Virus record (IMG/VR): IMGVR_UViG_2778261567_000021
DNA length: 6,394 bases
Source: a virus
Lineage: Duplodnaviria > Heunggongvirae > Uroviricota > Caudoviricetes
Reading direction: 5' to 3' (one strand)
Shown here: positions 1 to 6,394 of the stretch, in pieces
Numbering within the stretch: position 1 is the first letter of the stretch
How the letters are laid out: each line of letters starts with the position of its first letter
The notes under the pieces: generated by a model
Seen by the model: only the letters and a program-made list of their open reading frames with translations
Told to the model about the DNA's origin: nothing
Databases searched by the model: none
Position numbers and translations under genes: made by a program

Positions 1-300
1 GATTACGCTGTCTGCGATAACCTGCCAGCCCTGCCGCGTTTCGCCGTTCTGGCCTGTCCACTGGCTTACCTGCATGTTACCCGCCACGCTCACCAGCTCG
101 CCTTTGCGGTGTTTTGCCAGTGCGTCGGCCTGTCTGCCAAACGCCAGGACGGATAACCACATCGTCGCCGTTCCGTCATCAGCCTGGCTGCATGTCAGGG
201 GAACCGCCATACTCGCCATCGTCATTTGTGTGCCCTTGCTGGTGGTCTTTAACTGTGGGTCAGCCACCAGCCGCCCGTAAGCCGCTATCTGTGCTGTCAT
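1..300 (-). CDS. ssb: SSB-like OB-fold single-stranded DNA-binding protein (N-terminal 100 aa; continues beyond the window)
   Basis: Translated by hand from the minus strand (not in the ORF track because it runs off the edge): MTAQIAAYGRLVADPQLKTTSKGTQMTMASMAVPLTCSQADDGTATMWLSVLAFGRQADALAKHRKGELVSVAGNMQVSQWTGQNGETRQGWQVIADSVI… This is colinear with the E. coli SSB OB-fold as recalled from memory (…GNLGQDPEVR…; …[43 protein letters not shown]…). The plus-strand ORFs 74..280 and 114..302 are antisense shadows. Confidence 0.6.
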   Translation of the reverse strand, partial: MTAQIAAYGRLVADPQLKTTSKGTQMTMASMAVPLTCSQADDGTATMWLSVLAFGRQADALAKHRKGELVSVAGNMQVSQWTGQNGETRQGWQVIADSVI

Positions 301-575
301 GATTCCACCTCTACGTTTTTAACGTTGATGGTTGTCACCTGTTCAGCTTCCGCAATCTCCCGCTCTGTCAGCGTGGCAAAATTTGCCGCCGTCGTGGTCA
401 TGAATGCGCTTATCAGTTCGGGATGTGCTTTCGCGTATCCTTCCCCCGCGTGGCGGTCTATCGTTCTGATTGCCACCTTTAAAGCGTGCTCTGTCATGTC
501 TAACGCGCGATATTTCGGTTCTGTTCTGTCTCTGCGTTTTTTGAGTGATTTATTAAATTTCCCTGAAGTGTGCAT
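297..575 (-). CDS. Hypothetical protein (92 aa), ATGA-coupled to the downstream SSB-like gene
   Basis: ATG at 575 with GAGGGGG about 10 nt upstream. Its stop TGA (297-299) overlaps the ATG (298-300) of the next minus-strand ORF. Product MHTSGKFNKSLKKRRDRTEPKYRALDMTEHALKVAIRTIDRHAGEGYAKAHPELISAFMTTT… No family recognised. Confidence 0.5.
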   Translation of the reverse strand: MHTSGKFNKSLKKRRDRTEPKYRALDMTEHALKVAIRTIDRHAGEGYAKAHPELISAFMTTTAANFATLTEREIAEAEQVTTINVKNVEVES

Positions 576-623
576 ATTTATTTTTACCCCCTCGTTTAAA
601 AAGTTTTGAGTTGTGCCTCCCCT

Positions 624-849
624 TGTCTACCTTATCTACCTTAGTGGCCCTCATGCCAGTAATGGCGCGGCTTTCAGCGGGGTAGAGTGCTTTTATCCGC
701 TATCTACCCCGTGTCTACCTCCCTGTCTGATTCAGGTAAAATCAGGTAGAGAGGGTAGATAGTGGGTAGACAGTAAAAAAAGGCTATCTACCTAACTTAA
801 TGCACTGAATTAAATGTATCTTTCTTTACTCAGGTAGACAGGGTAGACA
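624..849. repeat. Iteron cluster: about 11 copies of 8-bp T(A/G)TCTACC / GGTAGA(C/T/G)A in both orientations; putative origin of replication
   Basis: Direct copies at 624-631, 633-640, 702-709, 712-719 and 785-792. Inverted copies at 681-687, 745-752, 754-761, 765-772, 833-840 and 842-849. Spacing is often 9-11 bp (one helical turn). A-rich/AT-rich stretches lie at 771-780 and 793-830. The cluster is immediately 3' of the primase/helicase gene. Confidence 0.6.
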
Positions 850-863
850 GCAATTACAAAAAA

Positions 864-2618
864 TTATAAAAACGCGTCGCACTCGTCTGTTGTTATTGCG
901 TTAGTCTGCGTTACTCCCTTAACTTTCCGCGTAATATATTCATGTCCGTAAACTTTCGCGGCTGGCTTCATAGCCTTGCCAAAGTCATTTACGTTTAGCG
1001 GTTTGCTCCTGCCTGCGTACGCCATAAACGCCAGATAGACGCGGTAAAGGCTGTTTCTGGTCGTGTACTTCACTGAATCGCCACCGCCGCCCATCATCAG
1101 GCCGCGTGCTTCCTCCAGAAAATTCAGGAACTGGCAAAACTCAATAACCGGATCCGTCTGTTGCTTTATTGCCAGAGCTTCATCACCGTCACGCTGTTCC
1201 AGTAGTAAAGCCCGTGCTTTCTCAGAGTCGGTAAAGTTCGCCAGCAATCGGCGGATAATGACAGGGATTTCAGCCGCAATCTTTTCCGGTAGCTCCCTGT
1301 CTTTTTCGGCCTCACTGACGATATTGTCGAAACGGAAAATCACGCGACGACGTGCCACACCTCCGGCCCGTTCGGTGAATATCATCGGGTTGTTGTTGGT
1401 CGCCAGCACCACCGCCCTGATTACCGCCGTAAAACGCTTTTCATATTTCGGGTTAATTTCCACGGGGTCACCGCCCGTGATTTTCTTGATGCCCGTTCCT
1501 TCGCCTGTATATTTCGGCTGGTCAGCCAGGACGATAAGGCGACTCCCGACAACCTGCGCACGTCCACCAGCATCATCAAGCGATGTCATTTCAGCGCTTA
1601 CCGTGTTCTGTTTCCCTGCCAGAAGGCTGGCTATGTGTGTGAATGTACTTTTACCGCTCCCGCCGTCTCCGGTGGCCTCAATAAACATCTGCCAGTCGTA
1701 CCGGTTCGCCATAATCATGTACAGCGCGGCACATATCCGCATCATCTTGCGCGGGTCTTTTCCGGCTGCGTGCTCAAGCCATTTATGAAAGTTTGGCGCG
1801 TTATCGCGGATGTTCTCCCCTGGTGCTGGTGGCGTGTACTCAATACCGTTGTGCGTGGTGATCCAGTTCTCCGGCGTGTGCGGGGAAAATTCCCCCGTTT
1901 TCAGGTCAAGCGCACCATTGGCAAACGGCAGCAAATCGCCGGACGGCTCGCCCATTGGTTCGGCAATAACTTTTAACGCTTCCACGGCGTTATTGATTAC
2001 GCGCTTGCTGAAAGTGGCCCTGTGCTCTGAATAGATCGCCACCATTTCGCGGCTAAGTTCCATTGTGCTGACCGGACACCATACCCCGCCGCGCCATACG
2101 TGAACGATTTCACTTTCAGGATGCACGCAAACGCCATCAAATCGTCCGGCAAGAAGTTGAGCGCGCTCACTGTCCGCCATCTGCGAAAGTTGCGCCTTTT
2201 GCTTTACAGGAAGCTCAATAACCAGCCCATCAGAAAGATTCTGGCGCTCACTGGCCAGATATTCGCGCCAGTTCTCCACCTTCTGACCGTGCATACCATC
2301 AGGGTAAAAATTTGCATCCTGTACGCCTGCCGCCGCCAGCTTCTGACCAATCGCCTTTATCATTACTGGCGCAAGATATCCGGCCCTGAATATGCGCACG
2401 GATTTTCTGCCTTCCGGCACAATTTGCAGCTTATCCAGTTCTGATAACTGCTGCTCCCCAAGCCACACAGGAGGCTCATTATCTCCGGCCATACGCGCGT
2501 CATGTTCCTGCCATTGTTTCGCGTGTGACCAGGCATCACTACCCGCAAAAATAATGACTTCTGTTTCTTTGTGTTTTATGCCGCGTGGCTGCTGTTTTAC
2601 GTTCGGTGCCAGTTTCAT
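864..2618 (-). CDS. Phage/plasmid primase-helicase, P4-alpha family (D5_N-like region + SF3-type P-loop NTPase), 584 aa
   Basis: 584-aa ORF with Walker A GDGGSGKST and a Walker B-like hhhhD motif (RLIVLADQ) in the central/C-terminal part, as in the P4-alpha / poxvirus D5 primase C-terminal NTPase family. The N-terminal about 250 aa is a candidate primase domain. It is followed immediately by an iteron cluster, consistent with a pri-rep initiator and its ori. Confidence 0.88.
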   Translation of the reverse strand: MKLAPNVKQQPRGIKHKETEVIIFAGSDAWSHAKQWQEHDARMAGDNEPPVWLGEQQLSELDKLQIVPEGRKSVRIFRAGYLAPVMIKAIGQKLAAAGVQDANFYPDGMHGQKVENWREYLASERQNLSDGLVIELPVKQKAQLSQMADSERAQLLAGRFDGVCVHPESEIVHVWRGGVWCPVSTMELSREMVAIYSEHRATFSKRVINNAVEALKVIAEPMGEPSGDLLPFANGALDLKTGEFSPHTPENWITTHNGIEYTPPAPGENIRDNAPNFHKWLEHAAGKDPRKMMRICAALYMIMANRYDWQMFIEATGDGGSGKSTFTHIASLLAGKQNTVSAEMTSLDDAGGRAQVVGSRLIVLADQPKYTGEGTGIKKITGGDPVEINPKYEKRFTAVIRAVVLATNNNPMIFTERAGGVARRRVIFRFDNIVSEAEKDRELPEKIAAEIPVIIRRLLANFTDSEKARALLLEQRDGDEALAIKQQTDPVIEFCQFLNFLEEARGLMMGGGGDSVKYTTRNSLYRVYLAFMAYAGRSKPLNVNDFGKAMKPAAKVYGHEYITRKVKGVTQTNAITTDECDAFL

Positions 2619-2914
2619 TTTTTGCCCCTGAATCCGTTAATCATGTTTTTCATCTTCTGAATATTGGCGCGTGCTTTCTCCCTGCTGGTGGGCACGTTAC
2701 GCGGTACTGCCTGCACAAGAGAAAAATCACGCCGGAACTGATAAACAGGCATCACGCAATCATATTCGTAACCTTCACGGCGGTAAGTTACGCACCGTCC
2801 CGCCACGCCCTTAATCATTACCGTGCCGCCGTACTGGTCGCGGTAAATATCACCGCGCGTAAATTTAGGGTGAGTGTTGCCACTGGCAGTTAAGCCAGAA
2901 TATTTAAATTTCAT
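2615..2914 (-). CDS. Hypothetical basic protein (99 aa), translationally coupled to the primase
   Basis: ATG at 2914 with GGAG about 11 nt upstream. Its stop TGA (2615-2617) overlaps the primase ATG (2616-2618) as ATGA. Product MKFKYSGLTASGNTHPKFTRGDIYRDQYGGTVMIKGVAGRCVTYRREGYEYDCVMPVYQFRRDF… No family recognised. Confidence 0.55.
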   Translation of the reverse strand: MKFKYSGLTASGNTHPKFTRGDIYRDQYGGTVMIKGVAGRCVTYRREGYEYDCVMPVYQFRRDFSLVQAVPRNVPTSREKARANIQKMKNMINGFRGKK

Positions 2915-2919
2915 TATTT

Positions 2920-3153
2920 TTATTCTCCGGTGTGCTGTTCGTTATATCTGTCGTGCAATTGGTCTATTTCTTGTAGTTCCATTATTACAGGCTCAAGAAG
3001 CGTTATTAATGCCGTGACAATTCTTGATTTTTGTTTGTCGCGTTCATTGTCGCCAAGTGTTTCAAGCCATATGCGCAATATTTCCATCATATTTTCACTG
3101 TGAGAAAGTGCAAGAAATACGCGATCTGTTGTTTCGTGGTAAATATCACGCAT
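2920..3153 (-). CDS. Hypothetical protein (77 aa)
   Basis: ATG at 3153 lies 1 nt after the previous stop, with a GGGG-rich sequence upstream. Acidic product MRDIYHETTDRVFLALSHSENMMEILRIWLETLGDNERDKQKSRIVTALITLLEPVIMELQEIDQLHDRYNEQHTGE. Co-oriented and tightly spaced within the operon. Confidence 0.5.
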   Translation of the reverse strand: MRDIYHETTDRVFLALSHSENMMEILRIWLETLGDNERDKQKSRIVTALITLLEPVIMELQEIDQLHDRYNEQHTGE

Positions 3154-3154
3154 A

Positions 3155-3376
3155 TTAATCCCCGTCCGTCGCTTTTCTTAAAATAACCTCTGTCACGAAA
3201 TCAGCATAGTTAGCGGCAATATCAAGAATATTTAGCCCTGTATCTCTGTGCTCATCAGTGCAAAGAAAGAAAAAAGCCACCCGCATAATTTCAGATATTG
3301 ACGAAAGCGCATCAGCCGCATCATCAGGAACGCCGGAAAATTCTTGTTTCAGGGAATTAAAACGATCATCACGCAT
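3155..3376 (-). CDS. Hypothetical protein (73 aa); possibly the C-terminal part of a protein fused with 3349..3609
   Basis: ATG at 3376 lies 2 nt after the G9 run, which could double as a G-rich SD. Product MRDDRFNSLKQEFSGVPDDAADALSSISEIMRVAFFFLCTDEHRDTGLNILDIAANYADFVTEVILRKATDGD. Its stop TAA (3155-3157) is 1 nt from the next start. Confidence 0.5.
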   Translation of the reverse strand: MRDDRFNSLKQEFSGVPDDAADALSSISEIMRVAFFFLCTDEHRDTGLNILDIAANYADFVTEVILRKATDGD

Positions 3377-3609
3377 AACCCCCCCCCATTTTCACAATCA
3401 GCAATCAGGATAGCTTTGGCCTCATTCAGCGCCATATCAGCACTAAGTTGCATAACCGCCAGCGAATGAGGAACGAAAGCCCCTGCATATTCTGTTTCAC
3501 TGGTGGCGTGCTTATGCGCCCTGTCAGCAATAACAGAAATATCAATAAGCGCGTGCATCAGCGTAGTGAGCGCGGCGGCTGCTGCGTCCGGTGTGGTTTT
3601 ATTGCACAT
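3349..3609 (-). CDS. Hypothetical protein (86 aa); possibly the N-terminal part of a longer protein split at a homopolymer
   Basis: ATG at 3609 with a strong SD (AGGAGG 6 nt upstream, lying inside the preceding ORF). The C-terminus (…ENGGGLCVMIVLIP) is encoded across the G9 run and overlaps the next ORF by 28 nt in another frame. Confidence 0.5.
   Translation of the reverse strand: MCNKTTPDAAAAALTTLMHALIDISVIADRAHKHATSETEYAGAFVPHSLAVMQLSADMALNEAKAILIADCENGGGLCVMIVLIP
3379..3387. repeat. Homopolymeric tract C9 (G9 on the coding strand) at the junction of two ORFs
   Basis: Nine consecutive C at 3379-3387. The minus-strand ORFs 3349..3609 and 3155..3376 differ by one frame across this tract. 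Confidence 0.9.
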
Positions 3610-3805
3610 GGCACACCTCCTGACGAATACGGGCGGCGAATACCATCACGCAGCCAGCCGGGGATTGCAGGCGTGCTTCCTGTTCGCTGGCGGCCTCAAT
3701 GGTAATCACGCGCGGTTGTGCCGTGCTCAGGGCGATAAAACGCCAGATGTATTTATTCAGGTTGTGCGAGTCCCGCCCTTGCGGGTGTGTGGTATGATTT
3801 AACAT
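3599..3805 (-). CDS. Hypothetical protein (68 aa), first gene of the minus-strand operon
   Basis: The ORF track shows a 305-aa ORF 3599..4516, but only the 3' part is credible. The internal ATG at 3805 is preceded by GAGGT 5 nt upstream (minus strand CGAGGTAGCT-ATG). Product MLNHTTHPQGRDSHNLNKYIWRFIALSTAQPRVITIEAASEQEARLQSPAGCVMVFAARIRQEVCHVQ. Its stop overlaps the start of the next ORF by 11 nt. Confidence 0.5.
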   Translation of the reverse strand: MLNHTTHPQGRDSHNLNKYIWRFIALSTAQPRVITIEAASEQEARLQSPAGCVMVFAARIRQEVCHVQ

Positions 3806-3901
3806 AGCTACCTCGATACGCTTTCTATCGTTGGTGGTTAGAAGCCCGGTTAGTGTTAGCGCACTGCCGGGTTTCGTCGTTTCTGCACCTTGCATCAACA
3901 A

Positions 3902-3955
3902 GGTGTTGAACACCAATTTAAGCCCTGGTGTTAAACACGTCAAGTGTTGAACACT
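3902..3955. promoter_or_regulatory. Three palindromic operator-like sites GTGTT-N-AACAC in a divergent promoter region
   Basis: GGTGTTGAACACC (3902-3914, 13-bp palindrome), GTGTTAAACAC (3928-3938) and AGTGTTGAACACT (3943-3955, 13-bp palindrome). An extra AGTGTT half-site lies near 3851-3856. They sit between divergently oriented genes (minus-strand ORF starting at 3805, plus-strand RHH ORF starting at 4005). Confidence 0.55.
3916..3943 (-). promoter_or_regulatory. Candidate sigma70 promoter for the minus-strand replication operon
   Basis: On the minus strand: TTGACG (3943..3938), 16-nt spacer containing operator 2, TTAAAT (3921..3916). It lies back-to-back with the plus-strand promoter. Assigned by eye only. 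Confidence 0.3.
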
Positions 3956-3975
3956 TATTTTTTTTCCTGCATACT
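3947..3975 (+). promoter_or_regulatory. Candidate sigma70 promoter for the RHH cassette
   Basis: TTGAAC (3947-3952), 17-nt spacer, CATACT (3970-3975). The -35 element lies inside operator 3. Assigned by eye only. Confidence 0.3.
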
Positions 3976-4004
3976 GCATTTGTTTTTTGTAAGGGGTACA
4001 CAAC

Positions 4005-4184
4005 ATGGCGACAAAAGCAGTAAACGCAAAATCACAAACAGTTGCGGCAAGGGTTCCGCATGAAGTTATGAACAATGTTGAGGCGGTAAAAATGCCTGGT
4101 GAAAGTACAGGGCAGTTTGTAACAGCAGCATTAAAGCGAGAAGTTGAATACCGCCAGCGTCGCAAGGCCAAAGAGCAGGAATAA
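4005..4184 (+). CDS. Small ribbon-helix-helix (CopG/Arc/MetJ-like) DNA-binding protein, 59 aa
   Basis: Absent from the ORF track, presumably for being under the length cut-off. ATG at 4005 is preceded by AAGGGG at 3991-3996 (8-nt spacing); stop TAA at 4182-4184. Product MATKAVNAKSQTVAARVPHEVMNNVEAVKMPGESTGQFVTAALKREVEYRQRRKAKEQE shows the RHH signature: a beta-strand (AARVPHEV), helix, G-x-S/T turn (GESTGQF), and second helix (VTAALKREV). It lies immediately downstream of the palindromic operators. Confidence 0.55.
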   Translation: MATKAVNAKSQTVAARVPHEVMNNVEAVKMPGESTGQFVTAALKREVEYRQRRKAKEQE

Positions 4185-4241
4185 CCATCACCAGCGCCGT
4201 GGTGTAAGGTATTACGGCGCATTGCTATGCAGGACAACACA

Positions 4242-4415
4242 ATGACCGATAAAGAATTGACCAAAACATTATCACCGGCACGGAAAAGACGGCGCAGAAA
4301 GATAGAGCATGAATCAGAAAGATTCGCGCCATGTGCTTTTGCCCTTGAGCAATTCCTTAAAGAGTACAGGGAAACGCGCCCATTGCAGGTATGGCAACGA
4401 ACTGAACCAGACTGA
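4242..4415 (+). CDS. Hypothetical small basic protein (57 aa; KRRRRK motif)
   Basis: ORF track gives 4227..4415. The second in-frame ATG at 4242 is preferred because AGGA at 4230-4233 lies 8 nt upstream. Product MTDKELTKTLSPARKRRRRKIEHESERFAPCAFALEQFLKEYRETRPLQVWQRTEPD. It follows the RHH ORF on the same strand and is closed by the terminator at 4480-4508. No family recognised. Confidence 0.4.
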   Translation: MTDKELTKTLSPARKRRRRKIEHESERFAPCAFALEQFLKEYRETRPLQVWQRTEPD

Positions 4416-4479
4416 TTGCATTGCCCACCAGCCTGATAGCGGCTATCATCCCCGTGCTTATGTTTAGTGTTTTCCCATT

Positions 4480-4508
4480 GGCGACCGCCCCCGGTCGCCT
4501 TTGTTTTA
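4480..4508 (+). terminator. Rho-independent terminator of the plus-strand small-ORF cassette
   Basis: Perfect 8-bp GC-rich stem GGCGACCG (4480-4487) / CGGTCGCC (4492-4499) with a 4-nt loop CCCC, followed by TTTGTTTTA on the plus strand. On the minus strand the hairpin is followed by AAUGGGAAA, so it is mainly unidirectional. Confidence 0.65.
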
Positions 4509-4526
4509 TGTGTCATATGCTCCCCT

Positions 4527-4736
4527 TTACACTGCCTTACCTGAATTAATGCGATCCCGGCTTTTAACCCATTCCATAACCTCGGACAGCAGCCACCCTA
4601 CAGAACGACCGCCCAGATTAAGACGTGACGGAAAGCTCCCTTTTTTCTCCAGTTCGTAGCGTGTAGTGCGACACACTCCAGTTAACTTACGACATTCATC
4701 CTCACGGATTACGCGATCTTCATTTATTTCACGCAT
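4527..4736 (-). CDS. alpA: AlpA-family (Vis/Xis-like) transcriptional regulator / excisionase-type HTH protein, 69 aa
   Basis: The 69-aa product MREINEDRVIREDECRKLTGVCRTTRYELEKKGSFPSRLNLGGRSVGWLLSEVMEWVKSRDRINSGKAV matches the AlpA pattern (…TG.sR.T.Y…P….lG.rsVGW…E…W, about 70 aa). The ORF track extends it to 4823 with a GTG start (98 aa), but the extension is AT-rich and AlpA proteins are about 70 aa, so the ATG at 4736 is preferred. It sits directly downstream of int in the same orientation. Confidence 0.75.
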   Translation of the reverse strand: MREINEDRVIREDECRKLTGVCRTTRYELEKKGSFPSRLNLGGRSVGWLLSEVMEWVKSRDRINSGKAV

Positions 4737-5155
4737 ACAAAAACCTACATAAAAATTACGTATATAAACTTTTCTCTTAGCTGTAGATATATGAGATCGG
4801 ATATTACTTAGATTCTTTTTCACCTCTTAAATTAAAAACACAACCATGCTAAAGGCTTTGTTCGCTAAGGTTCGTAGAAGCTCGTTAGTGTTTAAAATCG
4901 TGTCACGAGTTTTTAAGCGACGCAACAAAAAATGTCGTCATTTGGCATGACACCTTAATTACCTCATTAAAAACAAATAGATAAACTATCAGGTGTTGGA
5001 ACAATCAAGAAACAGAGAATAAGAACTCAGAAGAAGACATTTCAATTTTTTTCGATAGTTGACACATATAAAGAGAAGATATTTGCAGATATTCCCCGAT
5101 ATTCTAAGATCTATTCACGGCTGTAATCTCTTAAAGAAAAAACAGCCGTAATTTG

Positions 5156-6394
5156 TCAAGAATTTTGGGGGTAAATTCGCGGGGTCATAACAACGATTTT
5201 TTCATCATTGTTCTGGAGAAGCTCGAGACGGTCTACCCATAGATTAAGAGCATCACGTTTTGCATCAAGGTAGCGGGAGTGGTTATAGACTCGTTGCATC
5301 CCTGGCATCTGGTGGGCTGTAAGCTGCTCGACAATATGCGGATCCACGCCTAAATCGTTCAGCATGGTTGTAAATGTGTGCCGGATATCGTGTAACGTCC
5401 AGGGGGCTTGATTAATTCGTCTGTGCGCTGTTCTTCCGTACTCTGCTACCGAAGATTGTCCTTTCAGTTCACCAAGCAATAAGCCTGAGTGTCTGTTCTG
5501 CTCCACCAGTTGCGTGACGAACGGCAAAATGCTTTCCGGTATTGGCCTGAATATGGCGACCTTCGTTTTGCTGTGCTCCTTCGGTACTGTCCAGAGCATT
5601 TCTTTAAAATCCCACTCCTGCACCTCAGAGCGCCTTAGCTCAGTGGTACGGCATCCAAAAACAATCAGGAGGCGAATTAGGGCGCTGTAGTATGGCGGGA
5701 ATATTTTGTCATCCAGGGCGCGGAGTAATTCCCCAAGCTCCTTATTTGTTAGTACGCGCTCGCTCACTTCTGCTTTTTTTCCCACATCACCGACAACCAT
5801 ATCATCAAGAACGTTGCTGATTGCGTATCGTCGTTTTCGGCAGTACTTAAGCGCCTGTTTGCATACCTGTAGCAAAAATCCGGCAGATACAGGGCTTCGC
5901 TTTGCCATCTGGTCAAAACATGCCAACCAGTGCCGTAGCTCGCATTTTTCCAACGGCAAAGCGCCAATCTGGCTGATTATGTGTTTATTGATCCGGCTTT
6001 TCAGTGATTCGTAGTCAGTGCGCTTTTCCTTTGCATACGATTCAAGCCAGTAAGTGAGCGCTTCCTTAACTGTCACGGGGGCTAACGCATCCTGTACAGC
6101 ACGATTAAGCTCATAGCGCGGATTTTTCCCCTCAGCCAGCCAGGCGCGACACTGTGCTGCTTTTTCCCTGGCTGCTTTCAGGCTCAGATCGGGATAATTG
6201 CCCAGTCTCAGACGTTCCGGTGATACCTGCCTACCAGTTCCGGCCCTGTAAGTGAAATACCAGGTTAACAGGCCGCTGGTGGAATGTCTTACGCTAAGAT
6301 TGCCACCGTCATTAAAAAAGGCGTTTTTTGTGGTTGGTGATCCGCTTAATTTTCGTAAAAGAGTGTCGCTAAGTCTATGAATTGCGCTGCTCAT
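5156..6394 (-). CDS. int: Tyrosine site-specific integrase, P4 family (412 aa)
   Basis: ORF of 412 aa. The C-terminal catalytic region carries the HxxR box (HDIRHTF) and the tyrosine nucleophile motif (RVYNHSRY). The N-terminal region (GNLSVRHSTSGLLTWYFTYR...) resembles the arm-binding domain of P4/CP4-57-type integrases, recalled from memory. The ATG sits exactly at the window edge, so an upstream extension cannot be excluded. Confidence 0.93.
   Translation of the reverse strand: MSSAIHRLSDTLLRKLSGSPTTKNAFFNDGGNLSVRHSTSGLLTWYFTYRAGTGRQVSPERLRLGNYPDLSLKAAREKAAQCRAWLAEGKNPRYELNRAVQDALAPVTVKEALTYWLESYAKEKRTDYESLKSRINKHIISQIGALPLEKCELRHWLACFDQMAKRSPVSAGFLLQVCKQALKYCRKRRYAISNVLDDMVVGDVGKKAEVSERVLTNKELGELLRALDDKIFPPYYSALIRLLIVFGCRTTELRRSEVQEWDFKEMLWTVPKEHSKTKVAIFRPIPESILPFVTQLVEQNRHSGLLLGELKGQSSVAEYGRTAHRRINQAPWTLHDIRHTFTTMLNDLGVDPHIVEQLTAHQMPGMQRVYNHSRYLDAKRDALNLWVDRLELLQNNDEKIVVMTPRIYPQNS

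Follow-up and report, generated by a model that had tools for sequence, protein, structure and literature searches.

F-type conjugative plasmids and phage P1 encode single-stranded DNA-binding proteins (SSBs) of their own, which have a host-compatible tip and presumably serve a burst of single-stranded DNA; at about 175-180 aa, they are close relatives of the host SSB. The satellite P4 carries the capsid-size and late-control genes sid, psu, and delta (and epsilon) and, to our knowledge, no SSB. Like the island described here, P4 is an integrase-bearing satellite; the primase/helicases of the two belong broadly to one family, and in both the origin comes next.

P4 and the E. coli PICIs have been argued to be separate lineages (Fillol-Salom et al. 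2018, PMC6092414). The pri-ori segment of the PICIs is a working replicon, and for EcCICFT073 a clone of the rep gene and ori sufficed to maintain a plasmid (PMC6092414). The origins of E. coli PICIs lie immediately 3' to the replication gene, with an AT-rich region between two sets of iterons (PMC6092414). SSB, together with Primase and DUF5906, constitutes the Replication zone of Gram-negative PICIs (Mageeney et al. 2023, PMC10111431). In the literature searched for functional work on PICI SSBs we found no experiments, only this gene-content listing in PMC10111431.

The stretch of DNA analyzed in this study, called the window below, is the 6,394 nt of the viral record IMGVR_UViG_2778261567_000021. 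The ORF running off its left edge encodes a genuine bacterial-type SSB with an OB-fold, a short linker, and an acidic IPF tip. Its counterpart in EcCICFT073 (WP_000126698.1, C_RS06995, E. coli CFT073) occupies the same slot after the primase gene and the iteron ori and is likewise ATGA-coupled to a homologous small ORF. The two proteins are 73% identical and agree in the OB core and in the ...DDPYGD-x-IPF tip, whereas the linker segment differs, as does the length (136 aa in EcCICFT073, 140 aa here).

Layout of the island and its origin

The main features of the window are listed in Table 1. The int, alpA, and primase genes all lie on the minus strand and hence in the same direction, which is the arrangement of Gram-negative PICIs, islands of some 10-20 kb (Fillol-Salom et al. 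2018). The primase scores 109 bits with the P4-family primase C-terminal domain model TIGR01613 (cutoff 108.7), and no Zn-ribbon or Toprim primase domain was detected in it. In the Pfam search, the small ORFs of the window matched no family other than DUF4222 and AlpA.

Table 1. Features of the window and of the continuation of the SSB gene in a relative
Feature	Position	Strand	Evidence
SSB linker and DNIPF tip (40 codons), stop, terminator	left of window	-	from L001
SSB gene, codons 1-100 of 140 (OB-fold DNA-binding domain)	1..300	-	translation, HMMs
ATGA overlap, stop of the 92-aa ORF / start of SSB	297..300	-	read from sequence
92-aa ORF, phrog_1231 member	297..575	-	ORF list, phrog_1231 E 4e-49
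Shine-Dalgarno-like GAGGTGG	305..311	-	read from sequence; within the terminal part of the 92-aa ORF
Replication origin, two inverted GGTAGAYAG-type iteron sets around an AT-rich stretch (about 760-840)	619..853	.	repeats, GC
Primase/helicase (Pri-Rep), 584 aa	864..2618	-	D5_N, DUF5906, Pox_D5; directly upstream of ori
DUF4222 protein	2615-2914	-	Pfam
AlpA-family regulator (alpA)	4527-4823	-	Pfam E 4e-16
Integrase (int)	5156-6394	-	ORF list, Pfam/NCBIfam

The window has a mosaic composition. Over positions 1-3643 it matches, at 99.6%, the island of L001, a full relative of about 10 kb situated between yejO and tRNA-Pro, while the IHE3034 island at the cspD/clpS site has an integrase 100% and an AlpA 98% identical to those of the window. 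In both IHE3034 and EcCICFT073, the core genes follow in the order int, alpA, DUF4222, primase, ori, small ORF, SSB, and lambda-type capsid and decoration genes come after SSB; in EcCICFT073, this part comprises a PerC gene and a capsid module of the lambda E/D type. The L001 island instead continues after SSB with a terminator, a small ORF, a gene for a fusion of prohead protease and major capsid protein, and a last small ORF. An element of about 110 nt past the SSB terminator of L001 is 90% identical to the intergenic region between Rz and terminase in lambdoid Stx phages; it is a helper-type cos-like element, found in this relative, outside the window. Compared with EcCICFT073, the window is most similar in the primase (99% identity), followed by DUF4222 (82%), the integrase (77%), the small ORF (75%, or 70% by tblastn), and SSB (73%, or 71% by tblastn). 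Gene order and sequence place the island among the Gram-negative PICIs, as one of the EcCICFT073 type, and the left end of the window would hold the last two genes of its early (replication) operon.

The origin lies directly past the primase gene. The motif GGTAGANAG occurs in seven exact copies at positions 700-850, compared to 0.12 expected, and none of 200 shuffled sequences reached seven. When degenerate copies are included, the iterons (repeat families D1-D6 and inverted pairs) form two inverted sets over the whole region given in Table 1, and the GC content between them falls to 30-35%. This is the layout described for the E. coli PICI origins (PMC6092414). Given this placement of the iterons, the 92-aa ORF and SSB are indeed downstream of the ori, as had been suggested originally. 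No RNA family was found at the Rfam gathering score in the whole window.

The satellite SSB

The minus-strand frame starting from the ATG at 300-298, 4 nt past the Shine-Dalgarno-like sequence, is open for 100 codons up to position 1. The 100-aa fragment matches the Pfam family PF00436 with E 6.8e-17 (61.9 bits, cutoff 26) and the NCBIfam family TIGR00621 with 54.8 bits (cutoff 53.95), scores that are far beyond chance. The full-length protein was obtained from complete E. coli genomes, three of which show 100% identity to the window over positions 1-900. In none of them is the frame broken past the window edge, a possibility that had been considered when the gene was first predicted: it runs uninterrupted for 40 further codons, which read ...SARTARPGGKKGQQGQATDALNRAKQQAGNDDPYGDNIPF, and ends with a stop codon. 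In one of these genomes, NZ_CP075632.1, the full-length gene lies at L001 13878-14300 and is annotated in RefSeq as a single-stranded DNA-binding protein, WP_000126664.1. Residues 101-140 discussed below are thus those of the relatives and not of the source of the window itself. The 140-aa protein matches PF00436 with E 1.4e-16 and TIGR00621 with 63 bits, that is, above the general subfamily cutoff of 53.95; none of the equivalog models was reached.

In the AlphaFold2 (AF2) model, pLDDT lies at 80-92 for most of the OB core. This core spans residues 1-101 and forms a barrel of five strands, with a helix at residues 55-62. The best 50 PDB matches listed by Foldseek for this model are all SSBs, bacterial except for one mitochondrial protein, and the top ones are SsbA, SsbB, and SSB proteins with E about 1e-8. 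The family profile matches 25 solved SSBs, the best being 1z9f (E 2.4e-11). The OB-fold originally proposed for the left-edge ORF is therefore confirmed by both HMM families, for the fragment and for the full-length protein, by the modeled OB barrel, and by the Foldseek matches.

The original prediction had also placed the C-terminal tip outside the window and proposed to look there for a linker and an acidic end. Both are found in the last 40 codons, left of position 1. The linker (residues ~102-130) is short, rich in Gly, Gln, and Lys, has low pLDDT, and differs in length among homologs, which are 136-149 aa long. It is followed in the 100%-identical relatives by the acidic tip ...NDDPYGDNIPF. 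Across 12 diverse members of the family, D136, I138, P139, and F140 are invariant, and so are W48, F54, and W81, which align with W54, F60, and W88 of the E. coli SSB.

The chromosomal SSB of E. coli shares with the satellite protein the OB-fold, the equivalents of these three aromatic residues, a disordered linker, and an acidic IPF tip (DDDIPF in the host). At the same time, the two are only 28% identical; the linker has about 60 residues in the host protein versus about 30 in the satellite one, and the latter also has a shorter loop around residues 40-50. Further, W40 of the E. coli SSB has no equivalent in the satellite SSB, which keeps three of the four aromatic residues stacking on single-stranded DNA (W40, W54, F60, and W88), and His55 of the E. 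coli tetramer interface is replaced by Leu. Since these two residues are not conserved, the oligomeric state and the mode of single-stranded DNA binding could differ from those of the E. coli SSB.

The gene evolves under purifying selection, with dN/dS of 0.11-0.34, mostly about 0.15. A pseudogene or a chance ORF is ruled out by the HMM scores, the dN/dS values, and the conservation of the family.

Conservation of the locus and the coupled small ORF

Of 5,426 complete E. coli genomes, 1,821 matched the SSB family, and a single genome can hold as many as six copies; the places of the family in E. coli are chromosomal in 2,369 cases versus three on plasmids. Among 72,556 plasmid records, 32 matched the family, one of these being a 4.9-Mb record, and none of 50,697 records of cultured phages contained an SSB relative above 31% identity. 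Compared with the SSBs of the F plasmid and P1, the satellite family is a separate short clade, nearly absent from plasmids and cultured phages.

In 71 of 80 related loci from viral contigs, the gene order is primase, orf92, SSB, preceded or not by DUF4222, and the late modules beyond differ. SSB is absent from five of the 80 loci, and in nine the small ORF and SSB are separated by an insertion of 311-320 nt. The C-terminal IPF end is present in 70 of the 73 complete SSB copies in these contigs. A scan across genera with one genome per species yielded 40 loci, mostly from Enterobacterales and a few from distant or mislabelled genomes; the SSB start is intact in 38 of them, and in 23 of these 38 it lies 169-388 nt past a replicase-sized ORF (410-950 aa), a short gap of about the length of an origin. 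Five scanned replicases represent three architectures: D5_N-DUF5906, Zn-ribbon-Toprim-D5_N-DUF5906, and DUF927, the last either alone or together with Zn-ribbon-Toprim. The SSB tips in this set (DDIPF, DDETPF, DDEAPF, YDDDF, and others) are nearly all acidic and end in Phe. The small ORF does not extend beyond the E. coli/Shigella lineage, and in other genera its slot is taken by unrelated ORFs, some of them ATGA-coupled, or is empty. The conserved unit consists of the replicase, the origin, and SSB, with a variable slot ahead of SSB.

The 92-aa ORF ends with the TGA at 299-297, sharing ATGA with the SSB start, so that the coupling reported in the original prediction stands. The same 4-nt overlap is found in EcCICFT073 and IHE3034 and is kept in 65 of the 80 viral-contig loci. 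The N-terminus of the protein is basic and variable, and its helical core (residues about 24-89) is conserved. Searches of Pfam and NCBIfam returned only sub-threshold noise (ATP-synt_D, Transposase_mut), and the AF2 model, which is helical, is poor (pLDDT 58, pTM 0.26). The dN/dS of 0.21-0.33, together with that of SSB, indicates that both are working genes.

Homologs of the 92-aa ORF form 166 clusters, nearly all from E. coli or Shigella. The wider phrog_1231-type family is much larger: when 1.84 billion representatives were searched with a profile, at least 656 relatives came up at E <= 0.001, all of them small proteins with the common motif ID-x3-(F/L)GEGYA-x2-HPELI-x-AFM-x-TAA, and all nine distant members compared with phrog_1231 belong to it. 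Among cultured phages, a single record matched a distant member of the family. In 73 distant viral loci, the neighbors of the small gene are replication genes. Upstream of it are replicases of several kinds; three non-redundant loci have a PF00436 SSB there, and one has a single-stranded DNA-binding protein of the Enc34 type. Downstream are DNA polymerase A and antiterminator Q, in four loci each, and SSB in one. phrog_1231 is a wide unnamed family of phage replication modules, and our best guess is that the 92-aa protein is a small accessory of such a module.

The ATGA coupling would be explained if SSB and the 92-aa protein formed a two-protein unit, with the small protein as a partner that, for example, loads or modulates SSB or links it to the primase/helicase. 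The conserved overlap is in line with this, and so are the four non-redundant distant loci with an adjoining PF00436 SSB, since in the three where SSB is upstream the genes touch or overlap, by a shared stop/start base or by 4 nt. With the Enc34-type protein, which is unrelated to SSB, the family adjoins two kinds of single-stranded DNA-binding proteins, in either gene order and frequently with overlaps, and these neighborhoods hint at a link to such proteins. However, about 50 of 55 non-redundant distant loci have no single-stranded DNA-binding neighbor, the SSB homologs of other genera occur without the small protein, and the insertion described above splits the pair in nine of the 80 close loci. 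Moreover, 4-nt overlaps are common in compact operons and are no proof of a link between the proteins. We therefore regard a two-protein unit as doubtful, and it is similarly unlikely that phrog_1231 is a widespread partner of single-stranded DNA-binding proteins in the replication modules of phages and satellites, with the satellite SSB and the 92-aa protein as one functional pair.

Possible role of the satellite SSB

Based on the sequence of the protein and of its locus, we consider it likely that SSB is an accessory for the satellite replication burst, recruiting host proteins via its IPF tip. Upon induction of the island by a helper phage, a single transcript would run from the primase gene to SSB, taking in the ori and the 92-aa ORF between them, and would end at a hairpin terminator 10 nt past the SSB stop. 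The primase/helicase would open the AT-rich ori, the satellite SSB would coat the exposed single strands, and its host-like tip would bring in those host replication proteins that normally dock on the host SSB. The satellite burst may thereby become independent of the host SSB pool, on which the helper phage also draws. The 92-aa protein would be translated from the same message.

A single transcript is proposed because no internal promoter-like or terminator-like site was found and a hairpin follows the SSB stop. In a consensus scan, the minus strand of window positions 1-1000 contained no sites of either kind, and this absence of consensus signals is the basis of the co-transcription proposed from the primase gene to SSB. 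The hairpin with a U-run past the SSB stop was absent from the output of the consensus terminator scan and was revealed by folding of the relative's sequence (-19.8 kcal/mol, z -2.8).

As far as the text of PMC6092414 shows, SSB was apparently outside the EcCICFT073 replication clone. As the clone with rep and ori suffices, SSB would be at most an enhancer and not an essential part of the replicon; it is probably a booster of replication.

The same protein might instead serve as a weapon or a shield, either competing with the host SSB for its partners and so hampering the helper, or masking or decoying single-stranded DNA from host defence systems that sense it or SSB. PICIs are known to interfere with their helpers (PMC6092414), outside the OB core no part of the protein is conserved more strictly than the tip, and the OB domain is divergent both from the host SSB and from any SSB in the phage records. 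Still, a conserved tip is equally expected of a replication SSB, and SSB travels with the replicase and the ori across genera and replicase types, rather than with the variable late and accessory zones where the known interference genes are found. Counter-defence use had also been raised in the original prediction, and here PADLOC, with 5,027 defence-system models, gave no match for SSB, the 92-aa ORF, or three neighboring small ORFs. Taken together, this role seems improbable. A role in recombination, proposed alongside, is unlikely as well, since no recombinase is annotated in the three full islands (L001, IHE3034, and EcCICFT073). A replication accessory remains the preferred reading of the satellite SSB.

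Finally, SSB could mark a non-PICI origin of the island, as a P4-like satellite or a replicon derived from a phage-plasmid, and to this the match of the primase to the P4-family model and the P4-alpha-like Zn-ribbon-Toprim-D5_N replicases of some homologous loci would lend some weight; yet we consider it highly improbable, because both layout and sequences match EcCICFT073 and because, going by their annotation, the three full islands have no genes of the Sid, Psu, and Delta type, while the cos-like element and phage capsid genes after SSB are as in PICIs, and the phage-plasmid idea is rejected since the SSB family is nearly absent from plasmids. The original prediction was right, as far as we know the P4 gene set, that SSB is not part of it. 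Its view of a P4-type island to which SSB would be an unexpected addition, or of a phage-plasmid-like module, did not hold: the layout is that of a PICI, EcCICFT073 has the same pair of small ORF and SSB, and SSB is listed in PMC10111431.

As the island is a standard PICI, SSB is not out of place in it. As a component of PICI replication, the satellite SSB is routine, annotated, and published, and as such is already known; a third of the complete E. coli genomes carry its gene, as does the Gram-negative PICI that has been studied best. Two minor points of interest are that a 10-kb satellite, which borrows almost everything else, has its own SSB with a host-compatible tip, and that the ORF coupled to it belongs to a large unnamed family living in phage replication modules.

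Mosaic structure of the window

Across positions 1-3643, the window matches the tRNA-Pro island of NZ_CP075632.1 (L001) at 99.6% identity; the match ends at 3643. The integrase and AlpA, both encoded within 3644-6394, are 100% and 98% identical, respectively, to their counterparts in the IHE3034 island at the cspD/clpS site. The window is a mosaic, in which replication and integration/regulation modules have been swapped between PICIs. The 305-aa ORF, rich in Cys, Ser, Thr and Arg, looks spurious. In relatives, annotation covers only its last ~66 codons, as an Icd-like cell-division inhibitor, and the opposite strand carries an annotated YlcI/YnfO-family gene where the window has a shorter ORF. 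A P4 CI-type RNA was not found in the interval of the 305-aa ORF by the Rfam search.

Coordinates of the features in the window and in the compared island loci
Feature	Sequence	Position	Strand	Remark
92-aa ORF	window	297-575	minus	
Primase	window	864-2618	minus	
305-aa ORF	window	3599-4516	minus	
ORF at the YlcI/YnfO-family position	window	4005-4184		
cos-like element, copy 1	L001	13740-13850		start lies ~150 nt beyond the left window edge, 3' of SSB terminator
cos-like element, copy 2	L001	11215-11326		3' of capsid gene
Late module	L001	11331-13220		3' of SSB
Late module	L002	5201-6256		3' of SSB
Late module	L004	11669-12724		3' of SSB
101-aa ORF	L044	7686-7991		insertion in small ORF/SSB gap; Shigella flexneri

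The primase and the ORFs preceding the SSB gene

The window primase has the helicase part (D5_N, DUF5906, and Pox_D5), and no Pfam family matched approximately its first 150 residues. Whereas the replicases encoded beside SSB homologs in other genera possess both the Zn-ribbon and the Toprim domain, the domain scan detected neither in the window primase.

The 92-aa ORF belongs to phrog_1231, a large unnamed family with 656 representatives that share the motif GEGYA-x2-HPELI-x-AFM. Among the 73 distant viral loci (L126-L198), members of this family lie among the replication genes of varied phages and satellites, sometimes directly adjoining the gene for an SSB or an Enc34-type ssDNA-binding protein. 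In some islands, an insertion of 311-320 nt separates the small ORF from the SSB gene, as in 9 of the 80 related viral-contig loci (L046-L125). The insertion in Shigella flexneri (L044) consists of a 101-aa ORF; the SSB match in this locus is limited to residues 1-24, and the SSB reading frame stops after 53 codons. In Pluralibacter (L006), the SSB gene is preceded by an ATGA-coupled 105-aa ORF. Pfam searches matched no family for either the 101-aa or the 105-aa ORF.

Candidate packaging site and late modules

An element of ~110 nt, present twice in the L001 island, shares 90% identity with the intergenic sequence that separates Rz from the terminase genes in lambdoid Stx phages (CP-1639, 1720a-02). 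It contains ACGGGGCGGGTCGGCGCGG, which is similar to the cosN region of lambda. The element is probably the cos packaging site of the satellite.

Otherwise similar islands differ in the late module downstream of the SSB gene. One type, in L001, encodes a fusion of a ClpP-like protease and an HK97-type capsid protein. The other, in L002 and L004, comprises genes for a lambda E-like capsid and a D-like decoration protein; a gene for a small terminase may accompany them or be absent. Such differences between otherwise similar islands suggest that they are adapted to different helper phages.

Follow-up and report, generated by a model that had tools for sequence, protein, structure and literature searches.

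The iteron array immediately 3' of pri-rep very probably serves as replication origin in an E. coli PICI related to EcCICFT073

The repeat array at positions 624-849 of the window, as we call the whole 6,394-bp stretch of DNA analysed here, serves, with high confidence, as origin of replication for a Gram-negative phage-inducible chromosomal island (PICI) belonging to the EcCICFT073 family. We read it in this way because a 94%-identical EcCICFT073 fragment has been tested and because both this fragment and pri-rep are needed for replication of the corresponding plasmid (PMC6092414). An origin at this place had been predicted from the sequence of the window, and the prediction is supported not only by the tested fragment but also by repeat positions that are invariant among related islands and by a repeat word that tracks the winged helix of the initiator. 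As an element it is not new: its kind has been described and tested before, and the window carries essentially the EcCICFT073 origin as it occurs in a sister island. The main value of the analysis is therefore confirmation: a known, tested origin was recovered from raw sequence. As widespread satellites, PICIs disseminate virulence and defence genes, and a PICI's origin and initiator decide which islands replicate and which coexist in one cell.

The window is E. coli PICI DNA with int, alpA and pri-rep. All its recognisable genes are on the minus strand, in the order int, alpA, icd-like, DUF4222, pri, 92-aa ORF, ssb. These encode a P4-type integrase (5156-6394; Pfam), an AlpA-family regulator (4527-4823; Pfam), an Icd-like cell-division inhibitor (3598-3798), a DUF4222 protein (2615-2914), the last two being among several small ORFs, the Pri-Rep initiator of 584 aa (864-2618; Pfam D5_N, DUF5906 and Pox_D5), a protein of 92 aa (297-575; PHROG 1231), whose gene is the first past the origin, and the N-terminal part of an island-encoded SSB (1-300; Pfam SSB, E 7e-17; NCBIfam ssb). 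Region 560-900 was found in 507 of 5426 complete E. coli genomes. It was always chromosomal, and all 507 matches carry the annotation 'DNA primase family protein' and 'hypothetical protein'. A copy of the array region with 100% identity lies in an island of ~10 kb between tRNA-Pro/yejM and yejO/narP; in NZ_CP027586, region 560-900 is 100% identical but the full length of the window is not. This att site, as yejM-luxR, is among those that PMC6092414 (Table S1) gives for other E. coli PICIs. The copy in CFT073 (NC_004431, 1383959-1384297) is 94.4% identical over 339 bp and lies between ycfD(roxA) and phoQ. It falls inside EcCICFT073, which is given as the prototype Gram-negative PICI (AE014075 1377749-1389210, ycfD-phoQ) in the same report and its Table S1.

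The 584-aa gene and the 92-aa ORF are separated by a gap of 288 bp, of which the array occupies 226 bp. It starts 14 bp past the stop codon (864-866) of the former, i.e. immediately 3' of pri-rep, and ends 48 bp short of the ATG (575) of the latter. The word TRTCTACC has nine exact matches in the 6394-bp window, all of them at 624-849, whereas 0.20 were expected and at most 2 were seen in 200 shuffles of the window. On the plus strand the exact copies start at 624, 633, 701, 712 and 785, and on the minus strand they are at 754-761, 765-772, 833-840 and 842-849. A tenth copy, TCTCTACC, has one mismatch (745-752, minus), and the eleventh, ACTCTACC (681-688, minus), was detected by the core TCTACC alone (core 681-686). 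This core is present 12 times in the window, once elsewhere and otherwise at 626-847 (11/12, versus 1.6 expected). The eleven cores agree with the 'about eleven copies' of the original prediction, and every repeat coordinate given there was correct. The two facing blocks described there are present as well, but with one reversed copy in each (681 and 785). The reversed copy at 681-688 lies inside the block 624-719 that had been called direct, and it was missing from the list. A plus-strand ORF over the array (613-762, 49 aa) was dismissed as an artefact of the repeats. The single-strand DNA fold (z = -4.5) only restates the inverted repeats, and an Rfam scan of the whole window gave no match within the array.

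Fillol-Salom et al. (2018, ISME J, PMC6092414) described the origin as the region immediately 3' of the initiator gene and mapped its iterons. In their report, EcCICFT073 pri-ori on a thermosensitive plasmid gave colonies at the restrictive temperature (Fig 2b), the delta-pri plasmid gave none and the delta-ori plasmid gave significantly fewer, but not none. Dependence of replication on the cognate Pri-Rep was demonstrated there for the CFT073 homologue only (Fig 2b). Mapping of the published primers onto the window revealed that the delta-ori primer ends at the equivalent of position 860 and that the ori construct covers the whole gap and reaches 22 nt into the next ORF. From these positions it follows that the tested fragment is the exact homologue of window ~555-859. 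Primer rep-2c fitted only if a 1-base indel was allowed, which may reflect a transcription error in the supplement. The intergenic regions of the two islands are 94% identical with all 11 iterons in register, their Pri-Rep proteins are about 98% identical, and the order DUF4222, pri, ori, small ORF, ssb is the same. The islands differ in their sites (ycfD-phoQ in EcCICFT073, tRNA-Pro/yejM-narP for the island of the window), in the capsid module, and in a few bases of the spacers and of iteron position 2. The replication test that had been proposed with the prediction has in effect already been done, on 94%-identical sequence.

Read in the direction of pri, with D and I for the two orientations, the core-to-core spacing is D-9-D-46-I-22-D-11-D-9-D, then 31 bp, then I-11-I-22-D-46-I-9-I. 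The second half mirrors the first save for one extra inner copy, so that the array consists of two inverted modules, A at 745-849 (9/46/22/11(/9) bp) and B at 624-719 (11/22/46/9 bp). Module A begins with the pri-proximal pair, iterons 1 and 2 (833-849, minus; TGTCTACC twice, 9 bp apart), which is invariant in an alignment of six islands. It continues with iteron 3 (785-792, plus; TATCTACC), which has the opposite orientation within the module, and with the inner triplet, iterons 4-6 (745-772, minus; TGTCTACC, TATCTACC and TCTCTACC, at spacings of 11 and 9 bp). Module B faces module A with its inner pair, iterons 7 and 8 (701-719, plus; TATCTACC and TGTCTACC, 11 bp apart), followed by iteron 9 (681-688, minus; ACTCTACC with core TCTACC), again of opposite orientation within its module and at a position that is invariant in the six-island alignment, and by the distal pair, iterons 10 and 11 (624-640, plus; TGTCTACC and TATCTACC, 9 bp apart).

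The two 46-bp spacers are of different nature. The spacer of module A contains an AT-rich stretch of 38 bp (793-830, GC 0.24) that is a candidate DNA-unwinding element. Its AT-richness is retained in all relatives and in P4 ori1, whereas the sequence itself is not conserved. AT-rich DNA between the repeats had been predicted in general; this holds for 793-830 but not for 641-680, which is GC-rich and conserved. Here, inside the spacer of module B, lies a non-iteron block of 23 bp, CTGAAAGCCGCGCCATTACTGGC (655-677, minus), which is nearly invariant in the alignment of 6 diverged E. coli PICI origins. The block is also present, once per locus, in the island at locus L013, despite a different iteron and a long P4-type primase. 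Read on the minus strand, it includes the small palindrome GCCA-N4-TGGC. By eye, it matches sigma-70 or sigma-54 sites poorly, and these readings were rejected. The block is common to islands with different iterons and could be a host-factor or priming site. A further invariant sequence, AAAACTTTTTAAACGAGGGGG (587-607, minus), is made up of an A/T tract (598-607) and the ribosome-binding site of the 92-aa ORF (587-593). The tract, AAAACTTTTT, follows the last inverted iteron pair at a distance of 15-20 bp. The E. coli PICIs have a tract at this place in common with the Morganella island and with both crr units of P4 (A8CT6), which points to a cis feature conserved at the margin of these origins.

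The P4 type I iteron that had been given with the prediction, TGTTCACC, agrees with the features annotated in the P4 GenBank record. It differs from the window word T(G/A)TCTACC and, since the word tracks the C-terminal winged helix, the suggestion of an initiator specificity other than that of P4 is supported. The initiators of the two elements are homologous over the helicase (40% identity) and the origin-binding domain (1KA8 match), and the likeness extends to the DNA. In reverse complement, P4 ori1 reads D-10-D-42-I-23-D-11-D-10-D with an AT-rich 42-bp spacer, to be compared with D-9-D-46-I-22-D-11-D-9-D for module A; each module of the window array has the geometry of ori1. The crr unit after the P4 alpha gene reads I-15-D-7-d-11-d-42-I-9-i, and module B resembles it in orientation, in CTGAAA at the start of the long spacer and in a terminal inverted pair that has an A/T tract behind it. 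In P4, however, ori1 and crr are 4.5 kb apart and crr is a tandem 120-bp duplication, whereas the window array is a single cluster of 226 bp in which the modules are adjacent as a mirror pair within 230 bp. A second TRTCTACC cluster was not found in the 18-kb locus covering the whole island. The PICI thus sets side by side what P4 splits into ori1 and crr. In addition, unlike P4, the window array has no type 2 repeats, there is no terminator after the pri gene, and the initiator is without the zinc-binding region of P4 alpha and has a TOPRIM-like domain that lacks the E and DxD.

SaPI origins are described as iterons immediately downstream of rep, in six to twelve copies, with at least two iterons per side in opposite directions and an AT-rich centre, and SaPI Reps as self-loading SF3 helicases that read the iterons by a C-terminal winged helix (PMC9371898). 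Every element of this layout is found in the window array. The sequence relation to the SaPIs is nevertheless distant, their iterons are penta- or hexanucleotides, and host lineage and primase arrangement are different. Origins of the RepA/pi type consist of tandem direct 17-22-bp iterons and adjacent DnaA boxes. A classical iteron-plasmid origin was rejected for the window, where repeats of 8-10 bp occur in either orientation and no DnaA boxes are present in 600-860, even with one mismatch allowed.

A comparison of repeats across related islands, as had been suggested with the prediction, demonstrated that they are conserved relative to the initiator. When the gaps of six E. coli PICIs were aligned (mean column identity 80%), the iteron cores were invariant while most spacer columns varied; the positions stay and the spacers drift. 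More diverse relatives were drawn from distant blastn matches to E. coli genomes; a contig search with Pri-Rep as the one query yielded just 3 loci. In E. coli, Serratia and Morganella, the regions behind homologous initiator genes have the same array layout with other words: CYTCTACC in RM12581 and Br_112, GTATACC at locus L012, ATCCCTAC at L013 with its 813-aa P4-type primase, TGTTCACC at L015 of O157:H7, TGTTCAC in Serratia aquatilis and TGTTCAT in Morganella morganii. The C-terminal ~95 residues of the initiators, i.e. the winged helix, group by iteron class: four proteins of the TGTTCA type, P4 alpha among them, share 43-51% identity with one another and 30-34% with the window protein. 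Grouping by helicase core gives a different result; the Serratia core shares 72% identity with that of the window protein and 57% with that of P4. Between islands with TRTCTACC and with CYTCTACC, only N544A, D545E and G547S differ in the C-terminal ~95 residues. Within a small sample of about seven iteron classes, these sequence comparisons consistently point to the C-terminal domain as the putative reader of the iteron.

Pri-Rep itself has a TOPRIM-like domain (about aa 1-130), D5_N plus an SF3 helicase (aa 154-440) and a predicted winged-helix origin-binding domain (aa 488-579) that matches PDB 1KA8, the origin-binding winged helix of P4 (Yeo et al. 2002, as cited in PMC2777425). Residues 141-579 share 40% identity with aa 324-762 of P4 alpha, and residues 195-432 match 7OLA, the SaPI5 PriRep5 (E 4e-15). 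The position of the 1KA8 match bears on the gel-shift experiment proposed with the prediction, which was directed at an N-terminal DNA-binding domain: this is probably the wrong domain. The gene had also been called a primase. Its helicase part does align to P4 alpha, and the alignment begins there; the label 'primase' did not fare as well. At the motif positions the N-domain has FAGSDAW and RIFRAG instead of the canonical E-G-x-x-D and D-x-D, and without these acidic residues 'primase' is an annotation label for an unproven activity. No Pfam match to aa 1-160 was obtained even at E 10, hhalign of the N-domain with the primase region of the P4-alpha class paired no more than the linker and the beginning of D5_N, leaving out the TOPRIM part, and Pri-Rep has no zinc-binding region, unlike P4 alpha. 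Judged from its residues, the N-domain is probably an inactive TOPRIM remnant. A search for homologues of the N-domain gave mostly truncated proteins from short contigs, and the domain also occurs joined to other helicase types. In some database proteins (P0033, P0036, P0083, P0088) it is fused directly to an SSB domain, which suggests decayed islands from which helicase, origin and small ORF were deleted.

Other functions of the array have to be weighed against that of an origin. The original prediction had included a gating role, in which the initiator bound to the array controls the ssb operon, and in its strongest form this would make the array mainly a transcriptional device, with bound Pri-Rep or another island protein as operator or roadblock for the operon of 92-aa ORF, ssb and capsid genes. 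The array is indeed placed between pri and the following ORF, with 48 bp left to the ATG, the 60 bp that precede this ATG do not vary among islands and, as there is no terminator after pri, transcription must cross the bound array. However, neither a sigma-70-like promoter on the gene strand nor a terminator was found in 250-1000, so that the downstream genes are most simply read through from upstream. The one promoter-like match on the plus strand (835-864) does not exceed what chance would give. It is pri that the array accompanies, whatever gene comes next: relatives have the same architecture after pri with different genes behind it, and P4 ori1 has the same geometry in another gene context, between ORF88 and sid. 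Moreover, the delta-ori defect reported in PMC6092414 is one of replication, in a plasmid without the downstream genes. We consider transcriptional control as the main function very unlikely, and the gating proposal, a roadblock effect of bound Pri-Rep included, found no positive support.

The comparison with P4 raises another alternative, namely that the array is only a cis enhancer of the crr kind and that replication starts elsewhere in the island. In P4, crr is the cluster that comes 3' of alpha; it is a cis element of the enhancer kind and not the initiation site. The distant one is ori1, and the pri-distal module of the window shares with the crr unit the features named above. Yet the pri-proximal module has the geometry of ori1 including the AT-rich spacer, the island locus has no second cluster, and EcCICFT073 pri plus the homologous fragment alone gave replication (PMC6092414). 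This alternative is very unlikely indeed. That the repeats are a packaging (cos/pac) site or arm-type binding sites for integrase or AlpA has hardly any probability at all: short repeated words near genes of mobile elements can be sites for recombinase or terminase, and P4 has arm repeats near int, but the array is 4.3 kb from int and internal to the island, its word covaries with the winged helix of Pri-Rep, and the cos sites of EcCICFT073 were mapped separately by the same authors (PMC6092414).

For the array as replication origin, the following course of events can be envisaged. Upon induction, Pri-Rep would be made, a P4-alpha/D5-type SF3 helicase with a C-terminal winged helix that, judging from homology and geometry, would recognise the 8-10-bp iterons yT(G/A)TCTACCy. 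The eleven sites would be offered as two mirror modules, 745-849 and 624-719, and sites 9-11 bp apart would present themselves on one face of the helix, which would lead to co-operative assembly of Pri-Rep. Again by homology and geometry, the assembly would probably be two oppositely oriented hexamers, head-to-head. D5/E5-type helicases do form head-to-head double hexamers on dsDNA; in the case of mpox E5, attempts to demonstrate that the winged helix takes part in origin binding did not succeed (PMC12137749). The hexamers would then melt the AT-rich stretch at 793-830, the putative melting site, and start bidirectional replication of the excised circle, with primers presumably provided by the host or the helper phage.

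It is tempting to go further and to regard the origin as an exact mirror pair of P4-ori1-type modules, i.e. a compact fusion of ori1 and crr, with two D5-type hexamers head-to-head, specialised 46-bp spacers and an inactivated TOPRIM as N-domain of the initiator. This detailed picture is tentative, and we lean somewhat against it. If it were true, one 46-bp spacer would be the AT-rich melting site and the other would carry the conserved 23-bp element (655-677). An inactivated TOPRIM would also imply that primers need host DnaG or the helper phage. In the literature searched we found no report of the mirror-module geometry, the link to P4 ori1 and crr, the 23-bp block or the degenerate TOPRIM; these may be incremental findings for specialists. 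The comparative results are useful for the annotation of satellite origins and for the design of specificity swaps, and the picture of how the origin functions is unchanged.

Two observations concern the window outside the origin. At 3806-3878 on the plus strand there is a sub-threshold Rfam match to the SymR antitoxin RNA (32.8 bits versus a gathering score of 61) with two hairpins. It is antisense to the leader of the Icd-like gene (3598-3798, minus) and could be an antisense regulator of this gene. Next to it, at 3903-3954, are three palindromic boxes GTGTT(G/A)AACAC, where 0.2 are expected by chance. Located where the icd-like operon and a 59-aa YlcI/YnfO-like ORF (4005-4184, plus) diverge, they overlap a promoter-like site on the minus strand (3943-3915) and look like the operator set for a regulatory switch of the island.

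Follow-up and report, generated by a model that had tools for sequence, protein, structure and literature searches.

The window analysed here, a stretch of DNA of 6,394 nucleotides, carries on its minus strand a tightly packed series of small genes that runs into a primase. The open reading frames, together with a homopolymer at one of their junctions, are the following.

3599-3805, minus strand: ORF1, 68 aa, Icd-like cell-division inhibitor, the first gene of the operon
3349-3609, minus strand: ORF2, 86 aa, N-terminal half of phrog_2512 with a 9-residue out-of-frame tail (LCVMIVLIP)
3379-3387, minus strand: G9 homopolymer at the ORF2/ORF3 junction, whose length sets the fused or split state
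3155-3376, minus strand: ORF3, 73 aa, C-terminal half of phrog_2512, starting at an internal Met after the G tract
2920-3153, minus strand: ORF4, 77 aa, phrog_2196, a narrow Escherichia-centred family
2615-2914, minus strand: ORF5, 99 aa, RgdR family (DUF4222), its stop overlapping the primase start (ATGA)
864-2618, minus strand: Pri-Rep primase, 584 aa, the final gene of the coupled series

The junctions given in a preliminary description of this DNA are borne out by the ORF list and the sequence: ORF1 and ORF2 overlap by 11 nt (ATGTGCAATAA) at 3599-3609, the gaps of 1 nt and 5 nt lie at 3154 and 2915-2919, and the ATGA overlap with the primase is at 2615-2618. This is a close-packed, co-oriented operon ending in a replicase, and its junctions are of the kind usual in translational coupling. 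One more junction, absent from that description, is the 28-nt overlap of ORF2 and ORF3 (3349-3376), just downstream of the G9 run. Shine-Dalgarno-like purine runs precede the starts of ORF1 (GAGGT, 5-9 nt upstream of the ATG), ORF2, ORF4 and ORF5, and ORF3 is preceded by the G tract only.

The five small ORFs are all short and a long shadow ORF (3599-4516, 305 aa) lies in the same region, which would be in keeping with chance open frames that are no genes at all. We rejected this candidate, which is refuted by conservation and dN/dS and to which we give next to no credence. Compared pairwise with diverged copies, the small ORFs show a dN/dS of about 0.2-0.4 overall where dS is at least 0.09, indicating purifying selection; the values are 0.20 for ORF2 (against locus L001), 0.14-0.38 for ORF3 (split copies), 0.18-0.31 for ORF5, 0.29 for ORF1 at a small dS (0.045), and, for ORF4, 0.23-0.37 in most of those comparisons in which dS reaches 0.09, L006 giving 0.56. 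Family matches reach E-values of 1e-19 to 1e-43, a PHROG family could be assigned to all five ORFs, many of the RefSeq E. coli genomes that matched have the ORFs annotated, and the homologue of ORF5 has experimental phenotypes. The module proved to be conserved and coding in related islands, one of the points on which the preliminary description had staked its reading.

It had also been stated that none of the five proteins resembles a nameable family, which does not hold for ORF1 and ORF5. ORF1 is Icd-like by NF033153 (E 3.1e-19, 68.8 bits against a cutoff of 25) and by E. coli genome annotation, and belongs to phrog_6196 (E 1e-43). ORF5 matches PF13973 (DUF4222, E 1.9e-23) and is, by this homology, an RgdR homologue: it is 81% identical to RgdR/ECs1581 of E. 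coli O157:H7, has the same length of 99 aa and the same genomic position, and conserves RGD at residues 20-22 as well as Q27, K35 and R61. It differs from ECs1581 in having A10 and R45, like the UPEC and ED1a variants. According to Flockhart et al. 2012 (PMC3378721), RgdR activates LEE1/type III secretion and has a repressive effect on motility; these phenotypes come from ECs1581 and C1493, which are other alleles than ORF5, and among natural variants ED1a has no activity on type III secretion (PMC3378721). ORF4 belongs to phrog_2196 (E 1.7e-39), a family for which 1.84 billion proteins yielded only 9 representatives; its counterpart in O157:H7 OI-51 is 92% identical, and Sakai ECs_1580 is a distant allele of it (phrog_2196, 5.9e-11).

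ORF2 and ORF3 are the halves of one two-domain, all-helical protein, split by the G9 tract. ORF2 matches phrog_2512 at positions 1-77 of 154, and also phrog_5146, and ORF3 matches phrog_2512 at positions 78-145, and also phrog_24341; on fused 154-aa proteins ORF2 aligns to residues 1-76 and ORF3 from residue 78 onward. Since the two form a single gene in relatives, the "five" ORFs represent four ancestral genes. Tract lengths in the window and 11 loci are G9 in eight, G8 in two and G7 in two. Fused database variants read ENGGV (G7) or ENGGGV (G10) and give one protein of 154/155 aa, and split variants end in ...GGGYA* (G8), ...GGGLCVMIVLIP* (G9) or ...GGGGYA* (G11), so that five different tract lengths are present across the population. 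The fused forms are common and diverged (79-99% identity), and their constant length of 154/155 aa makes the fused form look ancestral. This constancy, as well as the ORF2 tail past the tract, which is out-of-frame read-through, would suit a frameshift pseudogene, in which the G9 arose by decay or, in certain assemblies, by sequencing error, and the split is functionally meaningless. We find this explanation doubtful. The split forms are very common (at least 1000 contigs for the 86-aa form of ORF2, 918 for the exact ORF3 sequence), the start of ORF3 is a conserved Met right after the tract, the dN/dS among split copies given above is low, and at least one allele (P0019, 282 contigs) has a stand-alone, tract-free N-terminal domain. 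The coexistence of the five tract lengths also speaks against decay, as does the position of the tract in the AF2 model of the fused protein, a poor model (pLDDT 56) in which it would fall in a low-confidence linker separating two helical hairpins.

We then consider the element as a whole, the order of which is int, alpA, the small-gene operon, Pri-Rep, an iteron ori (iterons at 576-863) and ssb (start at 1-300). Its AlpA belongs to PF05930 (E 4e-16), and Pri-Rep contains D5_N, DUF5906, Pox_D5 and the P4-family primase C-terminal domain TIGR01613. The exact Pri-Rep protein occurs in 1362 blocks of the assembly collection, and the module is matched in 1850 of 5426 complete E. coli genomes. Near-identical loci carry capsid and packaging genes. 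Locus L010 (strain 2018-166), located at tRNA-Pro between yejM and narP, is identical to the window from ORF3 through a 92-aa ORF, and over ORF2 except for its first 5 nt, and carries a ClpP-capsid fusion; in the related loci L001, L002 and L012 (Sakai Sp7 = CP-933C/OI-51) the same operon is followed by capsid, portal and terminase genes. With P4 (kil, cI RNA, epsilon, alpha) the window shares a tyrosine integrase, a Vis/AlpA-type protein and the TIGR01613 domain. It differs in that its DNA has no match among 50,697 phage records, and in that tblastn found the Icd-like protein and RgdR once each, in a satellite-sized record, and not in P4-type records. According to the literature, phage-inducible chromosomal islands (PICIs) and P4 are fundamentally different in gene content and organisation, with distant homology in AlpA, Pri-Rep and Int only (Fillol-Salom 2018, PMC6092414).

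We thus conclude that 2615-3805 very probably comprises the promoter-proximal genes of a conserved early (replication) operon, carried by an E. coli PICI of the EcCICFT073 / OI-51 (EcCIEDL933) lineage, and is not a P4-type immunity region; the gene identities, conservation, coding signal and fused and split variants behind this are established by sequence analysis. As the early operon of a common satellite, in which two genes fall into named families and one has an experimentally studied homologue, the stretch is for the most part ordinary. The preliminary description had drawn on P4 kil, cI and epsilon and proposed that, in a satellite resembling P4, the genes ahead of the primase are new factors for helper interference, derepression or anti-defence. 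This we regard as improbable. It is true that ORF2, ORF3 and ORF4 have no assigned function, that their families are narrow and fast-changing, and that the slot between icd and ORF4 holds differing cassettes between islands, a pattern of narrow families and swapped cassettes typical of conflict genes. However, this is a PICI, ORF1 and ORF5 belong to named families, a homologue of ORF5 (RgdR) having been studied by experiment, and the PADLOC models gave no match, including for ORF2, ORF3 and ORF4. Nor are the proteins new: all five have exact matches in E. coli assemblies, the commonest (ORF4 and ORF5 each among them) on at least 1000 contigs. Moreover, the redirection of packaging in EcCICFT073 is already ascribed to Rpp (PMC6739421), and the packaging genes there come after the primase.

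The likely control region of the operon lies outside 2615-3805. The promoter, operators and antisense RNA listed here are sequence predictions.

3790-3798, plus strand: extended -10 (TGGTATGAT) of the predicted antisense RNA
3806-3885, plus strand: predicted cis-antisense RNA of about 80 nt, opposite the icd 5' UTR and ribosome-binding site
3903-3913, 3928-3938 and 3944-3954: three 11-bp palindromes GTGTTNAACAC, predicted operators covering the -35, the spacer and +1
3915-3943, minus strand: predicted sigma-70 operon promoter (TTGACG, 17 nt, TAAATT)
4005-4184, plus strand: divergent YlcI/YnfO-family gene, 59 aa (NF041551, E 2.1e-16), Arc-like ribbon-helix-helix, candidate operon repressor
4227-4415, plus strand: second gene of the divergent unit, 62 aa (phrog_21027, E 3e-16), with a near-identical ORF in Sakai
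4480-4499, plus strand: intrinsic terminator after the 62-aa gene (terminator scan)
4527-4823, minus strand: AlpA-family regulator, probable start at 4736, judged by alignment with annotated AlpA proteins of 62-68 aa

The convergent unit and its terminator separate alpA from the operon. The predicted promoter is a consensus match from a scan whose sites are no more numerous than in shuffled sequence. The three palindromes compare with 0.21 expected, and none of 200 shuffles reached three. Palindrome sets of other loci differ, tracking the YlcI allele rather than the AlpA allele: L001, L002 and L012 have identical AlpA, yet three YlcI alleles and three palindrome sets, and the window and L002 have AlpA proteins 61% identical and the same YlcI and palindromes. 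The predicted operon promoter is bracketed by these palindromes, which co-vary with the YlcI/YnfO gene. The best PDB hit of a five-allele YlcI profile is P22 Arc, a weak one (E 0.057; residues 8-50 against 5-48), and one YlcI allele matches HicB (4.9e-4).

A conserved antisense RNA of about 80 nt is predicted opposite the icd ribosome-binding site. It has two hairpins and a U-rich tail (z -4.1) and is present opposite icd in 11 of 11 related loci carrying the island; a covariance model finds one copy per island locus, opposite the icd start, at 73-92 bits. Its 22 pairs leave 96.7% of cells paired, compared with 36-53% when slid, and five pairs show compensatory changes among the 11 related sequences, which are recombining alleles. 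On the antisense-RNA strand 44 of 240 cells are G-U, and U tracts follow the second hairpin on the plus strand only.

In EcCICFT073, according to published work, helper-phage-induced AlpA turns on the genes downstream of alpA. For the island studied here, a scheme can be proposed from the elements above. The operon would be driven from its own promoter (3943-3915), which in the quiescent island the Arc-like YlcI/YnfO protein would shut via the three palindromic operators, while the antisense RNA, made constitutively, would mask the icd ribosome-binding site. Together with translational coupling and polarity, this RNA may keep the series silent down to the replicase, as in immI of P1 and P22. 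Upon induction, the coupled genes would be produced along with the replicase; Icd might then halt division during island replication, and RgdR might reprogram host transcription.

A different emphasis, compatible with the early-operon reading, is that the operon serves chiefly for abortive infection or superinfection exclusion, with a phage protein as the trigger and the Icd-like protein, the small proteins and the primase killing or arresting the cell. ECOR61 cells die when phage orf24 is expressed, Tn5 suppressor insertions fall in the Icd-like gene and two adjacent small genes, and six linked genes including the primase are all required, removal of Icd abolishing the effect (Silas et al. 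preprint). The ECOR61 gene sizes (192, 186 and 366 nt) and overlaps match the Sakai Sp7 operon. In EcCICFT073, over-expression of AlpA leads to uncontrolled replication and lower viability, which would also fit. Still, we hold this to be a possibility on the unlikely side. The ECOR61 small genes are in families other than those of ORF2 and ORF3, reconstitution in a laboratory strain gave merely a muted effect (Silas et al. preprint), island induction may produce the toxicity as a side effect, and the PADLOC models are again without a match.

The early-operon reading agrees best with EcCICFT073 and EcCIEDL933 (O-island 51 / CP-933C / Sakai Sp7). These share with the window the order int, alpA, small-gene operon, rgdR, Pri-Rep, ori and ssb, the ATGA overlap between rgdR and the replicase, an Icd-like first gene, an ORF4-family gene before rgdR, and the first ~130 aa of the replicase. 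They differ in their AlpA, YlcI and operator alleles; in Sakai, ECs_1578/1579 (phrog_3672, phrog_1478) occupy the slot of ORF2/ORF3 and the primase has 710 aa rather than 584, and G5295 has a RepA-type helicase in place of the 584-aa Pri-Rep. The two ECOR61 small genes with suppressor insertions equal ECs_1578/1579 in size and are unrelated to ORF2/ORF3.

In immI of P1 (c4, icd, ant), translation of icd governs the gene or genes behind it, and a small RNA pairs with the icd ribosome-binding site. The island resembles this in its Icd-family first gene (the NF033153 link) and in the predicted small-RNA control at the icd ribosome-binding site. The P1 c4 RNA is made upstream on the same strand and acts in trans, whereas the RNA predicted here is cis-antisense with its own promoter; the Rfam C4 family (RF01695) had no match in the window at E up to 1, and the downstream genes are RgdR and the replicase, not an antirepressor.

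SymE/SymR (RF01809) likewise has a two-hairpin RNA, of about 77 nt, that faces a toxic gene at its 5' end, and the -10 box and +1 of the island RNA are in register with those of K-12 symR. Two alleles give symR hits at the same relative place, at 32.8 and 25.9 bits, far under the gathering score of 61; the model built from the island RNAs did not find K-12 symR, and Icd is unrelated to SymE.

In immI of P22, the ribbon-helix-helix repressors Arc and Mnt act beside the sar antisense RNA. The genes controlled are others and the similarity to Arc is weak, as given above, but the island has the same predicted parts: a divergent small Arc-like ribbon-helix-helix protein, palindromic operators that overlie the promoter, and an antisense RNA spanning the ribosome-binding site of the first gene.

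The five small genes at 2615-3805 and their neighbours are arranged as follows (ORF1 and ORF5 are also referred to as icd and rgdR).

Features of the window
5156-6394, minus strand: tyrosine integrase, int (PF00589, Arm-DNA-bind_3)
4527-4823, minus strand: AlpA-family regulator (PF05930, E 4e-16)
4005-4184, plus strand: YlcI/YnfO gene, divergent from the operon
3599-3805, minus strand: ORF1, 68 aa
3349-3609, minus strand: ORF2, 86 aa
3155-3376, minus strand: ORF3, 73 aa
2920-3153, minus strand: ORF4, 77 aa
2615-2914, minus strand: ORF5, 99 aa
864-2618, minus strand: primase (Pri-Rep), 584 aa (D5_N/DUF5906/TIGR01613, P4-family primase)
576-863: iteron-rich spacer, 288 bp, after the primase and before a 92-aa ORF

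The preliminary description presented the small genes as an operon translationally coupled to the primase, and both the observation and this reading are upheld. The junctions were confirmed: an 11-nt overlap (ATGTGCAATAA, 3599-3609), gaps of 1 nt (3154) and 5 nt (2915-2919), and an ATGA overlap with the primase at 2615-2618. ORF2 and ORF3 also overlap by 28 nt (3349-3376), immediately 3' of a G9 run at 3379-3387, a junction absent from that description. Coding signal and conservation in relatives, whose lack was to count against the reading, are both present: dN/dS against diverged copies is about 0.2-0.4 where dS is at least 0.09 (0.14-0.38 for ORF3; 0.29 for ORF1, at small dS), and each of the five proteins has an exact counterpart in E. 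coli assemblies. Judged from these patterns, the five ORFs are real genes. The statement that none of them resembles a nameable family did not survive the searches, in which each of the five matched a PHROG family (E 1e-30 to 1e-43), ORF1 proved to be Icd-like (NF033153) and ORF5 belonged to DUF4222/RgdR. None of the small ORFs matched a PADLOC defence family, and searches of PDB sequences with ORF1, fused ORF2-3, ORF4 and ORF5 returned nothing at E values up to 1. The stretch 2615-3805 is an already known, already annotated and very common module of phage-inducible chromosomal islands (PICIs). By itself it adds little: among its members RgdR has been studied by experiment, and the Icd-like protein belongs to a named family.

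The preliminary description had also likened the genes before the primase to those of satellite P4. On the minus strand the gene order is int, AlpA, the divergent YlcI/YnfO gene, the five ORFs, the primase/D5-type helicase, the spacer, the 92-aa ORF and the start of ssb. The terminal integrase is thus followed by a co-oriented AlpA-family regulator, and the Pri-Rep replicase by an iteron origin, as in PICIs. Within the spacer, GGTAGAC / TATCTACC units are repeated in both orientations at 619-853, and these repeats fit the iteron-type origin of E. coli PICIs, described as iterons around an AT-rich stretch behind Pri-Rep (PMC6092414). Of 5426 complete E. coli genomes, 1850 match the 1191-bp operon stretch; among 50,697 phage records neither this stretch nor, by megablast, the whole window has a match. 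We compared the window with related E. coli loci (denoted here by L numbers). In strain 2018-166 (L010), identical to the window from ORF3 through the 92-aa ORF and in ORF2 except for its first 5 nt, the operon lies in an island of about 10 kb between tRNA-Pro/yejM and yejO/narP, with only SSB, a ClpP-capsid fusion and small ORFs as its content. L010 is therefore an island of the expected size (about 10-15 kb) free of phage tail and lysis genes; the window itself stops inside ssb. Three further loci (L001, L002, L011) adjoin roxA/pepT/potA; in these, genes for PerC, capsid, portal and terminase come after the same operon. The O157:H7 Sakai locus (L012) is prophage Sp7, that is CP-933C or O-island 51, which is also the published capsid-forming PICI EcCIEDL933. 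Since these loci place the operon in known islands, we conclude that the element is a PICI of the EcCICFT073/EcCIEDL933 lineage and not a P4-type satellite. Helper-dependent induction, replication and transfer have been shown in the literature for EcCICFT073 and EcCIEDL933, i.e., for other islands.

No P4-specific genes (cI RNA, epsilon, sid/delta/psu) and no P4 homology of the pre-primase genes ORF1 and ORF5 were found, and Rfam detected no C4/CI-type RNA in the window. The tblastn comparison with phage records, made with these two ORFs, gave just two satellite-sized records. Distant homology between PICIs and P4 is limited to AlpA, Pri-Rep and Int (Fillol-Salom et al. 2018, PMC6092414). With a PICI gene set, no DNA match among phage records and none of the P4 hallmarks, the P4 analogy for these genes fails, and the reading of region 2615-3805 is corrected.

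ORF5 is an RgdR-family protein. It matches PF13973 (DUF4222) with 82.2 bits (cutoff 27, E 1.9e-23) and shows the features described for RgdR (PMC3378721): a length of 99 aa, the RGD motif (residues 20-22) and a conserved core spanning 20-68. It is 81% identical to Sakai ECs1581, with R20, G21 and D22 invariant, a near-invariant core and Q27, K35 and R61 conserved; ECs1581 lies directly upstream of the replicase with an ATGA overlap, as ORF5 does. In the AF2 model of ORF5, residues 20-70 form a small beta-barrel of five strands with good confidence (pLDDT about 90), and a basic helix makes up the C-terminus. ECs1581 and UPEC C1493 (83% homology) are non-specific DNA binders that activate LEE1/type III secretion and repress motility (Flockhart et al. 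2012, PMC3378721), and an RgdR variant of ED1a with C20 is inactive (PMC3378721). Replicases of 451-465 aa sit in the RgdR cluster yet contain no RgdR sequence, and their membership was therefore rejected as a clustering artefact. From the gene arrangement, RgdR belongs to the core of the replication operon of PICIs and is probably coupled in translation to the replicase. If it is so coupled, the effects of RgdR on EHEC virulence and motility should be expected to follow island induction. The neighbouring ORF4 belongs to a very narrow family (phrog_2196, nine representatives among 1.84 billion proteins); it is 92% identical to the O157:H7 OI-51 copy, and in Sakai the slot is occupied by a distant allele, ECs_1580.

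ORF1 scores 68.8 bits against NF033153 (cutoff 25), with residues 19-62 aligned over the whole profile (positions 1-48 of 48), and by this match is a member of the Icd-like cell-division inhibitor family. An open frame of 305 aa (3599-4516, minus strand) extends icd upstream through the promoter/operator region. We rejected it as a probable shadow ORF, since it runs antisense through ylcI and a further small frame, orf62, and the form annotated by PGAP is the one of 68 aa. In strain ECOR61, expression of phage gene orf24 causes cell death that requires six linked genes, among them an Icd-like gene and a primase (Silas et al., 2023 preprint). Suppressor insertions fell in three genes of 192, 186 and 366 nt with overlaps of 1 nt and 8 nt (Silas et al.), which correspond in size and arrangement to Sakai ECs_1579, ECs_1578 and icd. 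On the strength of this agreement we infer that the ECOR61 locus is the same operon type with another middle cassette.

ORF2 and ORF3 match consecutive parts of phrog_2512 (154 residues), ORF2 positions 1-77 and ORF3 positions 78-145. L002 and L011 carry a single 154-aa protein (...ADCENGGVMRDDRF...) with a G7 tract, and the window and L001 have G9. By this comparison, ORF2 and ORF3 are two pieces of a single gene, divided by a homopolymer. Five tract lengths are found among database proteins of E. coli.

Poly-G tract length and form of the ORF2-ORF3 protein
G7: ENGGV, fused, 154 aa
G10: ENGGGV, fused, 155 aa
G8: ...GGGYA*, split, 79 aa
G9 (window 3379-3387, minus strand): ...GGGLCVMIVLIP*, split, 86 aa
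G11: ...GGGGYA*, split, 80 aa

Simple decay of a once intact gene would be the rival reading of the split. Both pieces of the split version are common: at least 1000 contigs carry the 86-aa form, and 918 carry the ORF3 protein. ORF3 starts at a conserved Met immediately after the tract, the P0019 allele encodes a natural stand-alone N-terminal domain, and the fused forms, diverse in sequence, are constant in length. We read the tract as probably slippage-prone, toggling the phrog_2512 protein between a fused and a two-piece form. A scan of genome contigs for fused ORF2-3 by exact peptide patterns, which were too strict, found one Shigella locus. The AF2 model of the fused protein is poor (pLDDT 56), and secondary structure alone was read off; it suggests two helical hairpins and a flexible linker that contains the tract.

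The icd-to-ORF4 slot varies among islands. In Sakai it holds ECs_1578 (phrog_3672) and ECs_1579 (phrog_1478), unrelated to ORF2/ORF3, and in another related island (G5295) an additional phrog_340 gene. A relationship of the ORF2-3 family to ECs_1578/ECs_1579 was considered and rejected, as hhalign shows none. The replicase after rgdR varies as well: the window has the 584-aa Pri-Rep and Sakai a primase of 710 aa, and a third type is a RepA-type helicase. The two primases have their first ~130 residues in common. This start (the N-terminal part of phrog_2850) is common also to the RepA-type helicase (864-1260 versus L012 38601-39022 and L002 8650-9004), and it looks like a conserved adaptor domain beside rgdR. 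From ORF2 through the 92-aa ORF the window is 100% identical to L005; its icd and regulatory part share 98% identity with L001 and L002. Identity switches inside the last 45 nt of icd (3599-3643), which are conserved in all alleles, and by this pattern the window is a recombinant, or mosaic.

Upstream of the operon lies a predicted sigma-70-like promoter (TTGACG, 17 nt, TAAATT; 3943-3915, minus strand), about 100 nt from icd, with the start site of the operon predicted near 3908. Three 11-bp palindromes, GTGTTNAACAC, bracket the promoter at 3903, 3928 and 3944 (span 3903-3954), where 0.21 would be expected; none of 200 shuffles reached three. Other islands have other palindromes in the same place: TGTGCGCACA three times in L001, a pair of GTGCAAGTCACCT in L010 and GGTGGTCACC twice in Sakai. 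The sets follow the allele of YlcI/YnfO and not that of AlpA. L001, L002 and Sakai have identical AlpA, yet three different YlcI-operator pairs, and AlpA of the window is 61% identical to that of L002, with YlcI and palindromes the same. This co-variation makes YlcI a candidate island repressor. A profile of YlcI alleles against the PDB had P22 Arc as its top match, and its best matches were all Arc, if weak (E 0.057-0.55); single alleles matched Pfam Arc at E 0.14 and HicB at E 4.9e-4. The 3' neighbour of ylcI, orf62, is an unannotated-looking 62-aa ORF (4227-4415, plus strand; phrog_21027), near-identical in Sakai Sp7; the two form a unit convergent with alpA. A strong intrinsic terminator at 4480-4499 (plus strand) ends it.

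A second putative control element lies over the start of icd. An extended -10 box, TGGTATGAT (3790-3798, plus strand), is situated within the first icd codons and is followed by 7 nt and A3806. The ~80-nt sequence from there (3806-3885, plus strand) is predicted to form two hairpins and a U-rich tail (z -4.1), and the RNA recurs at L010 12638-12719 and L012 37427-37508 (minus strand). Each of the 11 related island-carrying loci has the motif GGTTAGA(A/C)GCC and the two hairpins in antisense orientation to the icd start. When 11 distinct sequences were aligned, 96.7% of cells were paired, versus 36-53% with partners slid, and five pairs had compensatory changes. G-U accounts for 44 of 240 cells on the plus strand, which would be A-C on the mRNA strand, and U tracts 3' of hairpin 2 are present on the plus strand only. 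The predicted RNA spans the icd Shine-Dalgarno sequence, and its anti-SD, ACCUC, falls within the hairpin 1 loop or adjoins it. With a covariance model, each island yields one copy at 73-92 bits.

A second, diverged copy (50 bits) was seen about 740 bp nearer alpA in L003 (8008-8089), L005 (7987-8068) and L007 (7648-7729), all on the minus strand, next to a second YlcI-like gene, which suggests a duplicated control module. A weak match (E 0.0095) at L012 17258-17334 (minus strand) lies antisense to, and directly upstream of, antirepressor ECs_1557 of the lambdoid prophage Sp6 and may point to a broader group of antisense RNAs directed at ant/icd-type genes. No Rfam family was matched above threshold by the predicted RNA. 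SymR (RF01809) matched at equal relative position in two alleles with 32.8 bits (window) and 25.9 bits (L010), below its gathering score of 61. In an alignment with K-12 symR, the -10 box and the +1 fall in register. SymR membership was rejected, given these sub-threshold scores and the failure of the covariance model from the island RNAs to find K-12 symR.

The most likely model for the region from icd to the replicase would be that the operon is not expressed while the island is integrated and that, upon induction, the coupled genes are made along with the replicase. Icd would then halt division, RgdR would alter host transcription, and ORF2/3 and ORF4 may have accessory roles. In EcCICFT073, helper-induced AlpA activates the genes downstream of alpA, and uncontrolled induction is harmful to the cell (PMC6092414). 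We further propose, as a possibility somewhat short of an even chance, that Gram-negative PICIs are kept quiescent by an undescribed switch similar to phage immI regions. An allele-specific, Arc-like YlcI/YnfO repressor with its own operators would act together with the ~80-nt cis-antisense RNA, which would block translation of the Icd-like gene (and, via coupling, of RgdR and the replicase), and with a hypermutable poly-G toggle of one operon gene. If true, this switch would be the "missing repressor" called unclear by Fillol-Salom et al. 2018. Literature searches on YlcI/YnfO, CP-933C sRNAs and PICI antisense RNAs gave nothing relevant; their coverage was incomplete and an earlier description is possible. 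The control elements and the poly-G toggle, predicted from sequence, are the sole parts that may be new. The predicted RHH operators, antisense RNA and poly-G tract bear on the silence of PICIs and on the toxicity of their induction in Gram-negatives. The proposed control arrangement resembles the immI regions of phages P1 and P22, the former consisting of c4 RNA, icd and ant, and the latter of Arc/Mnt and sar RNA.

Follow-up and report, generated by a model that had tools for sequence, protein, structure and literature searches.

Background

Homopolymeric contingency loci are classical in Neisseria, Haemophilus and Campylobacter, where they are built on poly-G, and in their classical form they switch gene expression ON or OFF, with rates of 1e-2 to 1e-5 per generation. 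Homopolymer contingency loci have recently been reported in the coliphages T2 and T4 as well, among them the A9 tract of T2 agt (PMC12633550). The closest counterpart of the locus described here is the 7G tract of M. bovis frdB/frdC, in which 8G results in a FrdB-FrdC fusion and 9G in a larger fusion, and variants of which are common among isolates (PMC12263978).

The locus of interest is a run of nine G on the minus strand of a stretch of 6,394 nt from a virus record (Caudoviricetes; IMG/VR IMGVR_UViG_2778261567_000021), which in its full length is called the window in the following. The run lies at the junction of two small genes, here A and B. As in M. bovis frd, a poly-G run is found at the boundary of adjacent genes, and its length decides between separate polypeptides and an in-frame fusion. 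The M. bovis reference state, however, consists of separate subunits of a known enzyme, and their fusion has a metabolic and virulence phenotype (PMC12263978), whereas the satellite tract belongs to a mobile element and all three frames are frequent.

Several other known systems share part of these features. With contingency loci the tract has in common that a homopolymer at a coding junction sets the frame, that the change would be reversible and of the slipped-strand type, and that length is polymorphic among near-identical relatives. It differs from the classical loci in that B keeps its own start, which makes the change a fusion or fission of proteins and not an ON/OFF switch, and in the stability of the tract among near-identical islands. 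Translationally coupled overlapping gene pairs (ATGA) likewise have a Shine-Dalgarno (SD) sequence in the upstream ORF, a stop/start overlap (here ATGCGTGA in G8 alleles and 28 nt in G9 alleles) and two conserved genes. In contrast to such pairs, the SD is here a mutable homopolymer that also codes for the last residues of A, and slippage leads to fusion. The slippery run, the potential for tRNA re-pairing and the SD-like site are reminiscent of the recoding sites in HSV thymidine kinase (G7/G8), dnaX (A_AAA_AAG) and prfB (SD-stimulated +1), but the shift is not conserved, a suitably spaced stimulator is lacking and the fusion is directly encoded in many alleles. The island as a whole resembles the cf-PICIs of Enterobacteriaceae in possessing int, AlpA and primase genes, with capsid genes in close relatives. 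In the literature we found no description of the A/B genes or of the tract, nor of PICI-type satellites linked with such tracts.

The G9 tract and its two reading frames

The junction in the window comprises the following features:

3379..3387, minus strand: G9 homopolymer (C9 on the plus strand), 2 nt upstream of the module B ATG
3349..3609, minus strand: ORF A, 86 aa, consisting of module A (residues 1-74), GGG and a 9-residue tail; phrog_5146, phrog_2512
3155..3376, minus strand: ORF B (module B, 73 aa), starting at an ATG of its own that is invariant in all homologues; phrog_24341
3349..3376, minus strand: 28-nt stretch shared by A and B when the tract is G9; the ORF A stop TGA is at 3351-3349

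On the minus strand the junction reads ...GAT TGT GAA AAT GGG GGG GGG TTA TGC GTG ATG..., with the nine G at 3387-3379 coding for the Gly-Gly(-Gly) end of module A. It is the only G or C run of nine or more in the window, where 0.02 such runs are expected, and comparable runs were present in 4 of 200 dinucleotide-preserving shuffles. The feature is real and non-random, and the window carries an ordinary, widespread split allele.

A first-pass annotation of this DNA had described a minus-strand G9 at 3379-3387 at the point where two ORFs overlap in different frames, and the sequence bears this out; likewise, the 28-nt overlap, with ORF A ending inside ORF B, has exactly the coordinates it was given. 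Frame computation confirms that one added G or the loss of two G creates a single frame. The estimate of about 159 aa that the first-pass annotation gives for the fused product is too high; the fusion has 151 aa with G10 and 150 aa with G7. ORF A ends in nine residues, LCVMIVLIP, that represent out-of-frame read-through into ORF B. This out-of-frame tail is specific to G9 alleles. With a G8 tract, the stop codon of A is the TGA of ATGCGTGA, equivalent to window positions 3371-3369, and the A/B overlap shrinks to 8 nt. The frame of ORF B is -1 relative to ORF A, so that a -1 ribosomal shift would also join them. No stop codon lies between modules A and B in frame 0, which is what makes fusion by slippage possible.

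Neither A nor B has a match in Pfam or NCBIfam, and in PHROGs both match only families without known function. Searches of 50,697 phage records with the A/B region (tblastn and megablast) retrieved nothing. Module A (residues 1-74) is predicted as a helical hairpin, with low confidence, from AF2 secondary structure; the AlphaFold2 model, based on a 30-sequence alignment, consists of helices throughout, interrupted at the GG linker, and has a mean pLDDT of 57.5.

Tract length among homologous loci

Slipped-strand length variation, one of the possibilities raised by the first-pass annotation, is borne out at the population level: the tract is not fixed among homologues, as its competing expectation had been, and instead ranges from G4 to G13 in 126 homologous loci, with near-identical islands that differ only in the tract. 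The junction was located by a fixed sequence motif, which matched essentially all protein-seeded loci with adjacent A and B. In the 52 metagenome contigs, which were retrieved by a pattern permitting any insert of 5-15 nt that starts with GGGGG, we counted ten G7, 27 G8, twelve G9, one G10 and two interrupted tracts. The IMG/VR loci, retrieved with protein seeds and a ranking that favours fused copies, comprised G4 (2), G7 (23), G8 (17), interrupted 8-mers (4), G9 (12), G10 (4), G11 (2) and interrupted 12-mers (2). All these loci are from samples related by descent, and surveillance sampling inflates some of the allele counts.

The length distribution is unimodal around 8, has no 3-base periodicity and displays no enrichment of in-frame lengths. 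The metagenome contigs, our least biased sample, have 11 of 52 tracts in frame and 39 of 52 out of frame, and frames 0, +1 and +2 are all common among homologues. A pure homopolymer is kept in about 90% of the loci. Long-read assemblies are among the sources, and these may in some cases carry homopolymer errors.

For the tempo of tract change, the flanks (+/-2.5 kb) of all loci were compared pairwise. The proportion of pairs with different tracts rises with flank divergence as follows, the pairs sharing ancestry:

Flank divergence <0.05%: 0 of 22 pairs
Flank divergence 0.05-0.2%: 5 of 9 pairs
Flank divergence 0.2-0.5%: 8 of 11 pairs
Flank divergence 0.5-1%: 12 of 14 pairs

Between 0.05 and 1% divergence, the tract differs in 25 of 34 island pairs. 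Two finished genomes from different countries (L138 and L139) are free of mismatches over 6544 nt, and their sole difference is G9 versus G8. As a rough estimate, the rate of tract change would exceed that of a single nucleotide site about 100- to 1000-fold, a tempo expected of an unconstrained G run of 8-9 nt in a repair-proficient host. The tract is reproducible among identical islands, an indirect indication that the switching rate is not extreme, and its change is slower than that of classical Neisseria-type switches.

Fused and split products in sequence databases

A search with the fused protein retrieved 499 matches, the best 120 of which are almost all E. coli proteins of 148-160 aa; the exceptions among these 120 are two partial sequences and three proteins of 224 aa. 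The junctions of the fused proteins of 150-154 aa read EN-GG-VM, EN-GGG-VM and EN-GGGG-VM and correspond to G7, G10 and G13. PHROGs holds separate families for the fusion, for A and for B. The same duality is found in the PGAP annotation of finished genomes, in which fused copies (L002, L003 and L141, all G7) appear as one hypothetical protein of 150 or 154 aa, and split copies (L001, L004 and L138-L140), carrying G8, G9 or GGGGGTGG, as two overlapping hypothetical proteins.

Exact-sequence look-ups recovered both forms on many contigs. The 86-aa G9 product of the window is present on 179 contigs and 245 index blocks (NCBI, ENA and Logan), a sister G9 product on at least 1000 contigs and the G8 product (ending in GGGYA) on 523, while a stably interrupted split form with GGGGGTGG was recovered from 768 contigs. 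Fused products were located on 113, 129 and at least 1000 contigs, and the exact ORF B of the window on 918. The G9 allele of A in the window occurs in several island backbones and integration sites. In addition, an independent assembly (L149) matches positions 1-3643 of the window at 99.97% and without gaps, G9 included.

Constraint and modularity of A and B

Whichever of the three frame classes is considered, the reading frames of A (over its 74 codons before the tract) and of B (73 or 77 codons) are intact, except for a handful of truncations that are evenly spread over the classes. In pairwise comparisons, A has a dN/dS of 0.24 and B one of 0.36-0.38, with equal values in fused-only, +1-only and +2-only alleles. 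Since substitutions build up more slowly than the tract changes frame, each value is an average over states. As most copies are split and B is under purifying selection, B is likely made in the split states.

Each module is also found without the other. A stands alone in L111, L116, L119 and other loci, where it ends in ENGGGDYAK* with an interrupted run, GGCGGGGGCGATTATG, and an unrelated downstream gene starts at an overlapping ATG. B stands alone in L103-L108 behind a different gene, preceded by AGGGGGGTAAACATG, a textbook G-rich SD with G6 before the ATG. This junction of B slips too: in P0197 (196 aa, on 131 contigs) an unrelated upstream protein is fused to B via G5, which corresponds to the G6 of L103-L108. 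The third small gene, which follows B directly, has in other islands an allelic form with a variable G8-G10 tract of its own.

Probable Shine-Dalgarno role, frozen block and predicted hairpin

The first-pass annotation had offered, as an alternative to slippage, that the G run acts as the SD of the second ORF. We regard this as supported, given that the duplex of G run and anti-SD, at about -12 kcal/mol, comes close to the canonical one (predicted energies of -11.6 to -12.7 kcal/mol against -13.5 kcal/mol, from pairing with the 16S 3' end), and that a G6 also precedes the stand-alone B. In every homologue the ATG of B lies just after the G run, the SD thus being inside the upstream ORF, and a stop/start overlap is present. 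Since the ATG follows only 2 nt after the run, good SD spacing is limited to the 5' part of a long run.

The junction is further distinguished by two elements:

3347..3402, minus strand: frozen block of about 55 nt, comprising A codons -5 to -1, the tract and B codons 1-10
3351..3384, minus strand: predicted local RNA hairpin, about -12 kcal/mol, z from -1.3 to -2.1

In 69 protein-seeded loci, third-position diversity is 0.00-0.02 within the block and 0.3-0.5 elsewhere. In the predicted structure, the run contributes its 3' part, which together with UUA pairs with UAAUUCCC (B codons 7-9) and thereby encloses the SD and ATG of B; where B stands alone, an alternative 5' arm is predicted to pair with the same downstream element. 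The invariance of the block leaves the hairpin without covariation. From these fold predictions the hairpin is a candidate for translational coupling or for occlusion of the SD. The frozen block coincides with the predicted hairpin and also with the boundary of module reshuffling.

Interpretation of the tract

We consider it likely that the G9 of the window represents a heritable allele of a poly-G tract prone to slippage, by which A and B undergo fusion and fission in a nearly neutral manner. The G run would have two roles, coding for the C-terminal glycines of A and providing the SD for B, and replication slippage would alter its length over short evolutionary times. Tracts of G4, G7, G10 or G13 would then give a single A-GG-B fusion of 150-154 aa. 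With G8 or G11 the product would be split, the C-terminus of A being GGGYA and the stop codon of A overlapping the B start (ATGCGTGA), and with G6 or G9 it would likewise be split, A receiving the 9-residue tail and overlapping B by 28 nt. Wherever the pair is split, B would be translated from its own start, probably coupled to the translation of A. The frame would be free to drift because both modules would be produced at any tract length.

Several observations agree with this reading: the tract is polymorphic, it changes quickly in comparison with substitutions, both ORFs are intact and constrained, and the modules occur independently of each other. Separate or coupled initiation of B is suggested by the sequence, and we infer the near-neutrality, or functional equivalence, of the frame states. 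The G9 state of the window contains nothing that needs recoding or repair. The states need not be equivalent, as the LCVMIVLIP tail could destabilise A.

Alternatively, the locus may be an adaptive contingency locus, in which selection keeps the poly-G as a stochastic switch between fused and separate products, or as a dosage switch for B, and generates subpopulations that differ in their behaviour towards helper phages or host. Taken as a whole we find this unlikely, although it has several observations on its side: the homopolymer stays pure in about 90% of loci despite a flanking synonymous diversity of 0.3-0.5, length change outpaces substitution by the rough estimate of 100- to 1000-fold, in some islands the neighbouring gene has a second variable tract (G8-G10), and fusion by slippage recurs at another module B junction (P0197). 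The inferred rate nevertheless fits ordinary slippage of an unconstrained G8-9 run in a host proficient in mismatch repair. Moreover, all 22 pairs below 0.05% divergence share their tract length and the same G9 product is found on at least 1000 contigs, from which it follows that switching is not very fast; the stably interrupted out-of-frame form GGGGGTGG is widespread (768 contigs), and no phenotype is known for A and B. Precedents exist in the coliphage loci (PMC12633550) and in M. bovis, where the 7G/8G/9G tract fusing frdB and frdC has a phenotype (PMC12263978). The more specific proposition of a selected G7/G8/G9 fusion/fission switch, in which the frozen block of about 55 nt and the hairpin set the coupling and which produces helper-interaction subpopulations, appears rather unlikely to us. 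The frozen synonymous sites and the purity of the tract are not predicted by simple neutrality; the block could represent a coupling hairpin or other RNA element, a recombination linker, or selection for mutability.

Programmed recoding, by which G9 would yield the short A plus a defined fraction of fusion through a -1 ribosomal slip or a G added by RNA polymerase, in the manner of dnaX or IS elements, seems improbable. The heptamer G_GGG_GGG within AAT GGG GGG GGG TTA does fit X_XXY_YYZ and permits tRNA-Gly to re-pair; GGG is a rare codon, and an SD-like run is a known type of frameshift stimulator. Low-level frameshifting on a G run also rescues HSV thymidine kinase (PMC5009743). However, the ribosomal shift needed varies between alleles (none in G7 and G10, +1 in G8, -1 in G9), as do the bases that transcriptional slippage would have to supply (none in G7 and G10, -1 or +2 in G8, +1 or -2 in G9), and B is equipped with a start codon of its own. 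Nor was a significant downstream structure found: the 121 nt around the tract, folded for a frameshift stimulator, are no more stable than shuffles (z = +1.1), and the only local hairpin includes the run instead of starting 5-9 nt after it. Documented cases of transcriptional slippage in bacteria are mainly at A/T runs (PMC1088944). The suggestion of programmed ribosomal or transcriptional slippage, also raised in the first-pass annotation, is therefore not supported, as neither a conserved out-of-frame layout nor a significant downstream stimulator exists; incidental low-level slippage may occur at the tract. A recent inactivating frameshift, with the 150-aa fusion as the functional form and the window as a decaying pseudogene, is more improbable still. 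Fused homologues of 150-154 aa are indeed abundant and G9 adds a hydrophobic nonsense tail to A, but out-of-frame tracts form the majority of the pattern-retrieved metagenome contigs (39 of 52), A and B are free of secondary disruptions, split alleles have the same dN/dS as fused ones, both modules are independent genes elsewhere and the G9 allele is carried by several island backbones. With all three frames common, both ORFs intact and dN/dS equal among them, the earlier suggestion of a recent inactivating indel finds no support. The tract might be a sequencing or assembly error that conceals an in-frame length, as long-read platforms are prone to errors in homopolymers of 8-9 nt and L138 and L139 differ by a single G. 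We reject this for the window and give it hardly any credence: the 179 contigs with the G9-specific window protein and the gap-free L149 match make an error very unlikely, and all 22 near-identical pairs agree in their tract.

Under the favoured reading of a heritable, slippage-prone tract, the locus is to be annotated as a length-polymorphic junction encoding either one protein of 150-154 aa or two of about 75 aa, and not as a pseudogene or an assembly error. The small set of homopolymers that fuse or split neighbouring genes gains an example from an E. coli mobile element. If the changes are neutral, nature provides here a clean demonstration that the fused and the split forms of A and B are functionally interchangeable. 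If selection acts on the tract, contingency-locus biology would reach phage satellites too, and this would be the first such case described in a PICI-type element.

Island context and distribution

The surroundings of the junction in the window are as follows:

5156-6394, minus strand: tyrosine integrase (ORF and homologue annotation)
4527-4823, minus strand: AlpA-family regulator (Pfam Phage_AlpA)
4005-4184, plus strand: YlcI/YnfO-family gene (profile search)
3599..3805, minus strand: Icd-like gene, 68 aa (NF033153, E=3e-19; PGAP annotation of homologues)
2920..3153, minus strand: third small gene, 77 aa, phrog_2196, directly after B
2615-2914, minus strand: DUF4222 gene (Pfam), satellite replication module
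864-2618, minus strand: D5_N/DUF5906 primase with a Pox_D5 match (Pfam), satellite replication module

The Icd-like gene adjoins A upstream and overlaps its start by 11 nt. The AlpA-family regulator and the integrase form the end of the island (4527..6394), and the order of integrase, AlpA-type regulator and primase/replicase typical of PICIs is present, as judged from Pfam matches and the integrase ORF. Relatives on contigs of about 10-14 kb continue with genes for SSB, PerC, a lambda-E-type major capsid protein and a gpD-type decoration protein. SSB, Phage_cap_E and HDPD genes are present in L097, a relative with 96% identity over 3.6 kb, and a major capsid gene in L001. On the basis of the gene order in the window and the capsid genes in its relatives, the island looks like a capsid-forming-PICI-like satellite of E. 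coli. The window itself stops before the packaging module.

Megablast with the A-B region finds matches in 1513 of the 5426 complete E. coli genomes (~28%), and our observations draw attention to a conserved, uncharacterised pair of protein modules in more than a quarter of these genomes. The comparison of the whole window with complete E. coli genomes yielded no identical island, the best match being a 95% mosaic; two draft assemblies (L149 and L147) are closer to the window than any complete E. coli genome. A protein scan of GTDB genome contigs recovered a single locus, which is in Shigella flexneri and has a G8 tract.

Low synonymous diversity and length variation at the G tract

Two near-identical homologous islands, both in finished genomes (Switzerland and USA), were found in E. 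coli 2018-166 (L138) and E. coli 2012EL-2448 (L139). These display 0 mismatches over 6544 nt, and their sole difference is G9 vs. G8 at the tract between ORFs A and B.

Among the homologous loci L057-L137, third-position (synonymous) diversity is only 0.00-0.02 from codon -5 of A to codon +10 of B, while it reaches 0.3-0.5 in the remainder of both modules:

3347-3402, minus strand, block of low third-position diversity (loci L057-L137)

We interpret this low synonymous diversity as an indication of either constraint at the nucleotide level or a recombination linker, in both cases centred on the tract.

The start of B also lies within a potential secondary structure:

3351-3384, minus strand, hairpin from RNA fold prediction

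One predicted arm consists of the run's 3' portion together with UUA, the other of UAAUUCCC (codons 7-9 of B), with the ATG of B inside; the energy predicted for this fold is about -12 kcal/mol, with z between -1.3 and -2.1. Where B occurs without A (locus L103), the fold prediction yields another 5' arm, UUCAGGGGG, which pairs with the overlapping UUCCCUGAA. According to this model the hairpin may keep the SD of B occluded until A is translated.

Slip-fusion at another junction and a second G tract

In loci L103-L108 module B follows an unrelated gene whose product has about 120 aa, and the junction, CAGGGGGGTAAACATG, carries a G6 run some 15 nt upstream of B, which leaves the two frames split. 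The 196-aa protein P0197, present on 131 contigs, has this same upstream protein joined to B via G5. Taken together, the split G6 and the fused G5 forms show that slip-fusion recurs at a different junction of B.

Another length-variable G tract (G8, G9, G10) is present in L007, L020, L037, L038, L044, L130 and L131. It lies some 333 nt downstream from where B begins, inside the third small gene, in an allelic version that reads MDKIPFDV...AEQGG|DLFSAF... The window's own allele of this gene (2920-3153) is devoid of the second-tract G run. In the allelic form that carries it, out-of-frame tract lengths result in a truncated third small gene.

Mosaic structure and gene content of the island

Alignments to other loci reveal that the island is a mosaic:

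3429-3431, 3643 and 3906, mosaic positions
3062-6394, mosaic stretch

Locus L149 shares 99.97% identity with window positions 1-3643, and L147 shares 99.2% with 3062-6394, the integrase side. Alignments to other loci frequently break at 3431, inside A and about 45 nt before the tract, and likewise at 3643, inside the Icd-like gene.

One further reading frame overlaps the latter gene:

3599-4516, minus strand, 305-aa ORF from a mechanical ORF list

This ORF is probably not a gene. In homologues the annotation covers this stretch with no more than two genes: an Icd-like one of 68 aa at the 3' end of the ORF (3599-3805) and, on the opposite strand, one of the YlcI/YnfO family (4005-4184).

The replication gene following DUF4222 is exchangeable among otherwise similar islands (window compared with L002, L003 and L140-L142):

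864-2618, replication gene of the window, D5_N/DUF5906 primase (584 aa)

In other islands its place is taken either by a protein of about 466 aa (RepA-family helicase or AAA ATPase) or by a DUF927 protein (710 aa).

Follow-up and report, generated by a model that had tools for sequence, protein, structure and literature searches.

A small predicted ribbon-helix-helix protein and its putative operators at the internal promoter of E. coli phage satellites (PICIs)

Analysis of a 6,394-nt stretch of a Gram-negative phage satellite, a PICI (IMG/VR record IMGVR_UViG_2778261567_000021; hereafter, the window), revealed a previously uncharacterized 59-aa protein with a predicted ribbon-helix-helix (RHH) fold and three candidate binding sites for it, located on the predicted internal promoter for the toxic and replication genes. 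On sequence evidence alone, this protein probably provides the repressor that this class of elements was thought to lack. The window has the int-alpA-(variable zone)-primase/replication gene order, whereas the packaging genes lie outside it, and it is 93% identical over 90% of its length to the island of E. coli IHE3034. The same module was found in the model islands EcCICFT073 and EcCIIHE3034. Gram-negative PICIs are common and move virulence and defence genes: 1776 of 5426 complete E. coli genomes match the query 3600-4520 that spans the RHH and icd-like genes.

Putative operators and promoters of the divergent region

A sequence-only reading of the window had reported three copies of the palindrome GTGTT-N-AACAC plus a half-site between the replication operon and a divergently transcribed RHH-like gene, and its observation was borne out. 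The palindrome occurs exactly three times (3903-13, 3928-38, and 3944-54), and a pattern search for GTGTTNAACAC with up to one mismatch finds only these three sites in 6394 bases, compared with a mean of 0.21 in shuffled sequences, of which 0 of 200 reach three sites. Allowing two mismatches adds a single chance-level site at 4888; the boxes are confined to this intergenic region and are not found near alpA or int.

The first putative operator, O1 (GGTGTTGAACACC, 3902-3914), lies just downstream of the -10 element of the minus-strand promoter and covers its predicted start site; a box at the same position is present in all related loci. The second, O2 (GGTGTTAAACACG, 3927-3939, with the core GTGTTAAACAC at 3928-3938), fills the spacer of this promoter and abuts its -35 element. 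Its position is fixed at -77 from the ATG of the RHH gene in 26 loci, where it is followed by the motif [ACGT]TCAA (CGTCAA in 19 of the 26 loci, including the window). The third, O3 (AGTGTTGAACACT, 3943-3955), overlaps the candidate -35 element of the RHH gene's own promoter and touches the -35 element of the minus-strand promoter. A box at this position is shared with two related loci, L002 and L006, and a degenerate copy is present in L003, whereas in most relatives the third box is located just after the plus-strand -10 element.

The sequence-only reading had also claimed that both promoters overlap the palindromes, and this is confirmed for the minus strand. A consensus scan identified the predicted internal promoter of the icd-like/replication operon (3915-3943, minus strand), which consists of TTGACG (3943-3938), a 17-nt spacer, and TAAATT (3920-3915), with an inferred start site near 3908; the -35 element and a TAnnnT hexamer retain their positions in loci with unrelated boxes. 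The candidate promoter of the RHH gene (3947-3975, plus strand) consists of TTGAAC (3947-3952), a 17-nt spacer, and CATACT (3970-3975); it was read from the sequence, matches the consensus at only 8 of 12 positions, and is below the scan threshold. However, a -10-like TATACT, CATACT, or TATAAT is conserved at the same position, about 35-40 nt before the ATG, in all relatives, and the start site is inferred near 3982. The half-site was reported without coordinates. Its most likely candidate, GTGTT at 3853-3857, is not an operator, as it lies in the loop of an sRNA terminator hairpin and remains unchanged in loci whose operators differ.

The plus-strand transcription unit includes the RHH gene (4005-4184) and a 62-aa ORF, orf62 (4227-4415), which matches phrog_21027 (3e-16), is annotated from Met6 in EcCICFT073, and is absent from the non-E. 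coli loci. A predicted intrinsic terminator at 4480-4508, with an 8-bp stem containing 7 G-C pairs followed by TTTGTTTT, ends this unit before alpA (4527-4736, minus strand). The AlpA product, an activator/excisionase homolog, was identified by Pfam Phage_AlpA (3e-16) and by the RefSeq annotation of an identical gene in the related locus L001.

Predicted fold of the 59-aa protein and its co-variation with the boxes

The 59-aa protein belongs to the YlcI/YnfO family (NCBIfam NF041551; 59.7 bits against a cut-off of 30, over the whole profile). The sequence-only reading had expected an RHH fold, and the AlphaFold2 model of the monomer (pLDDT 82.6) shows the strand-helix-helix topology of about 45 residues, with a strand at about residues 11-18, helix A at 19-28, a G32-E-S turn, and helix B at 35-58. 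The turn, which corresponds to the G-x-S/T/N turn of this fold, is invariant in 39 sequences. The strand combines variable polar residues at positions 12 and 14 with hydrophobic residues at 13, 15, and 17, a pattern that fits a dimer with a two-stranded antiparallel sheet inserted in the major groove. The fold is not supported by sequence matches to known RHH proteins: Pfam gave no RHH family at E up to 0.1, only a sub-threshold Med10 match, and a profile search of PDB sequences returned only designed nanocage chains at E about 1. The best structural matches of the model are RHH antitoxins, namely TacA2, CopA_SO, MazE6, and VapB12. Together with the toxicity of Icd/Kil-type cell-division inhibitors and the relation of the neighboring sRNA to the type I antitoxin SymR, these matches could suggest that the RHH protein is mainly an antitoxin-like partner of the Icd/Kil-like toxin in an addiction or abortive-infection module. 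We consider this unlikely, since the protein has only a short basic tail after helix B and no toxin-binding domain, Icd varies independently of the RHH protein, and the operon proposed to be repressed carries the primase and replication genes.

Comparison of about 30 related satellites revealed that the boxes keep their positions, whereas their sequences change with residues 11-15 of the protein. Of 58 locus pairs whose strand residues 9-18 differ at no more than one position, 54 share the box, whereas none of the 267 pairs with more different strands share it (Mantel r 0.62, p 2e-4). The strand KKLEA is accompanied by the same GTGTCAGCCAC box in E. coli, Xenorhabdus, and Pectobacterium. The window protein has the strand QTVAA and the box GTGTTGAACAC, the EcCICFT073 protein has QALKA and GTGTGGCCCAC, and the protein of another E. 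coli relative, L040, has QSVTA and GTGTAAGACAC. The latter locus carries a natural cassette swap: its identity to the window is 95.2% over 3700-3906, 54.9% over 3907-4098 (the operators, both promoters, and RHH residues 1-31), and 95.3% over 4099-4184. The operators and the N-terminal codons lie within 100 bp of each other, and thus part of their co-divergence is linkage. There are also exceptions: L030 and L032 share strand residues but have different boxes, and L004 and L005 have the QTLAA strand with a CTGTCGAACAG box in a different context.

Other candidate readers of the boxes were examined, including AlpA, whose binding had been named beforehand as an outcome that would contradict the proposed role of the RHH protein. 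AlpA activates the EcCICFT073 genes downstream of alpA (PMC6092414), and alpA is always nearby. However, AlpA proteins that are 91-98% identical (L014 against L030 and L032) are adjacent to unrelated boxes, whereas AlpA proteins that are 25-31% identical (the window, L002, L003, and L006) are adjacent to the same box, and box positions in the spacer and at the start site suit repression rather than activation. Thus, AlpA is excluded by this comparison, and we regard it as a very unlikely reader. The PHROG label "transcriptional repressor" for the Icd-like family suggested Icd as another candidate, but this label originates from the legacy "cI gene product" CDS of P4, and Icd is identical at 59/67 positions in a pair with different boxes and differs in a pair with the same boxes; Icd was therefore rejected as the reader.

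It is also unlikely, in our opinion, that the 59-aa ORF is not a gene and that its conservation and the repeats are by-products of the long ORF on the opposite strand, or of another factor such as a helper-phage or host protein. The minus-strand frame is indeed open in most loci, the depositors of vB_KppS-Ant annotated only the long ORF, and both frames share wobble positions, so that substitution patterns discriminate poorly. Nevertheless, the RHH frame is better conserved in 86 of 91 pairs (identity 0.649 against 0.593, BLOSUM 3.37 against 2.64), gives a confident RHH model, and has its own ribosome-binding site and ATG, a conserved -10 element, and a terminator. The antisense translation is rich in Cys, Ser, and Thr and looks unlike a folded protein. 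The existence of several box classes within E. coli alone argues against a host factor.

Predicted antisense sRNA and nested ORF

Two further layers, both missed by the sequence-only reading, were identified in this region. First, 3802-3885 (plus strand) encodes a predicted SymR-related cis-antisense sRNA with two hairpins and a U-tract that is complementary to the ribosome-binding site, start codon, and leader of the icd-like gene. Its extended -10 element, TGgTATGAT, lies at 3790-3798 inside the icd coding sequence; the ends of the RNA are inferred, with a start near 3804. Across 25 loci, 26 base pairs are 96.3% paired, 16 of them show compensatory changes, and 0 of 500 shuffles match this. 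The strand is indicated by 107 G-U cells on the plus strand against 1 on the minus strand, and the fold has an energy of -36.5 kcal/mol (z -4.7). The Rfam symR model (RF01809) hits the window at 32.8 bits (E 0.0025), and the scores obtained, 32.8, 28.5, and 28 bits, are below the gathering score of 61. Conversely, a covariance model built from the satellite loci finds the annotated K-12 symR at 36.3 bits (E 6e-8). Rfam gave nothing at the gathering level in the window, and no C4 or isrK match at E up to 1.

The similarity of the sRNA loop AGUGUUAGCGCACU to a box, the repeated RNA sequences of P4 immunity (PMC10111431), and the terminator-like score of O1 on the minus strand raise the possibility that the repeats act as RNA, either as seqA/seqC-type targets in the leader paired by an immunity RNA or as hairpins or terminators. 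This seems very unlikely: (i) O2 and O3 are upstream of the predicted start of the internal promoter, (ii) non-palindromic boxes occur in both orientations within one locus (in L040 and in another related locus, L018), which changes the RNA sequence but not the double-stranded DNA site, (iii) the sRNA loop does not change when the boxes change, and (iv) the C4 and isrK models find nothing in the window.

Second, a 305-codon minus-strand ORF (3599-4516) begins next to alpA, with the ribosome-binding site AAGGGGAG and an ATG 10 nt after the alpA stop, an arrangement of translational coupling. This eta-like ORF runs antisense through orf62, the RHH gene, the operators, and the sRNA, and is in frame with the icd-like gene (3599-3805, minus strand), a Kil-like 68-aa gene that is the first in the replication operon, starts at ATG 3805, and has the ribosome-binding site GAGG at 3814-3811. 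The Icd-like protein matches NCBIfam NF033153 at 68.8 bits, and the P4 kil region carries the same domain at 73.9 bits. We initially considered the long ORF a chance or annotation artefact, but rejected this reading because the frame is open across divergent loci. It has no stops across the intergenic region and the RHH antisense in 21 of 28 loci, and no stops in the 118-nt promoter/operator segment in 16 of 17 representative loci (P about 0.03-0.1 for each), which fits, but does not prove, a role of its translation in preventing Rho-dependent termination. Starts with ribosome-binding sites were observed in other loci. The layout of P4 eta (197 codons) and kil (65 codons), described in PMC10111431, was confirmed in the P4 sequence and resembles that of the window.

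Proposed regulation and comparison with known systems

We propose, with fair but not full confidence, that the 59-aa protein is a dimeric RHH repressor, and that each 11-13-bp box is one binding site. In this model, the invariant residues S10 and R16 probably read the conserved outer GTG...CAC, whereas the variable residues, mainly 12 and 14, probably read the center of the box. Occupation of O1 and O2 would block the internal, PLE-like promoter that otherwise drives the toxic Icd/Kil-like gene and the primase operon, and occupation of O3 (or, in most relatives, of a box at the start site) would autoregulate the RHH gene. The SymR-related sRNA, constitutive in this view, would be a second lock that covers the icd ribosome site. 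Induction would bypass both locks, as in phage P4: AlpA-driven transcription would enter from upstream, be kept alive by translation of the eta-like ORF, read through the operators, and run antisense across the RHH gene. The computational analysis establishes the fold (as a model), the conservation of the boxes and their co-variation with the protein, the promoter geometry, the structure and strand of the sRNA, and the maintenance of the open reading frame, whereas dimerization, DNA binding, repression, the transcription starts, and the read-through bypass are inferred.

The interpretation given by the sequence-only reading is thus supported only in part. The RHH fold, the conservation of the palindromes in homologous islands, and the absence of a named repressor in the Gram-negative PICI literature (PMC6092414) agree with it. 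A role as the master repressor of the island is not shown, since the boxes occur at a single intergenic region and the published induction runs through AlpA. As AlpA over-expression alone induces EcCICFT073 (PMC6092414), the RHH protein cannot be an absolute block. The contrast with the RNA-based immunity of P4 was overstated, as the same region encodes a predicted SymR-related antisense sRNA against the first gene of the operon and lies inside an eta/kil-type nested ORF; the control logic therefore appears to be a P4-like frame with a protein repressor added rather than a protein switch that replaces the RNA.

A more far-reaching possibility, which we regard as tentative, is that the RHH protein is the missing immunity repressor of Gram-negative PICIs, and that recombination exchanges its reading head and operators together as a cassette, creating heteroimmune satellite lineages within one host species. 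The antisense embedding of the gene in a translated anti-termination ORF would then be deliberate, and AlpA-driven read-through would simultaneously silence the repressor by convergent transcription, sweep it off its operators, and translate past the sRNA-blocked icd start. Such a three-layer switch of protein, antisense RNA, and nested ORF has not been described for any satellite.

The founding paper on these elements describes only the activator AlpA and states that a global repressor is unclear (PMC6092414), and literature searches found no paper on a PICI RHH repressor. In EcCICFT073 and EcCIIHE3034, the gene carries late, out-of-series RefSeq locus tags and only a family name; thus, we infer that published reporter and deletion work probably did not take it into account. 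Repression of the internal promoter by the RHH protein, if it takes place, would explain how the toxic Icd-like gene and the primase stay silent, give a testable basis for compatibility between satellites sharing a cell, and provide about ten natural pairs of protein strand and DNA box for studies of RHH recognition or construction of orthogonal repressors. The SymR link also suggests where the chromosomal symR RNA came from.

The YlcI/YnfO (DUF3950) proteins of the cryptic prophages DLP12 and Qin belong to the same NCBIfam family (YnfO scores 36.6 bits) and share with the window protein the RHH-like pattern R-x-P, helix, G/N-x-S, helix. Their genomic context differs, as ynfO lies next to nohA and ydfO with no icd-like gene, and no functional paper on YlcI or YnfO was found. 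The Stl/Rpr master repressors of SaPIs and other Gram-positive PICIs are likewise encoded divergently from the excision and replication genes, but their genes lie on the int side, and they control the whole element and are relieved by helper-phage proteins (PMC6092414). Stl/Rpr are much larger, non-RHH proteins. Here, the gene lies between alpA and the replication genes, inside an ORF, and the published inducer pathway is AlpA.

The SymE/SymR system of E. coli K-12 also includes a cis-antisense RNA, over the 5' end of an SOS-induced toxin gene. Both RNAs are about 77-85 nt with two hairpins, and in both the promoter lies inside the coding sequence of the target and the RNA covers its ribosome site (PMC1891008; in the window, by prediction). 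Here, however, the target is an Icd-like protein rather than SymE, the context is a satellite rather than the hsd/mcr locus, and the proposed protein repressor is the RHH protein rather than LexA. In the immI region of phage P22, the small RHH repressors Mnt and Arc act on operators overlapping the divergent promoters Pmnt and Pant and are combined with the short sar antisense RNA that covers the ribosome site of a gene in the repressed operon, an organization similar to that proposed here. No sequence relationship is known, and the satellite has one RHH gene, which lies antisense inside the putatively translated ORF, and three to four short boxes rather than a single 17-21-bp operator; its operon encodes Icd/Kil and a primase, not an antirepressor.

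The left operon of satellite phage P4 (PLL, vis, eta with nested kil, internal PLE, and the CI immunity RNA) has a comparable layout: the AlpA/Vis homolog is followed by a long ORF in the coupled arrangement, the C-terminal 65-68 codons of this ORF form a separately started Icd-like/Kil gene, a promoter (predicted in the window) lies inside the long ORF, and an RNA controls kil expression, by inference in the window. P4 has no RHH gene, since tblastn of the RHH and Icd proteins against 50,697 phage records found only vB_KppS-Ant, and no SymR-like sRNA, and it uses CI/seqA RNA from the same strand, whereas the SymR-like RNA of the window is on the opposite strand and a putative protein repressor and its predicted operators are located on the internal promoter.

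Genetic context and the palindromic boxes

The analyzed sequence of 6394 bases is the left part of a Gram-negative phage-inducible chromosomal island (PICI). Its minus strand carries an integrase (5156-6394) and alpA (4527-4736, Pfam Phage_AlpA 3e-16), followed further along the same strand by an Icd-like gene (3599-3805), several small ORFs, a DUF4222 gene, and a D5_N/DUF5906 primase-helicase (864-2618). The sequence is 93% identical over 90% of its length to the island of E. coli IHE3034 that was studied by Fillol-Salom et al. 2018 (PMC6092414). The ORFs at 3349-3609 and 3155-3376 on the minus strand match the first and second halves of a single PHROG profile (phrog_2512, 154 positions). They are separated by a run of nine C on the plus strand (3379-3387), and one extra base would fuse them, suggesting a possible sequencing error, pseudogene, or slippage-prone tract. 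The region downstream of the primase gene (about 600-860) contains many copies of GGTAGACA and GGTAGATA-like words in both orientations, and is probably the iteron-type replication origin described for PICIs. The Rfam int-alpA RNA motif (RF02996) was found above its gathering score between int and alpA in two related loci (L003, 6853-6921, and L007, 6893-6961) but not in the studied sequence.

The three palindromic boxes reported by the sequence-only reading are present as described: O1, GGTGTTGAACACC (3902-3914); O2, GTGTTAAACAC (3928-3938); and O3, AGTGTTGAACACT (3943-3955). The pattern GTGTTNAACAC occurs three times against 0.21 expected, none of 200 shuffles reaches three, and no further copy occurs above chance anywhere in the studied sequence. 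The promoter scan identified TTGACG (3943-3938), a spacer of 17 nt, and TAAATT (3920-3915) on the minus strand; thus, O2 fills the spacer, O1 covers the predicted start site, and O3 abuts the -35 element. The candidate promoter of the 59-aa gene, TTGAAC (3947-3952), 17 nt, CATACT (3970-3975), overlaps O3 but matches the consensus in only 8 of 12 positions.

The predicted RHH protein and its co-variation with the boxes

The 59-aa ORF matches the NCBIfam family YlcI_YnfO_N at 59.7 bits against a cut-off of 30, whereas searches for a Pfam RHH family and for a related PDB sequence gave no match. We identified 74 homologs of this protein across Enterobacterales. Their alignment revealed invariant residues S10, R16, H19, G32-E33-S34, and Q37-F38, and a variable patch at residues 11-15. 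An AlphaFold2 model (pLDDT 82.6) has an extended segment followed by helices at 19-28 and 35-58. The RHH fold proposed by the sequence-only reading is therefore supported, at the level of a monomer model.

A scan of one genome per species returned 36 loci. In nearly all of them, the gene order is int, alpA, a variable stretch, the RHH gene on the opposite strand, and then an icd-like gene leading towards a primase. Comparison of the 230 nt upstream of the RHH gene revealed the same layout everywhere: (i) a box is located about 100 nt before the ATG, (ii) a box at -77 is directly followed by [ACGT]TCAA (CGTCAA in 19 of 26 loci), which on the minus strand is the -35 hexamer (TTGACG in those loci), and (iii) a third box is located either at -62 or just after a conserved -10-like TATACT.

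The box sequence differs between lineages and tracks residues 11-15 of the protein. The QT[VLI]AA residues go with GTGTTGAACAC, KKLEA or RKLEA with GTGTCAGCCAC, QSLKS or QALKA with GTGTGGCCCAC, KRFDV with GTGTC[CG]GACAC, QKLQA with GTGGACTCCAC, QKMSA with CTGGCACCCAG, and QSVTA with GTGTAAGACAC. Among 325 locus pairs, 54 of the 58 pairs with near-identical strands share the box, whereas none of the 267 pairs with different strands does (Mantel r 0.62, p 2e-4). The outer GTG...CAC of the box is mostly constant, as are S10 and R16, while the center of the box varies with residues 12 and 14. This pattern is expected if alternate strand residues face the DNA, as inferred from the general properties of RHH proteins.

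Linkage alone does not explain this co-variation. The studied sequence and the E. coli locus L040 are 95.2% identical over 3700-3906 and 95.3% over 4099-4184 but only 54.9% identical over 3907-4098, a stretch that is exactly the putative operators, both promoters, and RHH residues 1-31. The predicted reading head and its sites have been exchanged as one cassette. The KKLEA strand goes with GTGTCAGCCAC in E. coli, Pectobacterium, and Xenorhabdus, in otherwise dissimilar loci. AlpA, considered as an alternative reader of the boxes, is uncoupled from them: it is 91-98% identical in pairs with unrelated boxes and 25-31% identical in pairs with the same box. The Icd-like protein is also uncoupled from the boxes. 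Non-palindromic boxes occur in both orientations within one locus (L040 and L018, another of the related loci), which fits a site on double-stranded DNA and does not fit an RNA motif.

An antisense RNA and a nested long ORF in the same region

Two further layers of the region were missed by the sequence-only reading. The first one is an antisense sRNA. Rfam gives a weak SymR match at 3806-3878 on the plus strand (32.8 bits, gathering score 61), and the same match recurs in two relatives. An alignment of 25 loci supports a two-hairpin RNA followed by a U-tract, with 26 pairs that are 96.3% paired and 16 pairs showing compensatory changes; none of 500 shuffles reaches these values, and shifted-register controls reach only 35-48%. 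There are 107 G-U cells on the plus strand and only one on the minus strand, and thus the RNA is read from the plus strand. The copy in the studied sequence folds at -36.5 kcal/mol, z -4.7. An extended -10 element (TGgTATGAT, 3790-3798) inside the icd coding sequence would start the RNA near 3804, so that the RNA (3802-3885) would cover the icd start codon (3805-3803) and ribosome-binding site (3814-3811). The additional operator half-site suggested by the sequence-only reading is likely GTGTT at 3853-3857, which lies in the loop of the second hairpin and does not change with the boxes.

A covariance model built from these loci finds the annotated symR of E. coli K-12 (L045, 5825-5922; 36.3 bits, E 6e-8) and finds nothing in P4. 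The satellite RNA and the chromosomal SymR antitoxin RNA thus find each other in both directions, and SymR has the same geometry (PMC1891008). SymR may derive from this satellite RNA family, which is not captured by Rfam. In the E. coli CP028381 locus (L042), a second tandem module (3038-3364) lies between the first RHH gene and alpA. It includes another copy of the sRNA (62.3 bits) followed by a different 59-aa RHH-like gene, which scores 20 bits on the YlcI/YnfO model (below the cut-off) and has its own palindromes, TGTGTATATACACA.

The second layer is a nested long ORF. The minus-strand ORF 3599-4516 is open for 305 codons and is in frame with the icd-like gene. Its ATG lies 10 nt after the alpA stop, behind AAGGGGAG, suggesting translational coupling to alpA. 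The ORF runs antisense through orf62, the RHH gene, the boxes, and the sRNA. The orf62 gene (4227-4415, plus strand) encodes a basic 62-aa protein (phrog_21027, without known function) predicted to be co-transcribed with the RHH gene; it is conserved in E. coli PICIs, including EcCICFT073, and absent from the other genera. The long frame has no stop across the intergenic region and the RHH antisense in 21 of 28 loci, while the other two frames carry 2-12 stops. In the 118-nt promoter/operator segment, it is open in 16 of 17 representative loci, the chance of that being about 0.03-0.1 for each locus. In a 99.8% identical genome (L001), RefSeq starts the Icd-like gene at a GTG inside O1 (3602-3913, minus strand) and classifies 4186-4516 as an 'Icd-like pseudogene fragment'; both annotations look like by-products of the long open frame.

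This arrangement is the design of phage P4 and matches its nested eta/kil genes, for which the work of Forti et al. is summarized in PMC10111431. We confirmed in the P4 sequence an in-frame ATG cluster at the vis stop (197-199 codons) and a second ATG with a ribosome-binding site 65 codons before the stop, and found that the P4 ORF carries the same Icd-like domain. The RefSeq record of P4 (L046, 8168-8584) still carries the legacy CDS 'cI gene product, transcriptional repressor', although cI is an RNA, which probably explains why PHROGs labels the Icd-like families phrog_6196 and phrog_1743 as 'transcriptional repressor'. The third codon positions of the RHH gene and of the antisense frame coincide, and thus the two can coexist. 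The RHH frame is the better conserved one in 86 of 91 pairs.

Proposed mechanism and comparison with known systems

In the most likely mechanism, the RHH protein would occupy O1 to O3 in the resting island, shutting the internal, PLE-like promoter and limiting its own synthesis, whereas the sRNA would block any icd translation that escapes. In this view, the toxic Icd/Kil-like protein and the primase operon stay off. After entry into a new cell, no RHH is present, and the internal promoter could fire briefly until RHH accumulates. On induction, AlpA-dependent transcription (PMC6092414) would enter from alpA, be protected by translation of the eta-like ORF, cross the RHH gene in antisense, and read into icd and the replication genes. 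The boxes, their co-variation with the protein, the RNA structure, and the open frame are results of sequence comparison; all functional roles, including DNA binding and repression, are predictions, and the induction steps are inferred from the anatomy of the locus and from P4. The sequence-only interpretation is therefore supported in part: the predicted fold and the co-variation of the protein with the boxes are upheld, but the term 'master repressor' is not justified, since the boxes are confined to this region and AlpA over-expression alone induces EcCICFT073.

EcCICFT073 itself encodes the module: its RHH has strand residues QALKA, the boxes are GTGTGGCCCAC, and the eta-like frame is open for 367 codons back to alpA. 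RefSeq assigns only a family name to the RHH gene, and in the vB_KppS-Ant phage it is not annotated at all. Literature searches revealed no paper that links PICIs with an RHH protein and none that assigns a function to YlcI or YnfO. RHH repressors acting on promoter-overlapping operators have been described in other systems, P22 Mnt and Arc being the classic case. The module described here differs from these by (i) its setting in Gram-negative PICIs, (ii) the swappable cassette of predicted specificity, (iii) the antisense embedding in an eta-like ORF, and (iv) the pairing with a SymR-family RNA.

Follow-up and report, generated by a model that had tools for sequence, protein, structure and literature searches.

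A candidate ribbon-helix-helix repressor cassette lying antisense within an eta-like leader frame of an Escherichia coli satellite, and its conserved orphan ORF

Introduction

The left operon of the satellite phage P4 is one of the closest described counterparts of the locus reported here. In P4, the ~199-codon eta starts right after vis, a gene of the AlpA family, and ends as kil, and translation of eta keeps Rho from terminating transcripts that start at the upstream promoter (PMC10111431). No opposite-strand genes lie inside P4 eta, and the P4 immunity factor is an RNA. Gram-negative PICIs and capsid-forming PICIs (cf-PICIs) have been described as AlpA-controlled; no island repressor is named in the cf-PICI paper, and PMC10111431 names immunity RNAs only. 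In the literature on YlcI/YnfO, on ribbon-helix-helix (RHH) proteins in PICIs and on antisense overlap in satellites, we found no description of the cassette analysed below.

Other systems share single features with this locus. The rexAB genes of lambda are co-transcribed with the repressor gene cI, and HK022 Nun is an arginine-rich-motif protein made in lysogens. In P1 immI (c4 RNA - icd - ant), translation of icd is coupled to downstream expression. The genes of toxin-antitoxin (TA) pairs usually overlap or nearly overlap. The locus lies in a 6,394-nucleotide stretch of viral DNA (IMG/VR record IMGVR_UViG_2778261567_000021), the whole of which is referred to here as the window. An earlier note on the window had drawn attention to a plus-strand cassette, in which an RHH-like gene (ORF1) is followed by a small basic ORF (ORF2), and had read it as a possible TA-like or anti-helper module.

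The island and its left operon

The window is part of a chromosomal satellite of E. coli, and the genes listed in Table 1 lie on the minus strand apart from those of the cassette. Several small ORFs are also found on the minus strand, besides icd, the DUF4222 gene and the primase gene. The corresponding locus of E. coli AR_0077, which shares 100% identity with positions 3800-4530 of the window, extends into major capsid, decoration and small-terminase genes, so the element is of the capsid-forming PICI type. Of 5426 complete E. coli genomes, 1645 (~30%) have a match to the cassette region, among them O157:H7, O145 and Nissle 1917. Scans of IMG/VR returned mostly near-identical copies and a scan of GTDB species representatives returned one locus, and the sequence diversity described below was therefore drawn from E. 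coli genomes.

Table 1. Positions of genes, predicted signals and repeats in the window.
Feature	Position	Strand	Basis or remark
D5/P4-type primase gene	864-2618	-	ORF listing and profile matches
DUF4222 gene	2615-2914	-	ORF listing and profile matches
Icd-like protein (68 aa), homologue of P4 Kil; nested in the eta-like ORF, at its 3' end	3599-3805	-	NF033153, 3.1e-19
Operator-like palindrome O1, GGTGTTGAACACC	3902-3914		just downstream of the icd promoter -10
Predicted sigma-70 promoter of the icd/kil-replication operon, TTGACG-17-TAAATT	3915-3943	-	consensus scan
Operator-like site O2, GGTGTTAAACACG	3927-3939		between -35 and -10 of the icd promoter
Operator-like palindrome O3, AGTGTTGAACACT	3943-3955		overlaps the -35 of both divergent promoters
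Putative cassette promoter, TTGAAC-17-CATACT	3947-3975	+	inferred; read by eye
RHH gene (ORF1), 59 aa	4005-4184	+	ORF listing, NF041551 match
Predicted intercistronic hairpin, GCGCCGT ... ACGGCGC	4194-4220	+	conserved within the 57-nt spacer
Shine-Dalgarno core of ORF2, CAGG	4230-4233	+	invariant in 16 distinct spacers
ORF2, 57 aa, KRRRRK at residues 15-20	4242-4415	+	ORF listing
Intrinsic terminator of the cassette	4480-4508	+	hairpin and tail, folding test
Eta-like leader ORF, 305 codons	4516-3599	-	ORF listing; Shine-Dalgarno GGGAG
alpA (P4 vis homologue)	4527-4823	-	PF05930, 4e-16
Integrase gene	5156-6394	-	ORF listing and profile matches

The window shares its layout with the P4 left operon. 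In both, an AlpA-family gene is followed by a long coupled ORF, the last 65-68 codons of which belong to the Kil/Icd family; kil/icd overlaps the next gene, and a D5/P4-type primase gene follows on the same strand. A promoter inside the long ORF, upstream of kil, is predicted in the window and has PLE as its P4 counterpart. The Icd-like protein of the window scores 68.8 bits against the NF033153 model, and P4 Kil scores 76.1 bits (1.6e-21). The two marks of the P4 eta/kil type, a nested Kil/Icd-family C-terminus with its own start and a long extension that begins right after an AlpA/Vis gene, are thus both present. The Kil family match and the vis-eta-kil order together indicate that the window has the P4 left-operon design. 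BLASTP similarity between the long minus ORF and P4 Eta is weak (E = 1) and restricted to the Kil part, so the relationship rests on the family model and on synteny.

The two operons differ in what lies opposite the leader. In the window, the RHH gene, the operator-like sites, a probable cargo ORF and a terminator are embedded antisense in the leader ORF, which is why the latter has 305 codons rather than the ~199 of P4 and overlaps two genes. No match to a C4/isrK/CI-type RNA (Rfam C4, isrK) was obtained in the window at E ≤ 1. The sole RNA-family match was a weak SymR-like one, on the opposite strand. P1 immI resembles the window in that an Icd-family gene comes first in an operon and differs from it in its c4 RNA, as the window has no same-strand c4-type RNA and carries a candidate antisense RNA on the opposite (plus) strand, at 3806-3885. 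What is new here is best explained, on present sequence comparisons, as a protein repressor cassette embedded antisense in an eta-like leader; the vis-eta-kil arrangement itself is known from P4. On balance we lean towards reading the window as the regulatory core of a P4-like or capsid-forming PICI satellite, with the cassette as its probable maintenance ('immunity') operon.

The RHH protein and its candidate operators

The product of ORF1 passes the YlcI/YnfO model NF041551, whose cut-off is 30 bits, with a score of 59.7 bits (E 2.1e-16). Its AlphaFold model (pLDDT 85) has an extended N-terminus and two helices, in agreement with the beta-strand/helix/helix topology of ~45 residues of the RHH class (Arc/MetJ/CopG). 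Searches with the protein gave no match among PDB sequences or PADLOC defence models. At least 13 RHH types occur in related islands; they differ most in the N-terminal strand and first helix, and their C-terminal tail is conserved. The variants also include a 101-aa form and a second, Arc-like lineage, which stands ahead of ORF2 and scores only 18.7 bits against NF041551. Compared with P22 immI (Mnt/Arc), a weak in-register match to the beta-strand and helix A of Arc can be seen, with nothing further detectable. The locus differs from P22 immI, Omega and CopG in having no antirepressor gene after the RHH gene, and in that the predicted control falls on a satellite kil-replication operon.

The region between the RHH gene and icd contains three copies of the motif GTGTTNAACAC, all within positions 3903-3954. 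These are the only copies in the window, in which 0.21 would be expected, and three copies were found in 0 of 200 shuffled sequences. The -35 of the icd promoter (CGTCAA on the plus strand) is kept in most RHH types and reads TTCAA or GTCAA in a few. The putative cassette promoter scores 8/12, which places it under the threshold of the consensus promoter scan; where the window has the -10 of this promoter, other RHH types have TATACT followed by the third operator, as read by eye.

Type-specific repeat triplets could be extracted in six RHH types, five of the YlcI/YnfO type and one Arc-like. At the equivalent positions these types carry other repeats, for example GTGTCAGCCAC, GTGAATCGCAC, or GGTGTATTTCA with its complement TGAAATACACT. 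The repeat sequence co-varies with the N-terminal (beta-strand) type of the RHH protein, and the promoter hexamers stay nearly constant. Further RHH types, read by eye, display the same pattern of covariation. It is mainly this covariation that leads us to read the RHH protein as a repressor of the kil/replication operon and of itself; it appears to be the island repressor, predicted to bind type-specific operators. If so, diversified RHH proteins with matching operators would constitute a protein-based immunity with many specificity types, present in ~30% of complete E. coli genomes.

A stop-free minus frame across the cassette

A conserved open frame on the opposite strand, absent from the earlier note, runs across the whole cassette. 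This eta-like ORF starts at an ATG 11 nt past the alpA stop and passes antisense through the terminator, ORF2, the spacer, the RHH gene and the promoter region, and its C-terminal end is the Icd/Kil homologue. In all 25 sequences examined (the window and 24 loci) the minus frame is open for 237-576 codons, and it stays open across a tandem duplication of the cassette and across the second RHH lineage. Among 74 diverged variants (27 short-RHH, 15 long-RHH and 32 ORF2 variants) there is not a single minus-frame stop; in 52 icd genes used as a control, the corresponding antisense frame contains 131. For the window alone, the three non-coding pieces would be free of stops with chances of 0.028, 0.60 and 0.30, and the values for the two genes, conditional on their proteins, are 0.34 and 0.72. 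Multiplied over 13 RHH types, the chance comes to ~1e-7.

The first ATG of the minus frame lies 5-22 nt past the stop of the upstream alpA/AntA/Bro-N gene, or overlaps it, in most loci. The same coupled open frame is found in islands of Salmonella (with a TGATG overlap), Klebsiella and Proteus. In Xenorhabdus it is interrupted and does not run on from alpA. A stop shortly ahead of the icd start closes the minus frame in some E. coli loci, so not every leader is fused to Kil. Opposite the RHH gene, the minus RNA is rich in C and poor in G, with C/G up to 2.2, a composition that fits a Rho loading region if the RNA were left untranslated. We infer that the stop-free frame reflects selection against stop codons, to which, by analogy with P4, a role in protection from Rho may be ascribed.

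Could the long minus ORF be the sole real gene, a long Icd-like or Bro-network protein with the RHH gene and ORF2 as its shadow ORFs? Gene callers often choose it: 2149 database clusters of 287-447 aa are named Icd-like. Some long ORFs are fused N-terminally to real Bro-N or Ash domains, which suggests that the ORF may be more than a spacer. The RHH protein, on the other hand, exceeds a curated family threshold, is confidently modelled with an RHH fold and co-varies with the operator-like repeats, and its gene is intact in Xenorhabdus despite the interrupted minus frame. Plus-frame pN/pS is also lower than minus-frame pN/pS, and the minus peptide across the RHH/ORF2 part has no match in Pfam. 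No PADLOC defence model matched the Icd-like protein or the long minus ORF. We consider shadow ORFs scarcely credible, and continue with the RHH gene as real and the minus frame as a leader. A stop-free antisense ORF over two genes would then be a clear example from nature of selection that acts on translatability and not on protein sequence.

A proposed convergent switch

The anatomy suggests the following mechanism. The RHH protein would bind three type-specific operators over the kil/icd-replication promoter and over its own promoter, as the covariation implies, and would thereby repress lytic-type genes and regulate its own synthesis. Because alpA has no terminator of its own (see below), transcription entering from it may cross the entire cassette in antisense orientation and go on into kil/icd and the replication genes. 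The long ORF, translationally coupled to alpA as the apparent counterpart of P4 eta, would be kept stop-free over both plus-strand genes so that ribosomes can trail the polymerase and prevent Rho-dependent termination; here the open frame is observed and its function is borrowed from P4. Read-through from alpA would also interfere with expression of the cassette and help to flip the switch. ORF2, towards the 3' end of the repressor transcript, would be accessory cargo that is translated during quiescence of the island. It is placed outside the core switch because the switch is present without ORF2 in other genera.

A bolder reading goes further. The cassette and the eta-like ORF would form a dual-coding convergent switch of an undescribed kind, in which sense and antisense expression exclude each other and translation of the leader is obligatory, and ORF2 would belong to a new class of small, arginine-rich single-helix effectors, produced by the satellite in quiescence, that bind helper-phage or satellite RNA in the manner of Nun or N, or that sense the helper. 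We regard this as speculative and improbable as a whole. Were it true, a helper-sensing ORF2 would be a missing link in lambdoid helper recognition by Gram-negative PICIs.

Anatomy of the cassette

The layout given in the earlier note is accurate: an RHH-like gene is followed after 57 nt by a basic ORF of 57 aa that has its own Shine-Dalgarno sequence, a strong terminator closes the pair, and the pair is convergent with alpA and divergent from the icd-DUF4222-primase operon. This co-oriented unit, RHH first, also has a putative promoter region of its own. The gap between ORF1 and ORF2 is exactly 57 nt in 41 of 41 distinct spacer-region sequences (40 loci and the window). In the 16 distinct spacers, 94.6% of the cells of the hairpin are paired. 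Four pair-keeping changes occur, all one-sided and to G.U, and they preserve pairing in the plus-strand RNA only; no compensatory double changes were found among these spacers, so covariation is not established and the hairpin stands as a predicted structure. The CAGG core sits 8 nt ahead of the ORF2 ATG, and the 8 nt between them are variable. An alternative ATG at 4227 is unconserved, and the start of ORF2 was therefore placed at 4242.

Of the 8 bp in the terminator stem (4480-4499), 7 are GC pairs; the stem is trailed by TTTGTTTTAT, and the region 4416-4516 folds more stably than 199 of 200 shuffled sequences. Read on the minus strand, the hairpin leads into AAUGGGAAAAC, which lacks a U-run. 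The terminator should therefore act on the plus strand only, which leaves alpA without one. The same terminator hairpin is kept in the Salmonella islands.

ORF2, a conserved orphan on the predicted repressor transcript

ORF2 is intact and starts with ATG in 119 of 119 related loci, which hold 32 distinct nucleotide variants; these differ by in-frame indels and by three alternative C-terminal tails, all ending within 57-67 codons. Amino-acid identity to database homologues is 65-96%, and the conserved core reads ESERFAPCAFALExFLKEY. The AF2 model comprises a basic, disordered N-terminus and a single amphipathic helix (residues 24-45). The best profile match is phrog_21027, an unannotated PHROG (3e-16), and no match was found in Pfam, NCBIfam, PADLOC or PDB sequences, in line with the remark in the earlier note that the second protein belongs to no recognised toxin family. 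A profile search of 1.84 billion representatives returned nothing beyond the protein's own small family, in only 9 clusters. One of the nine, P0039 (1141 aa), is a spurious, eukaryote-like repeat protein and was rejected. The family is tiny and confined to E. coli and Shigella. ORF2 thus remains an orphan outside recognisable families, and 'undescribed effector or regulator', as the earlier note had put it, is still a fair description of this protein; for the cassette as a whole the phrase no longer suits, as the unit looks like a repressor operon.

Whether ORF2 is coding at all was judged from the substitutions. Its pN/pS is 0.31 in its own frame and ~1 in the off frames, and that of the overlapping minus frame is 0.40; since the plus genes and the minus frame share their wobble position, codon periodicity and pN/pS cannot separate the strands. 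Substitutions synonymous in one frame only, counted on a spanning tree, are balanced for ORF2 (19 vs 19), so protein-level selection on its plus frame is not proven by them; the control counts are 21:17 for the short RHH gene, 27:15 for the long RHH gene and 48:26 for icd. An open plus frame over ORF2 would be expected 32% of the time given the minus peptide, and an open minus frame 72% of the time given the ORF2 peptide.

Such figures leave room for a reading in which ORF2 is non-coding, as a 3' untranslated part of the RHH mRNA, an antisense RNA or a buffer against convergent transcription up to the eta start, and owes its conservation to the eta-like ORF. The balanced substitutions and the low minus-frame pN/pS agree with it, as do the frameshifted ORF2 variants P0016, P0037 and P0043, the frequent annotation of the minus strand here by PGAP, and the Salmonella islands, which have no ORF2 and retain ~140 nt of non-coding DNA, with the same terminator next to the eta start. 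It does not account well for the ATG and CAGG, which are invariant while their flanks vary, or for a plus frame that is open in every locus despite three different tails. For ORF2 the plus/minus ratio of pN/pS is 0.78, the same as for RHH and icd, which are established genes. Over the RHH gene the eta peptide is plainly dictated by the plus-strand gene, and there is hence no reason to take the eta frame as the constrained one at ORF2. In the tandem cassette, a divergent ORF2 paralogue keeps its ATG at the same 57-nt distance and the motif FALE-x-F-x3-Y; a comparison of the two paralogues in both frames is too weak to discriminate. A non-coding ORF2 seems unlikely to us, if the strongest of the alternatives. 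That the Shine-Dalgarno sequence and the ATG do not vary and that the frame is open in all loci speaks for translation, and ORF2 is probably a conserved orphan translated as accessory cargo.

The pairing of ORF2 with the RHH gene is not obligate. ORF2 occurs behind either of two RHH lineages whose C-termini differ, and is intact behind a frameshifted RHH gene in loci L031 and L064. In Salmonella, Proteus and Xenorhabdus the RHH gene occupies the equivalent island position with no ORF2 behind it; in Klebsiella its partner is an unrelated gene of 84 aa. These observations bear on the TA or addiction module suggested by the earlier note, in which the RHH protein would be an autoregulating antitoxin and ORF2 a small toxin stabilising the island. 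With the RHH type II TA modules (CopA_SO, ParD, TacA, HicB) the cassette does share an RHH gene in first place, a second gene after it, probable autoregulation and structural similarity of the DNA-binding domain. It differs from them in a second protein that matches no toxin family and is modelled as one helix plus disorder, with no recognised toxin fold; in a long, structured spacer where TA genes usually overlap or nearly so; and in operator-like sites that also cover the promoter of the neighbouring icd operon, not that of the cassette alone. Since neither the fold nor the pairing is that of a TA system, we abandon this reading as very improbable and retain that of a repressor operon with accessory cargo.

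The N-terminus of ORF2 is arginine-rich, and the arginine-rich N-termini of lambda N and HK022 Nun bind RNA hairpins. ORF2 might accordingly be a core part of the switch: it could assist the RHH protein as a co-repressor, counteract Kil/Icd, or bind RNA, either in the eta/kil leader or at the spacer hairpin. It is predicted to be always co-transcribed with the RHH gene, at a fixed distance and behind a conserved hairpin, and its conservation is independent of RHH type. Against such a role, the RHH gene, the eta-like ORF, kil/icd and alpA are all present without ORF2 in Salmonella and Proteus, ORF2 serves behind two RHH lineages with different C-termini, and its basic cluster is missing in some variants (the L112 type; P0042). 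A core role is in our view rather improbable, and we return to ORF2 as cargo.

The position of ORF2 fits a cargo slot in the repressor transcript. Like lambda rexAB and HK022 Nun, it lies downstream of a repressor gene, on a transcript expected to be on in quiescence; the cargo of the slot differs or is absent by genus, and the N-terminus of ORF2 is rich in arginine. ORF2 resembles neither rexAB nor Nun in sequence and is likened to them by position and composition only. Our leading guess is that ORF2 acts on the helper phage, a competing phage or the host, by way of its basic arm or its one helix; that it tunes the eta/kil switch is our second choice. In either case it is a testable orphan on a transcript predicted to encode the repressor.

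The antisense overlap also explains a conflict in current annotations, in which PGAP annotates the locus as one long 'Icd-like' protein or pseudogene in some cases and as two small plus-strand genes in others. In many RefSeq/PGAP genomes ORF2 is annotated as a hypothetical protein of 57-67 aa, and in others, including the one identical to the window, a minus-strand 'Icd-like' pseudogene is placed over it.

Coding content of the switch and its variants

The DNA carrying ORF2 (the 57-aa basic orphan gene downstream of the RHH gene) is annotated inconsistently in RefSeq, both at 4186–4516 in the window and at the equivalent positions in related loci L001–L003 and L117–L119. Some entries place on the minus strand either an “Icd-like protein” or a pseudogene, up to 447 aa long and in some cases with N-terminal Bro-N or Ash domains, while others read the same DNA on the plus strand as a YlcI/YnfO gene followed by a hypothetical protein. 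Each annotation is probably correct in part.

In two Klebsiella loci, the place of the E. coli ORF2 is held by another small gene (see table), and the minus frame, which runs antisense to the RHH gene and ORF2 in the window, is open over this gene as well (291 codons). The presence of this gene at the ORF2 position suggests that a cargo slot lies downstream of the proposed repressor, RHH.

The whole switch is duplicated in tandem in two further loci. Each unit comprises operators, RHH, the 57-nt spacer, a small ORF, and a terminator, and a remnant of the icd start region separates the two units. These differ in RHH type, and the first carries a divergent ORF2 paralogue of 75 aa with an acidic N-terminus and the motif FALEDFVDKY. 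In L113, the minus frame continues uninterrupted across both copies (515 codons). RHH itself also occurs in a long form, in which an additional conserved C-terminal segment of ~42 residues (GENPLVSSLDALAQVEKIGVKAAEEIGQLVTVAREEL) precedes the shared basic tail. This segment, which had no match in Pfam, may serve as a domain for oligomerisation or sensing.

Features located in the window and in related loci (L-numbers)
Feature	Location	Strand	Remarks
GGTAGA(C/T)AG-type repeats	window 619–853	both orientations	~12, dense; just downstream of primase gene
Candidate cis-antisense small RNA	window 3789–3885	+	against icd/kil translation start; extended −10, hairpins, terminator
Acidic 84-aa gene	L123/L124 2692–2946 (Klebsiella)		unrelated to ORF2; overlaps RHH stop
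Tandem switch duplication	L113 1573–2754; L112 1632–2757		
Long RHH genes	L108, L109, L111, L114, L116–L118		101–106 aa

Candidate antisense RNA, homopolymer run and repeat array

Codons 2–5 of icd contain the conserved extended −10 (TGgTATGAT) of the candidate antisense RNA. Downstream of it lie two hairpins and an intrinsic terminator whose stem varies in sequence with island type while its pairing is kept; a T-rich run always lies 3′ of the stem. The candidate weakly resembles SymR in Rfam (32.8 bits, E 0.0025, under the gathering score). It could be a functional stand-in for P4 CI or P1 c4 RNA, although, unlike these, it lies on the opposite strand.

A run of nine C (nine G on the coding strand) at 3379–3387 breaks a gene of the window into two ORFs (86 and 73 aa), the second with its own ATG directly 3′ of the run. 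In PHROG 2512 and other genomes, this gene encodes one 154-aa protein. Run length among related loci is 7 (12 loci), 8 (18), 9 (5), 10 (4), or 11 (1), and only 7 or 10 restores the fused frame. This could be phase variation by strand slippage, or it could stem from sequencing errors in the homopolymer.

The repeat array looks like a replication origin with iterons, and its placement matches that of PICIs, in which the origin has been reported downstream of pri.
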